Assembly: GCA_037481835.1 (NCBI GenBank)
Contig: JBBFKW010000001.1
Span: 139,503 to 203,502, forward strand
DNA from: Desulfosoma sp.
Lineage (GTDB): Bacteria > Desulfobacterota > Syntrophobacteria > Syntrophobacterales > DSM-9756
DNA: 64,000 nucleotides
Direction of reading: 5' to 3'
How positions within the stretch are numbered: the stretch's first letter is position 1; each line of letters starts with the position of its first letter. Under the pieces are notes generated by a model. It did not search any database, was not told the origin of the DNA, and was given only the letters and a program-made list of their open reading frames with translations. This document shows, in pieces, positions 1 through 64,000 of the stretch. The translations under genes and the position numbers were made by a program.

Positions 1-281
1 CCCCCCTCAGGGGGGAGAGGGTTGGGTGAGGGGGGCCAAACGAGAAGGATTTATGAGCCTTTCCCCGCCCTCTCCTCACCGGAAAGAGGGGGTCACCACC
101 CGCTTCGTCCCCTCTCCCCCCTTAGAAAGAGAGGGTCCAGTAACCACTTCGCGCCCTCTCCCCCTTGGAAGGAGAGAGTTCCGCACCCCCCTTAAGCCCT
201 CTCCCCCTCGGAAGGAGAGAGTACCGCACCCCCCTTAAGCCCTCTCCCCCCTCAGGGGGGAGAGGGTTGGGTGAGGGGGGG
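1..281. repeat. Cluster of CCCTCTCCC...GGAGAG(GG) REP-like hairpin units, ~43-bp period
   Basis: Units start at about 1 (partial), 68, 110, 154, 197 and 240. 154-196 and 197-239 are near-identical tandem copies. 1-35 is repeated at about 246-280. Confidence 0.85.
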
Positions 282-291
282 AGGCGCCCGG

Positions 292-1281
292 CTAGATGAG
301 CTTCAGCACCAGGGCCGTGATCACCAAGTTCCCCATGCTCAAGGGGATGAGCACCTTCCACGAAAAATTCATCAACTGATCGAACCGCACCCGGGGGAAC
401 GTCCACCTAAACCACATGAGCACAAAAAGCAGCACGTAGGTCTTGGCCAAGAACCAGACCACCCCGGGAATCTTGAAACTGAACCCGAACGGGCCGTGCC
501 AGCCCCCGAAAAAGAGGCTCGTCGCCACGGCGCACACGATGAACATGTTCGTGTACTCGGCGAGGAAAAACAGCCCGAAGCGCATGCCGCTGTATTCCGT
601 GTGGAACCCCGCCACGAGTTCCGATTCCGCTTCCGGGATGTCGAAAGGCGCCCGGTTCGTTTCGGCCGTCGCACAGATGAAGTAGATGACCGCCGCCACC
701 GGCTGCAGGAAGACGAACCACACGCGCTGCTGCGCCATGACCAGCTCGCTGAACCGGAAGGAGTTGACCATGAGCACCACGCTCATCACGGACAGAAGCA
801 GCGGGATTTCATAGGCCACGGCCTGGGCCACCGAACGAATGGCCCCCAGCAGGGCGTACTTGTTGTTGGACGCCCAGCCGCCCACGAGGATCGCCAAGAC
901 GCTGAAGGTGGAAAAGGCGAAGATGAGAAGCAACCCCACGTTCATGTCCCGAATGATGAGTTCCGGCCCGAAGGGCAACACCAGGAAGGCGACCAAAACC
1001 GGCATGAAGACGAGCACCGGAGCGATGACGAAAAGCGTGCGGTCGGCCCGAGCCGGCGTGATGAGTTCTTTGCCCACCAGCTTGATGCCGTCCACGATGG
1101 TCTGGAGCAACCCGTGCGGGCCCACTTCCATGGGGCCGAGCCGGACTTGGATGTGACCGGCTACTTTGCGTTCCAGCCACACGAGAAAGAGGGCGTTCAG
1201 CTGACTGAAAATCAAGACGATGATTAGGCCCACGATGAGCCTGAGCCAGTAGGCACCCGAAGTTGCGGCGGCTTCCATCAT
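292..1281 (-). CDS. nuoH: NADH-quinone oxidoreductase subunit H
   Basis: [41 protein letters not shown] and PRVRFDQLM motifs; hydrophobic. Confidence 0.97.
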
Positions 1282-1360
1282 GACGGGACGATCTCCTTCC
1301 TGGGGTTGGCACGAGCCGTCAATCCCACGGGACGGGACTCACACACGTTCCCGGATCGCC

Positions 1361-2482
1361 TCAGCGGTCGATTTCCGGAACCACGATGTCGATGCTGCCC
1401 AAAATGGCGATGGCGTCGGCGACCAGCGTCTCTTTGAGGACTTCGGTCAGGCAGTGGAGGTTCCCGAAGCTGGGCACCCGCACATGGACCCGATAGGGAT
1501 AGGGACTGCCGTCGCTCACCAGATAGTAGGCCGTCTGACCCCGAGCGCTCTCAAAGGCGAAATACACTTCGCCGCGAGGGGGCTTGACCTTGAGCCGCAC
1601 CCGTTCCTGCCGGTAGGGGCCGCCGGGCATCTGGTCCAGCGCCTGTTCGATGATGCGGCAACTCTGCTCCATCTCTTCCAGGCGCACCCTGTAGCGGTCC
1701 AAGGCGTCACCCTTGGAGCCCGTGGGGACTTCAAAGTCGAACCGGTCGTAGACTTCGTAAGGTTCCACCTTGCGCATGTCGAAGGCCACACCCGCCGCGC
1801 GCAGGTTCGGGCCTGTGACGCCGAAGCGGCGCGCCAGATCCTTGTCGATGATGCCCACATCGCGCACGCGGTGGATGAAGATGACGTTTTTCGTCACCAG
1901 GTTGTGATAATCGGGCCAACGGCTGCGAAGCCTCTTGATGAACGCCCGGGTCTGCTCGATGAACACGTCGTCCACGTCGCGGGCCACCCCGCCGAATCGG
2001 CAATAACTGTACGTCAACCGCGACCCGCTCACCCGGTCCAAAATGTCCAGGATGTTTTCGCGGTCGTCGAAGCAGTAGAGGAACGGGGTGAAGGCGCCCA
2101 GATCCATGAGGAAGGTGCCGAACCACAAGAGGTGGCTGGAAATGCGGTTCAGTTCCGCACAGACCACCCGGATGTACTTGGCCCGCTCGGGAGGCTCAAT
2201 CCCCGCAAGCTTTTCCACCGCCAGGCAGAAGCCGTGGTTGTAGATGAGCCCCGAGAGGTAATCCATCCGGCTGGCGTTGGGCATAAACTGCAGGTACGTG
2301 CGGTTTTCGCCCATCTTTTCATGGCCGCGGTGCCCGTAGCCGATGATGGGGTCCGCTTCCAGGATGTATTCGCCGTCCAGGGTGAGGAGCACCCTCAACA
2401 CCCCGTGGGTGCTCGGATGCTGGGGCCCCAAGTTCAGACTGTAAAGCTGCTGCTGGACCGGTTGAGGAAAGTGTTCAGCCAT
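1361..2482 (-). CDS. nuoD: NADH-quinone oxidoreductase subunit D
   Basis: NLGPQHPSTHGVLR, GYGHRGHEK and C-terminal GSIDIVVPEIDR; no NiFe CxxC ligands. Confidence 0.95.
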   Translation of the reverse strand: MAEHFPQPVQQQLYSLNLGPQHPSTHGVLRVLLTLDGEYILEADPIIGYGHRGHEKMGENRTYLQFMPNASRMDYLSGLIYNHGFCLAVEKLAGIEPPERAKYIRVVCAELNRISSHLLWFGTFLMDLGAFTPFLYCFDDRENILDILDRVSGSRLTYSYCRFGGVARDVDDVFIEQTRAFIKRLRSRWPDYHNLVTKNVIFIHRVRDVGIIDKDLARRFGVTGPNLRAAGVAFDMRKVEPYEVYDRFDFEVPTGSKGDALDRYRVRLEEMEQSCRIIEQALDQMPGGPYRQERVRLKVKPPRGEVYFAFESARGQTAYYLVSDGSPYPYRVHVRVPSFGNLHCLTEVLKETLVADAIAILGSIDIVVPEIDR

Positions 2483-2948
2483 AAACCTCTTCCCGTTTGC
2501 GGTAAGCGTGAACCGTCCCGAAGTCCTTGCGAAGCGGATAAAAGTCGGCGTCTTCCGGAAGCAGGAGGCGCCTCAGGTCCGGATGGCCCGAAAAGCGCAC
2601 CCCGAAAAATTCCCAGGCTTCCCGTTCCTGCCAGAGGGCCGAGGCGAAAACGCCGGTCACCGACGGGACCTCCCCATCGTGGGGGCACAGCACCCGCACG
2701 GCCGTGCGGGCCCTCGGTTCATACGCATTCATGTGGTAGACCAGCTCCAGGGTGTCCTGGAAATCCAAGCCCGTGAGCGATTCCAGGTAGAAACCGCATT
2801 CGTTGAAGATCTCCATGACCGCAACGAGGGATTCCTTGGGGCACGCCACCGAGTGGGACACTCCGGCGCGGAAATCAGGATCCGCCGTGATCGCCCCAGG
2901 GCCCAGGAGTTCCTGAATGCGCCGCAGCGCGTCGTCTTTCGCCGCCAT
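2475..2948 (-). CDS. nuoC: NADH-quinone oxidoreductase subunit C
   Basis: WQEREAWEFFGVRFSGHPDLRRLLLP...PLRKDF. Confidence 0.95.
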   Translation of the reverse strand: MAAKDDALRRIQELLGPGAITADPDFRAGVSHSVACPKESLVAVMEIFNECGFYLESLTGLDFQDTLELVYHMNAYEPRARTAVRVLCPHDGEVPSVTGVFASALWQEREAWEFFGVRFSGHPDLRRLLLPEDADFYPLRKDFGTVHAYRKREEVYG

Positions 2949-2950
2949 GA

Positions 2951-3466
2951 TCAGCCCACCCTTTCCAATCGCCGGAAACGGCGCAACACGTTGCGCTTCT
3001 CGCCCTTGGTGATCTTGTCTTCCAGGGCCAAGATGCCCTGGATGAGCCCTTCAGGCCGGGGAGGGCACCCCGGAATGTGAATGTCCACCGGCACGATGAG
3101 GTCCGCCCCGGGCACGATGGCGTACTGCCCCTCGTATTCGAAAGGGCCTCCCGAAATGGCGCAGTTGCCCATGGCGATGCACCACTTGGGGTTGGGCATC
3201 TGGTCCCAGAGCATCTGGATGGCCGGCGCCATTTTCTTGGAAATCGTCCCCGCCACGATCATGACGTCGGATTGGCGCGGCGACGGCCGAAAAACCCCTG
3301 CGCCGAACCGATCCAGGTCAAACCGGGACGCTCCGGCGGCCATCATTTCAATGGCGCAGCACGCCAGCCCGAAGGTCATGGGCCACAGGGAATTGGCCCG
3401 TGCCAGATTGAGAAGGTCGTCCAGCAGGGCGAACTGGATTACCGGCTCTGTTCTTTGGTTTTCCAC
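2951..3466 (-). CDS. nuoB: NADH-quinone oxidoreductase subunit B
   Basis: [39 protein letters not shown]. Confidence 0.97.
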
Positions 3467-3828
3467 TCAAACACTCCTTTTCGCCACGCGTAGACAATCG
3501 CCAGGGACAAAATGCCCAGGAAGAGGAACACTTCGATGAAATCGCGGAAGGCGTACTTGCCGTAGGCCAAGGTGACCGGAAAGAGATAGAGCACGTCCAC
3601 ATCGAAGGCTAAAAAGATGAGGGCATAGATGTAATAGGCGGCCGTGAACTGGATCCAGGCGCTCCCGATGGTTTCCATGCCGCTTTCATAGGTTTCATCG
3701 CGACGGCGGCCAGTGCTGCGCGGAACAATCAGGTGGGAAAGGATGATGGGAATGACCGCGAACACCACGCCGACCAGAAGGTAGAAGGCGACGGATAGGA
3801 AATCTCCGAGCAGGGCTTGCGGCACCAT
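3439..3828 (-). CDS. nuoA: NADH-quinone oxidoreductase subunit A
   Basis: TYESG loop, [11 protein letters not shown] and [10 protein letters not shown]; 3 TM segments. Confidence 0.95.
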
Positions 3829-3840
3829 AGAAAGTCCCTC

Positions 3841-5694
3841 TTATTCGATGTAGATGGCCTTGAACTTACAGGTCTCGATACAAATCCCGCACCGGACGCA
3901 CACTTCCTCGTCAATCACATGGCATTCCTTGTTCACGCCGATGATGGCGTTTTCCGGGCAGCGGCGCCGGCACGCCCCGCACCCCGTGCACTTGTCCACA
4001 TCGATGACGTACTGGATGAGGGGCTTGCAGATCTTGGCGGGGCATTTCTTGTCGTAGACGTGGGCTTCGTATTCGTCGCGGAAGTAGCGCAGAGTGCTTA
4101 AGACCGGGTTGGGAGCGCTTTTCCCCAGGCCGCACAGGGCCGTCTCTTCAATGGCGTGGCAGAGCTCCTCCAGCTTGGTCAGGTGTTCCGGGGTGCCCCG
4201 GCCTTCGCACATGTCCACCACCAGCTCGTGCATGCGCTTGACACCGACCCGGCAGGGGATGCACTTGCCGCACGATTCTTCCACCAAGAAATTAAGGAAG
4301 TATCGGGCCACATCCACCATGCAGGTCACTTCGTCCATGACGATCATGCCGCCGGAGCCCATCATGGACCCGGCTTCCTTGAGCCTTTCGAAATCCACGG
4401 GAAGGTCGATGAGCCGCTCCGGCACGCACCCTCCCGACGGGCCGCCCGTCTGCACCGCCTTGAATTTTTTTCCGCCGGGAATGCCGCCGCCGATGTCTTC
4501 GATGATGGTGCGCAGCGGCGTCCCCATGGCCACTTCCACCAAGCCCGTATTGTTGATCTTGCCCACGAGGGAAAAGATCTTGGTCCCCTTGCTCCGTTCC
4601 GTGCCGATGGAAGCGTACCAGGCGCCGCCGTTGTTGATGATGAGCGGCACGTTGGCCCAGGTCTCCACGTTGTTCAAATTGCTCGGGCGGTTCCACAAGC
4701 CCTTTTCCACCGTGTGGATGTGCTTGCCGCGGGGCTCTCCGATCTTTCCTTCCAAAGACGCCATGAGCGCCGTGGACTCCCCGCAGATGAAAGCGCCGGC
4801 CCCTCGGTTGACGTGGATGTCCAAACTGAAGTCCGTCCCCAGGATGTTTTCCCCAAGAAGGCCGTATTCCTTGGCCTGGTGGATGGCCCAAATGGCGTTT
4901 TCCACCGCCATGGGGTATTCGAACCGGACGTAGATGTATCCTTCCCGGGCGCCGATGGCGTAGCCCCCGATGATCATCCCTTCCAGGACCTGGTGAGGGT
5001 TGCCTTCCAGAAGCGAACGGTCCATGTAGGCGCCGGGGTCGCCTTCGTCGGCGTTGCACATGACGTATTTGATGTCCCCGTGGGCCCGCCGGCACGACTC
5101 CCACTTGACGCCCGTGGGGAACCCGCCCCCGCCGCGCCCCCGAAGGCCCGAGATCTTCACTTCCTCGATGACCTGCTCGGGCGTCATGCCGGAGAGGACC
5201 TTGGCCAGAGCGGAATAGCCGCCCCGGGAGATGTAGTCCTCGATGTCCCGAACGTAGTTGCTGCCCGTATCTTTAAAGACGATGCGCTGCTGCTTGGCGA
5301 AAAACGGAATTTCGTACTCGTGGACGATGCGGTTTCCCGTGGTGGGATCCACATAGAGGAGATCCTCGAGGACCTCGCCGCCGAGAACGCTTCGATCCAC
5401 GATTTCCGCCACCCGATCCGGCTTCACCTTTTGGTAAAAAACCTCTTCGGGCTCAATGACCACAATGGGACCGGCGGCGCAAAACCCGTTGCACCCGGTG
5501 GGAACCACCATGTATTCGCGGGTAAGCCCCTTGTCCTCCAGCACCTTCACGAAGGCGTCCACCAGTTTATGGCTGCCCTGGGAATGACATCCCGTGCCGT
5601 TGCAGACGCGGATCCGCTTACGGATGTGTTTGCGCTTTTCGATGATCTGCTGCCGCAACGCGTCCAGATCTTGAATGCTCGTGAGCCGCTTCAT
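3841..5694 (-). CDS. nuoF: NuoF/HydB-type NADH- and FMN-binding flavoprotein with N-terminal [2Fe-2S] and C-terminal 2x[4Fe-4S] domains
   Basis: SGLRGRGGGGFPTG, CNADEGDPGAYMDR, GAGAFICGES, ESCGKCIPCR; N-terminal CNGTGC...TGCNGFC; C-terminal CTGCGAC...CP and CVRCGIC...CK. Confidence 0.95.
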   Translation of the reverse strand: MKRLTSIQDLDALRQQIIEKRKHIRKRIRVCNGTGCHSQGSHKLVDAFVKVLEDKGLTREYMVVPTGCNGFCAAGPIVVIEPEEVFYQKVKPDRVAEIVDRSVLGGEVLEDLLYVDPTTGNRIVHEYEIPFFAKQQRIVFKDTGSNYVRDIEDYISRGGYSALAKVLSGMTPEQVIEEVKISGLRGRGGGGFPTGVKWESCRRAHGDIKYVMCNADEGDPGAYMDRSLLEGNPHQVLEGMIIGGYAIGAREGYIYVRFEYPMAVENAIWAIHQAKEYGLLGENILGTDFSLDIHVNRGAGAFICGESTALMASLEGKIGEPRGKHIHTVEKGLWNRPSNLNNVETWANVPLIINNGGAWYASIGTERSKGTKIFSLVGKINNTGLVEVAMGTPLRTIIEDIGGGIPGGKKFKAVQTGGPSGGCVPERLIDLPVDFERLKEAGSMMGSGGMIVMDEVTCMVDVARYFLNFLVEESCGKCIPCRVGVKRMHELVVDMCEGRGTPEHLTKLEELCHAIEETALCGLGKSAPNPVLSTLRYFRDEYEAHVYDKKCPAKICKPLIQYVIDVDKCTGCGACRRRCPENAIIGVNKECHVIDEEVCVRCGICIETCKFKAIYIE

Positions 5695-5704
5695 GGTTTT
5701 CCAC

Positions 5705-6175
5705 CTACGCGCTCTTGGCTTTGATCTCTTTGACCAGCGCCGCCATCTTGTTCGGGGTCATCTCACTGTAGGTTTCCCCGCTGATCACCACCACGGGCGC
5801 CGAGGCGCACGCCCCCACACAGTTGACCGTCTCCAAGGTGAGCGCCAAGTCTTCCGTGGTCTGCCCCGGCTCCAAACCGAGATCTTGTCGCACGCGGTCC
5901 AGAAGCTTGGGCGCCCCTTTGACGTGGCAGGCCGTCCCCGTGCACACCTGCACCATGGTGCGCCCCCTCGGGGTGAGGCTGAAGACTTTGAAAAAATTGG
6001 CCACACTGTAGATCTGGTTGATGGGCATGCGCAGCCGCTCGGAAATCCGCAGCAGGCTCTCCTTCGGCAAGTAGTTGAACTTGTGATTCACGTCCAACAT
6101 GATCTGAAGGAGGGATTCCGGCTTGGCGCCCCATTGATCGATGACCGCATCCACGTCCTGAAGCATTTGTTCCAT
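5705..6175 (-). CDS. nuoE: NuoE/HydC-type [2Fe-2S] subunit
   Basis: VCTGTACHVKG...VNCVGACASAP; GGAGG RBS upstream of ATG at 6175. Confidence 0.93.
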   Translation of the reverse strand: MEQMLQDVDAVIDQWGAKPESLLQIMLDVNHKFNYLPKESLLRISERLRMPINQIYSVANFFKVFSLTPRGRTMVQVCTGTACHVKGAPKLLDRVRQDLGLEPGQTTEDLALTLETVNCVGACASAPVVVISGETYSEMTPNKMAALVKEIKAKSA

Positions 6176-6249
6176 AGAAAGGAGCCTCCACACATCTCAA
6201 TGGGTCGGGGCTGATTCATGCGGGCTCAAGAACACGACCCGGGGCTAAC

Positions 6250-6267
6250 ACGTGATTTTTTGCACAA
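6250..6267 (-). promoter_or_regulatory. Rex-like (or CRP-geometry) operator upstream of nuoE
   Basis: Minus strand TTGTGCAAAAAATCACGT versus Rex consensus TTGTGAAnnnnTTCACAA; TTGACC -35-like box at 6280-6285. Confidence 0.5.
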
Positions 6268-6396
6268 CGTCTCTCTGAAGGTCAAGGAAAAAGTGTGCAT
6301 TGTTCCCGTTTCCGTGCGCCTTCTCCCGGAGGGGCGGCCCGGGATGGGGTCCTTCGCCCCTTCGGACCTGGGGTTGTTTATGGGACGCCCCGGATT

Positions 6397-6606
6397 CAGG
6401 GCGTTGCCCTGGGCTCTGATGCTTTGCCCCTTCGGGGCAAGGAGTCTGCCATTGCTATGCCCTTGGGGCAAGGAGTTCGCCATCGTTTGCCCCTTCGGGG
6501 CTAGGAGTCTGCCATCGTTGGGCCCTTCGCGGCTCGAGGGCTTTGGGCCTCGCCGTCCCCCCCGGGGATCCGCCCCGGGCTGCCCTGGTGCGCCCCTGCG
6601 GGGCTA
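6397..6606. repeat. REP-like palindrome cluster including ~3.5 tandem ~32-bp units (TTGCCCCTTCGGGGCAAGGAGTCTGCCAT)
   Basis: Tandem units at about 6424-6535; CAGGGCGTTGCCCTG hairpin at about 6397-6411; further GC hairpins at 6557-6606. Confidence 0.8.
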
Positions 6607-7704
6607 CGTCGTGGGGGCGGCGTTCAAGCTAAAGGAAAAAACGGAGCCTTTGCCCTTTTCGCTGGTCACCGTCAGCGTTCCCCCATGGGCACGCACCACC
6701 TTTTGGGCGATGGCCAAACCCAGGCCCGTCCCCTGCTGGGAGCGGATTTCCCGGTCCTTTCCTCGATAAAATTGGTCGAACACAAAGGGAATTTCCTTGG
6801 CATCGATCCCCACTCCCGTATCTTCCACGGATACGGCGACACACGACCCTTCCCGCTTGGCCCGAATGGCGACGTGCCCCTTTTCCCGGTTGTACTTAAT
6901 GGCGTTGGAAATGAGGTTGCTCAAGGCTTCCCGCAGGGAATCGGGATCGGCATAGACAGCGGGAAGGTCTTCGGGAAGCTCCACCCGGACCGTGACCCCC
7001 TTTTCTTTGGCCGAAAACTCCAGTCCCTTCAAGGCGGCGTCGATGCAGTCTCCAAGGCGGGTCGGCTGGAGCTTCTTGACGATATCGCCCTCGCTGAGGC
7101 GGCTCATGTCGAGCCAGTCGTTGATGAGCTGCATGAGGGATTCCAGGCGTTCCTTGGCCCGGGAGAGCATTTCCTGTTGGGCTTCGCTCAGCTCCCCGCC
7201 GATGCCGCCCAGGAGGACTTCGAAGTACTGGAGGATGGCCGCCAGAGGAGAGCGCAGCTGATGGGTGACCATGGTGACGAAGTTCCGCTCCATGGTCTCC
7301 TTTTCCTGCCGCAGAGCCCGGGATTCCAAGTCCAGGCGCCGCTTTTCCAAGCCGCGGCGCACCACGATGAGCAATTCATCGGGGGTGAAGGGCTTGGGCA
7401 GATAGTCGTAGGCCCCTTCCTTCATGGCCGCAACGGCGCTCTCGATGGTGGCGTAGCCGGTGATGAGCACCGTCACGATGCTGGGATCGAAGTCCCGGAT
7501 GCGCCGCACCACTTCGACCCCGTCCATTTCGGGCATTTTGAGATCCACCAGGACCAGATCGCAGGGGTCGCACAGGAGCTTTTCCAGGCCTTCCCGGCCG
7601 CTGGCCGCCAGGACGACCTGCATGCCCTCTCGAGCCAACACCCGCCGGCACGACACTCGAGCGATTTCCTCATCGTCGATGACCAAAATCTTGGGAGGAT
7701 CCAC
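6604..7704 (-). CDS. Hybrid response regulator / sensor histidine kinase (REC-HisKA-HATPase)
   Basis: ILVIDDE, VDLKMPEMDG, LPKPF; MVTHQLRSPL H-box; NLISNAIKY, DTGVGI, GTGLGL. Confidence 0.95.
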   Translation of the reverse strand: MDPPKILVIDDEEIARVSCRRVLAREGMQVVLAASGREGLEKLLCDPCDLVLVDLKMPEMDGVEVVRRIRDFDPSIVTVLITGYATIESAVAAMKEGAYDYLPKPFTPDELLIVVRRGLEKRRLDLESRALRQEKETMERNFVTMVTHQLRSPLAAILQYFEVLLGGIGGELSEAQQEMLSRAKERLESLMQLINDWLDMSRLSEGDIVKKLQPTRLGDCIDAALKGLEFSAKEKGVTVRVELPEDLPAVYADPDSLREALSNLISNAIKYNREKGHVAIRAKREGSCVAVSVEDTGVGIDAKEIPFVFDQFYRGKDREIRSQQGTGLGLAIAQKVVRAHGGTLTVTSEKGKGSVFSFSLNAAPTT

Positions 7705-7848
7705 GGGAGAGCGCCCTTTTCGATTGTCCGCTGCGAGCTCGAAACGATGGCCGTGAAAATGGCTTCGTCTTTCGTCCGTCCCTCGAGAAAAGGCGGGACT
7801 TTCCGTGCCGGCGGCCGGCAGGCCGGCTCTTTGCGTCGGGATCCCGCC

Positions 7849-8271
7849 CTATGACGGCCGGCGTCGCGCCAGGAGGTCCGCGACGCGCTCCAGGAGTTCC
7901 TTGGGCTTGAAGGGCTTGTCCAGATAATCGTCGGGCTCCGAGAGCGAGCCCATGTCTTCCGCGTCGTTGAAGGCGAAACGCGACCCCGTGTCCGCGCGGA
8001 CACTGGAGACCATGAGGATGGGGATGTTTTTCAAAGCCGCCAGCCCAGGGTCGGAGCGCAGGCTGGTGACCAGGCTGAAGCCCTCAAAAATGCTTTCCAT
8101 CATGATGTCCAGGATGATGAGATCGGGCTTTTCCTCTTGAACTTTCCGCAGCCCTTCCTTGCCGTCCGAAGCCACGATCACCTCATAGCCGTCGGCAAGC
8201 AGGATCATCTTCGTCGACTTGGCGAAATCCGCATCATCGTCCACTATGAGAATCTTTGCCTTGGTCGCCAT
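7849..8271 (-). CDS. Single-domain response regulator (receiver)
   Basis: KILIVDDD, LIILDIMM, YLDKPF; GGAGG RBS before ATG 8271. Confidence 0.93.
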   Translation of the reverse strand: MATKAKILIVDDDADFAKSTKMILLADGYEVIVASDGKEGLRKVQEEKPDLIILDIMMESIFEGFSLVTSLRSDPGLAALKNIPILMVSSVRADTGSRFAFNDAEDMGSLSEPDDYLDKPFKPKELLERVADLLARRRPS

Positions 8272-8343
8272 GAGCTCTTCCTCCAGCCTCTCGGGCCCAT
8301 TCCGTCGGGAAGGGCGGCACAAGAACATGTGAAGTGATTCTTG

Positions 8344-8372
8344 AGGTTACCGGATCGCCCCTTGTGTGTCAA
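8344..8372 (-). promoter_or_regulatory. Sigma70-type promoter for the response regulator/kinase genes
   Basis: TTGACA-17 bp-TAACCT on the minus strand. Confidence 0.6.
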
Positions 8373-8424
8373 CGGGATATCGGCTAGGGTTGTCACGCCC
8401 TAGGCCGCGCCGGCACTGCGGCCT

Positions 8425-9009
8425 CTAGAACAGGTAGAAGAAGTCTTCTTCCAGGTCGAAGCGGAGCCTTTTGAGCATGAGGGCCACGTCTTTGGTCTTG
8501 CCGTCCCGGGTCATGAAGTAGTCTTCCAGCGTGGCTTTCACTTCGAAGCCCAACTGGCGGAAGGCGCGCACCGCCAGTTGGTTTTCGATGAGCACCTTGG
8601 CTTTGAGGAAGTAGAGGCCCTGGCGCGTGCCGATTTCGATGAGTTCCTTGATGAGCGAGGAGCCGAGGCCCAGCTGGCGATGATTGGATCCCACCACGAC
8701 GTAGATTTCGGCCACGTGCCTGTAGGCTCCCGCCATGCGGTTGAGGGACGCCAGGCCGATGATGCGCGTTCGAGGGCCGTTCCAGGCCGCCAAGGGAAGC
8801 ACCCGGACGAGGTCCAACTGGCGGATCCAGGTGCCCACGGTGCGCGGATCCGGCACCTGATCCCGAAAGCCTTCCACTTCGTGGTCGGGGATGTCATGGA
8901 AAAAAGAGCGCACCGCCTCCTCGTCATCCCGGACCAGCATCTTGAAAAGGACCGGCTCTCCGTTGTTGAGGAGGCTTTCCTTGGGCTTGGGGGCTTCAAA
9001 GCGCATCAT
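8425..9009 (-). CDS. GNAT family N-acetyltransferase
   Basis: VVVGSNHRQLGLGSSL acetyl-CoA motif, ENQLAVRAFRQLGF; start uncertain (9009, 9018 or 9024). Confidence 0.88.
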   Translation of the reverse strand: MMRFEAPKPKESLLNNGEPVLFKMLVRDDEEAVRSFFHDIPDHEVEGFRDQVPDPRTVGTWIRQLDLVRVLPLAAWNGPRTRIIGLASLNRMAGAYRHVAEIYVVVGSNHRQLGLGSSLIKELIEIGTRQGLYFLKAKVLIENQLAVRAFRQLGFEVKATLEDYFMTRDGKTKDVALMLKRLRFDLEEDFFYLF

Positions 9010-9212
9010 TGTGTGCATCCTCAAACCTTTTCACGGGAATATCCCTGCAGGCTCTTATCGATCCACGGGTTGTGCAAACCCCTTTTCCTTTACTGGAAAT
9101 CGGCGCGACACACAAGATCCAAAGGCGCGGCCGACGCCCCGCCTTTGGGTTTCATGGCGCTGGACGGGGGCATGAGGGTGTTGCGTTAATTTTTGAACGG
9201 ATGGAGGGATCC

Positions 9213-10049
9213 ATGAGAATCGGTTTCATCGGCGGCGGCAACATGGGAGAGGCGCTGGTGCGCGGTTTGATTCACGCCGGGATCGTCCCCCCGGATCACA
9301 TCACGGTCTATGACGTCCTGCAGGACCGCACAGCACACCTCACCCGGACCTACGGCATCCGGGCCGCGGAACGACTCGATGAATGTGCGCTGTCGGCGGA
9401 CACACTCGTTGTCGCCGTAAAGCCCCAAAACGTCCCCGAAGTCTTGGAGGAACTGAGCCGCTCGGCCCCGCACCGGCCGCTCGTCATCAGCATCGCCGCC
9501 GGCGTGCCCGTTGCGCTCCTGGAAGCCGCCCTTCCCCAAGGGACTCCGGTCGTTCGGGTCATGCCCAACACGCCCGCCTTGGTCCTCGCCGGAGCCAGCG
9601 CCTTGGCCCGGGGCCGTTACGCCGACGACACCCACATGGACCGGGCCCTCACGATCTTTCGCGCCGTCGGAGTCGCCCACGAAGTGCCGGAAAAGCTCTT
9701 GGACGCCGTCACGGGCCTTACGGGAAGCGGGCCGGCTTATGTGTTGTGCTTCTTGGAAGCCCTCATCGACGGCGGCGTCCTCATGGGCCTTCCCCGAGCC
9801 ACCGCCGCGGACCTGGTCATCCAAACCGTTCTCGGCACGGCCCTCATGGCCCAGCAGACGGCAAAACATCCGGCAGCGCTTAAAGACATGGTCACGTCCC
9901 CTGGGGGAACCACCATTCACGGGCTGGAAGTGCTGGAATCGCGCGGTTTTCGGGGGGCTGTCATGGCGGCGGTGCGAGCCGCCACGGAGCGGTCCGCGGC
10001 CTTGGGCTCCGCCGCCGCCAAGGAAACGGCCAAGGAAAGCCCGAAGTGA
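9213..10049 (+). CDS. proC: Pyrroline-5-carboxylate reductase
   Basis: IGFIGGGNMG, AVKPQ, SIAAG, RVMPNTP, GSGPAY, VTSPGGTT. Confidence 0.97.
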   Translation: MRIGFIGGGNMGEALVRGLIHAGIVPPDHITVYDVLQDRTAHLTRTYGIRAAERLDECALSADTLVVAVKPQNVPEVLEELSRSAPHRPLVISIAAGVPVALLEAALPQGTPVVRVMPNTPALVLAGASALARGRYADDTHMDRALTIFRAVGVAHEVPEKLLDAVTGLTGSGPAYVLCFLEALIDGGVLMGLPRATAADLVIQTVLGTALMAQQTAKHPAALKDMVTSPGGTTIHGLEVLESRGFRGAVMAAVRAATERSAALGSAAAKETAKESPK

Positions 10050-10180
10050 CCCCCCAAGAAACCCGCGGCCGGCCCCAAGCGACCGGCGGGAACTCTCGAT
10101 GGACGCCGGGCACGCCAAGCCCCGCCCGATGAAGGAGGCCCTGGAAGAGGCGGATGGAGACTCAAGGACAAGGAGGGCGC

Positions 10181-12259
10181 ATGGAGGCTTTTCTCAATCC
10201 CAAGTCGGTGCTGCTCGTGGGCGTGACGCGACGGACGGGCGTCGGCGCTTACAACAATCTGGAAGTGATGCGACGTTACGGCTACCGGGGCCCCGTTTAC
10301 GTGGTTCATCCGTCCGAGACGGAAATTTTCGGGCACCCGACGTATCGCTCCGTGGCCGAGGTGCCCCAGGTGCCGGATCTGGCGGTGGTTTCCGTCGGGC
10401 GGGACCGTGTGGTGCCGGTTGTGGAAGACTGCGTGCGCAAGGGCATCCGAAACGTTGTGGTCATCAGCCAGGGGTTCGCCGATGCCGACGCGGAAGGCCG
10501 AGCGTTGCAGGACAAACTGGTTGCACTCTGCCGCGAAAAAGGCGTCCGCGTGCTTGGGCCCAATACCATGGGCATCTTGAACGCCTTCGACGGTTTCAGC
10601 ACGGCTTTTATCGACATTGCCCGAGACCCGGCTCCTCCGCCCCTCACCCTGGTGGCTCAGTCGGGTGTCCTCCAGGTGGGGATTGAATCGTTCACGGGGC
10701 GGCTGGGCAAAGCCATCGACATCGGCAACGGCTGCGACATCCATTTCGTCGACGCCTTGCGCTACTGCGCCGACGATCCCCAAACGGAGATCATCGTCCT
10801 CCACATGGAAGGCATGCGGGACGGCAGAACCTTTCTGGAAGTGGCCGCATCCATCGCTCCCCAAAAACCCATCGTGGTTTTGAAAACGGGCCGAAGCCGT
10901 GCCGGCGCCCGAGCGGCTCTGTCCCATACCGGCTCTTTGGTCGGTGAAGACGCCGTCTTCGATGCGGCGTTCCAGAAGGCCGGCCTGATACGGGTGCGCA
11001 CCATGGTGGAGCTGCGGGCCGTGTGCAAGGCGTTTCTCCATTTTCGCCCCATGGAAGGACCCAACCTGGCGGTGCTGACGGCTACGGGGGCCTGCGGCAT
11101 CATGACCGCCGATGCCTGCGAAGATTTCGGCCTGCAGCTCGCCCCCTTTCCCGAACAAGCCCGAGGCCTCCTGGAAAATCCCAAAATCGCCTGGCACCGC
11201 CTCGGAAACCCCGTGGACCTGTGGCCTTTGGGCATGGTGGGCGGATCCTTTCCCCATGTGCTGGAAATGGCCGCCGGAGCGCCCCTCGCCAGCGAGGACA
11301 CTCACGCCGTGTTGGCCATTTTTCCGCGCATGGCCTCGCCGCTGCACGACAACTTGCGCTACGAAGCGGTCCTTCGCCGGGTGCAGGAAAAGAACGGCTC
11401 GCGAAAGCCCATCGCCTGTTGGGTATACGGGGACGGCGGCCGAGAAGAGGCCGAACGGCTGGAAGAGATTCCCGGCGTCGCCTGCTTCGCCGGTATCGAT
11501 GAAGCCGTGATGGGCCTGGCCGCCACCTACCGGTTTCATCAACTGAGCCGGCGCGCGGGGGTAAAATCTTTCAGGGCACCGTCGTCGGCTCGAGACAAGA
11601 TCCAGGCCCCGGAGGGCGTGCTCCTCGGGGAGGCGGCATTGGAATGGCTTCGCCGTTATGGCATCCCGACGGCCCCGTCCCTGGTCACCGGCGACCCGGA
11701 AGCGGCCGTCCGGTGGGCCCATCAAACGGGCTTTCCCGTGGTGGCCAAGGTGATCTCCCCTCAGTGGGTCCATAAATCCGATGCGGGCGGCGTCATAACG
11801 GGCATTGACGATCCAGACGCCCTGCGCCGGGCATTCATTGATGTGGTGCGTCGCTTCCGCGCCGCCTGCCCCGACGGGGAACTCACGGGCATCCAGGTTC
11901 AAAAGCAAATGAGCGGCTGGGAAATGCTCCTCGGCATCAAGCGGGACCCCCAGTTCGGGCCCGTGGTGGTGGCGGGAATGGGCGGCATTTACGCCGAGGT
12001 GCTCCAAGACGTGCGCCGGGCCTTGGCGCCTCTGTCTTCCGAGGAAGCCCGGAACATGATCACGTCCCTTCGCCTTTACCCGCTGCTTCAAGGCGTTCGG
12101 GGAGGGCCGCCGGCCCATGTGGAATCCCTCACGGCCGCTCTGGTGCACCTTTCGGAGCTCGCCTGGGACCATCCGGAAGTGGCCGAACTGGACATCAATC
12201 CCATTTTTGCCTTCGCCGAAGGCTGTTGCGCCGTGGACTGCCGCATCATCCTCGGCTAA
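10181..12259 (+). CDS. Acyl-CoA/acetate-CoA ligase, ADP-forming (fused alpha-beta)
   Basis: CoA-binding N-terminus, LGPNTMG, SHTGSL catalytic His, ATP-grasp HKSDAGGV, DPQFGP, ELDINP. Confidence 0.92.
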   Translation: MEAFLNPKSVLLVGVTRRTGVGAYNNLEVMRRYGYRGPVYVVHPSETEIFGHPTYRSVAEVPQVPDLAVVSVGRDRVVPVVEDCVRKGIRNVVVISQGFADADAEGRALQDKLVALCREKGVRVLGPNTMGILNAFDGFSTAFIDIARDPAPPPLTLVAQSGVLQVGIESFTGRLGKAIDIGNGCDIHFVDALRYCADDPQTEIIVLHMEGMRDGRTFLEVAASIAPQKPIVVLKTGRSRAGARAALSHTGSLVGEDAVFDAAFQKAGLIRVRTMVELRAVCKAFLHFRPMEGPNLAVLTATGACGIMTADACEDFGLQLAPFPEQARGLLENPKIAWHRLGNPVDLWPLGMVGGSFPHVLEMAAGAPLASEDTHAVLAIFPRMASPLHDNLRYEAVLRRVQEKNGSRKPIACWVYGDGGREEAERLEEIPGVACFAGIDEAVMGLAATYRFHQLSRRAGVKSFRAPSSARDKIQAPEGVLLGEAALEWLRRYGIPTAPSLVTGDPEAAVRWAHQTGFPVVAKVISPQWVHKSDAGGVITGIDDPDALRRAFIDVVRRFRAACPDGELTGIQVQKQMSGWEMLLGIKRDPQFGPVVVAGMGGIYAEVLQDVRRALAPLSSEEARNMITSLRLYPLLQGVRGGPPAHVESLTAALVHLSELAWDHPEVAELDINPIFAFAEGCCAVDCRIILG

Positions 12260-12333
12260 AATCGGACGAAAGATTCTCAGGCCCCATTTTGGGAAACGGC
12301 TTTTCGCCCTAGGGACAGGGAGCCCGAACCATC

Positions 12334-12783
12334 ATGGTGGAAGCGTCGGAGCTGAGGCAAAGCCCGTTTCTTGCGGACGTCCCGGACGGGGACGTGCAGC
12401 GGCTGGCGGAGTTGGCCGTCTTGGTCCATTTCAGGGAAAGCGAGATGATCTTTCAAGCCGGCACGCCGGCGAAGAACCTTTACTTGCTTAAGTCCGGATC
12501 CGTCCTCTTGAGCTTTCCCACCGGGCGCTCACTTGTCCTCCGCCAACCCGGCCAAGCTCTAGGCTGGTCCAGCCTGGTCAGTCCTTTTCATTATACGGCG
12601 ACGGCCGTATGCCTGACGGATTCGGTTCTCTATCAATTCAGCAATGCGGAACTGTTCAGCCTCTTCCGCATGGACTCAGGCCTGGCCACGCGCATCACAG
12701 CCAAGATCGAATCCGTTATTCGGGAACGGAAGCCTTACCGGATGCCGCGAACCAGCCAAGGAGGAGGGGAGAGCCGATCATGA
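12334..12783 (+). CDS. Stand-alone cyclic-nucleotide-binding domain protein
   Basis: IFQAGTPAKNLYLLKSGSV...GWSSL...YTATAVCLTD; no HTH. Confidence 0.85.
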   Translation: MVEASELRQSPFLADVPDGDVQRLAELAVLVHFRESEMIFQAGTPAKNLYLLKSGSVLLSFPTGRSLVLRQPGQALGWSSLVSPFHYTATAVCLTDSVLYQFSNAELFSLFRMDSGLATRITAKIESVIRERKPYRMPRTSQGGGESRS

Positions 12784-13268
12784 GGGGACTTTCGGCCATC
12801 GCCGCGGCCAATGGATGGTTCATTACCTTTACCGGTTTAGCCATCGTCTTTACGGGCCTTGCGGTCCTCGCCGGCTTCATTGCGAGCCTCGAAAAGCTTC
12901 TCTCCCTTTGGGAGCGGGGGGCGGCGTGGCTGAAGCGCCTTTTGACAAGGCAACCTCCCGGCCCTGCGCCCATCCCCCTCGCTCAGGAAAGCCCGGCCCC
13001 CATGCCTCAGGAGAGCTTTTCACCCCGAGCGGTGTCTCTCAGCGGCGAGACTTTGGAGGTCTATCAGTACTTCCAGTGGCTGACGCGAAGGCAAGGGGAC
13101 GTTTTCAGTCTTTCCCGGCTGCTGGAGCAGGCGGAAAAAAGAGGCATCCCCCGCCCTCATTTCCACTTGAACGAACTCCTGCTTCTCGGCTTGATCGAAG
13201 AACTGCAGGGAGAAGATTGCGGTTTTTACCGCTGGACGCCCGGCGTCACCGTCCAACCCGAAGAGTGA
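12780..13268 (+). CDS. oadG: OadG-family Na+-decarboxylase gamma subunit with extra C-terminal domain
   Basis: N-terminal TM (TGLAIVFTGLAVL), Pro/Ala linker, directly upstream of the beta subunit; ATGA overlap with the previous gene. Confidence 0.7.
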   Translation: MRGLSAIAAANGWFITFTGLAIVFTGLAVLAGFIASLEKLLSLWERGAAWLKRLLTRQPPGPAPIPLAQESPAPMPQESFSPRAVSLSGETLEVYQYFQWLTRRQGDVFSLSRLLEQAEKRGIPRPHFHLNELLLLGLIEELQGEDCGFYRWTPGVTVQPEE

Positions 13269-13357
13269 GGCCCCGGATTTTTCCCTGAACCGAATCCGCC
13301 GGCAAAAACCGGGCCGCCGTGCGCGGTGTGCGATCCGCTCACGAAAGGGAGCCGCCC

Positions 13358-14488
13358 ATGGACATGATCGTCGAGTTTCTCAAAAACACCGGTTTCGGCT
13401 TGGTGGACTATCGCCATTTCATCATGATTGCGGTGGGGATCGGTTTTATTTACCTCGGTATCGCCAAGCACTACGAACCCCTGCTTCTCGTCCCCATCGG
13501 CTTCGGCATTCTCATGGGCAACGTCCCCATCTTCAAGGGGCTGGGGCTCGGCATTTACGAGTCGGGCAGCGTGCTGAACTACCTTTACTTCGGCGTCCGC
13601 CAGGGGATTTATCCGCCGCTTATCTTTCTTGGAATCGGGGCCATGACGGATTTTTCCACCATGCTGGGGCGGCCCAAGCTGATGCTCTTGGGGGCGGCCG
13701 CCCAGTTGGGCATCTTCGTCACCTACCTGGCCGCCTTGGCCTTGGGTTTTCCTGCAAATGAGGCGGCCTCCATCGGGATCATCGGCGGGGCCGACGGTCC
13801 GACGGCGATTTTTCTCACATCCAAGCTGGCTCCTGACCTGGTCGGACCCATCGCCATTGCGGCTTATTCCTACATGGCCTTGGTGCCCGTGATCCAACCG
13901 CCCATCATGTTTCTCCTGACCACGAAGAAGGAACGCCTCATTCGCATGAGCGACCCTCGGCCGGTGAGCAAGCGGGAAAAGATCATCTTCCCCATTGCGG
14001 GCTTTTTACTGTGTTGTTTTCTCGCGCCCGCAGCCTTGCCTCTTCTCGGCATGCTCTTTTTCGGCAATCTCCTCAAAGAATGCCTCGTCGCCGACCGCCT
14101 TGCCCAAACGGCCCGAACGGCCCTTATCGACATCGTCACCATCATCCTGGGCGTCACGGTGGGCGCCTCCACCCAGGCGGACGTCTTTCTCACAGCCAAG
14201 TCCGTGGGGATCTTCTTCCTCGGCGCCGCCTCCTTCATGGCCGCCACGGCCGGCGGCATTCTCTTCGCCAAGCTCATGAACGTCTTCAGTCACGACAAGA
14301 TCAACCCGCTCGTCGGGGCTGCGGGGGTTTCGGCCGTACCCGATTCGGCCCGCGTCGTCCAGATGATCGGCAACCGGGAAGACCCGTCCAATTACCTGCT
14401 CATGCACGCCATGGGCCCGAACATCGCCGGCGTCATTGGATCCGCCGTAGCCGCCGGTGTCCTGTGGTCTTTTTTCATATCGCCTTGA
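13358..14488 (+). CDS. oadB: Sodium-translocating decarboxylase beta subunit
   Basis: EPLLLVPIGFG, GAMTDF, IGIIGGADGPT, AAYSYMALVP, GVSAVP, HAMGPNIAGVIGS. Confidence 0.96.
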   Translation: MDMIVEFLKNTGFGLVDYRHFIMIAVGIGFIYLGIAKHYEPLLLVPIGFGILMGNVPIFKGLGLGIYESGSVLNYLYFGVRQGIYPPLIFLGIGAMTDFSTMLGRPKLMLLGAAAQLGIFVTYLAALALGFPANEAASIGIIGGADGPTAIFLTSKLAPDLVGPIAIAAYSYMALVPVIQPPIMFLLTTKKERLIRMSDPRPVSKREKIIFPIAGFLLCCFLAPAALPLLGMLFFGNLLKECLVADRLAQTARTALIDIVTIILGVTVGASTQADVFLTAKSVGIFFLGAASFMAATAGGILFAKLMNVFSHDKINPLVGAAGVSAVPDSARVVQMIGNREDPSNYLLMHAMGPNIAGVIGSAVAAGVLWSFFISP

Positions 14489-14526
14489 AACGGCTGTCCT
14501 TAACCTGAACGTATGGAGGCTCAACC

Positions 14527-15207
14527 ATGTTGATTCAAGAATGGATGTCCACGCCGGCCATCACCATCGATCCGGACGAACCCATGCCGAAAGCCGTAAA
14601 CCTCATGAAGGAAAAGGGCATTCGGATGCTGCCCGTGCTTAAAAACGGAGAACTGGTCGGGGTCCTCACCGACACTGACATCAAACGGGCTTCCCCGTCC
14701 GATGCGACCCTTTTGGAGGTTCACGAACTGCTCTACCTGCTTTCCCGCATCAAGGTCAAAGAGATCATGAACAAGAAACCCGTGACGATCCCCATGGATT
14801 TCACGGTGGAGGAAGCCGCGGAGAGGCTTCTGGAGCACGGCATTTCAGGCGCTCCCGTCGTGGACGCCTCGGGAAAGGTTCGAGGCGTCATCACCCGGGC
14901 GGACATGTTCAAGGTACTCATTTCCCTCAGCGGGTTGCGGCACCGGGGGGTTCAATTCGCCTTTGAAATCGAGGACCGGCCGGGATCCATCAAGGAACTC
15001 ACGGACCTCATTCGAAGCGCCGGGGGCCGCATCGCCAGCATCCTGGGCTCTTACGACCGGGCTCCCGCCGGATACCGCCATGTCTACATCCGAGCCTACG
15101 ATCTGGACCGATCCAAGCTGGGGGAACTCACGGAAGCTTTGAAGAAGAAAGCCAAAATGCTCTATTTGGTGGACCACAGGGAAAACCGGCGGGAAATTTA
15201 CATTTAG
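14527..15207 (+). CDS. CBS-pair + ACT domain protein (AcuB-like)
   Basis: Two CBS repeats, DIKRASPSDAT, C-terminal EDRPGSIKEL ACT. Confidence 0.88.
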   Translation: MLIQEWMSTPAITIDPDEPMPKAVNLMKEKGIRMLPVLKNGELVGVLTDTDIKRASPSDATLLEVHELLYLLSRIKVKEIMNKKPVTIPMDFTVEEAAERLLEHGISGAPVVDASGKVRGVITRADMFKVLISLSGLRHRGVQFAFEIEDRPGSIKELTDLIRSAGGRIASILGSYDRAPAGYRHVYIRAYDLDRSKLGELTEALKKKAKMLYLVDHRENRREIYI

Positions 15208-15304
15208 AGGCGCCTTCATTCCTTGTGCGGGAGGCGGCGTGCCAGCGTCGGCGGGGGCGGCCGGGGTGCCGCTCCTGCACCGTCCCGAATGCGGTTCTTC
15301 CACT

Positions 15305-16009
15305 TCACAGCCCGAGATAGGCTGTCTTGACCCTTTCGTCTTCCAGGAGAGCCCGACCCGTGCCTTCCATGACGATACGCCCGTTTTCCAGAACATAGGC
15401 CCGATCGCAAATGGCAAGGGTCTGCTTGACGTTTTGTTCCACCATGAGAATCGTCATGCCCTTGTTATGGATTTCTTGGACGAGCCGGAAGATCTCCTGG
15501 GTCAGTCGCGGCGAAAGCCCCAGGGACGGCTCGTCGAACAGGACCATGCGCGGAAGCGACATGAGGCCTCGGGCGATGGCGCACATCTGCTGTTCGCCGC
15601 CGGAAAGGGTCCCCGCCATCTGGTGGCGGCGTTCTTTCAAACGGGGAAACAGTTCAAAGACCCATTCCAGGGTTTCCTTGCGTTTTGCTTTGGCCTCCGG
15701 CTTTAGGGCGCCCATCTCCAGATTTTCCAGAACCGACATTTCCGGAAAAAGCTGCCGACCTTCCGGGATGTGCGACAGGCCGAATTGAATGACTTCGTAG
15801 GGTTGCACCCGGTCCAAGCGCACGTCCCCGAACCGGATGGCGCCGCGTATCGGGCGGATCAGGCCCGAGATGGTTTTCATGAGCGTGGATTTTCCCGCCC
15901 CGTTGGCCCCCACGAGCACGACGAATTCGTTGGCGTCCACGTGAAATGTCACATCCCACAGCACCTGCACGTCGCCGTAGGCGACGTCTAACTGCTCCAC
16001 CTGCAGCAT
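15305..16009 (-). CDS. livF: Branched-chain amino acid ABC transporter ATP-binding protein
   Basis: GANGAGKST, IPEGRQLF, LSGGEQQM, DEPSLGL, VEQN. Confidence 0.94.
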   Translation of the reverse strand: MLQVEQLDVAYGDVQVLWDVTFHVDANEFVVLVGANGAGKSTLMKTISGLIRPIRGAIRFGDVRLDRVQPYEVIQFGLSHIPEGRQLFPEMSVLENLEMGALKPEAKAKRKETLEWVFELFPRLKERRHQMAGTLSGGEQQMCAIARGLMSLPRMVLFDEPSLGLSPRLTQEIFRLVQEIHNKGMTILMVEQNVKQTLAICDRAYVLENGRIVMEGTGRALLEDERVKTAYLGL

Positions 16010-16014
16010 GCCCG

Positions 16015-16734
16015 CTAATCCTTTCCAAGATACGCTTCGATGACGGCGGGGTGGTTGGCCACCTCTTCCGGGCTTCCTTCGGCAATGCGCTGCCCGTAGT
16101 TGATGCACAAGAGCCTGTCGCACAGGCTCATGATGACGCGCATGATGTGTTCCACAATGATGACGGTGATGCCGGAGTCCCGGATCTTGCGGATGAGGGC
16201 GACGCCGTCGGCCTGTTCCTGAGGCGTGAGACCCGCCATGGTTTCGTCCAGAAGGAGAAGTTTCGGCTTGGTGGCCAGGGCTCGAGCGATTTCCAACCGC
16301 TTGCGATGCCCCAGGGGAAGGCCCTTGGCGGAGTCGTCCTTTCTGTCCGCAAGGCCGCAGAATTCCAAAACTTCCATGGCCTTTTCCCGGCTTCGGGCCA
16401 CGGATTCCGTGTGGTTGAACGCCGCTGTCATGACGTTTTCCAAAACCGTCATGCGGCGCAAGGGTTTGACGACCTGAAAGGTGCGGCCGATGCCCAACTT
16501 GCAGATCTTCCACGTGGGCAGCCCGTTCAGGGTGTGTCCTTGAAAGCGGATGTGCCCCGACGTGATGGGATAATAGCCGTTGATCAGGTTGAATACCGTG
16601 GTCTTTCCCGAACCGTTGGGACCGATGAGGCCGAAGATTTCCCCTTCGTTGACGTGGAAGCTGAGTTCGTTCACGGCCCGGAGGCCGCCGAAATCCTTTG
16701 TCAGTGCCTGGGATTCAAAGAATGGCGTGCTCAT
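16015..16734 (-). CDS. livG: Branched-chain amino acid ABC transporter ATP-binding protein
   Basis: FGGLRAV, GPNGSGKTT, GIGRTFQ, LLLLDE, VIEAYLG. Confidence 0.94.
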   Translation of the reverse strand: MSTPFFESQALTKDFGGLRAVNELSFHVNEGEIFGLIGPNGSGKTTVFNLINGYYPITSGHIRFQGHTLNGLPTWKICKLGIGRTFQVVKPLRRMTVLENVMTAAFNHTESVARSREKAMEVLEFCGLADRKDDSAKGLPLGHRKRLEIARALATKPKLLLLDETMAGLTPQEQADGVALIRKIRDSGITVIIVEHIMRVIMSLCDRLLCINYGQRIAEGSPEEVANHPAVIEAYLGKD

Positions 16735-17717
16735 GAACTCTTCCCTGCCGCGGGGGCTCCGCCCCCGGCCTTCGAGGACCAAAGCCTCTGAATCTTGCCC
16801 CAGTCCCCGACAATGCCGTTGGCCAAGTACAGGATGACGAAAATGACCAGCAATCCGAACACCAGGACGTGCAGTTCGCTCACCCACCGGGGCGCCAGCC
16901 CGAAAAAGGAACTGCGGAACGTTTCCTGGAGGAGTACCATGATGAAAGCCCCCAGAGGCGGTCCCCACAGCGTGCCGACGCCTCCGATGATCCCCACGAG
17001 GATGGCCATGATGGAAATATGATGGAGCGAAAAAACCACTTCGGGGTCGATGAACGCCATGTAGTTCATGTAGAAGGCTCCCGCCAGACCCGTGAAGAAG
17101 GCGCTGACGATGAGCGACAGGCTCTTGTAACGGAAGGCGTTGACCCCCATGGATTCCGCCGCATCCTGATCTTCCCGGATGGCGACGAAGTAATAGCCCC
17201 ACTTGGACCGCATGACGGCGTGGATGACGTAGATACACGCCAGCGCCAGAAAGAGGGCCAGATAGTAGTAGGGAAGTTTACTCCGGAAGGTCTGGATGAG
17301 CAGGATGCCTTGCATGCCTCCCGTGAAGCTCCGCCATACCACGGCCACAAGCCGAAAGATCTCCCCGACGGCGATGGTGGCCAGGGCAAAATACGGCCCT
17401 CGCAACCGGAAACACACCCAGCCGATGACAAAGCCGATGAGGGCCGCCATGGGGCCTCCCAGGACCATGCCCCACCAGGCGGAAATCCCCGCCTTGGTCG
17501 CGCACAAGCCCGCCGTGTAGGCGCCGATGCCGAAGAAGATGGCATGGCCGAAGGAGACCTGCCCCGTGTAGCCGGCGAGGAGGTTCCAGGAGGAGCCGAT
17601 GACCACCCACATCAAGGCCAGGATGAACACATGCTGGTAATAATCCGAACGGACCACCAGGGGGAAAAGAAGGGACGCCGCCACGATCGCGGCGACCTGC
17701 CACCGCAGTGCCTTCAT
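16731..17717 (-). CDS. livM: Branched-chain amino acid ABC transporter permease
   Basis: WNLLAGYTGQVSFGH, RLRGPYFALAT, AIREDQDAAESMGVN. Confidence 0.93.
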   Translation of the reverse strand: MKALRWQVAAIVAASLLFPLVVRSDYYQHVFILALMWVVIGSSWNLLAGYTGQVSFGHAIFFGIGAYTAGLCATKAGISAWWGMVLGGPMAALIGFVIGWVCFRLRGPYFALATIAVGEIFRLVAVVWRSFTGGMQGILLIQTFRSKLPYYYLALFLALACIYVIHAVMRSKWGYYFVAIREDQDAAESMGVNAFRYKSLSLIVSAFFTGLAGAFYMNYMAFIDPEVVFSLHHISIMAILVGIIGGVGTLWGPPLGAFIMVLLQETFRSSFFGLAPRWVSELHVLVFGLLVIFVILYLANGIVGDWGKIQRLWSSKAGGGAPAAGKSS

Positions 17718-17734
17718 GCCGCCTCCGTTAGGTT

Positions 17735-18610
17735 CTAGATCTTGGTCAGGCGTTTGAGCCCGCCGGGGAGAAAGATCAGCACTAGAAGAAAGATGACCAT
17801 ACCCACGGCGTCTTTCAGGGCCATGGAGATGTAGGTCGCCCCCAGGGATTCCGAAACCCCCAACACCACCCCGCCCACAATGGCCCCTACGGTGCTCCCC
17901 AGCCCTCCGAGGATCGTGATGACGAAAGCCTTGAGGGTGAAGGCGCCGCCCAAATCGGGAAACAGATAATAAATGGGCAGAAGAAGCGTGCCTGCGGCCG
18001 CCACCAAAGCCGCCCCCAGCCCGTAGGTAAAGATCGTGATGCGTTCCGCGTTCACTCCAAGGAGCAGGGCGGCTTCCTTGTTTTGGGCCGTCGCGCGAAC
18101 CGATTTTCCCACATCCGTTTTCAAAAGGAAGAGAAACAGGCCGATGGTGAGCAGGACGGCGATCCCGAAAGCAATGACCATGGGAAGGTTGAAGGCAATC
18201 GATCCGGCGTAGAGCGACATGGACGTATAAGGCGGCCGAACCGATTTATAGTCCGAGTGGAAAATCATGCGGGCCAGTTCCGTCAGGACCATGCCGATGC
18301 CGACCGTCATGAGCACCTGGTTTTCCGGAAGGATGCTTTCCACTTTGATGAGCGGGTTCAAAAGGTACCGTTGCAGCACCGCCCCGAGGACGAACAGGCA
18401 GGGCATGGTGATGAGCAACGCCGCGTAGGGATCCAGATGCACGTGTTCGTAGAGCACGTAGGTGATGTACATGGCCACCATCATGAGCTGGCCGTGGGCC
18501 AAGTTGATGATTTTCATCACGCCCATGATGAGGGTCATGCCGATGCCGATCAGAGCGTAGATGCCGCCCATGAGGATCCCGGCGACGACGGTTTGTATGA
18601 AAACGGCCAT
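17735..18610 (-). CDS. livH: Branched-chain amino acid ABC transporter permease
   Basis: GVMKIINLAHG, GKSVRATAQN, LKAFVITILGGLGS. Confidence 0.93.
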   Translation of the reverse strand: MAVFIQTVVAGILMGGIYALIGIGMTLIMGVMKIINLAHGQLMMVAMYITYVLYEHVHLDPYAALLITMPCLFVLGAVLQRYLLNPLIKVESILPENQVLMTVGIGMVLTELARMIFHSDYKSVRPPYTSMSLYAGSIAFNLPMVIAFGIAVLLTIGLFLFLLKTDVGKSVRATAQNKEAALLLGVNAERITIFTYGLGAALVAAAGTLLLPIYYLFPDLGGAFTLKAFVITILGGLGSTVGAIVGGVVLGVSESLGATYISMALKDAVGMVIFLLVLIFLPGGLKRLTKI

Positions 18611-18692
18611 TGCGTCTCATCCTTCAGAGGGTGAGCCGATTGTGCGGGGCACGGGGACGCGGAGCGCCCGGGGGCGCTCCGCAGGTTGCACC

Positions 18693-19886
18693 TTACTTCC
18701 ACACAGCGTCCCAATCGATGGGATAGACGTAGGGCTTGGTGGCGAGTTCCTTCGGCCACACCAGTTCCAAGCGGCCGTCGATCCATTGGACCAGGTAGGT
18801 GGGCAGGCGGTTTTGGTTGGTTTTCTTATCGTAGGAAATGAATTTGACCGGCCCGAAGACCGTCATCATGTCGGTTTCCGAAAGGGCTTTTCGGATATCG
18901 TCGGCGCTCGTCGATTTGGCCCGCTTCAAAACGTCGGCGATGACGTAAGCCGCGGCGTAGGCTTCGGCCCCGTGATATTCGGTGTCCTTTTTATAAGTGG
19001 CGACGAACTTGTTGTAATAATCCATCGCCCCCGGATACTTGAGCGTCTGGTACCACAGGGTTGCCGAAAAAACCTTTTCCGCCGCCTTGCCGGCGTTCTT
19101 CGGAAATTCAGGCAAGGTGAATCCCGCGGCGCCGCCGACGAACAGCTTGGGTTTGATGCGCAGTTCCATGGCCTGGCGCATGAGCAGGGAGGCGTCCATG
19201 ACGTAGGAGATCATGTACACCAAGTCGGGGTTCTTGTCTTTGACCTTGACAAGGATCGGCTTGAAATCCACCCCGCCGTGTTCGTAGCCTTCGTCCACCA
19301 CGACCTGGATGCCCAGCCGTTCGCAGATGGCCTTGAATTCCTGCGATCCCGAACTGCCGAAGTTGGTGTTTTCATAGAGGATGGCGGCCGTCTTGGGTTT
19401 GACCACTTCGGTCAAAAAGGATTCCAAGGCTTTCGGGTATTCACTCACCGGCGGGTTCAGGCGGAAAATGTATTCCCAGCCCTGTTCGGTGATCTTGTCG
19501 TCGGACCCCGTGTTGACGAGAAACGGGATGCGGTTCTGCTGAGCCACTCCTGCGATGGCGAAGGTTTCCGAACTGCCGTAGCCGCCGCCCAGCATGAGGA
19601 CCTTGTCCTTGGTAATGAGCTTTTCCGCGGCCGATCGCGCCACTTCGGGTCGGCCTGTGTCGTCTTCAAAGAGGAATTCCAACTTCTTGCCGTTGATGCC
19701 GCCCGCCGCGTTGATTTCTTGGAGGGCCATTTCGAAGGAAAGTTTTTCAATTTCGCCAAAATTCGCCTTGGCCCCCGTAATGGGCAAAATAATGCCGACT
19801 TTGAGCGTGTCCGCGGCCCATGGGGATGCCACCCCGAAGGCTCCAACAAGAGTGAGGCACAGGGCAACACACAGTAGCTTTTTCAT
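18693..19886 (-). CDS. Leu/Ile/Val-type ABC substrate-binding protein
   Basis: Signal peptide, EINAAGGINGKKLE, type I PBP fold; first gene of the liv operon. Confidence 0.93.
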   Translation of the reverse strand: MKKLLCVALCLTLVGAFGVASPWAADTLKVGIILPITGAKANFGEIEKLSFEMALQEINAAGGINGKKLEFLFEDDTGRPEVARSAAEKLITKDKVLMLGGGYGSSETFAIAGVAQQNRIPFLVNTGSDDKITEQGWEYIFRLNPPVSEYPKALESFLTEVVKPKTAAILYENTNFGSSGSQEFKAICERLGIQVVVDEGYEHGGVDFKPILVKVKDKNPDLVYMISYVMDASLLMRQAMELRIKPKLFVGGAAGFTLPEFPKNAGKAAEKVFSATLWYQTLKYPGAMDYYNKFVATYKKDTEYHGAEAYAAAYVIADVLKRAKSTSADDIRKALSETDMMTVFGPVKFISYDKKTNQNRLPTYLVQWIDGRLELVWPKELATKPYVYPIDWDAVWK

Positions 19887-20115
19887 CGCGCATCCTCCTT
19901 GTTAAGAATGGTTGCTCGGAACACCGTCCTCAGGCTCTGCCGAAATTGCGGGTCTTCTTAAAGCGGTGGAGCCAAGGCATCGACTCTTGAAGGCGTGCTC
20001 GGGTCGTGAAGGCCCGACAAAAAAACCGAGAAATGGAACCCTTTGGAAACCGGCGTCGTTGACGGCGGCGGTTGAGCGGTTGGGGGTGGGATTTCGAGCC
20101 GGTTCGCCGCGTTCG

Positions 20116-20144
20116 AATCTATCCGCCGTCTCCCTTTCTGTCAA
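20116..20144 (-). promoter_or_regulatory. Sigma70-type promoter of the liv operon
   Basis: TTGACA-17 bp-TAGATT on the minus strand. Confidence 0.6.
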
Positions 20145-20183
20145 GCCTTGCCCGAAAAGGGGAGTTTGTTGGAGGCCGTTTGA

Positions 20184-21155
20184 TCAGTAAAAAATCGTGC
20201 GGCACCGATGGTACGGGCGGCGCCGGAAGGCTTGGCGCTGGCCCAAAGACCACAGCCAATGATCCACATGAACACTTGTCACCTTCGCGGCCCCTTGTCG
20301 GTGAAAAGCTTCTTTGAGTTTTTCCACCGCCACGATGGTCGCCGCCCGGATTTCGATTTCTTCGCGGGATCCGGACAGGAGGTATCGGCCTGCGTCGATC
20401 CGATCCTCCAAATCCCGCCGATACCGGAGGATGCCCATTTCTCGAAGCACCTGGGGCAGTTTGTAGTCGGCAAAGGCCGTCAGGCGTTCTATGTCCTCAA
20501 ACCGACCCAGCCCTTGCCCTTCGAACGCCGCATGGAGATCCGCCGCAAAGATTTGGGCGCGCTTCCAAAAATAGACCCGTTGCCCGTCCAGCACGAACTC
20601 ATCGCGAAAGCTCATGAAATCCTCGGCCAATCGCGCCGCAAGGCGGCAGGCGGACCCATCGGCCCACGCCACAAGGTGCCGCACATCGCCGCCCCATTTG
20701 TCCAAAAGAACCCGGCCGGCTTCGCGCACGTTTTCCAGGCGGGCCTCAAAAAGGGGGATCCGCCCTGTTCCCTCGAAAACCCGGGCAAGATCACCGGGGC
20801 TCATGGCGAGAAGGAATCGGGCGTCGGTGAGCGGCATCCCGTCCAGGTAGGCTTTCTTGAGGGCGGCGGCCAAACCGCAATAGCCCGAATACCGCGTGCC
20901 GTCCAAAACCGTTTCCCAGAGGGGCTCCCCGGGATCGGGCCAAAAGCAGTGGTTCAGGACATCGAGCACAAAGATCCAGCGCGCCGTTTCTTCCGTCCCG
21001 TCCCAAAAATGAAAGGGTTCCCGCCAGGACGGCCGTTCCTCGAGGAGATGGCCCCAAGCCCTGACGGCGGGATCCACCGCCGCGCCCTCGATGGCCACGA
21101 AGCGCGCTCGGGCCGTCACCGCCCGGGCAGAATCCAGCACGGGAAATCCTTGCAC
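20184..21155 (-). CDS. Queuosine salvage hydrolase family protein (DUF2419 / Qng1-like)
   Basis: DVLNHCFW, FRD, FWKRAQI, FADYKLPQVL, EIEIRAA, D.WLW, PYHRCRTIFY; GTG start with AAGGAGG RBS. Confidence 0.88.
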   Translation of the reverse strand: MQGFPVLDSARAVTARARFVAIEGAAVDPAVRAWGHLLEERPSWREPFHFWDGTEETARWIFVLDVLNHCFWPDPGEPLWETVLDGTRYSGYCGLAAALKKAYLDGMPLTDARFLLAMSPGDLARVFEGTGRIPLFEARLENVREAGRVLLDKWGGDVRHLVAWADGSACRLAARLAEDFMSFRDEFVLDGQRVYFWKRAQIFAADLHAAFEGQGLGRFEDIERLTAFADYKLPQVLREMGILRYRRDLEDRIDAGRYLLSGSREEIEIRAATIVAVEKLKEAFHRQGAAKVTSVHVDHWLWSLGQRQAFRRRPYHRCRTIFY

Positions 21156-21201
21156 CTTCCCGCCTCCTTTATCCAAATGATTTAAAGGTCCGGGGATTCG
21201 T

Positions 21202-21293
21202 GTTGCAGGTGAGCGTGCGAACCCCAACCTACGGCCTCATTCAAGAATTCGGCCGGCCAGACGTAGGTTGGGGTGAGCGAAGCGAACCCCAAC
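21202..21293. repeat. Divergent pair of GTAG-type REP elements
   Basis: GTAGGTTGGGGTGAGCGAAGCGAACCCCAAC at 21263-21293 (+) and a variant on the minus strand at about 21202-21232. Confidence 0.85.
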
Positions 21294-21392
21294 ACCCTCT
21301 CCCGCCCGTGCCGGAACTCCTCCCCCCCAGGGCTCGGAGGCTCCCCTCGGCCCCGGGCCAAGGCCTCTTGGGCACACGGTCCCGACATGCCC

Positions 21393-22757
21393 CTAGGGCT
21401 CGCGGTTTTCCGACCGGTTTCCGGCTCCTTCCCGCAGCCACTGGAGGAGGAACGCCCGCGTGTTCTTGGTCGGATCCTTCACCACCACAGCCAGGGCCCG
21501 TTTCAGGATCCGGCCCACCTCGGGGCCCTGAGCCACACCCGCTACGGCCATGACGTCCCGGCCGGTGATCGCCAGAGCTTTTTCCGTCAAAGCGGGTTTT
21601 TCATCCAGGATCCGCCGGATCCTCACGGCAAGCCGTTCCACCGAGCCCAAGGGATCGTCTTCTGTTCCGTGGGCCAACCGATCTGCCCGGACAAGATCCA
21701 GAAAATCTTCCAAAAGGGGTTCACCGACCCTTTGGATCAGTCGCCGCACGGCCCCGTCCTTCCACGAGTCCGTAGAATGGACCATGTGGTTTTCCACCAG
21801 GGTGACCACCTCTTCGCTCAGTTTTTTCGGCGTGAGCCACCGGGCCAAAATATCCGAGGCCATCCGGGCGCTGAGCTTTTCATGCCCGTAGAAGCGATAA
21901 ACTCCGCGAATCTTTTGGCGCACCCGGGGTTTGCCGATATCGTGCAAAAGGGCCGCCAGCCGGACCCGAAGCCTCGGCGGGCTGAAGCCGACGCTCAGGA
22001 GCGTGTGCCGGTAAATGTCGTGGCGATGGTAGTGATTCTGGCGCTTGCGCCAGCCTTCGAGAAGTTCCGGGAAGAAAACGGCCGTCAGGCCCGTGCGGCG
22101 GCACAGCTCCAAGGCGTCCACCGCGTGAGGGCCCGTGATCAGCTTGAAGAACTCGTCCCGGACCCTTTCCATGGCCGCCCGGGCCAACCAAGGCGCGGCC
22201 CGACCCATCGCCTCGAGAGTTGAGCGGCTCACCCTGAAACCGAAACAGGCGACCAGACGAGCGGCTCGAAGGGGCCGCAAGGGATCTTCCCGAAATCGCG
22301 CCACAGGGTCCAAGACCCCGCGAAGCCTTCCTGCGGCCAAGTCTTTGCGGCCCCCGAAAGGATCCAGGAAAATGCCGTCGGGATAAGACAGCGCCATGGC
22401 ATTGATGGTGAAGTCCCGTCGTTCCAGGTCCTTGACGATCCCGTCTTGGCCGTGTGCGGTCCAGGATGTGATTTCTACCGGCCCGTCGGGGGTGATCGCA
22501 TGGAGGGTCCTGTGCCGCAGTCCGAACGTCACCAATCGGTACCGCAGGCTGAGCACCCCATGGACGGATTCGGGCGGGGCGTTGGTGGAAAAATCCCAGT
22601 CGGCGGGCCTTTTGCCCAAAAGGTGATCGCGCACCGCCCCGCCCACGAGCCACACACCGTAGCCCGCCTCCGTGATTCGCCGTGCCACGTCCTTGACCGA
22701 TTCGGGCATGTGGGCAAAGACTTCCTTCGGGTCCATGGGATCCCGCACCCTTTCCAC
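21393..22757 (-). CDS. Class II tRNA nucleotidyltransferase with HD domain
   Basis: VGGAVRD...DWD, DLERRDFTINAMA, FREDPLR, H...AALLHDIGKP; start 22757 or 22736. Confidence 0.93.
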   Translation of the reverse strand: MERVRDPMDPKEVFAHMPESVKDVARRITEAGYGVWLVGGAVRDHLLGKRPADWDFSTNAPPESVHGVLSLRYRLVTFGLRHRTLHAITPDGPVEITSWTAHGQDGIVKDLERRDFTINAMALSYPDGIFLDPFGGRKDLAAGRLRGVLDPVARFREDPLRPLRAARLVACFGFRVSRSTLEAMGRAAPWLARAAMERVRDEFFKLITGPHAVDALELCRRTGLTAVFFPELLEGWRKRQNHYHRHDIYRHTLLSVGFSPPRLRVRLAALLHDIGKPRVRQKIRGVYRFYGHEKLSARMASDILARWLTPKKLSEEVVTLVENHMVHSTDSWKDGAVRRLIQRVGEPLLEDFLDLVRADRLAHGTEDDPLGSVERLAVRIRRILDEKPALTEKALAITGRDVMAVAGVAQGPEVGRILKRALAVVVKDPTKNTRAFLLQWLREGAGNRSENREP

Positions 22758-22808
22758 AATTTTTCTTGATCTCCGCTTTTTTTGCCTATATTAGAAGGGT
22801 CGTGGGCG

Positions 22809-22976
22809 ATGCACAAGGATGCGGTCATCACGAAGGAGGCAGCTGTGGACGCCGTTCGGGTGATGGAAGAAGCCAATCGGATCATCGAGGATTTCCCTCT
22901 GCATCAGTACGTGCTCTACGCCATGCTTTTCATTTTGGAAATCGCCATCGCTTTTTGGATCGCCCTGAGCTTGTAG
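22809..22976 (+). CDS. Small hypothetical membrane protein (55 aa)
   Basis: Clean ORF with a C-terminal hydrophobic helix YVLYAMLFILEIAIAFWIALSL, in an intergenic gap. Confidence 0.55.
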   Translation: MHKDAVITKEAAVDAVRVMEEANRIIEDFPLHQYVLYAMLFILEIAIAFWIALSL

Positions 22977-23038
22977 GCGCAGGGTCCGAGCCCCTGCGGG
23001 CCCTCGGCTGAAATCCAACGAGGATGAGGAAGAGCTTC

Positions 23039-23137
23039 ATGTATCAAGACCTTCTGCGCGGACTAAGCCTTCTTTTGTTGCTTAGCAACGGGACCCAGGT
23101 GGGGGAACCCTTCGTCTTCCGTGTGCGCAGAAGGTGA
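23039..23137 (+). CDS. Leucine-rich leader peptide of leuA (MYQDLLRGLSLLLLLSNGTQVGEPFVFRVRRR)
   Basis: 8 Leu codons, 5 consecutive (CTT CTT TTG TTG CTT); GAGGA RBS; alternative in-frame ATG at 23024. Confidence 0.75.
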   Translation: MYQDLLRGLSLLLLLSNGTQVGEPFVFRVRRR

Positions 23138-23161
23138 CGTAAGCCGCAAGGACAGGACGCG

Positions 23162-23197
23162 AAGGCCATGGGTTCCACCCCATGGCCTTTTTTATTT
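23162..23197 (+). terminator. Attenuator terminator upstream of leuA
   Basis: AAGGCCATGGG-ttccac-CCCATGGCCTT perfect 11-bp stem followed by TTTTATTT. Confidence 0.85.
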
Positions 23198-23327
23198 GCC
23201 GAGAAAGGAGGTGATGGACATGGGACTTGGCGGTCCAGCGGATTTGGCTGACGAAGCCGGCCCGCTATGGCACGGCGGATCGGGAAAAAACCATGGAAAG
23301 ACCCCTCGAAAACGAAAGGACGAGAGC

Positions 23328-24842
23328 ATGAGTCGTAAAATCTATGTCTTCGACACCACCCTGCGGGACGGGGAACAGGTCCCCGGAGCCAAACTCAACC
23401 GACGCCAAAAGCTGGAAATCGCCGAGCAACTGGCCCGGCTGGGCGTGGACGTCATCGAAGCCGGCTTTCCCTGTTCTTCCCCGGACGACCTCAAGGCGGT
23501 CCAAACCGTGGCCGAGCAGGTCAGGGGTCCCGTCATTGCGGGCCTGGCCCGGGCCGTCCCCTCGGACATCGATATCGCCTGGGAAGCCGTCAAGAAGGCG
23601 GAACGGCCCCGCATTCACGTCTTTCTCGGCTCGTCCGACATCCACTTGCAAAAGAAGCTGCGCCGCGACCGGGAAAGCGCTTTGCAGCAGGCGGTGGATG
23701 CCGTCAAGTACGCCAAGAAATATTGCGAGGACGTGGAATATTCCACGGAAGACGCCTCCAGGAGCGATTTCGAATATCTGTGCCGCGTCATCGAAGCCTG
23801 CATCAAGGCCGGCGCCACCGTGATCAACGTTCCGGACACGGTGGGCTACGCCATTCCGGATCAATACGGGGAACTCATTCGCAATCTGCGGGAACGGGTC
23901 CCGGCCCTGGACAAGGTCATTTTGAGCGTGCACTGCCACAATGATCTGGGGCTGGCCGTGGCCAACAGTCTGGCGGCGATCCGAAACGGCGCCCAACAGG
24001 TGGAATGCACCATCAACGGCGTCGGGGAACGGGCCGGCAACGCCTCCTTGGAAGAAATCGTCATGGCCCTTCGGACCCGGGAATCGTTCTACGACGCCCA
24101 CACGGACATTGTGACGACGGAAATCTACCGCACGAGCCGCATGGTGAGCCGCCTCATGAACATCCCCGTCCAGCCCAACAAGGCCATCGTCGGGGCCAAC
24201 GCCTTTGCCCATTCCTCGGGCATCCACCAGGACGGGATCCTCAAGGATCGCTCCACCTACGAAATCATCCGCCCCGAGGACGTGGGCGTCAAAGCCCACA
24301 GCCTGGTGCTCACGGCACGATCCGGACGGGCCGCCCTGCGCCATCGTTTGAAGGAACTGGGCTACAACCTGACGGACGAACAGTTCGAACGTGTCCACAA
24401 GCGGTTTATCAACGTGGCCGACCGCAAGAAGGAAATTTCCGGGCAGGATCTCACAAGTATCGTGGAAATCGAACTCACCAAGGTGCCGGAGACCTACACG
24501 TTCCACAGCCTGCAGATCATGAGCGGCAACACGATGCAGCCTCTGGCCTGCGTCACCCTGGTCAAGGACGGTCAACCCCTGACCGACGCCGCCACCGGCA
24601 ACGGCCCCGTGAACGCCGTCTTCAACTGCATTGAACGCATCACGGGCCAGGAAGGAACCCTGCGGGACTACGATCTCAAGGCCGTCACCATGGGCAAGGA
24701 CGCCTTGGGCGAAGCCATGGTGCGTGTGGAAATCAACGGCAGTGTGTATTCGGGAGTCGGCACCAGCCCGGACGTCATCGAGGCCAGCGCCCGGGCTTAC
24801 GTGAACGCCTTCAACCGGTTTTTCGCCAACGGCACCGCCTAG
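23328..24842 (+). CDS. leuA: 2-isopropylmalate synthase
   Basis: [45 protein letters not shown], regulatory domain GNGPV; possible upstream start at 23220. Confidence 0.97.
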
Positions 24843-24916
24843 TGGGGGGAATTCCCCCCTCCATCCCCGCCCCTCTTGCCTATGGCGAGGAAGAGGGGAC
24901 CAAGGGGGACGGAACG

Positions 24917-26110
24917 TTACCCCGGGCGCTCCCCAGGGGAACGGCCGTCCCCCATCCCGGGGCTTTCCGCCCCTCGGCAAGGCTCGGCTTCGGGTTCCGG
25001 TTCGGTCGACGCCGGCGGCTCTTCCAGGATATCGCGGTATTCCACTTGGTAGATATAGAGCATGACCATGGCGAAGGCGAGGATGAGCGGCCCGTAGACG
25101 ATCCCCGCCAGCCCGAACCATTGCACGCCGCCCAAGATGGCCAGGAAAATGTAGAACGTGGACATGCCCGCCTGACCCTTCATGAAGAAGGGCCGAAGAA
25201 AATTGTCGATGGATCCCACCAGGATGATAGACCAGAGGGTGAGAAATAGGGCGGCGCCGGTCCTGCCCAGAATGAGGAGGTAGAGGACCGCGGGCACCCA
25301 CACGAGCGCCGTTCCCACCACGGGAATAAACGAGGTGAAGGCCATGAGCGTTCCCCAGAAAAGGCCGGGGATGCCGACGAGCCTGAGACCGATCCCGCCG
25401 GCCACCCCTTGGGCCACGGCCGTGAGAAAGCTCCCCAAGAGGGCCGATCGGGCCACGGCTTGCATTTTCTGGAGGATGCGGTCTTCTTGGTCTTCGCGAA
25501 GGGGGGAAAGGGCCTTGACGGCGGCGATCATGGATGCGCCGTCGCGAAGCATGTAAAAGAGGAAGAAGATCAGGAGGAAAAACCGCGTCACCAGCGTTGC
25601 CGCATCGCCCAGGAGCACCGCGCCGCGGTTGATCAAAAACTGCCCCACGTTCTTGCTCAGCGCCAAAAGATGGCTTTCCAGCTGGAGCTTGGAAAAATCC
25701 ACAAAGGTCAGGTGGGTTTGGAGCCAGCCCAGACCCTGGACGACTTTGGGGTGGGCGGCGATCTTCTGAAGATTTCCCTGTCGGATCCATTCCGTGACGC
25801 GGCTGATGGAATCGATCCCTTGGGCGACGAGGCTGGTGGCGAAAAAGACGGACGGGAGCGCAATGAGGAAGGTGACCAAAGCCACCGTGAGTAAGGCGGC
25901 CGCGTTCTTTCGGCCGTGAACCTTCCTGAGAATCCAGGCGTGCACCGGGCCGAACAGGCTGGCCAGAAGGACGGCGAACACCCCCGTGTGCAGAAACGGC
26001 TTGACGATACCGAAAACCAGGTAGAGAGAAAAAAAGAGGAGGACCAAGAGGAAAAACCGGTAGCCGGTTTTCACCGGGTCCCGGGGCGGAGCGGCATCCT
26101 CTTTATGCAT
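24917..26110 (-). CDS. AI-2E family transporter
   Basis: IPVVGTALVWVP, IDNFLRP, GGVQWFGLAGIVYGP. Confidence 0.92.
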   Translation of the reverse strand: MHKEDAAPPRDPVKTGYRFFLLVLLFFSLYLVFGIVKPFLHTGVFAVLLASLFGPVHAWILRKVHGRKNAAALLTVALVTFLIALPSVFFATSLVAQGIDSISRVTEWIRQGNLQKIAAHPKVVQGLGWLQTHLTFVDFSKLQLESHLLALSKNVGQFLINRGAVLLGDAATLVTRFFLLIFFLFYMLRDGASMIAAVKALSPLREDQEDRILQKMQAVARSALLGSFLTAVAQGVAGGIGLRLVGIPGLFWGTLMAFTSFIPVVGTALVWVPAVLYLLILGRTGAALFLTLWSIILVGSIDNFLRPFFMKGQAGMSTFYIFLAILGGVQWFGLAGIVYGPLILAFAMVMLYIYQVEYRDILEEPPASTEPEPEAEPCRGAESPGMGDGRSPGERPG

Positions 26111-26167
26111 CCTTGAAGCCTTTCGTCACAACCCGCAGGGCTCGAAATCCACGAGGGCCGGCCGGGA

Positions 26168-26761
26168 TCACGGCAATTGCTGGGCTTTTTTCTTGTAAGT
26201 CTTGGCCGTTTCCGGCTGGTTCAGCATCTCGTAGAGGAACGATTCCAGGAGATAGGTTTCTTTGAGGCCCTTGGGGTTGTCGGTCAGGAGGATTTCCGCT
26301 TTCTTGGCGAACTCCAAGGATCGCTTAGGAACGTTTTTCTGGAGCCACACCTTGGCCAACCCCAGGAACGCCAGCCCGTTGTAGCCGTCCACCTGGACGG
26401 CCTGCTCGTAAAAACCCAAAGCGCCGTCGGGGTCCCCTTTGGCCAAAGCCCGATCCCCTTCCTGGACGAGTTGGACGGAGGCGAGATACTGAGGGGACGG
26501 CTCCGCCGGCGCCGCAGTTTTTGGCGCCGATACCGGCGGTTGCTGGGCTTGAGTCAACTCCTTTTCTTTGATGGGTGCCGACGGCGCGGTTGCCTGAACC
26601 TTTTGTTCCGGGACCTTTGCGGCTTCGGTCTTGGGAGCCGGCTGCGAGCTCGGCCAGGATCCGGGAATGAGCACCGGGCGCTTGGGCGTGCAGCCCAATG
26701 CCACGGCCAACCCCACACATGTCAAGAAAAACGCCAGGCCCTCGGGCCGAGCCATCCTCAT
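26168..26761 (-). CDS. TPR-containing lipoprotein (LpoP-like)
   Basis: Lipobox ALGC, Pro/Ala/Gln-rich linker, C-terminal TPR helices; AAGGAG RBS. Confidence 0.8.
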   Translation of the reverse strand: MRMARPEGLAFFLTCVGLAVALGCTPKRPVLIPGSWPSSQPAPKTEAAKVPEQKVQATAPSAPIKEKELTQAQQPPVSAPKTAAPAEPSPQYLASVQLVQEGDRALAKGDPDGALGFYEQAVQVDGYNGLAFLGLAKVWLQKNVPKRSLEFAKKAEILLTDNPKGLKETYLLESFLYEMLNQPETAKTYKKKAQQLP

Positions 26762-26948
26762 CGCCACTCCTTCGTGACCTGCAAATCTTGGGTTTCCTTA
26801 TTCGCCTTCCCGGATGCCGAAAGGCGTTCCTTCGCGCTTCCGCGCGCTCCCCTATGGGGCATGGCCGCCCACCCCCGCCGCCTCATGGAGAAGATGTTCG
26901 GTTCTTCATGAAACGCCCTTTCAGCCTACAGACAGGAACCCCTTGTCG

Positions 26949-29222
26949 TCAATTGCCGTGAAGAGGGCACACCGTGGTCGGCACCAGCTCTTCCAAAAAA
27001 TAGGCCGTCTCCGTCCTGGGACAGAAGGGTGTGGCCGGCTCCTCCGATTCCACGCATACCCGCCGTTCCACGACCCCCGGCGGGACCGCGAAAGGCTGCG
27101 GGGCGATCCATGGGCGGATGTTTTTCATGAAGCGCGCCCAAAGGCGCAAGGCTCCCGTCGCACCGCTCAACCCCGTGGACCGGTTGTCGTCGAAACCAAC
27201 CCACACCAAGGCCAGAAGGTCGCTCGTGTAGCCCACGAACCAGGAATCCCGATAATCGCTGGTCGTGCCTGTCTTTCCCGCGCAGGGGAAGGTGATCCCC
27301 AGGGACGAAAGCCCGCGGGCCGTGCCTTCTTCCACGACGTTTTGGAGCATGTGCGTGATGAGAAACGCCTTGGCCGCACTGGTGACCGTGGTCATTTCCA
27401 CGTGGCGCCGTTCCAGGACCGTTCCCTTGGGGGTAACCACCTTGCGGATGGTCAGCAGTTCCGGCCTTTGCCCTTCGTTGGCCAAGGCGGCATAAGCCCC
27501 CGCCATTTCCAAGGGGGTGACTTCGAAGGCCCCCAGGGCCAGAGAAGGAAAAGGGTCGAGCCGGGAGCGGAATCCCAGCCGTCGGGCCGTCTCCACCACC
27601 TTTTCGAAGCCGATCTGGGCGGCCATGTTGACGGTGGCCGCGTTCAGGGAATACGTGAGGGCTTCCCGCACGGTCACGGTCCCGCGGTAGTGCCCGTCGT
27701 AGTTTCGCGGAGTCCACACCGAACCGTCCGCCTTGTACACCTTGGGCACATCGTCGATGCGGCTGATGGGAGTCAGCTGATCCAGGGCGGTGAGGTACAC
27801 GAACGGCTTGAAAGCAGAGCCGGGCTGTCGATGTGCCTGGAGCGCTCGATTAAAGGTGCTCAGCGCGTAATCCCTTCCGCCTACCAGGGCGGTAAGCGCC
27901 CCCGTCTTGGGATGCACCACCACGAGGGCCGCCTGCAACACCTCGGTGGGCTCTTCCGCCCGTAACCGCGGGTTTCGAGCCTCCAGCTCGCTCAGCCCTT
28001 CCTTGACCGCCTTTTCCGCTTCCCAGGCGATTTCCGGATGGTAGGCCGTGTAGATCACCAGCCCTTCCGAAGACAGGGTCTCCTTGGAATAGAGCGCCTC
28101 CAGCTGGGCCCTGACCAGGTCCACGTAATAGGGGGCCACGGTCACGGGCATGGGCCGCGGCGCCGTGCGGATGGGTTCCGAAACGGCTTTTTCGTAGGCT
28201 TCCTCGGTGATAAACCGGAGGTCCCTCATGCGCTGGAGGACCACGTTGCGCCTTTCCCGGCACAGATCCGGACTCTTGTAGGGCGAATACCGATTGGGAG
28301 CTTGGATCATCCCGGCCAGGACGGCCGATTCCCCGAGGCTCAGATCTTCCACGTTACGGCCGAAATAGAACCTGGCGGCTTCCCCGATCCCGTGAATGGC
28401 CACGCTGCGCCACTGGCCCAGGTAGATCTCGTTGAGGTACATTTCCAGGATGTCTTCCTTGGAATACCGCGCTTCCAAGACCAACGCCATGGCGGCTTCC
28501 AGGAGTTTTCTCCTGAGGGTCCTTTCCGGTTCCAGGAAGTAATTCTTGACCAACTGCTGGGTGATGGTGGAACCGCCTTGAACGATGCGGCCGGCCATGA
28601 AATCCGCCCAAAGAGCGCGGGCGATGCCCCACCAGTCGATTCCACGGTGCTCGAAAAACCGACGGTCTTCAATGGCGACGACGGCTTTGGTCAGGTGGTC
28701 GGGAACATCTTCCAAGTTGATCAATAGGCGGGTTTCGCGGTTTTCCCCGAAGAGGCGGGCCAAGACCACGGGCTCCAGTTCCACGTAAGGGCGCACCCAC
28801 GCCCCGGCTTCCTCGATCCCCGCGACGCGCTCCCCTTGGAACCGAACGGTCACCTCCCGAGGTCTCAGGCTCGTTCCCGGATAGGAAAACCCCCGAAAGA
28901 AAACGCGGATCTCGTCTTTGCGGCGGGCGTATTCCCCCGGGCTGGGGCCCGAACCCGTCGTTATGCGATACCCTCGAGCGGCCAGGACCTCCTCGAACTG
29001 GGCCGGCCCCAAGGGCATGCCGGGATAAATCATCAGGGAATGGCTCAGAACCACGGCCGGGACGCTCCACAGCCGCCCCGCAAAACGTTTTTCGATGGCC
29101 TTCACCAAGTACGTGTACCCCGCAAAGGCCGCCACCGCGACGACGATGCCCACGGCGACACCCAGCTTCAGGAAGCGCCCCAGCCACGATCTTCGTTTTC
29201 CGAATCCTTGAACCTTCGTCAT
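26949..29222 (-). CDS. mrcB: Penicillin-binding protein 1B (class A, with UB2H-like domain)
   Basis: N-terminal TM, UB2H-like insert, EDRRFFEH, GGSTITQQLVKN, GSAFKP, YSLN, GKTGT. Confidence 0.93.
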   Translation of the reverse strand: MTKVQGFGKRRSWLGRFLKLGVAVGIVVAVAAFAGYTYLVKAIEKRFAGRLWSVPAVVLSHSLMIYPGMPLGPAQFEEVLAARGYRITTGSGPSPGEYARRKDEIRVFFRGFSYPGTSLRPREVTVRFQGERVAGIEEAGAWVRPYVELEPVVLARLFGENRETRLLINLEDVPDHLTKAVVAIEDRRFFEHRGIDWWGIARALWADFMAGRIVQGGSTITQQLVKNYFLEPERTLRRKLLEAAMALVLEARYSKEDILEMYLNEIYLGQWRSVAIHGIGEAARFYFGRNVEDLSLGESAVLAGMIQAPNRYSPYKSPDLCRERRNVVLQRMRDLRFITEEAYEKAVSEPIRTAPRPMPVTVAPYYVDLVRAQLEALYSKETLSSEGLVIYTAYHPEIAWEAEKAVKEGLSELEARNPRLRAEEPTEVLQAALVVVHPKTGALTALVGGRDYALSTFNRALQAHRQPGSAFKPFVYLTALDQLTPISRIDDVPKVYKADGSVWTPRNYDGHYRGTVTVREALTYSLNAATVNMAAQIGFEKVVETARRLGFRSRLDPFPSLALGAFEVTPLEMAGAYAALANEGQRPELLTIRKVVTPKGTVLERRHVEMTTVTSAAKAFLITHMLQNVVEEGTARGLSSLGITFPCAGKTGTTSDYRDSWFVGYTSDLLALVWVGFDDNRSTGLSGATGALRLWARFMKNIRPWIAPQPFAVPPGVVERRVCVESEEPATPFCPRTETAYFLEELVPTTVCPLHGN

Positions 29223-30637
29223 TTTCGATCCAGCCGGACGACGCATTCAATGTGCGGCGTGTGGGGAAAGAGGTCGAAGGGGCGGACGGAACCCACGGTG
29301 TAGTCCTGGGCCAAAGCGGTGAGATCCCGTGCGAGCGTGGAGGGGTTGCAAGAGACCGCCACGATGCGCCGGGGAGCCAGTTCCAGGAGCGCCTTGACGA
29401 CTTTGGGATGCATGCCCGATCGGGGAGGATCGGTAACGATCACATCCGGCGCGCCGCCGAGGAGCTCGCGGGGTGTGTGCCGAAGGACATCTTTAAGGTC
29501 TCCCGCAAAAAAACGGCAGTTTTCCACGCCGTTCAAGGCGGCGTTTCGGTACGCGTCGGCTACGGCTTCTTCGACGAGTTCAAACCCCGTGACTTTCCGG
29601 GCCTGCGAAGCCAGGCTCAAGGCGATGCTTCCAGTGCCGCAATAAAGGTCCCAGACGGTTTCCGCGCCGGTGAGCTCCGCGCTTTCCCGAACCGCTTCGT
29701 AAAGCCGCTCCGCCCCCAGGGTATTCGTTTGAAAAAACGAATGGGCCGAAATACGAAAGCGCAGGGTCCCTATGTGTTCTTCGATGGCTCCCGACCCCCA
29801 GAGAACCCGGGCGTCTTCGCCCTGTGCCACGTGGGCGCGGCTGCGATTGATGGAATGGACGAAAGTGCTCACGGGAGGCCCATGGGATTCCAGCAGGCGG
29901 CCGATCCGCTCCACGGCACGGTCCGTTCCTGGCCCATCGGCGGTGATGAGGTGCACCAGGCGCTGGCCTGTTTTCTTGGCTTCCCGAACGACAACGAAGC
30001 GCCACACGCCCTGGTGGGTGCGGATGTGATAAGGAGGAAGGCCGGTTTCACGGGCGCCCCGGCGCACCACGTCCACCACGGTCATGGCCTCCGGCGATTC
30101 CAGCCGGCAGTCATGGACGTCGAACACCCGGTCGAACCGACCCCGCACATGAAGTCCCAGGGCAAAAGATCGGTCGTAGGCCGTATGGGTTTGGGCCACT
30201 TCATCGGGAGACAACCACCGATGGGCCGAAAAGGTGAATTCCATCTTGTTTCGATATCCGTAGAGCACGGGAGAAGGGGTCACGTCCCCGATGGGACCCT
30301 GGAGGTCTTCAGGGAGAGCGCCCAAACATTCCGTCACATGCCGGTGTTTCCACAGCAGCTGCTGCGCATAGTCCAAGTCCTGCCAGAGGCACCCGCCGCA
30401 CACGCCGAAATGGGAACAGGCGGGCTGGACCTGGTGCGGGGACGGCTCGACGACGCGGATCACCTGAGCTTCCGCATAATTGGCCTTCTTTTTGACAATG
30501 CGCGCGTGGACCTTTTGGCCGGGAAGGGCTCGATCCAACAGGACCACGAAGCCGTCCAGGCGGCTGAGGGCTCTGCCGCCGAAAACCAGTTTGTCCACGA
30601 GGAGTTCCAATTCGCTGCCCTTCCGAAGCCCTTCCAT
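29219..30637 (-). CDS. rlmD: 23S rRNA m5U1939 methyltransferase
   Basis: TRAM domain, CSHFGVCGGC, YRNKMEF, SFFQTN, DLYCGTG, DPPRSG, SCNPSTLARD, DLFPHTPHIEC. Confidence 0.93.
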   Translation of the reverse strand: MEGLRKGSELELLVDKLVFGGRALSRLDGFVVLLDRALPGQKVHARIVKKKANYAEAQVIRVVEPSPHQVQPACSHFGVCGGCLWQDLDYAQQLLWKHRHVTECLGALPEDLQGPIGDVTPSPVLYGYRNKMEFTFSAHRWLSPDEVAQTHTAYDRSFALGLHVRGRFDRVFDVHDCRLESPEAMTVVDVVRRGARETGLPPYHIRTHQGVWRFVVVREAKKTGQRLVHLITADGPGTDRAVERIGRLLESHGPPVSTFVHSINRSRAHVAQGEDARVLWGSGAIEEHIGTLRFRISAHSFFQTNTLGAERLYEAVRESAELTGAETVWDLYCGTGSIALSLASQARKVTGFELVEEAVADAYRNAALNGVENCRFFAGDLKDVLRHTPRELLGGAPDVIVTDPPRSGMHPKVVKALLELAPRRIVAVSCNPSTLARDLTALAQDYTVGSVRPFDLFPHTPHIECVVRLDRK

Positions 30638-30772
30638 GGCTCTAAGCGCCTTTCGTCCCGTCAAATGTCTGGTGCCGCACAAGGCGTCTATGCTAATAGA
30701 TACGCTTTCGGAACGCCAGAGGCTTCCTGCGGGCGGCTCTGATGCGGGATTGCGGTGACGGAGATCGTGTCC

Positions 30773-31627
30773 ATGGGATCCATTGAAACCTACGGAAAAC
30801 TCATCAAATTCAGCCACACCATCTTCGCCTTGCCCTTCGCTTTGGCCGCCGTCACTTTGGCCCACAGGCTCAAGCCCCTGACGGTGTCATCCTTTTTGTG
30901 GATCGTGCTAGCCATGGTGGGAGCCCGCTCCGCCGCCATGGGGTTCAACCGCTTGGTGGACGTCCGGTTCGACCGCCTGAACCCGAGGACTGCCGATCGG
31001 CCCTCAGTCACCGGAGAAATTTCCCCTCGGGCCATCATCGCCTTCATTGGGGGCTCCTCGGCCCTTTTCGTTCTCAGCGCCGCCATGCTGGGGCCCTTGT
31101 GTCTCAAGCTCTCCATCCCCTGCCTGGGCGTCCTCTTCGGCTACTCCTACACCAAGCGTTTTACCGCGGCCTCCCATCTCTACCTCGGGGCCGCCATCGG
31201 GCTCGCGCCCATCGGGGCCTGGATCGCCGTCACCGGCTCCCTGGACGGGCGGATCCTTCTCCTTTCGGCGGCCCTCATGACCTACATCGCCGGCTTCGAC
31301 ATCCTCTACGCCTGCCAGGATGTGGATTTCGACCGCAGCATGGGCCTCTACAGTGTGCCCGCCCGTTGGGGCATCCCCCGGGCCTTGCGCTTTTCCGCCG
31401 CCCTTCATGTGGCCACCGTGGCGGCTCTCGGCGCCTTGGGGATGGCCTTCCGTTTGGGGGTTGTTTTCTACGTCTTTCTTTTGGCCATCGGCGGACTGCT
31501 CGTTTTCGAACACCGGTTGGTTCGACCCAACCGGCTCGACCGCATCCCCATCGCCTTCTTCCACGTGAACAGCGTGGTTTCCGTCCTTTTGCTCGCCGCC
31601 GTCTGGCTCGACGTGACCCTATCCTAG
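30773..31627 (+). CDS. UbiA-family polyprenyltransferase (MqnP-like)
   Basis: IKFSHTIFALPFA, NRLVD..FDRLNPRT, YSYTKRF, GFDILYACQD. Confidence 0.9.
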   Translation: MGSIETYGKLIKFSHTIFALPFALAAVTLAHRLKPLTVSSFLWIVLAMVGARSAAMGFNRLVDVRFDRLNPRTADRPSVTGEISPRAIIAFIGGSSALFVLSAAMLGPLCLKLSIPCLGVLFGYSYTKRFTAASHLYLGAAIGLAPIGAWIAVTGSLDGRILLLSAALMTYIAGFDILYACQDVDFDRSMGLYSVPARWGIPRALRFSAALHVATVAALGALGMAFRLGVVFYVFLLAIGGLLVFEHRLVRPNRLDRIPIAFFHVNSVVSVLLLAAVWLDVTLS

Positions 31628-31638
31628 GAGCTCCGCCC

Positions 31639-32376
31639 GTGTCCCATGTGTCCTTGGAAAAGAGCCCGCACCGCATCGGGTCCATGTTCGATCGGATTGC
31701 GGCGACCTATGACTTTCTGAACCATTTTCTGTCCCTGGGGGTGGACCTCTGGTGGCGCCGCCAGGCGGTGCGCGCCTTGTGGCGGTGCGCTCCCCAGACC
31801 CAAACCGTTCTGGACGTGGCCACGGGGACGGGAGACCTTGCTTTCGCCGCGCTGCGCCACCGCCCCGAAGCGACTGTCGTCGGGCTGGACCTTTCCCGAA
31901 AGATGCTTCGAATCGCCATGGAAAAGCGCCTGGCTCGGTCCATCCCTGAGCGCCGTTACGGCCTCATCGCCGGGAACGCACTGACCATGCCCTTTCGGGA
32001 CAGCTCCTTCGATGCCGTAATGATCGCCTACGGCATCCGAAACATGCCCGACACAGCCCAGGCGTTCCGGGAATTGCGCCGCGTCCTTCGCCCCGGAGGT
32101 CACGTGCTCGTGTTGGAATTCTGCCTGCCTCCCCATCCTCTTCTCAGGAGGCCGTATCTCTTCTACTTTGAAAAAGTTCTGCCGCGCCTCGGCGGCTGGG
32201 TGTCCCGAGACGGGGAAGCCTACCGGTATCTGCCGGCTTCCGTCGGCGCCTTCATCCGTCCGGAAGCCATGAGCGCCTTCGGCGCCGCGGAAGGCTTCGC
32301 CACGCAATGTATTCGGCTCCTCACGGGAGGCATCACCTATTACTGGATAGGCCGCTGCACCAAGGATCGACGATGA
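31639..32376 (+). CDS. ubiE: UbiE/MenG quinone C-methyltransferase
   Basis: MFDRIAATYDFLNHFLSLG.D.WWR, LDVATGTGD, YGIRN, LRPGG, AYRYLP.S. Confidence 0.92.
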   Translation: MSHVSLEKSPHRIGSMFDRIAATYDFLNHFLSLGVDLWWRRQAVRALWRCAPQTQTVLDVATGTGDLAFAALRHRPEATVVGLDLSRKMLRIAMEKRLARSIPERRYGLIAGNALTMPFRDSSFDAVMIAYGIRNMPDTAQAFRELRRVLRPGGHVLVLEFCLPPHPLLRRPYLFYFEKVLPRLGGWVSRDGEAYRYLPASVGAFIRPEAMSAFGAAEGFATQCIRLLTGGITYYWIGRCTKDRR

Positions 32377-34214
32377 AAACGGCTTATAAGAATCTACGGG
32401 ATTTCGTCCGCACTCTGGAACAACACGGGGAACTGCTGCGCATCAAGGCGCCGGTGTCCCGGGACTTGGAAATCACCGAAATTACGGACATCATGTGCAA
32501 GAGCCCGGGCGGCGGCAAGGCCCTTTTGTTCGAACAGGTCGTGGGATCGCCTTTTCCTGTCCTGACCAACGCCTTCGGCAGCGAAAGGCGCATGTGCATG
32601 GCCTTGGGTGTCCGCCACCTGGATGAGTTGGCGGCCCGCGTGCGCCGGTTCATCGAAGTGGAACCCCCCAAGTCTTTGGCCCACGCCGTTCGGTTGCTGC
32701 CCCTCGGGCTGGATCTCCTCCGGTTCATCCCCCGGAAGACCCGCACGGCGCCATGCCAAGAGGTCATCTTGCGCGGGGCCGACGTGGATCTGAACCTCCT
32801 TCCCGTCCTCAAATGCTGGCCGAAGGACGGCGGGCCCTTCGTGACTTTGCCCGTGGTCATCACCCAGAGCCTCAAAACGGGAAAGCGCAACGCCGGGATG
32901 TACCGGCTTCAGGTCTATGACGCCAAAACCACCGGGATGCACTGGCACATCCATAAGGACGGTTCCCATTACTTCCAGGAATATCGGGCCGCCGGGAAAG
33001 CCATGCCCGTGGCCGTGGCCATCGGCACCGATCCCGCCACGACCTATGCCGCCACGGCACCCCTTCCCCGCGGGGTCGACGAAATGATCCTCTCCGGATT
33101 CATCCGGCGGGCTCCCGTGCCCCTGACCCGCGCCGTGACCGTGCCTTTGGATGTGCCCGCCGAAGCGGAGTTCGTCCTGGAAGGCTATGTGGACCCCGAG
33201 GAACTGCGGCTGGAAGGTCCTTTCGGAGACCACACGGGATACTATTCGCTCACGGACACCTACCCCGTCTTTCACCTGACGGCGCTCACCCACCGCAAGA
33301 ACCCCATCTACCCGGCCACCATCGTGGGACGCCCCCCCATGGAAGACTGCTACTTGGCCAAGGCCACGGAGCGGCTTTTCCTGCCATTGCTGCAGGCGGT
33401 TCTTCCGGAAATCAAGGATTATTGGCTCCCTTGGGAAGGCGTGTTTCACAACATCACCGTCGTCGCCTTGCACAAAGAATACCCGGGGCACGCCCGAAAG
33501 GTCATGAGCGCCCTCTGGGGTCAAGGGCAAATGAGCTTCTGTAAAGCGCTCGTCATGGTGGACGCCGCTGCGGATCTCAGCCGGCCACGCTCCGTTCTGG
33601 AGACGGTGCTGAACACCGTGGATCTGGAACGGGACCTCTACATCACGGAAGGAGTTTTGGACGTCCTGGACCACAGCGCGCCGGAACCTCTCTTCGGCGG
33701 CAAGGTGGGGCTGGACGCCACGGCGCGGCTCGCCTCGGAAAGCCCGAGGCCGCAGCGGCCCCAAGTCTCGGCATGGCCGAACGACGCAACAATCTTGCGT
33801 CATGTGCAAAACGTGAGCAATCGGTTCACCGGATGCCGCCGCCTGGACCTGAACGTTTCCAACCCCGTGCTCCTCCTGAACGTGGTCAAGGACGGCACGA
33901 TGTCCGCCCGATCCCTGGCCCCGGCGCTGTTGGACGCCGAACCGCTGCGCCCTTTCACCGTCTTTGCCCTCTATGATCAAGACATCGCCCTCGGGGACGG
34001 GTCGTTGGTCTTGTGGAAACTGTTCAACAACGTGGATCCCCTTCGGGATATCGTCCGATCGGGAGGGCGGGTCGTGGTGGACGCCACGAAAAAAGGGCCG
34101 GAAGACGGTCATCTCCGGCCATGGCCCGATGACATCGCCATGGATCCCGAGGTGGCGGCCCGGGTTCGGCGCCGAGCCCGAGAGCTCGGCATCGAAGCGT
34201 ATTTGGAAAGCTGA
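32373..34214 (+). CDS. UbiD-family menaquinone biosynthesis decarboxylase
   Basis: LEITEI, NAGMYRLQ, EGPFGDHTGYY, GRPPMED, DVLDHS, DAT. Confidence 0.92.
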   Translation: MKTAYKNLRDFVRTLEQHGELLRIKAPVSRDLEITEITDIMCKSPGGGKALLFEQVVGSPFPVLTNAFGSERRMCMALGVRHLDELAARVRRFIEVEPPKSLAHAVRLLPLGLDLLRFIPRKTRTAPCQEVILRGADVDLNLLPVLKCWPKDGGPFVTLPVVITQSLKTGKRNAGMYRLQVYDAKTTGMHWHIHKDGSHYFQEYRAAGKAMPVAVAIGTDPATTYAATAPLPRGVDEMILSGFIRRAPVPLTRAVTVPLDVPAEAEFVLEGYVDPEELRLEGPFGDHTGYYSLTDTYPVFHLTALTHRKNPIYPATIVGRPPMEDCYLAKATERLFLPLLQAVLPEIKDYWLPWEGVFHNITVVALHKEYPGHARKVMSALWGQGQMSFCKALVMVDAAADLSRPRSVLETVLNTVDLERDLYITEGVLDVLDHSAPEPLFGGKVGLDATARLASESPRPQRPQVSAWPNDATILRHVQNVSNRFTGCRRLDLNVSNPVLLLNVVKDGTMSARSLAPALLDAEPLRPFTVFALYDQDIALGDGSLVLWKLFNNVDPLRDIVRSGGRVVVDATKKGPEDGHLRPWPDDIAMDPEVAARVRRRARELGIEAYLES

Positions 34215-34222
34215 GCGGGAAT

Positions 34223-35173
34223 CTACCGTTCCAGGAGTTGGCTGGCCCAGACGGGGTTTTCGATCTTTTTGTTTTCCAGGTGCATGACGGCGTAAATGAT
34301 GCTGTTATAAGGCACGGGCACGCCGCATTCCTTGCCCAGGCGCACGACCATGCCGTTTAAGGCTTCGATTTCCGTCTTGCGGTGCCATTCCAGATCGCGC
34401 AGCATGGAACACTTAAACCGGCGATTGTAGGAACGGGCCAAAGCCATGGCCTCTTCCACCGCGTTTTCGGGAAGCCCGATGCCGCACTTCTTGGAAAGTT
34501 CCAGCACTTCCTTCATGGTGCCTTCCAGCACCTCCCGGGTTTCCGGGCAGTCCAGGATGAGGCCCAACGGGGCCCTGCCCAGAGTGCTCACCCCGTGCAC
34601 GCCGCAGATGAAGAGGAATTTGGCCCACAGGACTTGCTGGATGTTCTCGGACACCTCGGCGTCGATGCCGGCGTTTCGGAAGGCCTGGTAAATCCTTTCC
34701 ACTCGTTCGGATCGTTCCCCTTTGAGTTCCCCGAAGATGATCTTGCCGGGTTTGCCCGTGTGGGCAATGACGCCCGGTGATGCGATAGTCGATTCGATAA
34801 AGACGGTGCCGGCGAGGATCTTTTCTTCCCCGAAATGGCGGGCGAGTTTTTCGGCGTTGTCGATCCCGTTCTGAAGGGTCAGGATCACCGTGTCGGCTTC
34901 CACCATGGGTTCGGCAAACCGGGCGGCCTTTTCGGTATCATGAGACTTGACGCAAAAGAGGAGCAGATCCACCGGGCCGATCTCTTCGGGCTCGGATGTG
35001 GCGTGGATGCGCACCCGAAAATTTTCGTTGTTGGTCACCACCTCCAGGCCTTCTTCCTGTAAAGCCTCCAGGTGCTTTCCTCGAGCCACGAAATGAATGT
35101 CCATCCCGGCGCGCGCAAGAAACCCTCCGAAGTATCCTCCAACGCCTCCCGTTCCCATGACCCCGATCTTCAT
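34223..35173 (-). CDS. panE: 2-dehydropantoate 2-reductase
   Basis: GTGGVGG, CVKS, LQNG, WAKF, SMLRD, TEIEALNG. Confidence 0.92.
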   Translation of the reverse strand: MKIGVMGTGGVGGYFGGFLARAGMDIHFVARGKHLEALQEEGLEVVTNNENFRVRIHATSEPEEIGPVDLLLFCVKSHDTEKAARFAEPMVEADTVILTLQNGIDNAEKLARHFGEEKILAGTVFIESTIASPGVIAHTGKPGKIIFGELKGERSERVERIYQAFRNAGIDAEVSENIQQVLWAKFLFICGVHGVSTLGRAPLGLILDCPETREVLEGTMKEVLELSKKCGIGLPENAVEEAMALARSYNRRFKCSMLRDLEWHRKTEIEALNGMVVRLGKECGVPVPYNSIIYAVMHLENKKIENPVWASQLLER

Positions 35174-35476
35174 TGACCGCTCCTTGTCGCTCCCGACCTT
35201 GCCGTCTCCCGAATCGCCCCGAGGGTGCCCCTTCGCGGACACCGAAAAACCGCTCTTCCAAGCCCAATCCGCGTATATATAGCGCCTCACCCAAGAGTCG
35301 TCAAACCTTTGGAAACACGCATCTTGCCGGCCCTCCCCACGACCCTCTCCTCTCTCCCCTTGTTCCTATTCATCCCTTCCTCTTGCTCCCATGGCTCTCT
35401 CGGGCATCTCCGTTCTCGTTTCTGTTGAGCGCCCAGAACCCTCCATCTCCTTTGCGCTCTCAACTTTCCATAGCCT

Positions 35477-35505
35477 TTGACAAAGCCGCCGAAACCCTTC
35501 ACTAT
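35477..35505 (+). promoter_or_regulatory. Candidate sigma70 promoter of the cysteine synthase fusion gene
   Basis: TTGACA-17 bp-CACTAT. Confidence 0.45.
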
Positions 35506-35593
35506 ACCGGCCGAATTCCTTATGGAAACTCATCCTTAAGGTCCGGAGCCGCCTCACGGCCCCCGAAAAACCCGCGTGGGAGATTGCGGCGTG

Positions 35594-37909
35594 ATGAAAA
35601 ACGTCTTCGACAATGTCCTGCAAGCCATCGGCAACACTCCCCTGGTGCGCATCAACCGCCTTAACCCCAATCCTCGAACGACCATCTACGCCAAGCTGGA
35701 ATGCAAGAACCCCGGCGGGTCCATCAAGGACCGCACGGCCCTGTTCATGATCGAGGCGGCCGAACGCAGCGGGGAGCTCACGCCGGACAAGACGATCATC
35801 GAGGCCACCAGCGGCAACACGGGCATCGGCCTCGCCGTGGTGGCCGCCGTCAAAGGGTACCGGCTCATCTTGGCCATGCCCGAAACCGCCAGCATGGAAC
35901 GCCAAAAGATCCTCAGGGCCCTCGGCGCCGAACTCCTCCTCACCCCCGGCGCCTTGGGCACGGACGGCGCCATCGAAGAAGTCTACCGGATGGTGAGGGA
36001 GCATCCGGACAAGTACTTCCTGGCGGATCAGTTCAACAATCCGGCCAATCCCGAGGCCCATTATCGAGGCACAGGCCCGGAAATCTACGAACAGACCGAA
36101 GGGCGCGTCAACGTGGTGGTGACCACCCTGGGCACAAGCGGCACGGCCATGGGCATCCTCCAAGCCATGAAGGAACGCAACCCCGCCATTGAAGTGGTGG
36201 CTGTGGAACCCTATCCGGGCCATAAGATCCAGGGCCTCAAAAATATGAAGGAATCTTACGTCCCCGGCATTTTTGACCGGCACAAGCTGGATCGCATCGT
36301 GCACGTCAAGGACGAAGACGCCTTCGAAATGGCCCGCCGGCTGGCTCGAGAAGAAGGGCTCTTTGTGGGCATGAGTTCCGGGGCGTGCATGGCGGCGGCC
36401 GTGGAAATCGCCAAGGAACGCCAAGACGGCCTGATCGTGGCCGTCCTTCCCGACGGCGGGGACCGCTACCTCAGCACCAACCTTTTCACCACCATGCTGG
36501 AGCCGGATTTTCGATTCTTCGACTTTCTGAGACGGGACAAAGTGGACTTCAAACCCGTCATGGAAGGGAAAATCCGCATTGCCGTCACCGGCCCTCCCTT
36601 GGACTCCTGCCTGTCGTTGGAAACCGCCCGGCGCCTTCTCCTCGCTGACATCCTCACCCGGTTCGTTCGATCCAAAGGGTTCCGCGTGGAAACGGCCGTC
36701 CTTCTTCCCGACCTGGACAGCCGATCCATCCAATGCGCCGCCGAAAGAGGCGCCCCTCTGGAACACTACGTGCACGAACGCTCGGCCGTCTTCGCCACGC
36801 AACTGGAAAAACTGGGCATGGCCGCCCAGCTTGTCATGACCAAAACGTCCGAACATACCGAAGCCGTCGTCTCCCTCGTCCGTTCGCTCCTCAAAAAAGG
36901 CGCCGCCTACGAAAAGCTCCGGTCGGTGTACTTCAGCGTGGCCCAGGCGGAGGATTACGGCCGTCTTTCCCGCATCGACCCCAAGAAAATCCGGCCCGGT
37001 TCTTCGGTGGACCTGAGCGCTTATGAAAAATTGAACCCGCGCGACTTTGCGCTGCTCAAACGAGCCACCCTGGCTGAACTCAAGCGCGGCGACTACGTCA
37101 AAACGGAATGGGGCAACGTGGTGCCCACCTGGCATATCGCGGCGGCGGCCATGGTCATGGACCGGTTCGGATTCCCTCTGGATCTGTGCGTCAGCGGCGT
37201 GGATTTTCTCTTCCCCCACCTGGAAAACGTCCACGCCATCGCGTGGGCCCTTGCGGGAAAGCCCTACGCGAACATCTGGCTTCTCACTGAAAGGATTCAA
37301 CAAGCGGACGACGGGGAGAGTCCCGAAACGGCGAAGGGGCTGACCCTGGAAGATCTCTACACCCAGGGCATGACGCCGGCAGAAATCCGGTTTTGGCTCA
37401 TCGCCTCGCACTACCGCAAACCCATGAGGGTTTCCGCCCAAAGCCTGCGCAGTGCCGCCCAAGGGCTCAAGAGGATCCGAGAATTCATCAGCCGGGTGCA
37501 TCATAGCCCCACCGAGGAACACATCGCCGACGGCGTGGAAGAAGAGGTTTTCTCCCTGGAACGGGGCTTCTTCGACGCCTTGGCCGATGATCTCAACACC
37601 CCCAAGGCCCTGGCGGCGCTTTTCGACTTCGTCCGAAAGATGAATCTTCGCATGGAACGCGGCCCCCTCACCCCCAGGGCCAAAGACGCGGTGCTCAAAG
37701 CCTTACAAAGCGTGGATCGGATTTTGGGCCTTTTCGAACGGGATCTTCGGGCTTTATCGCCCGACGAAAAGGCGCTCATCGACCAGCGGGAAGCGGCTCG
37801 AGCCGCCAAGGACTGGGCCCGAGCCGACGCCTTGCGAGACGAACTGAGGCGCCTGGGGATCGTCGTTCGAGACACCCCTCACGGCCCCCTATGGGAACGG
37901 GTTTCGTGA
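35594..37909 (+). CDS. Cysteine synthase (CysM-type, PLP) fused to a degenerate cysteinyl-tRNA synthetase-like region
   Basis: N-terminal IGNTPLV, NPGGSIKDR, EATSGNTG, GTSGT, PDGGDRYLS; C-terminal CysRS fold with DDLNTP and KDWARADALRD...GI..RD, but no HIGH or KMSKS. Confidence 0.93.
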   Translation: MKNVFDNVLQAIGNTPLVRINRLNPNPRTTIYAKLECKNPGGSIKDRTALFMIEAAERSGELTPDKTIIEATSGNTGIGLAVVAAVKGYRLILAMPETASMERQKILRALGAELLLTPGALGTDGAIEEVYRMVREHPDKYFLADQFNNPANPEAHYRGTGPEIYEQTEGRVNVVVTTLGTSGTAMGILQAMKERNPAIEVVAVEPYPGHKIQGLKNMKESYVPGIFDRHKLDRIVHVKDEDAFEMARRLAREEGLFVGMSSGACMAAAVEIAKERQDGLIVAVLPDGGDRYLSTNLFTTMLEPDFRFFDFLRRDKVDFKPVMEGKIRIAVTGPPLDSCLSLETARRLLLADILTRFVRSKGFRVETAVLLPDLDSRSIQCAAERGAPLEHYVHERSAVFATQLEKLGMAAQLVMTKTSEHTEAVVSLVRSLLKKGAAYEKLRSVYFSVAQAEDYGRLSRIDPKKIRPGSSVDLSAYEKLNPRDFALLKRATLAELKRGDYVKTEWGNVVPTWHIAAAAMVMDRFGFPLDLCVSGVDFLFPHLENVHAIAWALAGKPYANIWLLTERIQQADDGESPETAKGLTLEDLYTQGMTPAEIRFWLIASHYRKPMRVSAQSLRSAAQGLKRIREFISRVHHSPTEEHIADGVEEEVFSLERGFFDALADDLNTPKALAALFDFVRKMNLRMERGPLTPRAKDAVLKALQSVDRILGLFERDLRALSPDEKALIDQREAARAAKDWARADALRDELRRLGIVVRDTPHGPLWERVS

Positions 37910-37992
37910 TCGCCGCTTCGGGAGCATGAAACATGCCGACTTTCCTCTAAAGGCAGTTTCACGGCTTCGGCGACGAAGGCCGCACATGCTCG

Positions 37993-39063
37993 TCATGGGG
38001 GCGATGGGACCGTGCCGTTGACACCCAGGATACTTCGCACCAGGCCCTCTTCGCCGGGTGCCAAAGGATAGGCGGCTTCTTCGCCGGCCGTGTTTCGAAA
38101 CACCACGCGATCCCGGTCCAAGCGAACCACAGCCGAAGCCGTCAACGGCACCTTGCCCAGTCCACCGGGAAGATCCACCACAACCTGAGGGATGGCCAGA
38201 CCGGAGATGCGGTTCCGCAAGGCGGCCACGAGGGAAGGCCCGGCCGTTATGGGGGTTCGAAAATGGGCCGTGCCGTGCATGAGGTCCATCTGGAGCAGGT
38301 AATAGGGGCGGATCCTGAGAGTGAGGAGTTCCATGAAGAGTTCAGCGAGCACCGTTGCGTCGTCGTTGACGGCCTTGAGGAGCACCGTTTGGCTTCCCAG
38401 GGGAATGCCGGCGTCGGCAAGGTTTCGGGCTGCCTCGCGGCTCTCGGGAGAAATTTCCTGAGGATGGTTGACGTGGATGTTCATGTAAAGGGGGTGGAAG
38501 GCTGCAAGGCGCCGTGCCAGATCGCGGCTTACCCGCGCCGGATCGGCAAAGGGCACTCGGGTGCCGATACGGATGAGGCGCACATGAGGGATTTCCCGCA
38601 CCTTGGCGCACACGCTCTCCAAAAAATCGAGAGAAAGCATCAAGGGGTCGCCCCCGGACAGGATGACGTCTCGAACCGCCGGGGTCTTGCGGATGTAGTC
38701 CAGAGCTTCGCGAACGAGCTCGTCCGTCAAGGGCACCGGGCGGGTCCAGCGTCGTTTGCGGGTGCAGAAACGGCAATGGACGGCACAGGCGTCCGTAAGG
38801 ATCCACAAGACGCGGTCGGGGTAGCGGTGGACCAGGTTGGGCACGGGGGATCGGCTTTCTTCCCCCAAGGGATCCCTCAGGCCCACGCGATCGTCGGCAT
38901 CCAGTTCCCTGGGATCGGGAACCACCTGGCGCCACAGGGGATCGCCCGGAGAGGCGATGAGGTCGGCAAAATGCCGGCTCAGCACAAAAGGGTACACTCC
39001 ATGGACCGCCTCCATGGGCTCGAAGGGCACTCGCCACCGAGCTGCAAACCGTTCCAAAGACAT
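37993..39063 (-). CDS. KamA-family radical SAM aminomutase
   Basis: DPLGE, HRYPDRVL, CAVHCRFCTRKR, SGGDPL, RIGTR, QTVLLK.VND, DLPGGLGK. Confidence 0.92.
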   Translation of the reverse strand: MSLERFAARWRVPFEPMEAVHGVYPFVLSRHFADLIASPGDPLWRQVVPDPRELDADDRVGLRDPLGEESRSPVPNLVHRYPDRVLWILTDACAVHCRFCTRKRRWTRPVPLTDELVREALDYIRKTPAVRDVILSGGDPLMLSLDFLESVCAKVREIPHVRLIRIGTRVPFADPARVSRDLARRLAAFHPLYMNIHVNHPQEISPESREAARNLADAGIPLGSQTVLLKAVNDDATVLAELFMELLTLRIRPYYLLQMDLMHGTAHFRTPITAGPSLVAALRNRISGLAIPQVVVDLPGGLGKVPLTASAVVRLDRDRVVFRNTAGEEAAYPLAPGEEGLVRSILGVNGTVPSPP

Positions 39064-39237
39064 CACGGCCTGTTCCTTCTCCCCTGGGTCGTTTCAAATA
39101 GGCCTTGGAAAGGTCGAGCCCCTCGCCTTTTAAGGCTCGACTTTCATCCATCTTCGTCACAACCCGGCGTGTGTCGTGATAAGGATCCGGGGGAGCGCAA
39201 CGACCCCCAACACCACTGATCCTTCCGAGGAGCCGCA

Positions 39238-40485
39238 GTGCTTCCGTCCTGGTTTCGCGTTTACGGTCGGCGCCATGTCTTGGGCCTCCTGGGCTTGGGC
39301 TTTTCCTCCGGCCTTCCCCTGGCGCTCACGGGAAGCACCCTCCAAGCCTGGATGAGCTCCGAAAAGGTGGATATCCGCCTCATCGGACTTTTTTCCCTCG
39401 TGGGACTTCCCTACACGCTCAAAGTGGCCTGGGCTCCCCTCATGGATCGCTTCCCAGCCCCCTGGCTGGGCAGGCGTCGGGGCTGGATCCTTACCACCCA
39501 GATCCTCCTGAGTGCAAGCTTCGTGATTCTGGGATCCCTCACACCTTCAGGCCACCTGCAGTTCATGGCCGTACTGGCTTTGCTCACCGCCTTCTTGAGT
39601 GCCAGCCAGGACATCGTCATCGACGCCTACCGTGCGGAAGTGCTTCCGGACGCAGATAAGGGAGCAGGTGCGGCCGTGAGCGTTGTCGGTTATCGCTTGG
39701 CCATGCTCACATCAGGGGCTATGGCCCTTATTCTCTCCGACCATGTGCCGTGGCGAGCCGTCTACACGGCCATGGGACTGATCATGGCGGCATGCGCCCT
39801 ATGGACGTTTGCTTGCCCCGAACCGACGGGCTTGGAGCCATCCCCGCCCCGCCCCAGGACCCTCCAGGAAGCCGTGTGGGCACCGTTTGTCGATTACTTT
39901 GCCCGGCCCGGAGCCGTGGCCATGCTGGCTTTCATCATGGTGTTCAAACTTAGTGATGCTTTGGCGGGAGCTCTGACCACGCCTTTCTTGCTGGATTTGG
40001 GGTTTACGCGAACGGATGTGGGCACGGTGAACAAAGCTTTCGGGCTGGGGAGCACCATTGCGGGCACTTTGGCAGGGGGCGCGATCGTCAATCGTCTTGG
40101 GATCGCCCGATCCCTGTGGGTTTCGGCCTTCCTCCAGGCTTTTTCCAACCTGGCCTTTGCGGGACTGGCCACGGCGGGCTGTCATTACCCTTTCATGGTC
40201 GGCGCGGTGGCCGTGGAAAATCTCTGCGGCGGCGTGGGGACGGCGGCCTTTCTGGCCTTTCTCATGAGCCTGTGCAACCGCCGCTACACCGCCACCCAAT
40301 ACGCGCTCCTTTCCAGCTTCATGGCCGTCTCGCGGGTTGTTGTCGGAGCTCCCACGGGATATTTGGCAGCGGCACTGGGTTGGCCGTGGTTCTACGTTGT
40401 AAGCGTTTTCGGGGCCGTTCCCGGCATCCTGCTTCTGCCCCGCTTCGCCCCTTGGCACCACACCACAGCCGGTCACAATGGGTAG
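39238..40485 (+). CDS. ampG: AmpG-family MFS muropeptide permease
   Basis: GFSSGLPL, LKVAWAP, GRRRGW, SASQDIVIDAYR, ATQYALLSS. Confidence 0.93.
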   Translation: MLPSWFRVYGRRHVLGLLGLGFSSGLPLALTGSTLQAWMSSEKVDIRLIGLFSLVGLPYTLKVAWAPLMDRFPAPWLGRRRGWILTTQILLSASFVILGSLTPSGHLQFMAVLALLTAFLSASQDIVIDAYRAEVLPDADKGAGAAVSVVGYRLAMLTSGAMALILSDHVPWRAVYTAMGLIMAACALWTFACPEPTGLEPSPPRPRTLQEAVWAPFVDYFARPGAVAMLAFIMVFKLSDALAGALTTPFLLDLGFTRTDVGTVNKAFGLGSTIAGTLAGGAIVNRLGIARSLWVSAFLQAFSNLAFAGLATAGCHYPFMVGAVAVENLCGGVGTAAFLAFLMSLCNRRYTATQYALLSSFMAVSRVVVGAPTGYLAAALGWPWFYVVSVFGAVPGILLLPRFAPWHHTTAGHNG

Positions 40486-40582
40486 GCACTGATCGGCCCC
40501 TGCGGGTTACACGTTGGAATGCGGAGGCCATGCTCCGGGTTTCGAACGGCAGGAAAATGGCAGGAACAAACCGATGCGTCGA

Positions 40583-41458
40583 TCACGGGAGAAGGCTTCG
40601 AAACTCGTCCAGGCTTCGGACCCGCAGCGCTTGCCTGTGCAGTTCCTTGAGGTGCCGCCGGGATTCCACCCCCATGATCCGCTCTTCCACATCCCTCGGA
40701 ACCAACGTGAACCGCTCCGACAAGGCCTCCAGGACCATCTCGCGGGCTTCCGCCAGCATGCCCTCTTGGAGACCATGCCGCAGCCCCTCGTCGTAGCCTT
40801 CTTTCTTGATGAGTTCGTAACCCGCAGACTCCATCATGATATCCCTCCTTCGGCTCAAAAGCCGCCGGGGCAGCTCCTTGGAAACCAGACCCGACAAAAG
40901 CGCCATGCCGGTGAGCAAATCAGCCTTCTCCCCGCGCTCCAGCCTCGCCTCGCTCAACACTCGCTCCGCCTCGTCAAAAACCTCCACCCCTCCCTTCATC
41001 AGCCCCACAAACGGCAAAAGGCACGGATCGCCCAAACCCATGACCTCCCGAGCGTCCAAAGCCCCCACCGAAATCACCCGAAACGCATACCGCAGCCCGC
41101 CGTCCTCAAAAACTTCCTCCACAGCCCCACTCGGCGTCAGCAACAACACGGCCGGAAGCACCGAAAGGCCCGTCTTCATCCGATACCGAGCATCATATTC
41201 CAAAAGCCGAAGCGCCACATCCGGCACCCACCGGCTCTGCACCTCCAAAAGCACCACAAAAGTGCGCCCGTCCGCCGTGCGCACCCGCACCGGAAAATCA
41301 CTCCGCCTCAACGAGGCCGTCTCCTGGGGCAACTCCAAAATCTCCGACTCCTCCACCCGAAGCCCCAGAAAATACTCCAGCGCCGCCTTCCGGCACCGGC
41401 TCAAAATCACCTTCACCGCCGCATCGTAACTTCCCATGAGGCCTTGCTCAATGCTCAT
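40583..41458 (-). CDS. Rpn/YhgA-like PD-(D/E)XK nuclease (putative transposase family), copy 3
   Basis: YD...K, RRSDF...LLEVQS, RLLEY, C-terminal EGYDEGLRHGLQEG; start 41458 (ATGA-coupled) or 41437. Confidence 0.8.
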   Translation of the reverse strand: MSIEQGLMGSYDAAVKVILSRCRKAALEYFLGLRVEESEILELPQETASLRRSDFPVRVRTADGRTFVVLLEVQSRWVPDVALRLLEYDARYRMKTGLSVLPAVLLLTPSGAVEEVFEDGGLRYAFRVISVGALDAREVMGLGDPCLLPFVGLMKGGVEVFDEAERVLSEARLERGEKADLLTGMALLSGLVSKELPRRLLSRRRDIMMESAGYELIKKEGYDEGLRHGLQEGMLAEAREMVLEALSERFTLVPRDVEERIMGVESRRHLKELHRQALRVRSLDEFRSLLP

Positions 41459-42318
41459 CCCAATAAGTCTCGAAATTCCTCCAGGCTTCGAACCCGCAGC
41501 GCTTGCCTGTGCAGTTCCTTGAGGTGCCGGCGGGATTCCACTTCCATGATCCGCTCTTCCACATCCCGCGGAACCAACGTGAACCGCTCCGACAAGGCCT
41601 CCAGCACCATCTCGCGGGCTTCCGCCAACATGCCATGCCGCAGCCCCTCGTCGTAGCCTTCTTTCTTGATGAGTTCGTAACCCGCAGACTCCATCATGAT
41701 ATCCCTCCTTCGGCTCAAAAGCCGCCGGGGCAGCTCCTTGGAAACCAGACCCGACAAAAGCGCCATGCCGGTGAGCAAATCAGCCTTCTCCCCGCGCTCC
41801 AGCCTCGCCTCGCTCAACACTCGCTCCGCCTCGTCAAAAACCTCCACCCCTCCCTTCATCAGCCCCACAAACGGCAAAAGGCACGGATCGCCCAAACCCA
41901 TGACCTCCCGAGCGTCCAAAGCCCCCACCGAAATCACCCGAAACGCATACCGCAGCCCGCCGTCCTCAAAAACTTCCTCCACAGCCCCACTCGGCGTCAG
42001 CAACAACACGGCCGGAAGCACCGAAAGGCCCGTCTTCATCCGATACCGAGCATCATATTCCAAAAGCCGAAGCGCCACATCCGGCACCCACCGGCTCTGC
42101 ACCTCCAAAAGCACCACAAAAGTGCGCCCGTCCGCCGTGCGCACCCGCACCGGAAAATCACTCCGCCTCAACGAGGCCGTCTCCTGGGGCAACTCCAAAA
42201 TCTCCGACTCCTCCACCCGAAGCCCCAGAAAATACTCCAGCGCCGCCTTCCGGCACCGGCTCAAAATCACCTTCACCGCCGCATCGTAGCTTCCCATGAG
42301 CCCTTGCTCGATTCTCAT
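41455..42318 (-). CDS. Rpn/YhgA-like PD-(D/E)XK nuclease, copy 2
   Basis: Same motifs; start 42318 (ATGA-coupled) or 42297. Confidence 0.8.
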   Translation of the reverse strand: MRIEQGLMGSYDAAVKVILSRCRKAALEYFLGLRVEESEILELPQETASLRRSDFPVRVRTADGRTFVVLLEVQSRWVPDVALRLLEYDARYRMKTGLSVLPAVLLLTPSGAVEEVFEDGGLRYAFRVISVGALDAREVMGLGDPCLLPFVGLMKGGVEVFDEAERVLSEARLERGEKADLLTGMALLSGLVSKELPRRLLSRRRDIMMESAGYELIKKEGYDEGLRHGMLAEAREMVLEALSERFTLVPRDVEERIMEVESRRHLKELHRQALRVRSLEEFRDLLG

Positions 42319-43157
42319 CCCAATAAGTCTCGAAATTCCTCCAGGCTTCGGACCCGCAGAGCATGCCTGAGAAGTTCCTTAAGGTGCCGGCGGGATTCCA
42401 CTTCCATGATCCGCTCTTCCACATCCCGCGGAACCAACGTGAACCGCTCCGACAAGGCCTCCAGCACCATCTCGCGGGCTTCCGCCAACATGCCATGCCG
42501 CAGCCCCTCGTCGTAGCCTTCTTTCTTGATGAGTTCGTAACCCGCAGACTCCATCATGATATCCCTCCTTCGGCTCAAAAGCCGCCGGGGCAGCTCCTTG
42601 GAAACCAGACCCGACAAAAGCGCCATGCCGGTGAGCAAATCAGCCTTCTCCCCGCGCTCCAGCCTCGCCTCGCTCAACACTCGCTCCGCCTCGTCAAAAA
42701 CCTCCACCCCTCCCTTCATCAGCCCCACAAACGGCAAAAGGCACGGATCGCCCAAACCCATGACCTCCCGAGCGTCCAAAGCCCCCACCGAAATCACCCG
42801 AAACGCATACCGCAGCCCGCCGTCCTCAAAAACTTCCTCCACAGCCCCACTCGGCGTCAGCAACAACACGGCCGGAAGCACCGAAAGGCCCGTCTTCATC
42901 CGATACCGAGCATCATATTCCAAAAGCCGAAGCGCCACATCCGGCACCCACCGGCTCTGCACCTCCAAAAGCACCACAAAAGTGCGCCCGTCCGCCGTGC
43001 GCACCCGCACCGGAAAATCACTCCGCCTCAACGAGGCCGTCTCCTGGGGCAACTCCAAAATCTCCGACTCCTCCACCCGAAGCCCCAGAAAATACTCCAG
43101 CGCCGCCTTCCGGCACCGGCTCAAAATCACCTTCACCGCCGCATCGTAGCTTGCCAT
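42315..43157 (-). CDS. Rpn/YhgA-like PD-(D/E)XK nuclease, copy 1
   Basis: Same motifs; GGAGA RBS before ATG 43157 (MASYDAAVK). Confidence 0.8.
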   Translation of the reverse strand: MASYDAAVKVILSRCRKAALEYFLGLRVEESEILELPQETASLRRSDFPVRVRTADGRTFVVLLEVQSRWVPDVALRLLEYDARYRMKTGLSVLPAVLLLTPSGAVEEVFEDGGLRYAFRVISVGALDAREVMGLGDPCLLPFVGLMKGGVEVFDEAERVLSEARLERGEKADLLTGMALLSGLVSKELPRRLLSRRRDIMMESAGYELIKKEGYDEGLRHGMLAEAREMVLEALSERFTLVPRDVEERIMEVESRRHLKELLRHALRVRSLEEFRDLLG

Positions 43158-43330
43158 GATATTCTCCGAAGTCCGCTCAATTTTATTTCTGTGTATCATA
43201 CCGACAGCGGGGAACAAATACGAAGAACGGCTGCGAGGATGTGTCAAGACTCTTGCCGCTTTAGGACCAGCTCCCGGCCGGGAAGCTGGAATCCCAAGGA
43301 GCCGGAGGGAGGCCCGCTTGGGCGAGTTCA

Positions 43331-43361
43331 GTTGGGGTTCGCTTCGCTCACCCCAACCTAC
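43331..43361 (-). repeat. GTAG-type REP element
   Basis: Exact reverse complement of 21263-21293 (31/31). Confidence 0.9.
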
Positions 43362-43418
43362 GAATTTACTGCAGGATTCCCAAAAGCGAGATGGTGGTTC
43401 AAGCCGGCTTGCGACCGT

Positions 43419-43862
43419 TTATAGGCTGAGGAGGGTGAGGCCGCTGGCGGGGTCTTTTTTCCGGGCGGCCGTGCTTCCCAGGATCTCCAGGAGGATCACT
43501 TCCCCCACCAGCCATACCGTGACGCCAGCCCGGGTGCAGCCCACGGAAGCGCCCCCTTCACGACCCAAAGCGCCGTGCATGTGGAGCACGGGATTTCCCT
43601 GCTCGTCGGGAAACACGGTGCCCACAGCCAGAATCTCTTGAATTCCCGTAAGGGTGTGGACCAACGGGATGATCTCCGTGCCGCGTCCCGCTTCAGGGCC
43701 GACGACAATGCGGCTGCCGTCGTCAACCCCACCTAAAAGGATGGCCATGGCCCGCGACACCCCCTTTTCCCGGGCAAAGTTTTCGATCACGTCCGGAATG
43801 CGCTCCCCTTCTTCCAGCCGCAACACAAACACGCGACCGATCCGCCCTTCATCGTAACGCAT
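43419..43862 (-). CDS. PPC/DUF296 domain protein
   Basis: RVFVLRLEEGE, EILAVGTV, LHMHGALGR, GEVILLE. Confidence 0.85.
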   Translation of the reverse strand: MRYDEGRIGRVFVLRLEEGERIPDVIENFAREKGVSRAMAILLGGVDDGSRIVVGPEAGRGTEIIPLVHTLTGIQEILAVGTVFPDEQGNPVLHMHGALGREGGASVGCTRAGVTVWLVGEVILLEILGSTAARKKDPASGLTLLSL

Positions 43863-43932
43863 CCTCACCTCCCTGTCGCTTTCCGCCCAGCTCAGTTTAA
43901 GAATTTTCCTCGTGGAACCCTATTCCGCGCCG

Positions 43933-45066
43933 TTAACACAGAAGATGTCGGTTGGCCAGGCGCACCCGCCGCAATCCGGCCCGCTGGGCCGCATCCAGGC
44001 ACGCTTCTGCCTCCTGCCGCGATGTGGTGGGAAAATCGTTCAGCACAAATTGCGGGGCAAAGCCCAATAGGGCATAGGGGATATCCGGATTGAGTTCCGC
44101 TATGAATCGCGCGATGCGCGACACTTCTTCTTCGCCCACATAGCCCGGCACAAGGAGCGTGCTGGCGATGAGCAATGGCGGATCGGGCCTCATGGAAAAA
44201 TATTGGGCCAGCTGCGCGAAGTTTTCCAGAACCTGGCGATTGTCCGTGCCGCATAGGGCCCGGTGGATATGCGGGTCCCAGGCCTTGAGATCCACCTTGA
44301 CACACCCGCCGGATTCCAAGGACAGCTGGACCATGGGGCGGAGCCAGCTGGGATGCATGCTCCCGTTGGTTTCCCAGCACACACGCAGCACGCCCCCCGA
44401 CCGGTTCTTCATCGCCTCCCGGGAAAAGCGCAGCGCAAAGGGCAACTGCGGCACGGGATCTCCGCCGAAAAAGCAAATGCAGGAAGTTCGATCCGTCACC
44501 GCGGGGAGCATCTCATCCACGGTCAGCCAGGGTTTTTCGTGCGCCGGCGTGCGCTTGAACGTCCAGTTCTGGCAATAGAGGCAGTTGAAATTGCACGCTT
44601 CGAAAAAGACCGCCAGGTTGTACCAACCCACTTCCGGGCCTTTGGTCATGCTGTATCTCGGATAGCCGACGCCCGTGCCGCCCGCGCACACCCAGTCGGC
44701 GACACAATTGGTGGGGATGGGATCGTGGTAGTAAGAGACCAGGGCGCGAAGCCGCCCGTCGAGACGCAAACTTTCCATATCCCCGGTGCGAATGCCGCAA
44801 TAGCCCGGTTCCCCGGCTTCCATGCGACACCGATGATGGCACAAGCTGCATTCCGCCCCGATCCGGGCCTTTGGGGCTTTCTCGGGCAAGAGAAAACGGG
44901 TCCGGGATTTTCGGTGCACCGCGTCCACCAAAGGTTCGGCACGGCCCCACTCATGGACCAGGCATCGAGCGCACACGCCGATTCCCGATCCTAGGCCGTC
45001 GATTTCGGCGCCGCAGACACCGCAGCGAAACCCTCGCCCTCTCCCGGTCAGCCAATGAAGCCCCAC
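43933..45066 (-). CDS. Radical SAM protein (PFL-activase/AmrS-like, Cys-rich N-terminus)
   Basis: CNFNCLYCQNW, FFGGDP, WETNG, VDLKA, STLLVPGY; N-terminal CxxC motifs. Confidence 0.88.
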   Translation of the reverse strand: MGLHWLTGRGRGFRCGVCGAEIDGLGSGIGVCARCLVHEWGRAEPLVDAVHRKSRTRFLLPEKAPKARIGAECSLCHHRCRMEAGEPGYCGIRTGDMESLRLDGRLRALVSYYHDPIPTNCVADWVCAGGTGVGYPRYSMTKGPEVGWYNLAVFFEACNFNCLYCQNWTFKRTPAHEKPWLTVDEMLPAVTDRTSCICFFGGDPVPQLPFALRFSREAMKNRSGGVLRVCWETNGSMHPSWLRPMVQLSLESGGCVKVDLKAWDPHIHRALCGTDNRQVLENFAQLAQYFSMRPDPPLLIASTLLVPGYVGEEEVSRIARFIAELNPDIPYALLGFAPQFVLNDFPTTSRQEAEACLDAAQRAGLRRVRLANRHLLC

Positions 45067-45172
45067 GGCCCCTCCCTCATCCCTCGATGTTACGCGGTCT
45101 TTTTTGGGAGTCTAGCCCATGAGGGAAAACACCGACAAGCCCGCTCCAGCCTTTTGTGCCCTGCACACGGCT

Positions 45173-46183
45173 TCAGCAGATCCGGGGCAGAGGTTCCCCG
45201 CGCAGCATATCCACAATGCGGTGCCCGCCGATACGCGTCTTCAGCACGACGCGGCCGGGATCATCGGGGATCACTTCCCCGATGAGGGCCGCTTCCCGCC
45301 CCAGGGGATGTCCCCGCATGACCTCCAACGCCCTATCCGTGTCTTCCCGGGGAAGCACCACCAGAACCTTGCCCTCGTTGGCCATGTAGAGCGGCTCCAG
45401 TCCCAGGATTTCGCACGCCCCCGCCACATCGGGTCGGATCGGCAGGTTTTCTTCGAAAAGCCGAATGCCCACCCGCGACTGGCGCGCGATTTCGTTGAGG
45501 GTCGTCGCCACGCCGCCTCGAGTGGGATCGCGGAACACATGGATGCGGGGACACGCCTCCAGAAGCGCCGCCGTCAGAGTATGGAGCGGTGCGGAATCGC
45601 TTCGGATGTCCCCTCCCATGGAAAGCCCTTCGCGCGTGCACAAAACGGCTGTGCCATGGTCGCCGATGGTTCCGTTGATCAGCACCGCATCGCCGGGTCT
45701 CGCATTTTGCCCGCCCACCGAAACGCCAGGAGGAACGATCCCCACGCCCGCCATATTGATGAAGATCTTGTCCGCCTTCCCCCGAGGAACCACTTTGGTG
45801 TCCCCAGCCACGACGGCCACATCGGCCTCACGGGCCGCTTCGGCCATAGAGCGGACGATGATTCCCAAAAGCGCCATCTCCAACCCTTCTTCCAGGATGA
45901 AGCCGGCCGTGAGGTACAAAGGCCGGGCGCCGCTCATGGCCAGGTCATTGATCGTCCCATGCACGGCCAGAGACCCGATGTCGCCACCGGGGAAAATCAG
46001 GGGATCCACCACGTAAGAATCGGTGGTGAGCGCCAGGCGCGGCCCGGGAAGATCCATAACGGCGCTGTCGTTCATGGCTTCGAGAAATGGGTTCTGAAAA
46101 AGCGGCGCAAACACTTGATGGATGAGTTCATGAGTCGCCCGCCCTCCGCTGCCGTGATCCAACAGCACCTTTGTTTCCTTCAC
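45173..46183 (-). CDS. hypE: Hydrogenase maturation protein HypE
   Basis: HGSGG, TTDSYVVDP, GDTKVV, RDPTRGG, ANEGK, C-terminal PRIC; start approximate. Confidence 0.97.
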   Translation of the reverse strand: MKETKVLLDHGSGGRATHELIHQVFAPLFQNPFLEAMNDSAVMDLPGPRLALTTDSYVVDPLIFPGGDIGSLAVHGTINDLAMSGARPLYLTAGFILEEGLEMALLGIIVRSMAEAAREADVAVVAGDTKVVPRGKADKIFINMAGVGIVPPGVSVGGQNARPGDAVLINGTIGDHGTAVLCTREGLSMGGDIRSDSAPLHTLTAALLEACPRIHVFRDPTRGGVATTLNEIARQSRVGIRLFEENLPIRPDVAGACEILGLEPLYMANEGKVLVVLPREDTDRALEVMRGHPLGREAALIGEVIPDDPGRVVLKTRIGGHRIVDMLRGEPLPRIC

Positions 46184-46259
46184 GTGTTCGACCCTTTCCG
46201 TGCCTTTGCGGTCCGCTTGTTCGCTTCCCCCCGTGAGCCCCATGGGATTGGGATTCGCT

Positions 46260-46703
46260 TCAGCGGCCGTCATGCAAGGTTTTACGCGGCAAGGCTTCCT
46301 GCTGCCCTCTTTTCATCAGGTAATAAGCAATGGCCAACCCCAAGGTGATGGCCGCCAACCCGATGATGCTCAAAGGAGTCTCTTTCTTGATGTCGAGGAT
46401 GATGATTTTACGGGCTACGGCGATGATGGCCACATTGAGAACCACCTCGAAGTGAGGCTGCTGCGGCGTGGCATACGTCTTGATCACGGTTTCTAAAAGC
46501 TCCAGGCCGATGAGCACGAGCAGAAACTGGCTGAAAAGTTCGAGGAGTTCGTCCACACTGAGCAGGAAATACGGCGGTGAGGAAAAGTCCACCCACAGCA
46601 GCCATGCAAGGTCCACGATGGTTGCCGTCAAGACAACGGCCATCATGACCATGAGCACCTGAAGGGCGATCCCTTCGAATCTTTGAATGATTCTGCTCAG
46701 CAT
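46260..46703 (-). CDS. PsiE-family membrane protein
   Basis: 4 TM segments; LLVLIGLELLET, AIIAVARKIIILD. Confidence 0.88.
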   Translation of the reverse strand: MLSRIIQRFEGIALQVLMVMMAVVLTATIVDLAWLLWVDFSSPPYFLLSVDELLELFSQFLLVLIGLELLETVIKTYATPQQPHFEVVLNVAIIAVARKIIILDIKKETPLSIIGLAAITLGLAIAYYLMKRGQQEALPRKTLHDGR

Positions 46704-46721
46704 GGGGGCCTTTCGGAATCT

Positions 46722-47849
46722 CTAGTATTTCTCCTCAATGTCCAGGTCGGGGCCATCGTAATGGTATTTGAAGTACGCGCCGCAGGTTCCTTCACTGGAA
46801 ACCATACACGGTCCTTTGGGACTTTGCGGGGTGCAGACCTTTCGAAACAGCGGACACCCCGTCGGACGCAGTGCCCCTCGGAGCACATCGCCGCAGCGGC
46901 ATGCCGGATCTTCCCGAACGCTGAGGCTCGGCACCGAAAACCGCTTGGCGGCGTCGAAACGGGCCCACTCGTCCCGAATCGCCAAGCCCGATCCGGCAAT
47001 GAGCCCCAAACCCCGCCAGACGGCGTCGGCCGGCTGAAACACCCGGGCCATGAGCTCCTGCGCGGCGGGGTTGCCGTCCCACGTGACTCCGCGCCGATAT
47101 TGAATTTCGACGCGGGCCTCGCGGGAGGCGCGCTGTTGGGCAAGCATGAGCAGCCCCTGCAGAATGTCCAGGGGTTCAAATCCCGTGACCACGCACGGCA
47201 TGTGATAGCGGTGCGCCACAGTCTCATAGGCTTTGGCGCCGATGACCGTGGTCACATGGCCGGGACACAGAAACCCGTCCAGATGGAGCTCCCCCGATGA
47301 CAGAAGTGCCTCCATAGCAGGGGGAAGAACCTTATGGACACAAAAAACCGAAAAATTATCGAGGCCCAACCGATTTGCCAAGGTGATCGCCGCAGCCACT
47401 GTGGGGGCGGTGGTTTCAAAGCCGATGCCGATGAAGACCACATGGCGATCGGGATGTTCCCGAGCCAGATCCACGGCGTCGGTGGCGCTGTAAACCATGC
47501 GTACATCGGCCCCTCGAGCCCTTTCCTCCGCCAACGACGTGCGTGAGCCCGGAACGCGGAGCAAATCGCCGAAGGTGGCCGTCACGACCCCGGGCTGCGA
47601 GGCAAACCAGACGGCTTTGTCGATATCTTCCGTGGCGGTCACACACACGGGACATCCGGGGCCGCTCACGAGCTCCACCGTAGATGGCAGAAGGGGGCGC
47701 AGGCCCGAGCGAAAGACGGCTACCGTGTGCGTTCCGCAAATTTCCATAAACCGCATGGGCCCCAGGCCGGCGCAGCGCTTCTTGAGCTGCGCGAGAAGCT
47801 GTCGCGCCAATGCGCCGTCCCGATATTCGTCGACGTATTTCAAGGCCAT
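46722..47849 (-). CDS. hypD: Hydrogenase maturation protein HypD
   Basis: MEICGTHT, GPGCPVC, GFETT, PGHV, CMVSSEGTC. Confidence 0.97.
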   Translation of the reverse strand: MALKYVDEYRDGALARQLLAQLKKRCAGLGPMRFMEICGTHTVAVFRSGLRPLLPSTVELVSGPGCPVCVTATEDIDKAVWFASQPGVVTATFGDLLRVPGSRTSLAEERARGADVRMVYSATDAVDLAREHPDRHVVFIGIGFETTAPTVAAAITLANRLGLDNFSVFCVHKVLPPAMEALLSSGELHLDGFLCPGHVTTVIGAKAYETVAHRYHMPCVVTGFEPLDILQGLLMLAQQRASREARVEIQYRRGVTWDGNPAAQELMARVFQPADAVWRGLGLIAGSGLAIRDEWARFDAAKRFSVPSLSVREDPACRCGDVLRGALRPTGCPLFRKVCTPQSPKGPCMVSSEGTCGAYFKYHYDGPDLDIEEKY

Positions 47850-47944
47850 CCATTCCCCCGTTCGTGATCTTTAAAGACCGGCATCGCACCCGATAGGAAT
47901 CGTCCGCGGGCGTCCGGATCCCCCCGGCCACGGTCCCGCGGCAT

Positions 47945-50374
47945 TCAAAGGGCGGAGCCGATCCCCTCGAGGACGCATCGGCCGACGTAGGCTTGCCCCA
48001 AGGAAATGCACGCATCGTTCGGCGGCACCTTTTCGTGGGTCAAAACGGTCCATCCCGCGTTTTTCAATAGGCTCACGAGAGCCGTGCTCACATAGATATT
48101 CTGAAACACCCCTCCGCTCAAAGCCACGGTCCGGAGGCCCGTTTCCTCCCTCAGTCTGTCCAAGAGGCGCCCCACCGCTTGGATGATGCCGTTATGAAAG
48201 CGGCACGCCGCAATTCCGGGAAGGCAGCCCCGCATGAGATCGTCGGCCGCCTCGGCCACCAAGGATCGGCTGTCCACCACCCAAAGGTCCCCGTCTTTGG
48301 CAAATTCGGCACCGTAAGCGCCCCGGTCTTGGCGTATGGATTGCTCCAATTCGATGGCGGCTTGGCCTTCGTAATGGATCCGATCCCGAAGCCCACACAG
48401 AGAAGCCATAACATCAAAAAGTCGTCCGCACGAGGAGGTCTGCGGCGTATGGATTCCTCGGGAAAGCATTTCGAGCACCCCGCGGCGCTCCCTTTCAGGC
48501 CAGCGGCTTGTAAAGCAGCCGTAGCGTTCTTCCACCCGCTCCCCCGCAAGCAGCCACAGGGCGGCCAAGGCCGTGCGCCACGGTTCCTTGACAGCCCGGT
48601 CCCCTCCGGGCAGGGGCACATGGGAAAATCGCCCCAGCCGGCGGCACACCGCCCCGTCCACATAGAGAAATTCGCCACCCCAGACGGTCCCATCGCCTCC
48701 ATAACCCGTGCCATCCAAGGCCACGCCCAGAATCGGGCCGTCCACCTGCCTTTCGGCCGCTACCGAAGCGATGTGGGCGTGGTGGTGCTGCACTCCGATC
48801 CGGTACATGGAAGAACCCCCGCCGGGAATGTCGATGTCCCTTCCGCTCTCGTCCCCCTCCCGCTCGGGAAGCGGCTCCGCATGGGCCTCAGCCCACTGGG
48901 TGCTGAGATAGTCGGGATGAAGGTCATGGACAATCAAGGTGGGCCGGACGTCCAAGATTCTTTGGAGGTGCTCGATGGTTTTTTCAAACGCGCGCAGGGT
49001 CTCCATGTTTTCCAGATCGCCGATGTGCTGGCTGACAAAGGCGTCCCGGCCCCGGGTGAGGCACACGGTGTTTTTGAGTTCGGCGCCTGTTCCTAGAACC
49101 ACGGAGCCCGCACGAGCGAGTCGCACCGGCACAGGGACGTAACCCCTGGCGCGACGTACGGGCATGACCCCGCCGGGCAGGATACGGGTCACGGAATCAT
49201 CGCAGCGGATGTAGATGTCGCGGTTGTGCATGAGGAAAAAATCGGCGATGCCGGAAAGGCGGTCCCGCGCTTCCTCGTTTTCCGTAACGATGGGTTCATC
49301 GCTTCGGTTGCCGCTGGTCATCACGAGGGCAGGATAGGCGCAGTCTTGAAAAAGCAGCACATGGAGCGGCGTATAGGGAAGAAAAACCCCAAGAAAGGCG
49401 TTCCGAGGAGCAACGGAGGGCGCTATGGGCGAAACCGACGGGGGAAGTCGGCTTCGTTTTCGGAGCAGGACGATGGGCCGTTCCTTCGAAAGGATGAGGC
49501 CCTCTTCTTCAGGGCTCGCATGGCATACGGCCCTCACCGCTTCCATGTCTCGAAACATGACGGCGAAAGGCTTTTCTTCCCGAATCTTTCGACGCCGCAA
49601 CCGAGAAACCGCGTCCTCGTCCGTCGCCAAAGCGGCCAAATGAAACCCGCCGAGCCCCTTCACGGCGACAATGCGGCCCTCGTGCAGACACCGGACCGCT
49701 TCCCGCACGGCATCGTCCCGCTCGGCAAGGATCCGGCCTCGAGCGTCTTCCAACCACACGCGGGGCCCGCATGCGGGGCAGGCGTTGGGTTGGGCATGGA
49801 AACGCCGGTTCGTCGGGTCTTCGTATTCGGCCCGGCACTCCGCGCACATGGGAAAACAAGCCATGGTCGTCTTGTTTCGATCATAAGGGATGTCTCGGAT
49901 GATGGTGTAGCGAGGCCCGCAGTTGGTGCAGTTGATGAAAGGATAACGATAGCGCCTGTCTTCGGGATCCAGGAGTTCCCGCATGCAGTCGGCACAGACG
50001 GCCGTATCCGGCGAGATGAGTGCCGTCCGGTGATGTGAGGCATCGCTTGGGATGATGCGAAAACCCGAAAGGCCTTGGCAGGGTTTGTCGAAAACCGCAA
50101 TGGAACTGATGCGGGCCAGGGGCGGAGCTTCACGGCGCAGGGTTTCCAGAAAGCCTTCCACCGCCCCGGAGGGTCCTTCCAGCTCCATTTCCACGCCCGT
50201 GGCGTCGTTTCGCACCCAGCCGTTCAGACCCCATCGGCAAGCCGCCTGATAGACGAAAGGGCGAAAGCCCACCCCTTGGACAATTCCTTCCACGCGGATC
50301 CCAACGCGCCGAAGAGCCGCCCCTAGGAAAGGCCTTTGTGCTCCCGAATTCGGGCTTCCAGCCACGCCGTCCAT
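47945..50374 (-). CDS. hypF: Carbamoyltransferase HypF
   Basis: GIVQGVGFRPF, Zn fingers, KGLGGFHL, QHHHAH, DGTGYG, SSCGRLFD, LSGGVFQN, PPND; start approximate. Confidence 0.97.
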   Translation of the reverse strand: MDGVAGSPNSGAQRPFLGAALRRVGIRVEGIVQGVGFRPFVYQAACRWGLNGWVRNDATGVEMELEGPSGAVEGFLETLRREAPPLARISSIAVFDKPCQGLSGFRIIPSDASHHRTALISPDTAVCADCMRELLDPEDRRYRYPFINCTNCGPRYTIIRDIPYDRNKTTMACFPMCAECRAEYEDPTNRRFHAQPNACPACGPRVWLEDARGRILAERDDAVREAVRCLHEGRIVAVKGLGGFHLAALATDEDAVSRLRRRKIREEKPFAVMFRDMEAVRAVCHASPEEEGLILSKERPIVLLRKRSRLPPSVSPIAPSVAPRNAFLGVFLPYTPLHVLLFQDCAYPALVMTSGNRSDEPIVTENEEARDRLSGIADFFLMHNRDIYIRCDDSVTRILPGGVMPVRRARGYVPVPVRLARAGSVVLGTGAELKNTVCLTRGRDAFVSQHIGDLENMETLRAFEKTIEHLQRILDVRPTLIVHDLHPDYLSTQWAEAHAEPLPEREGDESGRDIDIPGGGSSMYRIGVQHHHAHIASVAAERQVDGPILGVALDGTGYGGDGTVWGGEFLYVDGAVCRRLGRFSHVPLPGGDRAVKEPWRTALAALWLLAGERVEERYGCFTSRWPERERRGVLEMLSRGIHTPQTSSCGRLFDVMASLCGLRDRIHYEGQAAIELEQSIRQDRGAYGAEFAKDGDLWVVDSRSLVAEAADDLMRGCLPGIAACRFHNGIIQAVGRLLDRLREETGLRTVALSGGVFQNIYVSTALVSLLKNAGWTVLTHEKVPPNDACISLGQAYVGRCVLEGIGSAL

Positions 50375-50994
50375 GCCTCCAGCCCTTCCCCAGTGCGACA
50401 GGAAATATTGAAAATCTTTTGGGTGGGATTGAGGTGCCTCGCCCGTTCGTGGATGGCATTGACATCGCAGTCCACGTAAGGCAGAAGGTCCACCTTGTTG
50501 ACGAGGAGCACCGACGAGATCTGAAACATGAGGGGGTACTTCAGGGGTTTGTCGTCCCCTTCGGCGACGCTGAGGATCATCACCTTCTCGTGCTCGCCCA
50601 GGTTGAACTCGGCCGGACAGACCAGGTTCCCCACATTTTCAATGACGAGCACGTCCACCGGATCCAGGTCCAAGTTTTCCATGGCCGTGCGGATCATGTT
50701 GCCGTCCAGGTGGCAGGCTCCGTCCGTGTTGATCTGGACCGCCTGTACGCCTTTTCGCTGCAACCTTTCGGCATCGTAGGACGACTGGATGTCCCCCTCA
50801 ATGACGGCCATGGTGTACCGGCCCCGGAGGGCTTCCGCCGTCCGCTCCAGCACGGACGTCTTCCCGGCTCCGGGCGAACTCATGAGGTTGAGGACCAAGA
50901 TCTTTTTTTCGTCGAAAAGCTTTCGGTTTTCCCGCGCCAGCCGCTCGTTGACTTCCAAGATGTTTCGGATCACGGGAACCTTGATCTCCGTCAT
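50323..50994 (-). CDS. hypB: Hydrogenase nickel GTPase HypB
   Basis: SSPGAGKT, GACHLD, ENVGNLVCPA, EGDDKPLKYP, NKVD. Confidence 0.97.
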   Translation of the reverse strand: MTEIKVPVIRNILEVNERLARENRKLFDEKKILVLNLMSSPGAGKTSVLERTAEALRGRYTMAVIEGDIQSSYDAERLQRKGVQAVQINTDGACHLDGNMIRTAMENLDLDPVDVLVIENVGNLVCPAEFNLGEHEKVMILSVAEGDDKPLKYPLMFQISSVLLVNKVDLLPYVDCDVNAIHERARHLNPTQKIFNISCRTGEGLEAWTAWLEARIREHKGLS

Positions 50995-50998
50995 TTTG

Positions 50999-51364
50999 TC
51001 ACGCTCCGTCGTCTTTTCCTCGCCCTTCGATGGACATGACCGTCATTTCGCGGCCGCTAATGAGCGAAAGACCCGACACCACGGGGCCGCATTGAGGGCA
51101 CACGTCCATGCGGTCCTCCATTTCAAAAAGTTCCCCGCACAGGGGACACCGCAGGACTACGGGAACCGTTTCGATATCCAGCACGGCCTTTTCCGCCGGG
51201 GTTCCCTGAGCCACCACTTGAAAGCAAAAGGTCAAGGCGTCCGGGACCACGGCCGCCAGGGCCCCCACTTGCACGGCGATGCGGTCCACGGTGGCAATGC
51301 CGTGCCGACGGCATTCGTCAAGGACAATGTCCAAAACACTTTGGGCGATGGCCATTTCGTGCAC
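50999..51364 (-). CDS. hypA: Hydrogenase nickel chaperone HypA
   Basis: MHEMAIA, CPLC...CPQC, GRE. Confidence 0.96.
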   Translation of the reverse strand: MHEMAIAQSVLDIVLDECRRHGIATVDRIAVQVGALAAVVPDALTFCFQVVAQGTPAEKAVLDIETVPVVLRCPLCGELFEMEDRMDVCPQCGPVVSGLSLISGREMTVMSIEGRGKDDGA

Positions 51365-51473
51365 GGGGGTCTCTCTTCACGATTGTGCTGCCAAGGTCCA
51401 CGCCTATCGGCGCCTTTTCGCAAGGCATAGCGCACTTAACACAGCGCCGAAACCGGGTCAAGTTCGGCCCCGA

Positions 51474-51501
51474 AGAGCCGCCCTCCGGCGGCTTTTGTTT
51501 C
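51474..51501 (+). terminator. Terminator-like hairpin in the hypA/CDF divergent gap
   Basis: AGAGCCGCC-ctcc-GGCGGCTTT followed by TGTTTC. Confidence 0.45.
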
Positions 51502-51591
51502 GTCCCGTTCCGTGGTAAGCTCCGAGCGCTTTTTTCGGTGCCGAGCCCAATGCCCAAGGCCGATTTTGCCCCCGCTTCGAGGCGCACGCCT

Positions 51592-52569
51592 ATGGAAGAT
51601 CGAGCGCAACGCACTCGTTTGAAATCCATCAGCCTGTCCTTTGCCGTGGGCGTTTTCCTATTGGCCTTCAAATTCTATATCTATCACATCACGCGCTCGG
51701 CCGCGGTGCTTTCCGACGCTTTGGAATCCATCGTCAACGTCATCGCCAGCGCGTTCGCTCTGTGGAGCATTTACCTCGCTGCCAAGCCTCCCGATCCGGA
51801 ACATCCCTATGGCCACGGGAAAGTGGAATATTTCTCCGCGGGTTTCGAAGGCGCCTTGATCGTCGTGGCCGCTTTGGGCATCTTTTGGAGCGCCTGGAAG
51901 CAAATCCGCCAACCGCACCCCCTGCCCAATCTGGATTTGGGCCTGTGGCTCGTCCTCGCCACCAGCGCCGTCAACGGCGCCCTCGGGCTTTTCCTCATCA
52001 CGGTCGGCCGACGCACGCGATCCTTGCCGTTGGTCGCCGACGGCAAACACATCATGACCGATTGTCTGTCGTCTCTTGCCGTGGTGGTGGGACTCATCCT
52101 GGTCAAGCTCAGCGGCTGGTACTGGGTGGACGGCGCCGTGGCGGCGCTCGTCGGAGGGCAGATCCTCTTTTCCGGACGATCCCTCCTCAAGGAATCCTTC
52201 GCCGGCCTCATGGACGCCTCAGACCCCCAGCTCCTCGAGGAGATCTCCCAGCTGCTCAGCCGCAACCGAAAAAATCTCTGGATCGACATCCACAGACTGC
52301 GGGCGTGGCGTTCGGGACGGCACATCTACGTGGATTTTCACTTGATTCTTCCGCGCTTTCTGCCCCTCGTGGAAGCCCACAGGGAAGTGACCGAGTTGGA
52401 AAACCTGTTTCGCGTCCATTTCAAAGGCGCCGCCGAAGTATTCGTCCACATCGATCCCTGCCAGGATCCCAATTGCCCCATCTGCAGCATCCCCCAGTGC
52501 GCGTCCCGCAGCCATCCCAAGTCCCAATCCACCTTTTGGAATCACGGCCATTTGACCACAAGAGACTAA
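51592..52569 (+). CDS. Cation diffusion facilitator (CDF) transporter
   Basis: SAAVLSDALES, PPDPEHPYGHGKVEY, ADGKHIMTD, IHRLR, HIDPC. Confidence 0.94.
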   Translation: MEDRAQRTRLKSISLSFAVGVFLLAFKFYIYHITRSAAVLSDALESIVNVIASAFALWSIYLAAKPPDPEHPYGHGKVEYFSAGFEGALIVVAALGIFWSAWKQIRQPHPLPNLDLGLWLVLATSAVNGALGLFLITVGRRTRSLPLVADGKHIMTDCLSSLAVVVGLILVKLSGWYWVDGAVAALVGGQILFSGRSLLKESFAGLMDASDPQLLEEISQLLSRNRKNLWIDIHRLRAWRSGRHIYVDFHLILPRFLPLVEAHREVTELENLFRVHFKGAAEVFVHIDPCQDPNCPICSIPQCASRSHPKSQSTFWNHGHLTTRD

Positions 52570-52635
52570 AAAACCCCGAGGGCCCAAGGCCCCGCGGGGC
52601 TGAATCTCCGGGGGGTTAGGATGCCGAGGACTTTC

Positions 52636-53586
52636 CTAGAGCGAAGGAAGGATGGATTCGAGGATGTCTCCCGCCTTGAGTCCGTAGGTTTTGGCGAAAT
52701 CGGCGGCCCCCACCTTCCCGGCCTCTTTGCTCTGGACCCTTTTTACCAGAATCCTCCCGAGTCCCGCCTGCACCGTGAATCCATCATCGCCCACCTCCAG
52801 CACCTCGCCCGGCCTGTGCGTGGGCTTTTCCCACGGATCCTCGCCCATAGGAGCGGCTTCCAAAATTGTCACATTTTTCCCCTGCCACCGCGTGCTGGCG
52901 CCAGGCACGGGCGAAGCCCCCCGAACCAGATTGTGAACGGTCCACGCCGTCTGCCTCCAGTCGATGCCGGCATGCTCCGGTTTGAGGGCCGGCTGGAAGG
53001 ATGCCAGGCGGGGGTCTTGAGGAATCCGCGGCGCCTTGCCTTCGCGGATGAGGCGTACGGCTTCGGGGACGAGCTTGACGCCCAGCGGGTAAAGTTTGTT
53101 GAAGTAGAGGCTGGCCGTGGTGTCCTCCGGCGCGATGGGGACGGCTTCCTGCAAAACGATATCGCCCGTATCCACGCCGTCGTCGATGTAGTGGATCGTT
53201 ACGCCCGTTTCCCGCTCCCCGTTGATAAGGGCCCACGCGATGGCGCTGCCGCCCCGATACTTGGGAAGCAACGACGGATGATAGTTGATGCCGCCGTGAG
53301 TGGCCGCCTCAATGACATCCTTGCCCATATATTGAGTGACAAAGACCAGGACGAAAAGATCCGGCTTTTTGTCCTTGACCCATTCTAAAACCTCAGGCCC
53401 TTTGAGCGTGCGCGGCTGGATCAGGGGTAAGCCCCGCTCCACGGCCAATTCCTTAAAAGGATTGGGCTTCTTCGCACCGGGAACATCCGGTATGGTGACA
53501 GTTCCCACCACGTTCTCTCCGCGATCCAGCAAAGCCTGCAAGCAATCGCGCCCAAAAGGCGCCTGTCCAATGACGATCAGTCGCAT
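52636..53586 (-). CDS. Formyltransferase family protein (Fmt / 10-formyl-THF hydrolase-like)
   Basis: INYHPSLLPKYRG, GVTIH, DDGVDTGD, C-terminal Fmt_C region. Confidence 0.9.
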   Translation of the reverse strand: MRLIVIGQAPFGRDCLQALLDRGENVVGTVTIPDVPGAKKPNPFKELAVERGLPLIQPRTLKGPEVLEWVKDKKPDLFVLVFVTQYMGKDVIEAATHGGINYHPSLLPKYRGGSAIAWALINGERETGVTIHYIDDGVDTGDIVLQEAVPIAPEDTTASLYFNKLYPLGVKLVPEAVRLIREGKAPRIPQDPRLASFQPALKPEHAGIDWRQTAWTVHNLVRGASPVPGASTRWQGKNVTILEAAPMGEDPWEKPTHRPGEVLEVGDDGFTVQAGLGRILVKRVQSKEAGKVGAADFAKTYGLKAGDILESILPSL

Positions 53587-53966
53587 AATGTCCCTCCCGC
53601 CCACTATTTTTGGTGAAGATCGCTCATGTGACACTGTGCCTGTGACGGCCGCAGGGATCGGTGCACTTCGCCGCTCTCGTCGAAGGAGGGACGCCTCGGG
53701 AATTGGAAGGGAAGTGGCAATCGAAAAAGTCTTGAGGGCGCGGAACAGCAGGGGCACGGAAGGGCACACCGGCGGAGAACGGACCGTCACTGGGTTGTGT
53801 AAAACCTTATCAATCCGTTCGGACCCCTGCAAGAAAAATGAGGCCGCATCAGGCACCCCGCCGGGACATACCAAAACGAGTGACCGAAAAGCCGGGAATG
53901 GTTAAAGAAGTTCATGAAAAAACCGATAGCTTCAAACGACTCACAGCCTCAGGAGGTCTCGTTCTC

Positions 53967-55082
53967 ATGGACTTTCATGCCGATGACCAAGACGCTCACG
54001 TTCGTTTGGAGGCGGCCGAAGGCATGCTGCATATTCGGCTGGACCGGCAGGAAGCCTTGAACAGCCTGTCTCTTCCCATGGTGCGGCGGCTGGCCACCGT
54101 CCTGGAAGCCGCTCGAGGCGAGGAGGGGGTGCGCCTTGTCGTGATCACGGGAAGCGGCCCGAAAGCGTTTTGTGCCGGAGGCGACATCAAAAAGGTCGCG
54201 CTTCTTGTGCGCCAAGGAGACCGGGCGGAGGCGGAAGCCTTTTTCCGAGAGGAATACGCCCTGGATTTTTCCATTCACCGCTTTCCCAAGCCCGTCGTCG
54301 TCATCGCTCACGGCGTGACCATGGGCGGAGGGCTTGGGCTGGCAGCGGGGGCCGACGTGGTGGTCGCCACGGAAACGACCCATATGGCCATGCCGGAAAC
54401 CCGGATCGGTTTTTTCCCCGATGTGGGAGCCACGGCCTGGCTTTATGACAAATGTCCCCCGGGCTATCCCGAGTACCTGGCGCTCACGGGAGACGACGTC
54501 CTTGGGGCTCATGCGGTGCGATTGGGTTTGGCCACCCACTTTGTTGAAACTTCCCGGGTCCCAAATCTCGTCCAAGCGTTGATTGATGCGGCCCCAAAGC
54601 TTCCTCGAAAACGCCATGAAGCGGCACGCCGGCTCCATCAAATCGTTTCGCCTTTTCAAACGGAGGCCCCCCTTCCCCACGATCCGGAAATGGATGCCTG
54701 GGTGGCAACCTATTTTGACGGGGTTTCCTCCGTGCCGAAACTGCTGGAAGAGCTTTCCCAATGTCAGGTGCAGAGCCGCCTGTGCGATGGGGTATTTCGG
54801 CGCCTTTCCGAAAGGTCTCCCACGGCCGTTGCGCTCACACTGGCCTTGTTGAAACGTCAGCGGGGCCGCCCACTGGAAGAGGTTTTTGCTTTGGATGCCC
54901 GGGCCGCCTGCTGGATGATCGGCCATCATGACTTTTGGGAAGGGGTTCGCGCGCGCCTCATCGACAAAGACAACCAACCCCGGTGGAATCCGGCCCGTTT
55001 CGATCAGGCCGTCTCCTTCGGGGAGCTGGAGCCGTTCCTGCGGGATGAGGGTGAAAAAGGCCGAGCGGACGGAAAAAGTTAG
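53967..55082 (+). CDS. 3-hydroxyisobutyryl-CoA hydrolase-like crotonase
   Basis: AFCAGGD, FFREEY, GVTMGGGLGL, AMPETRIGFFPDVG, DFWEGVRARLIDKD..PRW; AGGAGG RBS. Confidence 0.9.
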   Translation: MDFHADDQDAHVRLEAAEGMLHIRLDRQEALNSLSLPMVRRLATVLEAARGEEGVRLVVITGSGPKAFCAGGDIKKVALLVRQGDRAEAEAFFREEYALDFSIHRFPKPVVVIAHGVTMGGGLGLAAGADVVVATETTHMAMPETRIGFFPDVGATAWLYDKCPPGYPEYLALTGDDVLGAHAVRLGLATHFVETSRVPNLVQALIDAAPKLPRKRHEAARRLHQIVSPFQTEAPLPHDPEMDAWVATYFDGVSSVPKLLEELSQCQVQSRLCDGVFRRLSERSPTAVALTLALLKRQRGRPLEEVFALDARAACWMIGHHDFWEGVRARLIDKDNQPRWNPARFDQAVSFGELEPFLRDEGEKGRADGKS

Positions 55083-55204
55083 GGGTAACGAGGTCATCGG
55101 CGGGATTAAAAAAAAATCGCGGTCGCGACACTCCATCCCCCATTGCGCCACGGCGGGAAGACGAAGGGCGGCAAAGGGGGACCGGCGCGGGGAACCCCGT
55201 TAGG

Positions 55205-56170
55205 TTAGCCTGCCTTGAGGAAAGCCTTCTGGCGGGCCATTTCGGCGATGACGTCCGGCAGGGTTTTAAAAGGGCGGTCGAACCAAGTCTTGAGAAACGT
55301 GTTGTCGGCCACCAATTCCGGAGGGTCCCCAGGTCGTTTGGGCTTTTCCACAACCGACACCTTCGTGCCCAGGCTCCGCTCCACGGCCGCCACCACCTCC
55401 CGCACCGACACGCCCGCTCCCCGACCGACGTTGGACACCAAACGCTCCCGACTCTCCAGCGCTTCCAAAGCCGCCACATGGGCCTCGGCCAAGTCGAGCA
55501 CGTACACGTAATCCCTGACCGCCGTCCCATCCGGCGTTTCATGGTCCGTCCCGAAAAGGAAGAAAGGCTCCCCCGTAAGGGCGGCCCGCATGAGGTTCGG
55601 CAGCACGTGGGTTTCCGGTTCGTGGCGTTCGTAGATTTCTCCGTCCGGGTCGTTTCCCACCACGTTGAAGTAGCGCAGCACGGCCAGCCGGATGCCGGCG
55701 GCAGGGGCCACCGTCTCCAAGATCTGCTCGCCCTGCCATTTGGAAAGGCCGTAGGGGTTGGTAGGTTCCTTGGGGTGATCTTCCGTGATGGGACAGGTTT
55801 TCGCCGTGCCGTAAACGGCGGCCGAACTGGAAAACACCAAACGGCCGACGCCGGCTCTGGCCATGGCGCGAACCAACGCGATGGTGCCGCGCACATTGTG
55901 GTCGAAATATTCGGCCGGGTTTCGAACCGATTCCTCCACAAGGGCCAAGGCGGCGAAATGGATGACGGCATCGATCCTAAAGGCTCTAAGGGCCTGGTAC
56001 AGGGCTTGTTCGTCGCGGATGTCCCCATACACGAAGGGGCCGTAACGCACCCAGTCCACCCAGCCGCGACTGAGGTTGTCAAAGACGATGGGCGTGTGTC
56101 CGTACTTTCGAACTGTTTTGGCCGTATGAGACCCGATGTAACCAGCCCCGCCGGTGACCAGAATGTTCAT
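55205..56170 (-). CDS. galE: UDP-glucose 4-epimerase
   Basis: VTGGAGYIGSH, HFAA, FSSSAAVYG, NPYGLSK, LRYFN, DGTAVRDY, RPGDP. Confidence 0.95.
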   Translation of the reverse strand: MNILVTGGAGYIGSHTAKTVRKYGHTPIVFDNLSRGWVDWVRYGPFVYGDIRDEQALYQALRAFRIDAVIHFAALALVEESVRNPAEYFDHNVRGTIALVRAMARAGVGRLVFSSSAAVYGTAKTCPITEDHPKEPTNPYGLSKWQGEQILETVAPAAGIRLAVLRYFNVVGNDPDGEIYERHEPETHVLPNLMRAALTGEPFFLFGTDHETPDGTAVRDYVYVLDLAEAHVAALEALESRERLVSNVGRGAGVSVREVVAAVERSLGTKVSVVEKPKRPGDPPELVADNTFLKTWFDRPFKTLPDVIAEMARQKAFLKAG

Positions 56171-56799
56171 GACGAAAGCCCCTTTTCCGGTCCTGCCAGG
56201 CCCCGAGCTTCATGGAGCGCCATGATTTCGTCCCGAAGGACCAAGGCATCCACGGTGTCTACTTCTTCCAGGATATTTTCCCGGCCGTTCATTTCCTGGC
56301 GATCCACCAGGACCACGGCCCGCACGACCCGGAGGCCCGCGGCTTTGCAGGCGCGGATGGCTTGGATTGTCGAGCCTCCCGTCGTGATCACATCATCGAC
56401 GACGACCACCCGATCCCCTTCGCGAAGGTTTCCCTCGATACGCGCGGGAATTCCGTGCTCCTTCTGCGCCTTGCGCACCACGAAGGCTTGGATGGGATTT
56501 CCCTGGATCCAAGACGTGTAGGAAACGGCGTTGGCGATGGGGTCCGCCCCCAGGGTGAGCCCCCCGATGCCTTGGACATCCAGGTCCTTGATCCGGTCGA
56601 AGATGAGGTGGCCGATGAGGACCATGCCTTCGGGGTCCAGGGTGACGCGCTTGCAGTTGAAGTAAAAGCGGCTCATGGCCCCGGAGACGAGCTTGAACAC
56701 GGGGGTGTCGGATACTTGGAAGGCTTTTTCGAGGATCTTTTCCTGGAGCCTCCGGCGCATCGCGTCCGCATCAGCCCAGGGAAAGGCGGCATGCTCCAT
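56167..56799 (-). CDS. pyrE: Orotate phosphoribosyltransferase
   Basis: FKLVSG, GGLTLGADP, VRK..KEHG, VVDDVITTGGS, VDRQE. Confidence 0.95.
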   Translation of the reverse strand: MEHAAFPWADADAMRRRLQEKILEKAFQVSDTPVFKLVSGAMSRFYFNCKRVTLDPEGMVLIGHLIFDRIKDLDVQGIGGLTLGADPIANAVSYTSWIQGNPIQAFVVRKAQKEHGIPARIEGNLREGDRVVVVDDVITTGGSTIQAIRACKAAGLRVVRAVVLVDRQEMNGRENILEEVDTVDALVLRDEIMALHEARGLAGPEKGLSS

Positions 56800-56808
56800 G
56801 ATCGCCCC

Positions 56809-57957
56809 CTATGCGTGCTCTTTGACCTTTCTTACGGCTCTCTCGATGGCCGCCGCCGCATGGTCGATGTCTTCGTCTCGGGTAAAACGACCCACGGACA
56901 AGCGGATCGTGCCCTTGGCTGCATCCATGGGAACGCCCATGGCTTCCAGAACGTGGGATACCCGCACCTGGTCGCTGTGGCAGGCGGCTCCCGCCGATGC
57001 CGCAACCTCGGGCATGGCTTGGAGCACGGCGTCGGCCGTCGTCCCGGGAAAGGACACGCTCAGCGTGTTGGGAAGCCGTTGATCCGGATGGCCGTTCACG
57101 AGGGCTTCGGGGAAAGAAGCCACGAGGCGCCCTTCCAACCGGTCCCGCAAAGCCCGCATCCGTAGCATTTCTTCGGGCAGTTCTTTCATGGCCAGGGCGG
57201 CAGCCATCCCTAAGCCGACGATTTCCAGCACGTTTTCCGTCCCGGGCCGAAGGCCCCGCTCCTGGCCCGCCCCATACAAAACTCTTTGCATGGGCGTGCC
57301 CCGGCGCACGTAAAGGGCTCCCACTCCCTTAGGGGCATAGAGTTTGTGCCCGGCCACGGTTAAAAGGTCCACGCCCAGCTCGGCGACGTCCACCGGCACT
57401 TTGCCCACACTCTGGGCGGCATCCGTATGGACCAGGATGCCTCGATTCCGGGCCTCCTGGGCAATCCTTTTCACGGGCTGGAGCGTCCCCACCTCATTAT
57501 TGGAATGCATGAGGCTGACCAGGATCGTGTCGGATCGGAAGGCGGCGATCATCTCCTCGGCATCCACCATTCCGTAACGGTCCACGCCCACAAAGGTGAC
57601 GTCGAAGCCTTCTTCCATCAGGGCCAGGCACGGCTCCACCACGGCCGGATGTTCGATGCGGCTCGTCACGATGTGGCGCCCTCGGGACGCCACAGCCCGG
57701 GCCACACCGCACAGGGCCATGTTGTTGGATTCCGTCCCCCCGCTGGTAAAAACGATGTCGTCGCTTTGGGCGTTCAAGAGCGCAGCCAGACGAGCTCGCG
57801 CTTCTTCCATCATGGCCTTGGCTTGTCGGCCGTAAGCGTGACTGCTGGAGGGGTTCCCGAAGACCGTTTCCCAGCAGGGCCGCATGGCTTCCGCGACCCG
57901 AGGATCGATAGGCGTTGTGGCGTTGTAGTCGAGGTAGATCGGATAACGATCCTCCAT
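56809..57957 (-). CDS. Cysteine desulfurase (NifS/IscS group I family)
   Basis: IYLDYNATTP, GNPSS, FTSGGTESNN, HTDAAQ, GHKLYAPKG, SAGAACHS. Confidence 0.94.
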   Translation of the reverse strand: MEDRYPIYLDYNATTPIDPRVAEAMRPCWETVFGNPSSSHAYGRQAKAMMEEARARLAALLNAQSDDIVFTSGGTESNNMALCGVARAVASRGRHIVTSRIEHPAVVEPCLALMEEGFDVTFVGVDRYGMVDAEEMIAAFRSDTILVSLMHSNNEVGTLQPVKRIAQEARNRGILVHTDAAQSVGKVPVDVAELGVDLLTVAGHKLYAPKGVGALYVRRGTPMQRVLYGAGQERGLRPGTENVLEIVGLGMAAALAMKELPEEMLRMRALRDRLEGRLVASFPEALVNGHPDQRLPNTLSVSFPGTTADAVLQAMPEVAASAGAACHSDQVRVSHVLEAMGVPMDAAKGTIRLSVGRFTRDEDIDHAAAAIERAVRKVKEHA

Positions 57958-57973
57958 GACCGTCCTCACGACT

Positions 57974-58216
57974 CTAGGCTTTAAGCACCCCTTGACGCTC
58001 CAGATCTTTCCACTCGCGCCGAGTCAGCGTCCGGAACTGGGCGCTTCGGCATTGAGGGCATCCCATGTAGCGGCCGTCGCTGGACTGACGCCACAGGGTA
58101 TAGAGCAGACCCGGCAGAAACAGGCAACACCACAAGGCGATTTCCTTGGAGCGCGATCCTTTCTGCAGCGAGGCGGCATCGCCGATGTAATCACATGAGG
58201 CACACTTGATTTTCAT
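57974..58216 (-). CDS. Small zinc-ribbon membrane protein (CxxC-TM-CxxC)
   Basis: CASC...hydrophobic ALWCCLFLPGLLYTLW...CPQC; AAGGAG RBS. Confidence 0.75.
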   Translation of the reverse strand: MKIKCASCDYIGDAASLQKGSRSKEIALWCCLFLPGLLYTLWRQSSDGRYMGCPQCRSAQFRTLTRREWKDLERQGVLKA

Positions 58217-58338
58217 GAAATCTCCTTTCTTCTTGGAATTGGCCCTCCTTTATAAATCCTGCGGGTTGTGATATCAACCGCGTGATCGAAGGGTTGGCTA
58301 AAAAAATCGTCCCCAATTGGATCTTGAGGGATAAAACC

Positions 58339-58758
58339 GTGAAATCCGTCATCGTAAAGATCAGCGTGGTCTTTGCCGGAGGGGCCCTGGGCGCTGTGAT
58401 CAATTCGTGGGTGTCGTACGCCTTGGGACAGGCGGGCATTCCGCAGAAATTGGGCGTGGCCATCGCCCCCGTGTGGAGCAAAGCCTTTTTGTACCCGCGC
58501 ATCGTGTGGGGAGGCCTATGGGGCTTCCTCTTCCTTCTTCCCGCGTTGCGGGGTGGGTTTCTTGTGGGGGTGTTCAGCCGGGGGATCCTTTTCAGCCTGG
58601 GACCGACTGCCGCCCAGCTGCTCTATTTTTTCCCCTTTGTTCTTAAAAAGGGATGGTTCGGCCTGTCCTTGGGGGAACTCACGCCCCTTTTCGTCTTTGC
58701 CTACAATGCCATCTGGGGGTTGTGCTCCGCGTGGTGGGTCTGGACGGCAGAAAAATAA
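58339..58758 (+). CDS. Hypothetical 4-TM membrane protein
   Basis: Hydrophobic ORF with LYPRIVWGGLWG; GAGG RBS. Confidence 0.75.
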   Translation: MKSVIVKISVVFAGGALGAVINSWVSYALGQAGIPQKLGVAIAPVWSKAFLYPRIVWGGLWGFLFLLPALRGGFLVGVFSRGILFSLGPTAAQLLYFFPFVLKKGWFGLSLGELTPLFVFAYNAIWGLCSAWWVWTAEK

Positions 58759-58842
58759 CGGGGGGCCTTTAGGCTTTCTTGACCTCGAGGGGGAGCGCAC
58801 GGTATTTTCTCGCTAACATTTCCGGTCAAGGAACAGGAACCC

Positions 58843-59451
58843 ATGTCCAACGACGCCTTGGAAGGGCTTTCGGCGAGCTTGGAAGATTACTTGGAGGTCA
58901 TTTTCCATTTGGAAAACGCCCACCAAGCCGCCCGAGCCAAGGACATCGCCGATCAGATGAGCGTGCAGAGGGCTTCCGTCACGGGAGCCTTGAGGGCGCT
59001 GGCCGGCCGGGGGCTCATCAACTACAGCCCCTACAGCTACGTCACGCTCACGCCGCAAGGGCGCCACGTGGCGCAGCAGATCATCCGACGCCACCAAATC
59101 CTCAAAGATTTTTTCACCACGGCCCTTCGGCTGGAACCGGATCAGGCGGAAGCCAACGCGTGCCGCATCGAGCACGCCATCGGCCCCGTGGCTTTCGAGC
59201 GACTTGTCCAATTTCTCGAATTCATCAAAACATGCCCGCGGGCGGGAGCCGACTGGTTGCAAGCCTTCGCCGCCTACTGCCAAAGATCGGAAAACGAACC
59301 TGATTGTCCCGCATGCGTGGCAAGATGCCTGCAAAAGCTCGAAAGAGAAACAAACCCCGCCGAGGAGAAGCCTCCACGAACTCGTGAACCCGGTCCCGAA
59401 AGGAGAACCCATGAAGAAGATGTGGATCCAGTTGAAGCCGGATTGCGATGA
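58843..59451 (+). CDS. DtxR/MntR-family metal-dependent regulator
   Basis: SLEDYLE.I, DIADQMSV..SVT, LTPQG, RRHQIL..F, ACRIEH. Confidence 0.93.
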   Translation: MSNDALEGLSASLEDYLEVIFHLENAHQAARAKDIADQMSVQRASVTGALRALAGRGLINYSPYSYVTLTPQGRHVAQQIIRRHQILKDFFTTALRLEPDQAEANACRIEHAIGPVAFERLVQFLEFIKTCPRAGADWLQAFAAYCQRSENEPDCPACVARCLQKLERETNPAEEKPPRTREPGPERRTHEEDVDPVEAGLR

Positions 59452-59629
59452 AAAGAGGGTCCTTCGAGATCTGGAAGAAATCGGCCGCATCGAAAAGGAC
59501 GCCGCCAGCCCCGGAAGGATCATCCTCACCTTTCACAACCAGTCCGAAGCCGGCATCAAGATGAGCTGCTTCAAGCTCCAGGAAGATTTCATCCATTTCT
59601 TTCAAGACTTCGACATGGTCCACTCTTAG
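59411..59629 (+). CDS. Small hypothetical protein (72 aa)
   Basis: AAAGGAG RBS before ATG; GC3-rich codons; overlaps the DtxR 3' end. Confidence 0.65.
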   Translation: MKKMWIQLKPDCDEKRVLRDLEEIGRIEKDAASPGRIILTFHNQSEAGIKMSCFKLQEDFIHFFQDFDMVHS

Positions 59630-59784
59630 AACAGCTCCGTTTCTCATCCCCGTGCGCCGCCCCGGGCTCTGGGCGCAAGCCGTTTCCGAAAGAGGCAGGG
59701 AAGCCCCGCCGAGGCCCTGGGGAAAGGGTGCGCCCTGCGGCGCCTCCATCGCCCTTTTACCTACCGACCCCCACCGATCTTTTC

Positions 59785-59813
59785 TTGACAAGGATTCAGG
59801 ATAACACTATGTT
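59785..59813 (+). promoter_or_regulatory. Sigma70 promoter of the hrcA operon
   Basis: TTGACA-17 bp-TATGTT immediately upstream of CIRCE. Confidence 0.85.
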
Positions 59814-59816
59814 CCA

Positions 59817-59843
59817 TTAGCACTCCATTGCAGGGAGTGCTAA
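59817..59843. promoter_or_regulatory. CIRCE operator (HrcA site)
   Basis: Perfect TTAGCACTC-N9-GAGTGCTAA. Confidence 0.98.
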
Positions 59844-59863
59844 TCGCAGGCGGGATGCGAAGG

Positions 59864-60934
59864 ATGAAGCTCAGCGAAAGAAACCAAAAAGTCCTGGAAG
59901 CCGTGGTGTCGGGATACATCCGAAGCGGAGAACCCGTGGGGTCTCGCACGGTATCCAAGCACTACGGCCTGAATGTGAGTTCGGCCACGATCCGAAACAT
60001 AATGGCGGATTTGGAAGACATGGGGCTCTTGCAGCAACCCCACACTTCCGCCGGCCGCATCCCGACGGACAAGGGCCTTCGGCTGTACTTGGATTCCATC
60101 CTGAAGATCCGCGAACTGGAGAAACGCCAGCAGGCGCTCATTCGCAAAGCGTTCGCATCGGGACGGGTGGACATCGAGGAACTCCTGCGGCGGACCAGCC
60201 AGGTGCTCTCGCGCTTCTGCCGCCAGGCGGGCATCGTGCTCTGGCCGAGGCTCAGCGCCACCCGCTTCAAGCATATCGAATTTGTGCGGCTTCGAGCGCA
60301 TCAGATCCTGGTCATTTTGATCACGGCCTCGGGTCTGGTCCAACACACCCTTGTGGAATGGGACGAGGACATTCCCCAAGACAGCCTGGACAAGTATTCG
60401 CGATACCTCAACGAAATCCTTCAAGACATTCCGCTGAGCCAAGTGAAAGACCGCATCCTCAAGGAAATGGAGGGGGAAAAGGCGCTCTTCGACCAGCTTT
60501 TCACCCGTGCCCTGGAGCTCAGTCGGCGGGCCTTACAGGATGCCTTGGAAAATACGGATGTGCACATTGAAGGGCACAAGCATCTGCTGAGCAATCCGGA
60601 ATTCGCCGACGTGGAGAGGATGCGGCGCATCCTGGAAGCCTTCGAAGACAAATCGCGGATTGTCCGACTGCTGGATCGCGCCCTGGATCCGACAAGGCAG
60701 GTGCAAATCATCTTGGGGACGGAGAGCGACATCAGCGAACTGCACGAGATGAGCGTGGTGTCGTCCCCTTACGGACGCGGTGAAACGATCCTCGGCGTTT
60801 TGGGCGTCATCGGGCCGACCCGCATGGACTATTCGCACATTATTCCCGTGGTGACCTTTACCGCATCCCTGCTGAGCCAATTTCTCGAGGAGCCGGAAGA
60901 GGTCTCGTCCCCGCAAAAAACCAATCCTTCGTAA
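59864..60934 (+). CDS. hrcA: Heat-inducible transcription repressor
   Basis: EPVGSR, SSATIRN.MADLE, QPHTSAGRIPTDKG, GVIGPTRMDY. Confidence 0.97.
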   Translation: MKLSERNQKVLEAVVSGYIRSGEPVGSRTVSKHYGLNVSSATIRNIMADLEDMGLLQQPHTSAGRIPTDKGLRLYLDSILKIRELEKRQQALIRKAFASGRVDIEELLRRTSQVLSRFCRQAGIVLWPRLSATRFKHIEFVRLRAHQILVILITASGLVQHTLVEWDEDIPQDSLDKYSRYLNEILQDIPLSQVKDRILKEMEGEKALFDQLFTRALELSRRALQDALENTDVHIEGHKHLLSNPEFADVERMRRILEAFEDKSRIVRLLDRALDPTRQVQIILGTESDISELHEMSVVSSPYGRGETILGVLGVIGPTRMDYSHIIPVVTFTASLLSQFLEEPEEVSSPQKTNPS

Positions 60935-61035
60935 AAATCATGGGCATTATGGAACCGTCGGGTGCTGACAAGCGCCGTGGTAATGATTAAGGAGATCGTG
61001 GGCTGTTACGGCGCGCACAGGGAGGTTGTGGTTTT

Positions 61036-61647
61036 ATGAGCGAAGAGAAAAAACCGGGTTCCCCCCAAGAACCCACGGTGAGTTTGGAAGAAGCGGATAC
61101 GCCGTCGGCCGAGGCGCCGTCGGCCGAGGAAACGCCGGCCGGCGATGATCTCGCGACCTTACTGGAACAAAAAGAAGCAGAGATTCAATCCCTGAAAGAT
61201 AAGCTTCTGCGCCAGGCGGCGGATATGGAAAACACCCGGAAGCGACTGGAACGGGACCGGGCCGAAGCCATCGCCTATGCCAACGAAAGCCTGATCCGGG
61301 AGCTCTTGGCCGTGGTGGACAATCTGGAACGAGCCATCCAGCATGCGGAACAAGACACGGACAAGCACACGCTGCTGGAAGGGGTCAAGATGACCCACAA
61401 GCATTTCTTGGACACCCTGGCCCGCTTCGGCTGCAGGCCTTTTGAATCCCAGGGCAAGGACTTCGACCCGTGTTTTCATGAAGCGATTCTCCAACAGGAA
61501 TCGGACGAGCACCCGTCCAACACGGTGATCCAGGAGTTCCAGAAGGGCTACACGCTTCACGACCGGCTCCTCAGACCGGCTCTGGTGGCCGTGAGCAAAG
61601 GGACACGGACGGCAACGTGTTCCCATGAATCGGAACGTCCCGCCTGA
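61036..61647 (+). CDS. grpE: Nucleotide exchange factor GrpE
   Basis: ADMENTRKR, VVDNLERA, FDP.FHEA, QKGYTLHDRLLRPALV. Confidence 0.97.
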   Translation: MSEEKKPGSPQEPTVSLEEADTPSAEAPSAEETPAGDDLATLLEQKEAEIQSLKDKLLRQAADMENTRKRLERDRAEAIAYANESLIRELLAVVDNLERAIQHAEQDTDKHTLLEGVKMTHKHFLDTLARFGCRPFESQGKDFDPCFHEAILQQESDEHPSNTVIQEFQKGYTLHDRLLRPALVAVSKGTRTATCSHESERPA

Positions 61648-61751
61648 GACCGCAGGGCGGCGGCACTCGACGGGTATGACACGAAAAGGGCATGGCATTC
61701 ATCCAAGCACGAGACAATTTTTATCGATCGTCCTTCAAGGAGGCTTAAGAA

Positions 61752-63659
61752 ATGGCGAAAATCATCGGGATTGATCTGGGCACAACCAACTCCGTTGTGG
61801 CCGTCATGGAAGGCAAAGAACCCAAAGTCCTCACCAATTCAGAAGGCGGGCGCACCACGCCGTCCATGGTGGCGTTCACCGACAGCGGCGAGCGCCTCGT
61901 AGGCCAGGTGGCCAAACGTCAAGCCATCACGAATCCGGAAAACACCGTCTTTGCGGTCAAACGCCTCATCGGTCGCAAGTTCCGCTCCAAGGAAGTCCAG
62001 CGCGACCTGGAAATCCTTCCGTATAAGATCGTGGAGGCGGCCAACGGGGACGCCCATATCCTCATCCGGGGCCGACAATACAGTCCTACGGAAATTTCCG
62101 CCTTCATACTCATGAAGATGAAGCAGACCGCCGAAGACTATCTGGGAGAAAAGGTGACCGATGCGGTCATCACCGTTCCCGCTTATTTCAACGACAGCCA
62201 GAGGCAGGCCACCAAGGACGCCGGGAAAATCGCCGGCTTAAACGTCCTTCGCATCATTAACGAACCGACGGCGGCGGCCCTGGCTTACGGCTTGGACAAG
62301 AAGAAAGACGAAAAGATCGCTGTCTTCGATTTGGGCGGGGGCACGTACGATATTTCCATCCTGGAAATCGGCGACGGGGTCTTCGAAGTCAAGGCCACCA
62401 ACGGAGACACCCACCTGGGCGGCGAAGACTTCGATCAGCGCATCATCGACTGGCTGGCGGACGAGTTCAGGAAAGACCAGGGCATCGACCTGCGCAACGA
62501 CAAGATGGCCCTCCAGCGCTTGAAGGAAGCCGCCGAAAAGGCCAAAATCGAACTGTCGTCCACCACGGAAACGGACATCAATCTCCCCTTCATCACGGCC
62601 GACGCCACCGGGCCCAAACATTTGACCATGAAGCTCACGCGAGCCAAGCTTGAGGCCTTGACCGAGGACCTCATCGAAAAGCTCGTGCCGCCCATGCGCC
62701 AGGCGCTCCAGGACGCGGGGCTCACGGCGGCGGACATCCACGAAGTCATCCTCGTCGGCGGCATGACCCGCATGCCGCGCGTGCAACAAAAGGTGCGCGA
62801 GTTCTTCGGAAAAGAACCCCACAAAGGCGTCAACCCGGACGAAGTGGTGGCCGTGGGTGCCGCCATCCAAGGGGCGGTGCTTTCCGGGGAAGTCAAAGAC
62901 GTTCTGTTGCTGGACGTCACGCCCCTGTCTTTGGGCATCGAAACCCTGGGCGGCGTCATGACCAAGCTCATTGAACGCAACACCACCATTCCGACGCGCA
63001 AGAGCCAGATCTTCTCCACCGCCACGGACAACCAGACGGCCGTCTCCATCCATGTGTTGCAAGGGGAACGGCCCATGGCCGCGGACAACAAGACCTTGGG
63101 CCGTTTCGACCTCGTGGGGATCCCGCCGGCACCCCGCGGTGTGCCGCAGATTGAAGTGACCTTCGACATCGACGCCAACGGCATCGTGCACGTGTCGGCC
63201 AAAGACTTGGCCACCGGAAAAGAACAGTCCATCCAGATTACCGCATCCAGCGGCCTGTCCCAGGAAGAGATCGAAAAGCTGGTCAAGGAAGCCGAGATGC
63301 ACGCCGAAGAAGACAAGCGGCGCCGCGAACTGGTGGACACCCGAAACCAGGCCGACGCGCTCATCTACAGCACCGAAAAGACGCTCAAGGACTTGGGCGA
63401 CAAGGTGGATGCGGCCACTCGGAGCCGGATCGACGCCCAGATTGAAAAGCTCCGTAAGGCCATGGAAGGCGACGACAAGCGCGCCATCGAAAAGGAAATG
63501 GAACAGCTCACCCAAGTTTCCCACAAGCTGGCCGAAGAAATGTACAAGAGGACGGCCGAACAACAGGCCCAAGCGGGGGCGGCCGGCGCAGGCGCTTCGG
63601 GGGCTAAGAAAGACGACGACGTGGTGGACGCGGATTTCGAAGAGGTCAAAGACAAGTAG
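61752..63659 (+). CDS. dnaK: Chaperone DnaK
   Basis: [47 protein letters not shown]. Confidence 0.99.
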
Positions 63660-63723
63660 GAAAGACGACGGCCGAGCCCGGAAACACTTGCGGGCGAAGC
63701 CGTATTTTGGTAGGGGAGTGCGA

Positions 63724-63758
63724 CACAAGGGGCACGTGGAATCCACGTGCCCCTTGTG
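63724..63758. other. Perfect 17-bp inverted repeat downstream of dnaK
   Basis: CACAAGGGGCACGTGGA-A-TCCACGTGCCCCTTGTG; no U-tract. Confidence 0.8.
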
Positions 63759-63841
63759 CCATAGAAGATCCATAACCGACGGTCACCCCGCGGGGCGGTC
63801 CGCCGAGAAGCCCACGGTCTTTCCAACTGTAAAGGGACGGT

Positions 63842-64000
63842 ATGATTCCCCGAAGCGTACTGCGTCTTTTCACCTTGTTGATCCTGTGCACGTCTGTTCC
63901 GCTGGGTTGCGCCCCTCGGCAGCAGGTGCGCGTCATCATTCCCGAAAGCGTCTTTCACGAGCCGCCGCCTCCGGAGGCCCAAGCTCTGTGGAAACAAGCC
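63842..64000 (+). CDS. Lipoprotein, N-terminal part (runs off the window)
   Basis: MIPRSVLRLFTLLILCTSVPLGCAP..., signal peptide with LGC lipobox; AAGGGA RBS. Confidence 0.7.
   Translation, partial: MIPRSVLRLFTLLILCTSVPLGCAPRQQVRVIIPESVFHEPPPPEAQALWKQA

Follow-up and report, generated by a model that had tools for sequence, protein, structure and literature searches.

The fused gene and its cysteine synthase domain

We analyzed a 64,000-nucleotide stretch of Desulfosoma sp. DNA, referred to here as the window. On its forward strand, the ORF listing contains a single open frame (35576..37909) that spans two modules; the order of the Pfam domains and the NCBIfam scores bore out the claim of the first-pass annotation that one ORF joins a cysteine synthase to a full-length CysRS-fold region. 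The start of the fusion gene is likely the ATG at 35594, because relatives begin with MKNV and a putative ribosome-binding site, GGGAGA (35578..35583, forward strand), lies 10 nt 5' of this ATG. The whole gene would then occupy 35594..37909 on the forward strand, that is, 771 codons and a stop codon (771 aa). Further upstream on the same strand is a promoter-like element (35477..35505), composed of TTGACA (35477-35482), a 17-nt spacer, and a weak -10 hexamer, CACTAT (35500-35505). Since the -10 is weak, this element was missed by a consensus scan; in an upstream alignment, TTTGACAA of the element was unchanged in 10/10 loci of relatives. We infer that the element acts as a promoter and would produce a leader of ~85 nt.

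Judged from its sequence, the N-terminal module (residues 1-300, 35594..36493, forward strand) is an intact CysM-type PLP beta-replacement enzyme. Pfam PALP matched residues 9-287 with 246 bits, the NCBIfam cysKM model TIGR01136 scored 383.6 bits (above its cut-off of 344.15), and the cysM equivalog TIGR01138 scored 370.8 bits, just below its cut-off of 394.2. The PLP lysine K45 (35726-35728, within SIKDR) and the TSGNTG substrate loop (residues 72-77, 35807-35824), both on the forward strand, are invariant in 46/46 diverse fusions. K45 is also present in 116/117 members of the subfamily to which this protein belongs, termed the dead subfamily below, the remaining one having a gap at this position. 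Together with the TIGR01136 score, these residues upheld the earlier reading of an intact synthase from SIKDR and TSGNT. Foldseek placed the domain closest to E. coli CysM (2bhs, TMt 0.96). Alignment to CysM structures identified a CysM-type loop, QGLKNMKE (36230-36253, forward strand), that carries an invariant K216: residues 199-243 align without gaps to E. coli CysM (2bhs and 2v03) and Salmonella CysM (2jc3), with K216 opposite R210 of the E. coli enzyme, whereas the CysK-type entry 5xa2 aligns here only with a 3-residue gap. The fusion therefore shares with these CysM enzymes the PLP lysine, the TSGNTG loop and an extended loop that carries a basic residue and is absent from CysK, but it replaces R210 by K216 and adds a 470-residue C-terminal CysRS paralog. 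The loop also matches that of M. tuberculosis CysM (3dwg/3dki), an O-phosphoserine sulfhydrylase. Between genomes G000 and G003, the dN/dS of the synthase domain was 0.034.

Loss of catalytic motifs in the CysRS paralog

A short linker (residues 301-306, 36494..36511), in which EPDF is conserved in the family consensus and the AF2 pLDDT dips to ~70, leads into the catalytically disabled CysRS-paralog module (residues 307-771, 36512..37906); these and all further features of the module are on the forward strand. Pfam recognized tRNA-synt_1e at residues 319-621 (146 bits), DALR_2 at residues 659-715 (44.8 bits), and CysS_C at residues 720-762 (50.4 bits). The two latter matches confirmed the proposed helical bundle/DALR domain (residues 635-725, 37496..37768) and anticodon-binding domain (residues 726-771, 37769..37906). 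The well-conserved connective peptide (CP) domain was placed at residues 436-515 (36899..37138), using what we take to be the limits of the E. coli domain, carried over through the alignment to E. coli CysRS (1li5). The cysS model TIGR00435 scored 235.2 bits, below its cut-off of 340, and the best structural match of the module was chain B of E. coli CysRS in complex with tRNA-Cys (1u0b_B, TMt 0.80). Overall, the AF2 model of the fusion is confident (pLDDT 88.8).

Motif positions were set by a HMMER alignment to 1li5, taking C28, C209, H234 and E238 to be the Zn ligands of the E. coli enzyme, as the first-pass annotation did. T332 (36587-36589) lies opposite C28, and SLET (residues 341-344, 36614-36625) lies opposite HIGH (37-40), so that a lost ligand and a lost ATP motif together occupy 36587..36625. 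The cysteine/Zn pocket (37130..37231) has been remodeled: WHIAA (residues 513-517, 37130-37144) stands opposite WHIEC, with A517 in place of C209, and FPHLENV (residues 540-546) stands opposite FPHHENE, with H234 kept as H542, H235 replaced by L, and E238 replaced by V546. At the KMSKS position (266-270), the aligned string is GESPE, within an unconserved loop (residues 573-580, 37310..37333) whose AF2 pLDDT is below 50. The substitutions and losses named in the first-pass annotation were thus all recovered in the alignment, and the losses recur throughout the dead subfamily. In the 117 aligned proteins of the dead subfamily, C28 is never kept (T in 114, S in 2, A in 1), and neither is C209 (0/117) nor E238 (0/117); HIGH is replaced by [ST][LIV][QE][ED]-type strings, and KMSKS is absent as well. 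By contrast, H542 is kept in 117/117 and W513 in 111/117.

Because HIGH and KMSKS are missing, the module should be unable to bind ATP, and because three of four Zn ligands are missing, it should be unable to hold cysteine on zinc; as both steps would fail, the module is not expected to charge tRNA, and we predict that the CysRS paralog is catalytically dead for aminoacylation. The CysRS fold is full-length with every domain present, and one could imagine charging of tRNA-Cys persisting through some unorthodox mechanism. We give this idea hardly any credence, given that HIGH, KMSKS and three Zn ligands are gone in 117/117 members and that the TIGR00435 score is under its cut-off. Nor does the module resemble MshC, an active ATP-dependent ligase and CysRS paralog according to passages in PMC5389517 and PMC9437257: the ATP motifs are absent, and the MshC model TIGR03447 gave 107.2 bits against a cut-off of 485.1.

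Constraint on the anticodon-binding domain and the spread of the family

Four residues of the anticodon-binding domain, R736 (37799-37801), W741 (37814-37816), D745 (37826-37828) and R748 (37835-37837), all on the forward strand, align with E. coli CysRS R427, W432, D436 and R439, respectively, which a passage in PMC13449415 describes as having been mutated to alter anticodon specificity. All four are kept in 117/117 dead-subfamily members. Among the 46 diverse fusions, which include all family states, 46/46 have the R, D and R and 38/46 the W (F in seven, Y in one), and within the 46-residue domain no columns other than R732, R736, D745 and R748 are invariant. As a counterpoint, the conserved Arg and Asp residues might also serve the fold.

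The dN/dS of the pseudo-CysRS between G000 and G003 was 0.074, compared to 0.083 for canonical CysRS; this is purifying selection, and the neutral decay considered in the first-pass annotation was not seen. Values were lower still for the CP (0.034) and anticodon-binding (0.035) domains, which are the best-kept parts of the paralog. Of the columns invariant in canonical CysRS, 9/16 are kept in the anticodon-binding domain and 21/47 in CP, compared to 5/59 in Rossmann-1 and 5/43 in the SC-fold. When depth is matched, the module has nevertheless diverged faster than canonical CysRS (identity 0.535 vs. 0.727); mean pairwise identity was 0.71 vs. 0.81 for CP and 0.43 vs. 0.55 for the DALR domain. 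We also noted that the Rossmann and SC-fold regions, which hold the tRNA 3' end in real CysRS, are the most relaxed, which together with the disordered loop at the KMSKS position means that binding of the acceptor end may be impaired. The first-pass annotation had regarded the protein as a pseudo-synthetase selected for tRNA-Cys binding. Of this claim, the catalytic loss and the selection stand, and the anticodon contacts (117/117) are in its favor; tRNA-Cys binding itself is what these residues would predict.

Fusions are not confined to this genome. Full-length forms, from motif-intact to more degraded than the one here, were found in 160/401 sampled genomes of the phylum, and the fusion is present in 39/41 related genomes, with full-length orthologues in 36/41. 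It is absent from G021 and G030 and frameshifted in G029, suggesting that a genome with a cysE-cysK pair can do without it. A quick IQ-TREE tree indicated vertical inheritance through the order. The fusion is thus one state of a phylum-wide family, whose motif-intact forms the first-pass annotation missed. Family states comprise motif-intact, ATP-site-dead, and ATP- and Zn-site-dead forms, with the anticodon readers invariant, and the Pfam tRNA-synt_1e score descends through 390, 335, 216, 146, 88, 85 and 63 bits to no match. We considered whether the fusion is the sole CysRS where its motifs are intact and rejected this, as a canonical cysS is also present in 5/5 such genomes. Nonetheless, given the motif-intact fusions in other lineages, which may still charge tRNA, the family may have begun with genuine charging, and its dead form could be a relic that evolves slowly.

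The gradient from motif-intact to degraded forms, the faster divergence of the module (identity 0.535 vs. 0.727 in canonical CysRS), and the D. ferrophilus-type members, in which the DALR and CysS_C domains are no longer recognizable, are what would be expected if the paralog were kept solely for folding, solubility or oligomer assembly of the synthase, neither binding RNA nor regulating anything. Such a structural role predicts neither the invariant anticodon contacts of the dead subfamily nor the tightest constraint falling on the anticodon-binding and CP domains (dN/dS ~0.035), and even P0124 retains the R, D and R of the anticodon-binding domain, each of these columns being 46/46 in alignment A1, of which P0124 is a member. 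We therefore consider it unlikely.

A related-locus search of named genomes returned 80 loci, mostly of plain CysK and with ~16 full-length fusions. Over 14 named loci (48 flanking ORFs and four ORFs of the window; loci L121 and L134 were left out of the scan), no conserved gene neighbor was found, hence, as a further counterpoint, none that points to a partner. At some Desulfobacterales-type loci, tmk lies upstream and a weakly similar ORF (~320-333 aa) lies downstream, an arrangement that we judged to be local synteny. Our literature searches found no description of a CysK/CysM-CysRS fusion; in PMC2922099, the CysK/CysM and CysRS terms stand in passages unrelated to each other.

The cysteine route and a possible link to tRNA-Cys

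A separate canonical cysS (TIGR00435, 583 bits) was found on contig 18, as the first-pass annotation had advised looking for, so the fusion is not the only cysS of the genome. The module is 28% identical to this canonical CysRS, and a separate canonical cysS was likewise present in 10/10 distant fusion-bearing genomes tested. Charging of tRNA-Cys in this organism is thus probably performed by the canonical enzyme and not by the fusion. As to synthesis, the fused domain is the sole cysKM match over the cut-off in a profile search of the genome. A search of the genome for CysE gave no match over the cut-off (best match 46 bits vs. 210.65), and 14/15 genomes of families f1 and f2 yielded no CysE-like gene and no stand-alone CysK. 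The substrate of the fused synthase might accordingly be O-acetylserine, O-phosphoserine or serine. The sole-synthase status and the undetected CysE were not noticed in the first-pass annotation, whose observation was confirmed in every detail, with all coordinates correct.

A PLP beta-replacement enzyme joined to a tRNA-Cys reader, in a genome where the search found no CysE, is also what one would expect if cysteine were formed on tRNA. Here the module would present Ser- or phosphoseryl-tRNA-Cys, and the PLP enzyme would convert it to Cys-tRNA-Cys, as SelA and SepCysS act on their own substrates. The SepRS/SepCysS version of this proposal, raised in the first-pass annotation, found no support: SepRS (TIGR00470) was not found in this 99.4% complete genome, the best match being 19.8 bits against a cut-off of 380.65. 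What would be left is a third, undescribed route, requiring neither SepRS nor SepCysS, in which the module holds serylated or phosphoserylated tRNA-Cys while CysM converts it with sulfide; we see only a slim chance of this. Its carrier in this genome could be selC*, a 92-nt tRNA-Sec-like tRNA-Cys(GCA) encoded on contig C21 with selB* downstream, whose long arm might make it a substrate of SerRS. A passage of PMC5389517 describes a tRNA-Sec-like tRNA-Cys with selB* of this kind and quotes the SerRS identity rule that a long arm is needed. Normal tRNA-Cys lacks the long arm, and the synthase domain resembles an ordinary CysM acting on free substrates. Moreover, selC* was found by BLAST in only 12/41 relatives (plus one spurious 24-nt match), compared to 39/41 for the fusion; we therefore rejected selC* as an obligate partner of the fusion and regard tRNA-dependent formation in general as very unlikely. 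Across the 41 relatives, the matches listed for the Rfam tRNA-Sec model contributed nothing new but ordinary tRNAs; the 20 ambiguous tRNA-Sec matches among those listed were tRNA-Ser(UGA) in 18 cases and Leu and Trp in one case each.

A dead CysRS that keeps its tRNA-reading residues suggests instead that cysteine synthesis is tied to tRNA-Cys. Our preferred reading, held tentatively as close to but short of an even call, is that a non-catalytic tRNA-Cys-binding module couples the two. Because the tRNA-reading surfaces of CysRS and the four GCA-contact residues are kept, the module would dock tRNA-Cys through its anticodon-binding domain, with the CP domain facing the acceptor stem, and docking would link how fast cysteine is made to the condition of the tRNA-Cys pool. 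In the form that we deem most likely, uncharged tRNA-Cys would accumulate when cysteine is short, bind to the module, and stimulate the fused synthase. Such control might be needed in this genome and its closest relatives, which appear to lack the feedback-inhibited serine acetyltransferase (CysE) that is the usual control point. The tRNA binding, the effect of tRNA on synthase activity, and the direction of this effect are all predictions from the sequence, and direct allosteric activation of a bacterial biosynthetic enzyme by uncharged tRNA-Cys is part of what we infer to be the best explanation.

Retained tRNA-reading residues would also suit a docking or channeling scaffold that holds tRNA-Cys, or contacts the housekeeping CysRS, near the site of synthesis, so that nascent cysteine bypasses the free pool. 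Free cysteine is reactive, which makes channeling plausible, and motif-intact relatives could couple synthesis and charging in one polypeptide. However, to judge from the 1u0b-like fold, tRNA lying on the surfaces of the dead module would be unavailable to canonical CysRS, and we give such a scaffold a low probability. A different ligand is less probable again: PTWHIA and FLFPHLEN, the strings at the former active site, show strong conservation in their new form, suggesting a pocket in use, and the module might bind a small molecule there or another RNA, such as an anticodon-loop mimic in an mRNA (compare ThrRS and its own leader). The anticodon-contact residues are, however, exactly those of tRNA-Cys recognition. 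We also rejected the idea that an anticodon-loop mimic in the leader mediates autoregulation, since a YUGCAR loop is not conserved there (zero matches in the window; chance matches in 2/9 relatives) and an Rfam search of the window returned zero matches.

With canonical CysRS (1li5, 1u0b), the module shares the order of Rossmann, CP, SC-fold, helical/DALR and anticodon-binding domains as well as the four anticodon-contact residues; unlike it, the module has neither HIGH nor KMSKS, retains only H234 of the Zn ligands, and is fused to a synthase. Two regulatory systems offer parallels to the proposed coupling. HisZ is a HisRS paralog that serves as a separate regulatory subunit of the ATP-phosphoribosyltransferase HisG; it has no anticodon-binding domain and senses the amino acid. 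As in the fusion, a dead aaRS paralog is attached to the pathway of its own amino acid, but in the fusion the attachment is covalent, the anticodon-binding domain is kept, and the amino-acid (Zn) site is lost. The mechanism proposed here has its closest analogue in GCN2, where a degenerate HisRS-like domain is joined to an effector enzyme and presumably works by binding uncharged tRNA. In that eukaryotic protein the effector is a kinase and many tRNAs are bound, whereas the fusion has the biosynthetic enzyme itself as effector and a reader that seems specific for the GCA anticodon. Like regulatory pseudo-aaRS, the module has lost its catalytic signatures under purifying selection and is covalently linked to an effector (in 160/401 genomes); a ligand-driven change of effector activity, as in HisZ or GCN2, may complete the parallel.

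Another CysRS-family copy, found in these bacterial groups in addition to the housekeeping enzyme, is CysRS* of Desulfobacterales, which passages in PMC5389517 and PMC9437257 describe as active, without an anticodon-binding domain, and adjoining selC*/selB*. The module differs in being inactive, in keeping its anticodon-binding domain, and in being fused to CysM, while selC*-selB* lies on another contig, C21.

Fusions of this type occur across a phylum of sulfate reducers and syntrophs, where database names call them either 'cysteine synthase' or 'cysteine--tRNA ligase'; the latter is wrong for the dead subfamily and inflates cysS counts. The family gradient with its invariant anticodon readers provides a natural series for testing the coupling. 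If tRNA-Cys is bound, the fusion would exemplify a metabolic enzyme in bacteria that uses a recycled synthetase body to read the tRNA of its own product.

Domains and motifs of the fusion protein

The open frame at 35576-37909 (+ strand) in the ORF listing of the window likely starts at the ATG at 35594, since orthologues open with MKNV and a GGGAGA lies 10 nt 5' of this codon. The product, P0001 (771 residues), matched the Pfam families PALP (residues 9-287), tRNA-synt_1e (319-621), DALR_2 (659-715) and CysS_C (720-762). With NCBIfam models, the N-terminal part scored 383.6 against a cysKM cut-off of 344, and the C-terminal part scored 235 against a cysS cut-off of 340, with the cysS model matched end to end.

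The first-pass annotation had described the C-terminal CysRS-fold part (here residues 307-771) as catalytically dead. Aligning it with E. coli CysRS (1li5) in HMMER bore out each of the motif losses, and the nucleotide coordinates given for them were exact. At positions that we take to be Zn ligands in the E. coli enzyme (the alignment itself is the HMMER result), C28 is replaced by T332 and C209 by A517 within WHIAA, while FPHHENE has become FPHLENV, with E238 lost and H234 kept. HIGH is replaced by SLET, and GESPE stands where KMSKS is expected. These losses are shared by the subfamily. In an alignment of 117 proteins of at least 700 aa (P0001 and 116 others) with the genome's own canonical CysRS, the C28 position of the 117 was T in 114, S in two and A in one; none retained C209 or E238; the HIGH position held [ST][LIV][QE][ED]-like strings; and the KMSKS region was unconserved. 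The remodelled strings PTWHIA and FLFPHLEN were strongly conserved across the same 117 proteins, and the PLP lysine was kept in 116, the remaining one having a gap, with TSGNTG behaving likewise. That a module so altered retains some residual charging activity appears highly improbable.

AlphaFold2, run on a 46-row alignment, gave a mean pLDDT of 88.8 and a pTM of 0.73, and the module was disordered only at residues 471-480 and 573-580, the latter being the KMSKS-equivalent loop. The best Foldseek match was 1u0b_B, E. coli CysRS with tRNA-Cys bound (TMt 0.80, 479 columns). The synthase domain was closest to the CysM entries 2bhs, 2jc3 and 2v03 (TMt 0.96). Its family-specific loop, QGLKNMKE, could be aligned gaplessly with the CysM of E. 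coli and Salmonella, K216 facing R210, and also matched the CysM of M. tuberculosis, described in its entry as an O-phosphoserine sulfhydrylase; with a CysK-type entry, a 3-residue gap was required at this loop. The fused synthase is CysM-type.

A TTGACA box 5' of the gene is a conserved element of its own, with TTTGACAA unchanged in 10/10 upstream alignments. The upstream alignment of relatives revealed no conserved anticodon-loop mimic in the leader, and an Rfam search of the window returned no match. The genes on both sides lie on the opposite strand, and the flanking genes (UbiD family, PanE, a KamA-like radical-SAM enzyme and an MFS transporter) are unrelated. The KamA-like protein (37993-39066, − strand; Radical_SAM and LAM_C, the lysine-2,3-aminomutase C-terminal domain) is encoded convergently with the fusion gene. 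KamA-like enzymes include EpmB, the partner of the LysRS paralog EpmA; here the proximity is probably a coincidence because the neighbourhood is unconserved in other lineages. Further downstream, GC skew is strongly negative at 40001-44000 (-0.23, -0.25) relative to the rest of the window. The string NSSRLRTRSACLCSSLRCRRDS, common to the translations of two + strand ORFs (40116..40796 and 40514..41656), points to a putative direct repeat of at least ~70 nt flanking a 291-aa ORF (40583..41458, − strand).

Distribution and descent of the fusion

The host genome (3.63 Mb, 38 contigs, 99.4% complete) also carries the separate canonical cysS that the first-pass annotation had proposed looking for (contig 18, 583 bits). 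The fused synthase is its sole cysKM-family match over the cut-off. No CysE over the cut-off was found in the genome, the best match (46 bits) covering a hexapeptide region only. SepRS, likewise sought in this 99.4% complete genome, was not found (best match 19.8 bits), and tRNA-dependent cysteine formation, which the earlier annotation had entertained, seems very unlikely.

A word-indexed search with residues 300-771 showed that PALP and tRNA-synt_1e were both present in 116 of the best 120 matches (47-88% identity); the other four, of 491-525 aa and without PALP, came from contigs no longer than 11 kb. The matches listed carry source names such as Desulfosoma, Desulfacinum, Desulforhabdus, Syntrophobacter, Thermodesulforhabdus and one Acidobacteriota MAG. 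Within the same order, 39/41 genomes carry the fusion. It is full-length in 36/41 and split across contig ends in two (G026, G038); it was not found in two others (G021, G030). One further copy (G029:C40:6320-8634) is read in two adjacent frames covering residues 1-500 and 501-771, and one full-length copy (G017:C84:6848-9172) has a reported in-frame TAA; either sequencing error or rare disruption accounts for these.

Canonical CysRS, ~30% identical to the fused module, was seen in 39/41 genomes (E <= 1e-30). The genomes fall into families f1, f2 and f3. A CysE-like gene (~157-170 bits, a full-length match below the 210-bit cut-off) occurs in 24/26 f3 genomes and in G004, and a stand-alone cysK adjoins it in at least 10 of these. 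Neither gene was found in the other 14 of the 15 f1 and f2 genomes, the window's genome included, and so far as this sequence survey shows, those 14 have no recognisable cysteine synthase besides the fusion. The two fusion-free genomes, G021 and G030, are f3 members, and f3 is the family that has the classical cysE-cysK pair. We also noted a third CysRS-like ORF (~424-476 aa, 23-27% identical to fusion residues ~300-715) listed in 15 f3 genomes (e.g. G039:C1:40686-41936, G024:C125:7777-9015 and G022:C162:21458-22696) and absent from the window's genome. Its match ends at residue ~715, and the anticodon-binding domain is thus missing; it could be CysRS*-like (a known active CysRS copy) or MshC-like.

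When the phylum was sampled evenly, 160 of 401 genomes and 98 of 254 genera had a full-length match at E <= 1e-110. A second collection contributed named carriers, among them Desulforapulum autotrophicum, Desulfatibacillum, Ca. Desulfobulbus rimicarensis, Desulfocapsa, Desulfopila, Caldimicrobium, Desulfocurvus and Desulfovibrionaceae MAGs. At four Desulfobacterales-type loci, an ORF of 320-333 aa lies 3' of the fusion gene on the same strand (L117:2644-3642, L118:8275-9264, L125:8282-9250, L128:7749-8708). These ORFs had no Pfam match at 1e-5 and are weakly alike across the four loci (24-34% identity, E 1e-4 to 1e-24). Thymidylate kinase is encoded upstream at L116, L118 and L125, the last two of which are among the four. 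One candidate identity for the ORF is a diverged holB-like gene in a tmk operon that has taken up the fusion.

An exhaustive representative search, Pfam and motif tables together revealed a gradient of states. Motif-intact fusions, which keep C28, H-x-G-x, WH[IL]EC, FPHH/N-ENE and KMS[KR], were found in genomes G200 (P0122), G212, G079, G144, G072 and G143 and in a Nanoarchaeota MAG (P0126). Others have lost the ATP motifs and kept the Zn ligands (e.g. G057); the window's subfamily has lost both the ATP and Zn sites; and the more degraded P0124 (Desulfovibrio ferrophilus), P0127 and P0128 have no DALR or CysS_C match. Pfam tRNA-synt_1e scores drop in step: 390, 335, 216, 146 (P0001), 88, 85, 63 and none. 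Canonical cysS was separately present in 10/10 distant fusion-bearing genomes tested, five of them with motif-intact fusions, in which the fused domain exceeds the cut-off at 440-457 bits; throughout this set, the fused CysRS thus comes in addition to a canonical one. P0126 (768 aa; tRNA-synt_1e 390 bits) has every catalytic motif intact and is possibly a truly bifunctional enzyme.

In a quick IQ-TREE phylogeny, a single clade held 22 of 23 canonical CysRS (SH-aLRT 99). The order's 13 dead domains grouped in another (100), and a larger clade joined these to the intermediate from G184 (99). Within the dead-domain clade, the branching order matches the one seen for the same genomes' canonical enzymes, a pattern that fits vertical descent since the order's ancestor with a single catalytic loss there. 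The Nanoarchaeota fusion is probably independent because it groups with stand-alone enzymes. The starred branches force at least two origins; the deeper order of the tree is unsafe, with long branches and composition bias flagged.

Constraint on the CysRS module

We compared mean pairwise identity at matched depth, using the same 21 genomes for the fusion and canonical CysRS and domain limits that we take from E. coli, mapped via the HMMER alignment to 1li5. The synthase domain averaged 0.81, and the whole CysRS module 0.535 versus 0.727 for the canonical enzyme. By region, fusion versus canonical values were 0.49 versus 0.76 (Rossmann-1), 0.71 versus 0.81 (connective peptide, CP), 0.64 versus 0.85 (Rossmann-2), 0.44 versus 0.81 (SC-fold), 0.43 versus 0.55 (helical) and 0.55 versus 0.62 (anticodon-binding). 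The canonical-invariant columns that the dead family both conserves and leaves unaltered numbered 5/59, 21/47, 9/31, 5/43, 6/23 and 9/16 in the same regions, respectively. For the closest pair (G000, the window's genome, versus G003; dS 0.45-0.84 in three whole-module comparisons), Nei-Gojobori dN/dS was 0.034 for the synthase domain, 0.074 for the dead module and 0.083 for canonical CysRS; within the module, it was 0.16 for Rossmann-1, 0.034 for CP and 0.035 for the anticodon-binding domain. More distant pairs, which are near saturation, gave 0.12-0.31 for the module, higher than the 0.06-0.16 of canonical CysRS. Selection acts on the dead module, with the constraint located on its tRNA-facing parts. 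We consider it unlikely that the module is a structural relic, and equally so that it serves docking or channelling; binding of another RNA or ligand is less likely again.

The accessible text of a 2026 study (PMC13449415) describes E. coli CysRS re-engineered for a CUA anticodon, guided by 1U0B, with four anticodon-binding-domain residues targeted: Arg427, which hydrogen-bonds to G34 O6, Trp432, Asp436 and Arg439. The P0001 equivalents in the HMMER alignment to 1li5 (R736, W741, D745 and R748) are all kept in 117/117 dead-subfamily proteins. In a set of 46 fusions that spans every state, the two R and the D are unchanged in 46/46, and W is found in 38 (F in seven, Y in one). Only R732, R736, D745 and R748 are invariant across these 46 in the 46-residue domain; the chance of three of four invariant columns falling on the four contact positions is ~0.001, a descriptive figure as the rows are related. 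The invariance of the reader residues across all states suggests that the common feature of the whole family is a tRNA-Cys anticodon reader, not catalysis.

Candidate partners and proposed role

ARAGORN found two tRNA-Cys(GCA) genes in the genome, a normal one of 75 nt (C10:138289-138363) and a 92-nt gene that has U73 and a long variable arm. The latter is a tRNA-Sec-like selC* outside the window (contig C21, 7235-7326, − strand), with a SelB-like ORF, selB* (654 aa; 4149-6113, − strand), downstream; a normal selC lies at C2:169298-169396. This arrangement matches the selC* and selB* system of Mukai et al. (PMC5389517), an article whose accessible text does not contain the term "cysteine synthase". 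A module serving selC* would need to co-occur with it. However, selC* is present in 12/41 relatives (f1 8/9, G000 counted; f2 0/6; f3 4/26; a spurious G030 match excluded) versus 39/41 for the fusion. There is no co-occurrence, and we rejected this lead.

Our literature searches, which took in few subscription journals and no supplements, found no paper on a CysK/CysM-CysRS fusion. The accessible text of a review of prokaryotic cysteine-encoding systems (PMC8762117) mentions neither cysteine synthase, CysK, CysM nor a paralog, and the aaRS paralog table in that of a 2022 review (PMC9437257) has CysRS* and MshC as its only CysRS entries. The window contributes the ATP- and Zn-site-dead state of the fusion, and the fusion as apparent sole cysteine synthase in genomes without CysE; added here are the relatives with intact motifs, whose genomes each hold a separate cysS, and the negative test of the selC* link. 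Our favoured reading, held tentatively, is that the dead module is non-catalytic and would bind tRNA-Cys. We favour it because, of all features, the tRNA readers alone persist in every state of the family, and because the lineage has neither a cysteine-binding Zn site nor the CysE control point. Binding of tRNA-Cys would then couple synthase activity to the tRNA-Cys pool.
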